A stretch of 64,000 bases of DNA from assembly GCF_000026545.1 (NCBI RefSeq), contig NC_011601.1. One strand, given 5' to 3'. The DNA comes from Escherichia coli O127:H6 str. E2348/69. Its GTDB lineage: Bacteria > Pseudomonadota > Gammaproteobacteria > Enterobacterales > Enterobacteriaceae. This document shows, piece after piece, positions 1-64,000 of this stretch (position 1 is its first letter; each line of letters begins with the position of its first letter). The position numbers were made by a program, and so were the translations under genes. A model generated the notes under the pieces. The model made no database searches. It was not told where the DNA came from and saw only the letters and a program-made list of their open reading frames with translations.

Positions 1-45018: not shown

Positions 45019-46506
45019 ATGGATATTTTTATTCAGGCACTAACGTATATTAATTTGAATGCCATTCTGGCCATTATTGCTGCTACGGCCTTTGGGTTAT
45101 TTGTGGGAGCCATTCCAGGATTGACCGCAACGATGGCGGTTGCGCTAATGGTACCTTTTACCTTCTTTCTTGATCCTATTCCCGCTCTGGCATTAATGAT
45201 TGCCGTTGGTGCGTCATCCATTTATGCCGGAGATATCCCCGGCGCACTTTTGCGTATACCAGGGACACCTGCTTCGGCGGCTTATGTTGCTGATTCAAAT
45301 GAACTGGTAAAGCAAGGTAAGGTGAATCGCGTATTGGGACTTGGGCTGGTGAGTTCGGTCATTGGTGGCGTGATTGGATCACTTATTTTGATGTTGGCTG
45401 CGCCTGTACTGGCGAAATTTGCCCTTAAATTTAGTTCTTATGAATACACATGGCTTTCTCTTTTAGGCTTAACCTGCGCGACTCTGGTTGTGGGGAATCA
45501 ACCACTGAAAGGCATGGTGACCTTATGTTTGGGATTATTACTGGCGTGTATCGGTTATGATCAAATATCCGGGGTCCCACGTTTTACGTTTGGGCAAATC
45601 AGCCTGTTACAAGGGGTGAACTTTATTCCTGCGATGATCGGTCTGTTCGCAATATCCGGCGCAATTGAATATTATCGTGACAAAATTAGCCAGGTAAGTG
45701 GTGCTGTGCCACAAACGCAAACGGGGATTAATTTATTCAAGGGAATGGGGCAGGTGATTTGGTCACGAAAATTAAATCTTGGCCGAAGTAGTATTATCGG
45801 TACGCTTATCGGAGCATTGCCCGGCGCTGGAGCGGATATTGCTGCGTGGATAAGTTACGCCATTTCAAAAAAATTCTCTCGCCAGCAGGAGTTATATGGG
45901 CATGGATCTGAGGAGGCAATTGTTGATTCCTCGAGCAGTAACAACGCCAGTCTGGCGGGGAGTTGGATCCCTTCATTAGTTTTCGGTATTCCGGGCGATT
46001 CTGCCGCTGCAATTATCATCGGCGTGCTCTATATGAAGGATATGAATCCAGGGCCGACATTATTTCTGTTCCAGGCAGATAAACTCTATGCCGTATTTAT
46101 CTTGTTTCTGATCGCCAATATTGCATTACTACCGTTAGCCACAATTGCGGTCAGTTTCATCAAACGCATCATCTGGATTGATAAAGCGATTCTGTACCCG
46201 ATTATTCTGATTTTCAGTATTGTCGGTGCATTTGCTATCGATAACTCGGGTGCCTCTGTCGTTGTCATGTTGGTCATGGGGGTTCTTGGATACTGGTTAC
46301 AACGTAAGGAATACCCGGTTTCGCCCATTATTCTGGGGATGATTCTTGGGCCAATGTTGGAAAAAAACTTATTATCTTCAATGATTAAGTCTAATGGTGA
46401 ATGGCTGGCGTTTGTTGAGCGCCCGGTATCTATGGCACTGGCTGTCTGTTTCTTTTTGGTTGTCGCGTTGCAAGGACGCAATATCTACCGTTCATTTAGC
46501 CGTTAA
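45019..46506 (+). CDS. large permease subunit of the tripartite transporter (TctA family)
   Basis: 495 aa polytopic membrane protein; N-terminal LFVGAIPGLTATMAVALMVPFTF and IPGTPASAAYV motifs typical of TctA; RBS aagga. Confidence 0.75.
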   Translation: MDIFIQALTYINLNAILAIIAATAFGLFVGAIPGLTATMAVALMVPFTFFLDPIPALALMIAVGASSIYAGDIPGALLRIPGTPASAAYVADSNELVKQGKVNRVLGLGLVSSVIGGVIGSLILMLAAPVLAKFALKFSSYEYTWLSLLGLTCATLVVGNQPLKGMVTLCLGLLLACIGYDQISGVPRFTFGQISLLQGVNFIPAMIGLFAISGAIEYYRDKISQVSGAVPQTQTGINLFKGMGQVIWSRKLNLGRSSIIGTLIGALPGAGADIAAWISYAISKKFSRQQELYGHGSEEAIVDSSSSNNASLAGSWIPSLVFGIPGDSAAAIIIGVLYMKDMNPGPTLFLFQADKLYAVFILFLIANIALLPLATIAVSFIKRIIWIDKAILYPIILIFSIVGAFAIDNSGASVVVMLVMGVLGYWLQRKEYPVSPIILGMILGPMLEKNLLSSMIKSNGEWLAFVERPVSMALAVCFFLVVALQGRNIYRSFSR

Positions 46507-46518
46507 TCCGTTGTTTTC

Positions 46519-46543
46519 AGACCATCCAAGTTGTGGATGGTCT
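46519..46543 (+). terminator. stem-loop after the transporter gene (possible terminator, no clear U-tract)
   Basis: perfect 10 bp inverted repeat agaccatcca-agttg-tggatggtct 13 nt after the stop; followed by gccttcccc rather than a T-run. Confidence 0.35.
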
Positions 46544-46689
46544 GCCTTCCCCTAAGTAAAATCCTGCGTGACTGCTAAATTTATACTCTAAATGATTCGC
46601 GTTGCAGGAGTATATTCATACAAAGAATAGATTGACCTGAATACCACCACTTTGCACAATCCACGACGACTTCATCAACCGGGCACATT

Positions 46690-47454
46690 ATGCAAGCATT
46701 GCTGGAACACTTTATTACCCAATCCACCGTGTATTCATTGATGGCGGTGGTGTTGGTGGCCTTTCTGGAGTCGCTGGCGCTGGTCGGTTTGATTCTACCC
46801 GGTACGGTGCTGATGGCGGGGCTGGGAGCGCTGATTGGTAGCGGTGAGTTAAGTTTCTGGTACGCCTGGCTGGCGGGGATTATTGGCTGCCTGATGGGCG
46901 ACTGGATCTCCTTCTGGCTGGGCTGGCGTTTTAAAAAGCCGTTGCATCGCTGGTCATTTCTGAAGAAGAACAAAGCATTACTCGATAAAACCGAACATGC
47001 GCTGCATCAGCACAGCATGTTCACCATTCTGGTCGGTCGTTTTGTCGGTCCGACGCGTCCGCTGGTGCCAATGGTGGCGGGAATGCTGGATCTGCCGGTG
47101 GCGAAATTTATTACGCCAAATATTATCGGCTGCCTGTTATGGCCACCGTTTTACTTCCTGCCGGGGATTCTGGCGGGTGCGGCGATCGATATTCCTGCCG
47201 GGATGCAGAGCGGTGAGTTTAAATGGTTGCTGCTGGTGACGGCGGTATTGTTGTGGGTTGGTGGCTGGCTGTGCTGGCGGTTATGGCGCAGCGGTAAAGC
47301 GACTGACCGTTTGAGTCATTATTTGTCCCGCGGTCGTTTGTTGTGGCTGACGCCGTTGATTTCTGCCATCGGCGTGGTGGCGCTGGTGGTGTTAATTCGC
47401 CACCCGTTGATGCCGGTGTATATCGATATTTTGCGTAAAGTGGTTGGGGTTTAG
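46690..47454 (+). CDS. yabI: DedA-family inner membrane protein YabI
   Basis: 254 aa ORF MQALLEHFITQSTVYSLMAVVLVAFLESLAL... Confidence 0.93.
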   Translation: MQALLEHFITQSTVYSLMAVVLVAFLESLALVGLILPGTVLMAGLGALIGSGELSFWYAWLAGIIGCLMGDWISFWLGWRFKKPLHRWSFLKKNKALLDKTEHALHQHSMFTILVGRFVGPTRPLVPMVAGMLDLPVAKFITPNIIGCLLWPPFYFLPGILAGAAIDIPAGMQSGEFKWLLLVTAVLLWVGGWLCWRLWRSGKATDRLSHYLSRGRLLWLTPLISAIGVVALVVLIRHPLMPVYIDILRKVVGV

Positions 47455-47474
47455 GGGATAGCCTTGTGCGGGTT

Positions 47475-47560
<86 letters not shown>

Positions 47561-47567
47561 GTGCATA

Positions 47568-48266
47568 TTAACCTTTAATTCCCAACAGCGCCGAAGCACT
47601 CGCCTTACCGCTCAACAACTCATCGGTCTTACCCTGCCAGGCGATACGCCCGTCGGCGACCACCACCGAGCGCGTGGCGATCCGCGCCGCATCTTCCACA
47701 CTGTGCGACACCATCAAGAGCGTCATTTTTTGCTGTTGGCAGCTCGAACTCACCAGCGTCAGCATCTCCTGACGTAGCGCCGGATCGAGCGCGGAAAACG
47801 GTTCATCGAGCAATAAAATGGGCTGTTCGCGTACCAGACAACGCGCTAACGCTACGCGCTGTCGCTGACCGCCGGAAAGCTCGCCAGGTAACCGCGCCAT
47901 TAAATTATCAATCCCCATCTGGTGGGCAATCGCGTGCATTTTCTTCTGCTGCGCAGCATTTAGTTTCAACCCCGGATTTAGCCCCAGCCCGATGTTTTGC
48001 GCGACCGTCAGGTGGCTGAACAGGTTGTTCTCCTGAAACAGCATAGACACCGGACGGCGTGACGGCGGCGTCGTGGTGTGATCTACGCCGTCGATAGTCA
48101 GCGAACCGCTGGCTGGCGTCAGAAAACCGGCGATCAAATTAAGCAGGGTACTTTTACCCGCGCCGCTTGGCCCGAGGATAGCCACCTGCTCGCCGCGTTC
48201 CACCGTTAAGCTAAAACGCATCGGCAAATGGTGGTAAAGCCAGGTGATATCAGTCAGTTTTAACAT
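47568..48266 (-). CDS. thiQ: thiamine ABC transporter ATP-binding protein
   Basis: ORF track 47568..48287 trimmed to [18 protein letters not shown]... (232 aa); Walker [10 protein letters not shown]. Confidence 0.9.
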
Positions 48267-49860
48267 TTCGCCCCGGTATTTTTTCAATCACGGTAAACAG
48301 CAGAAAACAGAGCAGCAGCAGAATTAACGCGGTGACCGCGCCGTCCTGGCTGCGATAGGAGCCAATTTGCTGGTAGAGATAAAACGGCAGGGTACGGAAA
48401 TCATCGTTACCGAACAATGCCACCACGCCAAAATCACCAATCGACAGCACACAAGCAAAGGCCAGCGCCTGCGCCAGTGGACGTTTCAGGGCGCGCAGCT
48501 CCACCACTTTTAAGCGTGACCAGCCTTCAATGCCCAGCGACTGACACAACATGCTGTAGCGGGCGGTGATATCGCGCATCGGGTTTTCCAGTACTTTCAG
48601 CGCATAAGGGATTGCCATTAACGCATTGGTGAAAATCACAATGCCGTCAGCAGATTGTGGCAGGCCGATAGTGTTGTTGAGCAGTAAAAAGAAGCCCGTA
48701 GCCAGCACAATCCCCGGCATGGCGAGGATCAACATGCCGCTCATCTCCAGCGCCTGACCCGCCAGCATTTTCTGCCGCGCCCGAAGTTCGCGACTGCTCC
48801 ATAGCAGCATCATGGTCAGCACTACGCACAATACGCCTGCCGCCAGCGCAATACGCAACGAGGTCCACAGCGCCTGCCACAGCACCGGTTGTGCCAGCAC
48901 TTCCGGCAACTGGCGATTTACCCCATCGACGATCACCGCCAGTAACGGTGGCAGCAACAGCAGCAGCGCCAGCACAATTAACGCCGTGTCGCAAATGCGA
49001 CTATGCAGACGATCGTCCGGGTCGCGCCAGCCTTGCAGCAGTGTGGTACCAGGCGCAATGGCCTTACTCAATCGCTGACTCAACAGCACCAGCCCGAGGC
49101 AGCACACCATCTGGATCAGCGCCAGCATTGCCGCGCGGGCAGGATCGTAGTCGTAACTCAGTGCCTGATAGATTGCCAGCTCGATAGTGGTCGCCTGCGG
49201 ACCGCCGCCCAGCGATAGCACGGTGGCGAAGCTGGCGAAACAGAGCATAAAGATTAGTGCGGCAACCGGCGGGATTTGTCGCCGTAACCACGGCCATTCG
49301 ACGAAACGGAAAAAATGCCAGCCGCGCATCCCAAGTTGGGCGGCAAGCTGACGTTGTTCGCCGGGAATGTTTTCCAGTGCCTGGAGTAATAAACGGCTAG
49401 CCATCGGCAGATTAAAAAACACATGGGCCAGCAAAATGCCTTGCAGGCCGTAGGGCGAAAAGGTCCACTCCAGACCAAGTGATTGCCAGAGCGAGGCCAG
49501 CCAGCCCTGGCGACCATAGACGCTAAGAATGCCGAAAACAGCAACCAGCACCGGGAGGATCAAGGTCATTGCGCACAGACGCAACAGCATCTGTCGCCCA
49601 GGAAAGCGCCTGCGATAGAGGGCGCGGGCGAGGAATATTGCCGGTACGACAGAGAGCAGCGCCGAGAGAAACGCCTGCCAGAAGGAGAAGCGCACCACAT
49701 GCCACAGGTAGCTGTCCTGCCAGACTGACACCCAGTCACCCTGCGGCGCGTTCCACCACAGGGCGAGAAACGCCGCCAGTGCAACCGCTACCACCAGCGT
49801 GGCGGCGCTTACGCCTGGAATTAACCAGCCGGGAATTAACGGCTGACGGCGCGTTGCCAT
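48250..49860 (-). CDS. thiP: thiamine ABC transporter permease
   Basis: 536 aa membrane ORF overlapping thiQ. Confidence 0.95.
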
Positions 49861-50819
49861 TCGCTAATCCATGCCTGACGTTGTGCCGCCACTTCGGCGG
49901 GTGTGAACTCTAGCGTGGTGGCTGGTTTGGTCAATTGTTCAAATCCTGCAGGCAGAGTGACGTTTGCTACCGGATACATCCAGTTGCCGGTTGGGATCGC
50001 ATTCTGAAAAGCCGGAGAAACCATAAACTGGAGGAATTTTTGCGCCAGCTCTGGCTGCTTGCTGGCAGCGGTGCGGGCGGCAACTTCCACCTGCAGATAG
50101 TGACCTTCGCTAAAGTTTGTGGCGGCGTAGTTATCTTTCTTCTCTTCGAGAATGTGATAAGCCGGAGAGGTGGTGTAACTCAGTACCAGATCGCTTTCGC
50201 CTTTTAAAAACAGGCCGTAGGCTTCGCTCCAGCCTTTGGTGACCGTGACAGTTTTCTTCGCCAGTTTCTGCCAGGCTTGCGGGGCGTTATCGCCATAGAC
50301 TTTTTGCATCCATAGCAACAGACCCAGCCCCGGCGTACTGGTACGTGGATCTTCATAAATCACCCGCCAGTTCTGATCGCTCTCAACCAGTTCTTTCAGG
50401 CTTTGCGGCGGATTTTTCAGTTTGTTCTTGTCATAGACGAAGGCGAAATAGCCGTAATCAAACGGTACGAAAGTGTCATTATTCCAGCCGCCAGGAACGT
50501 TAACGGCTTCCGCTGCCACACCGCTTTTAGCAAACAGCCCTGTTTTGCTGGCGGCGTCTAACAGATTGTTATCCAGCCCCAGCACCACATCGGCTTTGCT
50601 GTTTTTGCCTTCCATCCGTAGACGGTTGAGCAGCGAAACGCCATCTTCCAGCGCCACCAGTTTCAGTTCGCAATTACAGTCTGCTTCAAAGGCTTTTTTG
50701 ACTACCGGACCAGGTCCCCAGTCAGCGGCAAAGGAATCGTAGGTATAAACAGTCAGAACAGGTTTAGCGAAAACAGGCGCTGTGCACAGCAACAGCAGGG
50801 GAAGACATTTTTTTAACAC
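49836..50819 (-). CDS. thiB: thiamine-binding periplasmic protein
   Basis: ORF track 49836..50831; start set to the GTG at 50817-50819 (VLKKCLPLLLLCTAPVFA..., 327 aa); the ATG at 50831 is an alternative. Confidence 0.9.
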   Translation of the reverse strand: MLKKCLPLLLLCTAPVFAKPVLTVYTYDSFAADWGPGPVVKKAFEADCNCELKLVALEDGVSLLNRLRMEGKNSKADVVLGLDNNLLDAASKTGLFAKSGVAAEAVNVPGGWNNDTFVPFDYGYFAFVYDKNKLKNPPQSLKELVESDQNWRVIYEDPRTSTPGLGLLLWMQKVYGDNAPQAWQKLAKKTVTVTKGWSEAYGLFLKGESDLVLSYTTSPAYHILEEKKDNYAATNFSEGHYLQVEVAARTAASKQPELAQKFLQFMVSPAFQNAIPTGNWMYPVANVTLPAGFEQLTKPATTLEFTPAEVAAQRQAWISEWQRAVSR

Positions 50820-50859
50820 TTTGCACCTCACAAAAGAGTGGCAAAGGACTTGAGAAGGA

Positions 50860-50950
50860 GCCTCAAATCCCTTCGCCGGCGTTATCCGGATCAGGTTCGA
50901 CGGGTATTTTCTCAGCGCACGCGGCTGCGTGGCACCCCGTTGAGAACGGC
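50860..50950 (-). ncRNA. TPP (THI-box) riboswitch in the thiBPQ leader
   Basis: minus-strand RNA reads ...GGGGUGCC...CUGAGAaaauACCCgucgaACCUGAUCCGGAUAACGCCGGCGAAGGGA, matching the conserved THI element. Confidence 0.85.
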
Positions 50951-50982
50951 GTTAGTGTAGTGATTTTGTTATCAACCAGCAA

Positions 50983-52638
50983 TCATGGATCCGGTGGTGC
51001 AAACCACGCTGATTTAAAATCGAACCAGCCGAGGGTGTTCATGCGCAGGCCGCGCATACTACGTTGCCCCTGAATGATCAGCCAGTGGTGGATAAGTGGC
51101 ACCATTGCTTTGCTGGCGACCAGTTGCTGGCACCAGTTCGCCAGGTTCATTTCGCCATTGCGCCAGCGGGCGGCGTCGGCTTGCCAGTCGATCGGAATAC
51201 AGTGTTGGAGCAGCGGCACCTCGCACAAGTGCGCGAACAGCGAAAAATCCAGCGGCAGCGTAAAGTTGGCGCTGTTAAGCCAGATATCGCTCTCGATCTC
51301 TCCTTCATGCCACTGATCGTAGCTGATCTCTTTGATTTTCAGCGTGACCTGGTGACTTGCCAGAATCTGCTGCATGATCCCGGCAATCACCCGATGTTCA
51401 ATATGATCCTGATAAAAGGTCAGGGTAAGGTTTTCCAACCCCGCGGGTTTTTCGCAATGTGTCGGGCGGGCATGGTGCCAACGGGGGAGCAGTCCATAAG
51501 CCGGGAACCACAGTTGCTGGTACTGTTCCTCAGCGAAATAGACCAGATTCGTCGGAGAAAGCACATAGCTTACCCAGTCTCTGACTTGCTGATTCGCCCC
51601 TCGATGGGTGCGGCTGTCGAACAGTAAATAGTAGCAACCTTCCTCCAGGCGGCTTTCAATCTCTTTTTCCTCGCCCTGTGGACCTTTTAGCATCAGCCCT
51701 CCGGCTGGCTCGTCGGCAATTTCCGGCAGAACCCAGACGTTAACTTCGTCGATTAATGCCCGGTAACCGAAGAAGTCATCGAATGCCTGAATTTTCAGTT
51801 GATTGCTGCTGTTGCGGATCACCGCATAAGGACCCGTTCCGATGGGATGGCTGGCAAAGTTACTGAGGGTTTCCCATTCGCGCGGCAGGATCATTGCCGG
51901 AACTTGCCCCAGCAGTAACGGCAACCAGCGGTCCGGTTGCGTGAGATGGATATCCAGTGTCCAGGGCGTCGGCGACACAATGTCAGCAATATGCGAATAG
52001 AGCGGAAGCGTATTGATTCGTTTTAAAGAGGCGATCACATCGTCCATTTCCAGTTCACGACCATGGTGAAAATGGACTCCTGGACGCAAAAAGAAACGCC
52101 AGTGAAGCGGTGATATTTGCTGCCAGTGGTGGGCGATGTCTGCTTCCAGTTCCCCATTTTCCTCATTTATGCGCGTTAGCGAACTGAAGATTTGCCGGGC
52201 GATATGGGTTTCAGAACGGCGCAATGCGCTGCCAGGTAGCAGATTACGCAACGGACGATAGTAGAGCACGCGCAGGATGTGCCGCCCCTGGCGGAAGCTG
52301 CGTCCCAGATGAGAAACCAACATTTGCCGCACAGCCGCTTTGTCGCCAACCAGTTGCACCAGTTGATCGATACGATCCTGCTCCAGCAGGTCCTCTGCTC
52401 GCTGTTGCTGAAGCGCCAGCCCGGTATAGAGGAATGTCAGACGCGAGCGTTTGCCGCGCCCGACTTCCGCTTCCCACGTCAGCCAGCCGCGATCCTGCAT
52501 GGTGTTGAGCAGGGTGCGCATATGACGACGCGAGCAGCTCAATAACGCTGCCAGTTCGTTGAGCGTCGTGTCCTGCGATTTACCCTCGCAGCATTGCCAC
52601 AGGCGGATGAACTGTTGTTGCAGACGAGCAGATGGCAT
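50983..52638 (-). CDS. sgrR: transcriptional regulator SgrR
   Basis: ORF track 50983..52659 trimmed to [15 protein letters not shown]... (551 aa). Confidence 0.93.
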
Positions 52639-52705
52639 AAAAGGGGAACTCCTGCGCAAAAGACAGCAATTTTATTTTCCCTATATTAAGTCAATAATTC
52701 CTAAC

Positions 52706-52932
52706 GATGAAGCAAGGAGGTGCCTCATGCGTCAGTTTTATCAGCACTATTTTACCGCGACAGCGAAGTTGTGCTGGTTGCGTTGGTTAAGCGTCCCACA
52801 ACGATTAACCATGCTTGAAGAACTGATGCAATGGGAGGGGAGTCATTCTGACTACTGATTTGCGGACATCATGTGTGACTGAGTATTGGTGTTAATCGCC
52901 ACGCCAGCAGTGATTATCTGCTGGCTTTTTTC
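52706..52932 (+). ncRNA. sgrS: small RNA SgrS
   Basis: divergent from sgrR; begins near gatgaagcaaggagg, carries the sgrT ORF, then the conserved gtgtgactgagtattggtgt pairing region and terminator ccagcag-tgattat-ctgctgg + cttttttc (52904-52932). Confidence 0.85.
52727..52858 (+). CDS. sgrT: SgrT small protein encoded within SgrS
   Basis: 43 aa ORF MRQFYQHYFTATAKLCWLRWLSVPQRLTMLEELMQWEGSHSDY with RBS aaggagg; nested in the 99 aa track ORF 52559..52858. Confidence 0.8.
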   Translation: MRQFYQHYFTATAKLCWLRWLSVPQRLTMLEELMQWEGSHSDY

Positions 52933-52965
52933 TTTTTGGCGATTGAGTGCCGGACGGTGTACAAA

Positions 52966-54982
<2,017 letters not shown>

Positions 54983-54984
54983 GA

Positions 54985-57647
<2,663 letters not shown>

Positions 57648-57684
57648 GGTTTGGGTCCTTGTCTCTTTTTGAGCGCCTCGCTTC

Positions 57685-57722
57685 GGGCATAAAAAAACCC
57701 GCGCAATGGCGCGGGTTTTTTG
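57685..57722 (-). terminator. leu operon attenuator terminator
   Basis: GC-rich hairpin cccgcgc-aatg-gcgcggg flanked by A7 and T6 runs, between leuL and leuA. Confidence 0.8.
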
Positions 57723-57739
57723 TTTGACTGCGTGCTGGC

Positions 57740-57826
57740 TTAATGCTGGATGCCGCTCACTCGTCTACCGCGCAAAGAAGATGCGTTTAGTAGTAGTAGA
57801 CCGATAAAGCGAACGATGTGAGTCAT
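57740..57826 (-). CDS. leuL: leu operon leader peptide
   Basis: 28 aa [28 protein letters not shown] with four consecutive Leu (CUA) codons; last 28 codons of the track ORF 57740..57931. Confidence 0.85.
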
Positions 57827-57931
57827 TAAATCAGCTCCAGATGAATGCGATATGCTTTTAGAGTTACTGGATACAAAAACGGATGTCAACCCTGAAGCAA
57901 TAAAAACGTCACGCCATTGTGAGTTCGGCAT

Positions 57932-58484
57932 CCGTAAAATTAGCTAATTGTGCTGCGGTGGTTAAAACAAGCGATATTAATTTCTGCTTAACCGCCGATG
58001 CTTTTCATCGGTTGACATATTTCAGAATAATTTTTTGCATCTAATCAACGAGGGAAAGGGGGATAAAATGCACGCGTTACAAAACCTATCCTGATGATTT
58101 GTATTGAATTATATGTTTTGCGAATTTTTTGATATTCATTTGCTGAATATTATTGATCAATTAATGTTAAGAATTAATGCATTAAACATATAAATTAATT
58201 ATTAAAAAAGCACATTTAATCCATTTTGTGGATGATTGAGTATTCGTGGTAGTTATGATTAGATTGTTTTCGCAACAAAAACATTATGGATTATTATGCT
58301 GTAGTAAATAACTCTTTGCTCGGCAGTGGATTCTGTTTTTATCAGAACCTGTATCTTTATGTTTTCCTAATTTTACTCATTTTGCTTTTTCTTATTTTAT
58401 ATGCATGATAAATCATATTCTCGAGGATTATTTCTCTGCATTCCAATAAGGGAAAGGGAGTTAAGTGTGACAGTGGAGTTAAGT
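57932..58484. promoter_or_regulatory. AT-rich leuL / leuO divergent regulatory region
   Basis: about 550 bp strongly AT-rich spacer with long A/T tracts; individual sites not assigned. Confidence 0.5.
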
Positions 58485-59429
58485 ATGCCAGAGGTACAAA
58501 CAGATCATCCAGAGACGGCGGAGTTAAGCAAGCCACAGCTACGCATGGTCGATCTCAACTTATTAACCGTTTTCGATGCCGTGATGCAGGAGCAAAACAT
58601 CACCCGTGCCGCTCATGCTCTGGGAATGTCGCAACCTGCGGTCAGTAACGCTGTTGCACGCCTGAAGGTGATGTTTAATGACGAGCTTTTTGTTCGTTAT
58701 GGCCGTGGTATTCAACCGACTGCTCGCGCATTTCAACTTTTTGGCTCAGTTCGTCAGGCATTGCAACTAGTACAAAATGAATTGCCTGGTTCAGGTTTTG
58801 AACCCGCGAGCAGTGAACGTGTATTTCATCTTTGTGTTTGCAGCCCGTTAGACAGCATTCTGACCTCGCAGATTTATAATCACATTGAGCAGATTGCGCC
58901 AAATATACATGTTATGTTCAAGTCTTCATTAAATCAGAACACTGAACATCAGCTGCGTTATCAGGAAACGGAGTTTGTGATTAGTTATGAAGACTTCCAT
59001 CGCCCTGAATTTACCAGTGTGCCATTATTTAAAGATGAAATGGTGTTGGTAGCCAGCAAAAATCATCCAACAATTAAAGGCCCGTTACTGAAACATGATG
59101 TTTATAACGAACAACATGCTGCGGTTTCGCTCGATCGTTTCGCATCATTTAGTCAAACCTGGTATGACACGGTAGATAAGCAAGCCAGTATCGCGTATCA
59201 GGGCATGGCAATGATGAGCGTACTTAGCGTGGTGTCGCAAACGCATCTGGTCGCTATTGCGCCGCGTTGGTTGGCTGAAGAGTTCGCTGAATCCTTAGAG
59301 TTACAGGTATTACCGCTGCCGTTAAAACAAAACAGCAGAACCTGTTATCTCTCCTGGCATGAAGCTGCCGGGCGCGATAAAGGCCATCAGTGGATGGAAG
59401 AGCAATTAGTCTCAATTTGCAAACGCTAA
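58485..59429 (+). CDS. leuO: LysR-family transcriptional regulator LeuO
   Basis: ORF track 58401..59429 trimmed to ATG at 58485 ([27 protein letters not shown]..., 314 aa). Confidence 0.93.
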
Positions 59430-59434
59430 CTGAA

Positions 59435-59480
59435 TGCAGAATAGGTCAGACATTAATGTCTGGTTTGTTCTGCATTTTTT
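59435..59480 (+). terminator. rho-independent terminator after leuO
   Basis: nested palindrome tgcagaa...cagacattaatgtctg...ttctgca followed by tttttt. Confidence 0.55.
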
Positions 59481-59746
59481 ATTGAATGTAGAATTTTATT
59501 CTGAATGTGTGATCTCGCTATTTTAGGATTAATTAAAAAAATAGAGAAATTGCTGTAAGTTGTGGGATTCAGCTGATTTATTATCAATTTAATCCTCTGT
59601 AATGGAGGATTTTATCGTTTCTTTTCACCTTTCCTCCTGTTTATTCTTATTACCCCGTGTTTATGTCTCAGGCTGCCAATTGCTTAAGCAAGATCGGACG
59701 GTTAATGTGTTTTACACATTTTTTCCGTCAAACAGTGAGGCAGGCC
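59481..59746 (+). promoter_or_regulatory. ilvIH promoter/upstream regulatory region
   Basis: AT-rich 266 bp upstream of ilvI; sites not individually assigned. Confidence 0.4.

Positions 59747-64000: not shown

Follow-up and report, generated by a model that had tools for sequence, protein, structure and literature searches.

The setA-less sgrS–leuD junction of Escherichia coli E2348/69 and its place among Escherichia alleles

Organization of the sgrR–leuD region

The window, i.e., the whole 64,000-nucleotide stretch of DNA under analysis, belongs to E. coli E2348/69 (EPEC), to which a 741-bp junction query taken from it is 100% identical. The intact sgrR gene (50983 to 52638, minus strand; 551 amino acids) specifies the activator of sgrS transcription; it matches the NCBIfam SgrR equivalog NF010149 with 1125.9 bits and carries the same name in the E2348/69 annotation. 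It lies directly upstream of sgrS and is divergent from it. A consensus scan revealed a putative promoter (AAGACA-16-TATATT; 52660 to 52687, plus strand), with a spacing that fits the SgrS 5' end at 52706.

SgrS itself (52706 to 52932, plus strand) was recognized by the Rfam covariance model RF00534 over its full length (positions 1 to 232 of 232) with 221.8 bits, the gathering score being 37. All features that define this sRNA are present (divergent sgrR, embedded sgrT, 3' ptsG-pairing region, and terminal hairpin plus U-tract), and the sequence represents the setA-less ("CFT073/O157-type") allele. Its base-pairing (seed) region CATCATGTGTGACTGAGTATTGGTGT (52867 to 52892, plus strand) is identical to that of K-12 in pairwise alignment and unchanged in six of seven setA-less alleles, with a single substitution in that of IAI39 (ggtgCt). 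The embedded sgrT ORF (52727 to 52858, plus strand; 43 amino acids), also annotated in E2348/69, retains its ATG. The translated peptide ends in WEGSHSDY (52832 to 52858) as opposed to WDDRNSES in K-12, so that six of the last eight residues differ; this variant C terminus is common to all setA-less alleles examined. The ribosome-binding site region of sgrT (52715 to 52729) reads AGGAGGTGCCTCATG in the window and GGGGGTGCCCCATG in K-12, where it forms a stem-loop. This stem-loop, reported to sequester the sgrT ribosome-binding site in only a few strains (PMC2760817), is missing from the window, which reads AGGAGGUGCCUC. Translation of SgrT is therefore probably more efficient than in K-12.

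An intrinsic terminator closes SgrS (52903 to 52937, plus strand), consisting of an 8-bp stem (GCCAGCAG/CTGCTGGC) with a 7-nt loop followed by the T-tract TTTTTTCTTTTT. The stem is that of K-12 extended by one G-C pair, and the hairpin alone folds with −14.1 kcal/mol, compared to −10.6 kcal/mol for the 7-bp stem of K-12. Two σ70-like matches on the minus strand (52942 to 52913 and 52895 to 52868), which are consensus hits only, run antisense to the SgrS 3' region. Convergent to SgrS is leuD (52966 to 53571, minus strand; 201 amino acids ending in PAFMR before the stop), which scored 343.6 bits against TIGR00171 (cutoff, 116.25). Four further Rfam matches above the gathering score are those expected for this part of the E. 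coli chromosome: the ES003 sRNA (463 to 515), the REP-derived naRNA4 (29630 to 29709), the TPP riboswitch upstream of thiB in the sroA region (50850 to 50949), and the leucine operon leader (57691 to 57840).

The leuD TAG stop occupies 52966 to 52968, and the interval from the SgrS end at 52932 is thus 33 bp (52933 to 52965); as the terminator T-tract reaches 52937, the untranscribed spacer is closer to 28 bp. This spacer stands in place of the K-12 sgrS-setA spacer, setA, and the setA-leuD spacer. The equivalent interval in K-12 MG1655 amounts to 1254 bp (27 bp, the 1179 bp of setA, and 48 bp). In blastn, the alignment of K-12 and the window runs to the SgrS end and resumes just inside leuD, with approximately 1261 bp of K-12 replaced by approximately 40 bp. 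A tblastn search of the 64-kb window with K-12 SetA returned no match, the best E values (4.3 and 5.9) being noise, and the RefSeq annotation of the E2348/69 region lists sgrR, sgrT, and leuD, with no pseudogene in between. The coordinates thus confirm the claim of the earlier note that setA is absent and that the junction leaves no room for it; the 33-bp gap is a structural fact to which a chance test does not apply. The K-12 gene order assumed by the note (sgrR, sgrS-sgrT, setA, leuD) is the one seen in the K-12 sequence, and the cotranscription of setA with sgrS to which it refers is documented as terminator read-through (PMC9765468). An operon of the sgrS-setA type, with an MFS gene approximately 27 bp past the SgrS terminator and expressed by read-through, is not found in the window.

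The only other ORF at this site (52936 to 53202, plus strand; 88 amino acids) is antisense to leuD and had been dismissed as spurious. It has no NCBIfam family, is frameshifted to a stop after 12 codons in Escherichia sp. E1V33, E. whittamii, and E. albertii, and contains an internal stop in IAI39, all of which bears out that judgment. The spacer was also inspected for remnants of setA. Local alignment against the intervals of K-12 and 11 outgroups yielded nothing above the null from 300 shuffles, and a tiled scan of the spacer against 68 outgroup setA loci reached a maximum of 13.7, with a null of 13.4 ± 1.3 and 32% of the shuffles scoring at least as high as observed. Likenesses noticed by eye to the outgroup setA 3' end (CTGGCGATGACCGGGCGGGTGAAAGA) and to an arm of the outgroup spacer hairpin (TGCCGGATG) had no statistical support and were rejected.

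Taken together, the locus resembles its K-12 counterpart in the divergent intact sgrR, the same SgrS 5' end, sgrT, the identical base-pairing region, the presence of an intrinsic terminator, and the convergent leuD. It differs from it in the lack of setA, with 33 bp in place of 1254 bp, and in the 3' third of sgrS, i.e., in the SgrT C terminus, the terminator stem (8 versus 7 bp), and the T-tract (TTTTTTCTTTTT versus TTTTTTTT).

Distribution of the junction in E. coli and related genera

Absence of setA behind SgrS is by no means a peculiarity of E2348/69. Among 5426 complete E. coli genomes, the junction is uninterrupted in 2159 (approximately 40%) and split into two places in 3240, and the setA-less arrangement is found in thousands of RefSeq genomes. 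Reference strains without setA include E2348/69 (B2), IAI39 (F), 042 (D), and O157:H7 Sakai (E), all with the same spacing. The comparison of the junction across E. coli lineages, which the earlier note had proposed as a check, thus shows the setA-less state to be lineage-wide in phylogroups B2, D, E, and F. This state is already known and published, and it is an ordinary lineage-wide polymorphism. Horler and Vanderpool (2009), who analyzed SgrS from K-12, CFT073, and O157:H7, found 99% identity between the two pathogens and 88% between either of them and K-12, and drew gene synteny for each SgrS homolog with setA marked (PMC2760817). The window sgrS falls into this same allele class; only a few positions of sgrS and the spacer distinguish the window from Sakai, 042, and IAI39. 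Unlike Sakai, in which the sgrT start codon is ATT, as described in PMC2760817, the window keeps the ATG. In the study of Gonzalez-Alba et al. (2019; PMC6896753), setA figures among the genes "acquired" by the A/B1 sublineage; the window agrees with the polymorphism described there, in which setA is confined to A/B1, and belongs to the setA-less remainder.

The locus bears a second polymorphism. In IAI39, 042, and O157:H7 Sakai, the T3SS effector gene espY2 resides between the thiB riboswitch and sgrR (10289 to 10858 of the IAI39 locus, L083; 4759 to 5328 of the 042 locus, L084; 2673 to 3242 of the Sakai locus, L086). Neither K-12 nor the window, where 50950 to 50982 separates the TPP riboswitch from the sgrR 3' end, has a gene at this site. 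Presence or absence of espY2 does not track setA.

Bare absence of a gene is all that would suggest a recent strain-specific deletion, or an artefact of assembly or collapse, in E2348/69. Such an origin has practically no likelihood, being refuted by the recurrence of the same junction in 2159 complete genomes, in the references of four phylogroups, and in three other Escherichia species; the allele-specific divergence of the flanks described below would likewise be unexpected after a recent loss from a K-12-like ancestor. The earlier note had also conceived that setA might be present elsewhere in the genome with an sgrS-like leader. Nothing was found in support of a relocation of setA and its expression from another site, which is very improbable. 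K-12 setA is present at 95% identity or more in 3240 genomes (at 99% or more in 3226 of those), and this number equals that of the genomes with a split junction, which argues that setA has not moved to another place in the setA-less genomes. The other 2182 records display a match to the setB paralog only (approximately 73% identity, with 13% of the query aligned). This is also the case for S88 and the O157:H7 strains, and the setA-less genomes listed have one match, annotated as setB. SetA is absent from the window as well. These matching counts, together with setA-less strains such as S88 and O157:H7, suggest that setA is probably missing from the whole E2348/69 genome.

Synteny beyond E. coli was charted on SgrR loci taken from one genome per species, in which SetA and LeuD were then located; E. 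fergusonii, E. marmotae, and E. ruysiae are not among the loci compared. In all 76 non-Escherichia loci, sgrS is immediately followed by the gene for a SetA homolog (74 to 91% amino acid identity); these loci represent about 70 species of Enterobacteriaceae, including Citrobacter, Salmonella arizonae/diarizonae, Enterobacter, Klebsiella, Raoultella, Kluyvera, Leclercia, Lelliottia, Trabulsiella, Atlantibacter, and Buttiauxella. Because setA occupies the same site in every one of these loci, sgrR/sgrS/setA/leuD is the ancestral order. Within the genus, Escherichia sp. MOD1-EC7003 has setA, and Escherichia sp. E1V33, E. albertii, and E. whittamii lack it. The T-tract, spacer, and leuD end of these last three correspond, position by position in the alignment, to those of E. 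coli B2/D/E/F. The 33-bp spacer sequence is common to these E. coli phylogroups, and the spacer of the other three has 31 bp. The homologous junction pattern, i.e., TTTTTTCTTTTT plus GGCGATTGAG..CGGACGG.GTACAAA and the leuD stop, is found in the window. This alignment across the setA-less lineages argues for one old event rather than repeated deletions. Thus, the window very probably carries an old, single-origin setA-less allele, which is normal in E. coli B2/D/E/F and in several sister Escherichia species.

Two diverged alleles and the history of setA

Divergence between the setA-less and setA+ forms extends into the flanking sequences. The window sgrS is 86.7% identical to that of K-12, compared to 93.4, 93.8, and 95.6% for E1V33, E. 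albertii, and E. whittamii, respectively; the sgrS genes of K-12 and MOD1-EC7003, both setA+, share 98.7% identity. Sliding identity in 100-bp steps delimited a block of raised divergence from K-12 at 52783 to 53165 (84 to 91%), flanked by 95 to 100% identity over approximately 51483 to 52782 (sgrR and the sgrS 5' part) and by the same range in most 100-bp bins beyond 53165 (leuD and leuC). K-12 and MOD1-EC7003 differ by 0 to 3 mismatches per 100 bp over the sgrS 3' end and setA, versus 4 to 14 in most flanking bins. As judged from this drop in mismatches against the higher flanks, the setA+ cassette looks to have been exchanged between Escherichia lineages.

The 3' half of sgrR shows further divergence, with the window only 83 to 84% identical to K-12 in bins 51183 to 51282 and 51383 to 51482. 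In the former, identity of the window to MOD1-EC7003, E. albertii, and E. whittamii is approximately 95%; in the latter, it is low for these three as well (87 to 88%). K-12 sgrR appears to contain a separate divergent recombinant patch, covering at least bin 51183 to 51282. The C-terminal end of LeuD (52966 to 52974) reads FMR before the stop in the window and in the Citrobacter and Salmonella outgroups, and FMN in K-12 and MOD1-EC7003. Since the outgroups share FMR with the window, the setA+ Escherichia allele is derived at the leuD end.

These observations are best explained by a history in which a deletion early in Escherichia took setA with both of its spacers and left some 31 to 33 bp from the SgrS T-tract to the leuD stop. 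E2348/69 inherited this deletion allele, which the E. coli ancestor would have carried. The K-12-type setA+ allele of phylogroups A and B1 is a different one that has diverged deeply from it and that homologous recombination appears to have carried from one Escherichia lineage to another; A/B1 would in this way have re-imported a cassette of the ancestral type. We infer the deletion from outgroup synteny and not from sequence remnants, since the spacer holds no detectable setA scar. Re-import, rather than first-time gain, is most likely the origin of setA in E. coli; cassette exchange together with the very low setA diversity within E. coli makes it the simplest reading.

Alternatively, setA may never have been present in the E. 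coli ancestor, such that A/B1 gained a new accessory gene and the window retains the primitive state, as the acquisition stated in PMC6896753 would have it. In its favor, setA is missing from three sister species and from every basal E. coli phylogroup sampled, the low diversity of the gene (99% identity or more in 3226 genomes) fits a recent arrival, and the K-12 cassette barely differs from that of a lineage diverged by approximately 6%. Nonetheless, the 76 non-Escherichia loci hold setA at exactly this site, which was therefore occupied before Escherichia, making the setA-less state derived. Furthermore, K-12 SetA is 74 to 91% identical to its outgroup homologs, the same range as for the vertically inherited SgrR (74 to 88%) and LeuD (85 to 93%). 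Such a first-time gain is thus possible but rather unlikely. Within E. coli alone it coincides with the deletion and re-import scenario, since both have setA imported into A/B1; it departs from that scenario in the deeper history only. In contrast to the published acquisition, outgroup synteny shows a site that was ancestrally occupied, so that the setA-less state reflects deletion and the A/B1 state either retention or re-import.

The deletion and re-import scenario has to accommodate one further observation. Citrobacter sgrS is somewhat closer to setA-less sgrS (78 to 81% identity) than to K-12 sgrS (75 to 77%). This affinity would not be expected had K-12 simply kept the ancestral allele by vertical descent, and it makes any direction and source proposed for the setA+ cassette tentative.

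Output of the SgrS/SgrT module without setA

In K-12, setA is transcribed with sgrS from the SgrR-activated promoter through the leaky SgrS terminator, and deletion of this terminator raises setA-lacZ expression only 1.6- to 1.8-fold (PMC9765468). SetA helps recovery in some conditions of glucose-phosphate stress, in which its substrate is unclear (PMC4021124). The window preserves sgrR, the promoter-like site, the sgrT ORF with its ATG, the K-12-identical seed, and the terminator. With these elements intact and setA missing, locus anatomy suggests that the module should still repress its targets via SgrS and inhibit PtsG via SgrT, with no pump output. Upon glucose-phosphate stress, the SgrR-activated transcript would end at a somewhat stronger terminator and yield SgrS and SgrT only, and read-through would produce no pump mRNA, running instead antisense into the leuD 3' end. 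The uncoupling of the SgrS/SgrT module from SetA anticipated by the earlier note is thus supported by the lack of setA at the junction. SetB is still encoded elsewhere in the genome, and our analysis found no evidence of its control by SgrR.

Convergence of leuD on SgrS also draws attention to the 3' end of the leucine operon mRNA. The terminator scan detected no minus-strand terminator for leuD; folding identified the reversed SgrS terminator as the sole minus-strand hairpin downstream of the gene, and it is followed by GUGGCGAUUAAC and no U-tract. Since leuABCD has no recognizable terminator of its own and the reversed hairpin is devoid of a U-tract, the leuABCD mRNA 3' end of setA-less lineages could conceivably extend antisense over the SgrS seed and terminator and couple the operon to SgrS levels, although we consider this a long shot. 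The RIL-seq paper on EPEC contains no mention of leuD or setA, and its only references to SgrS are in the discussion and the reference list. Were such an extension real, coupling of the leucine operon to SgrS would act through transcriptional interference or an antisense "sponge" and could help explain the persistence of the deletion allele across species.

The present analysis refines the published polymorphism by reading the setA-less state as a deletion common to several Escherichia lineages and the A/B1 state as retention or re-import and not a first-time gain. The A/B1 "acquisition" would then be better described as retention in, or re-import into, a genus with a widespread old deletion allele. 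Work on the sgrS-setA operon and on terminator read-through was done in K-12, and caution is advisable in view of the approximately 40% of sequenced E. coli that have no setA behind SgrS. Major pathogen lineages are among these, with EPEC E2348/69, O157:H7, and S88 and other B2 strains as examples. In setA-less strains, the output of the glucose-phosphate stress response would consist of SgrS and SgrT only, and the fate of terminator read-through would differ.
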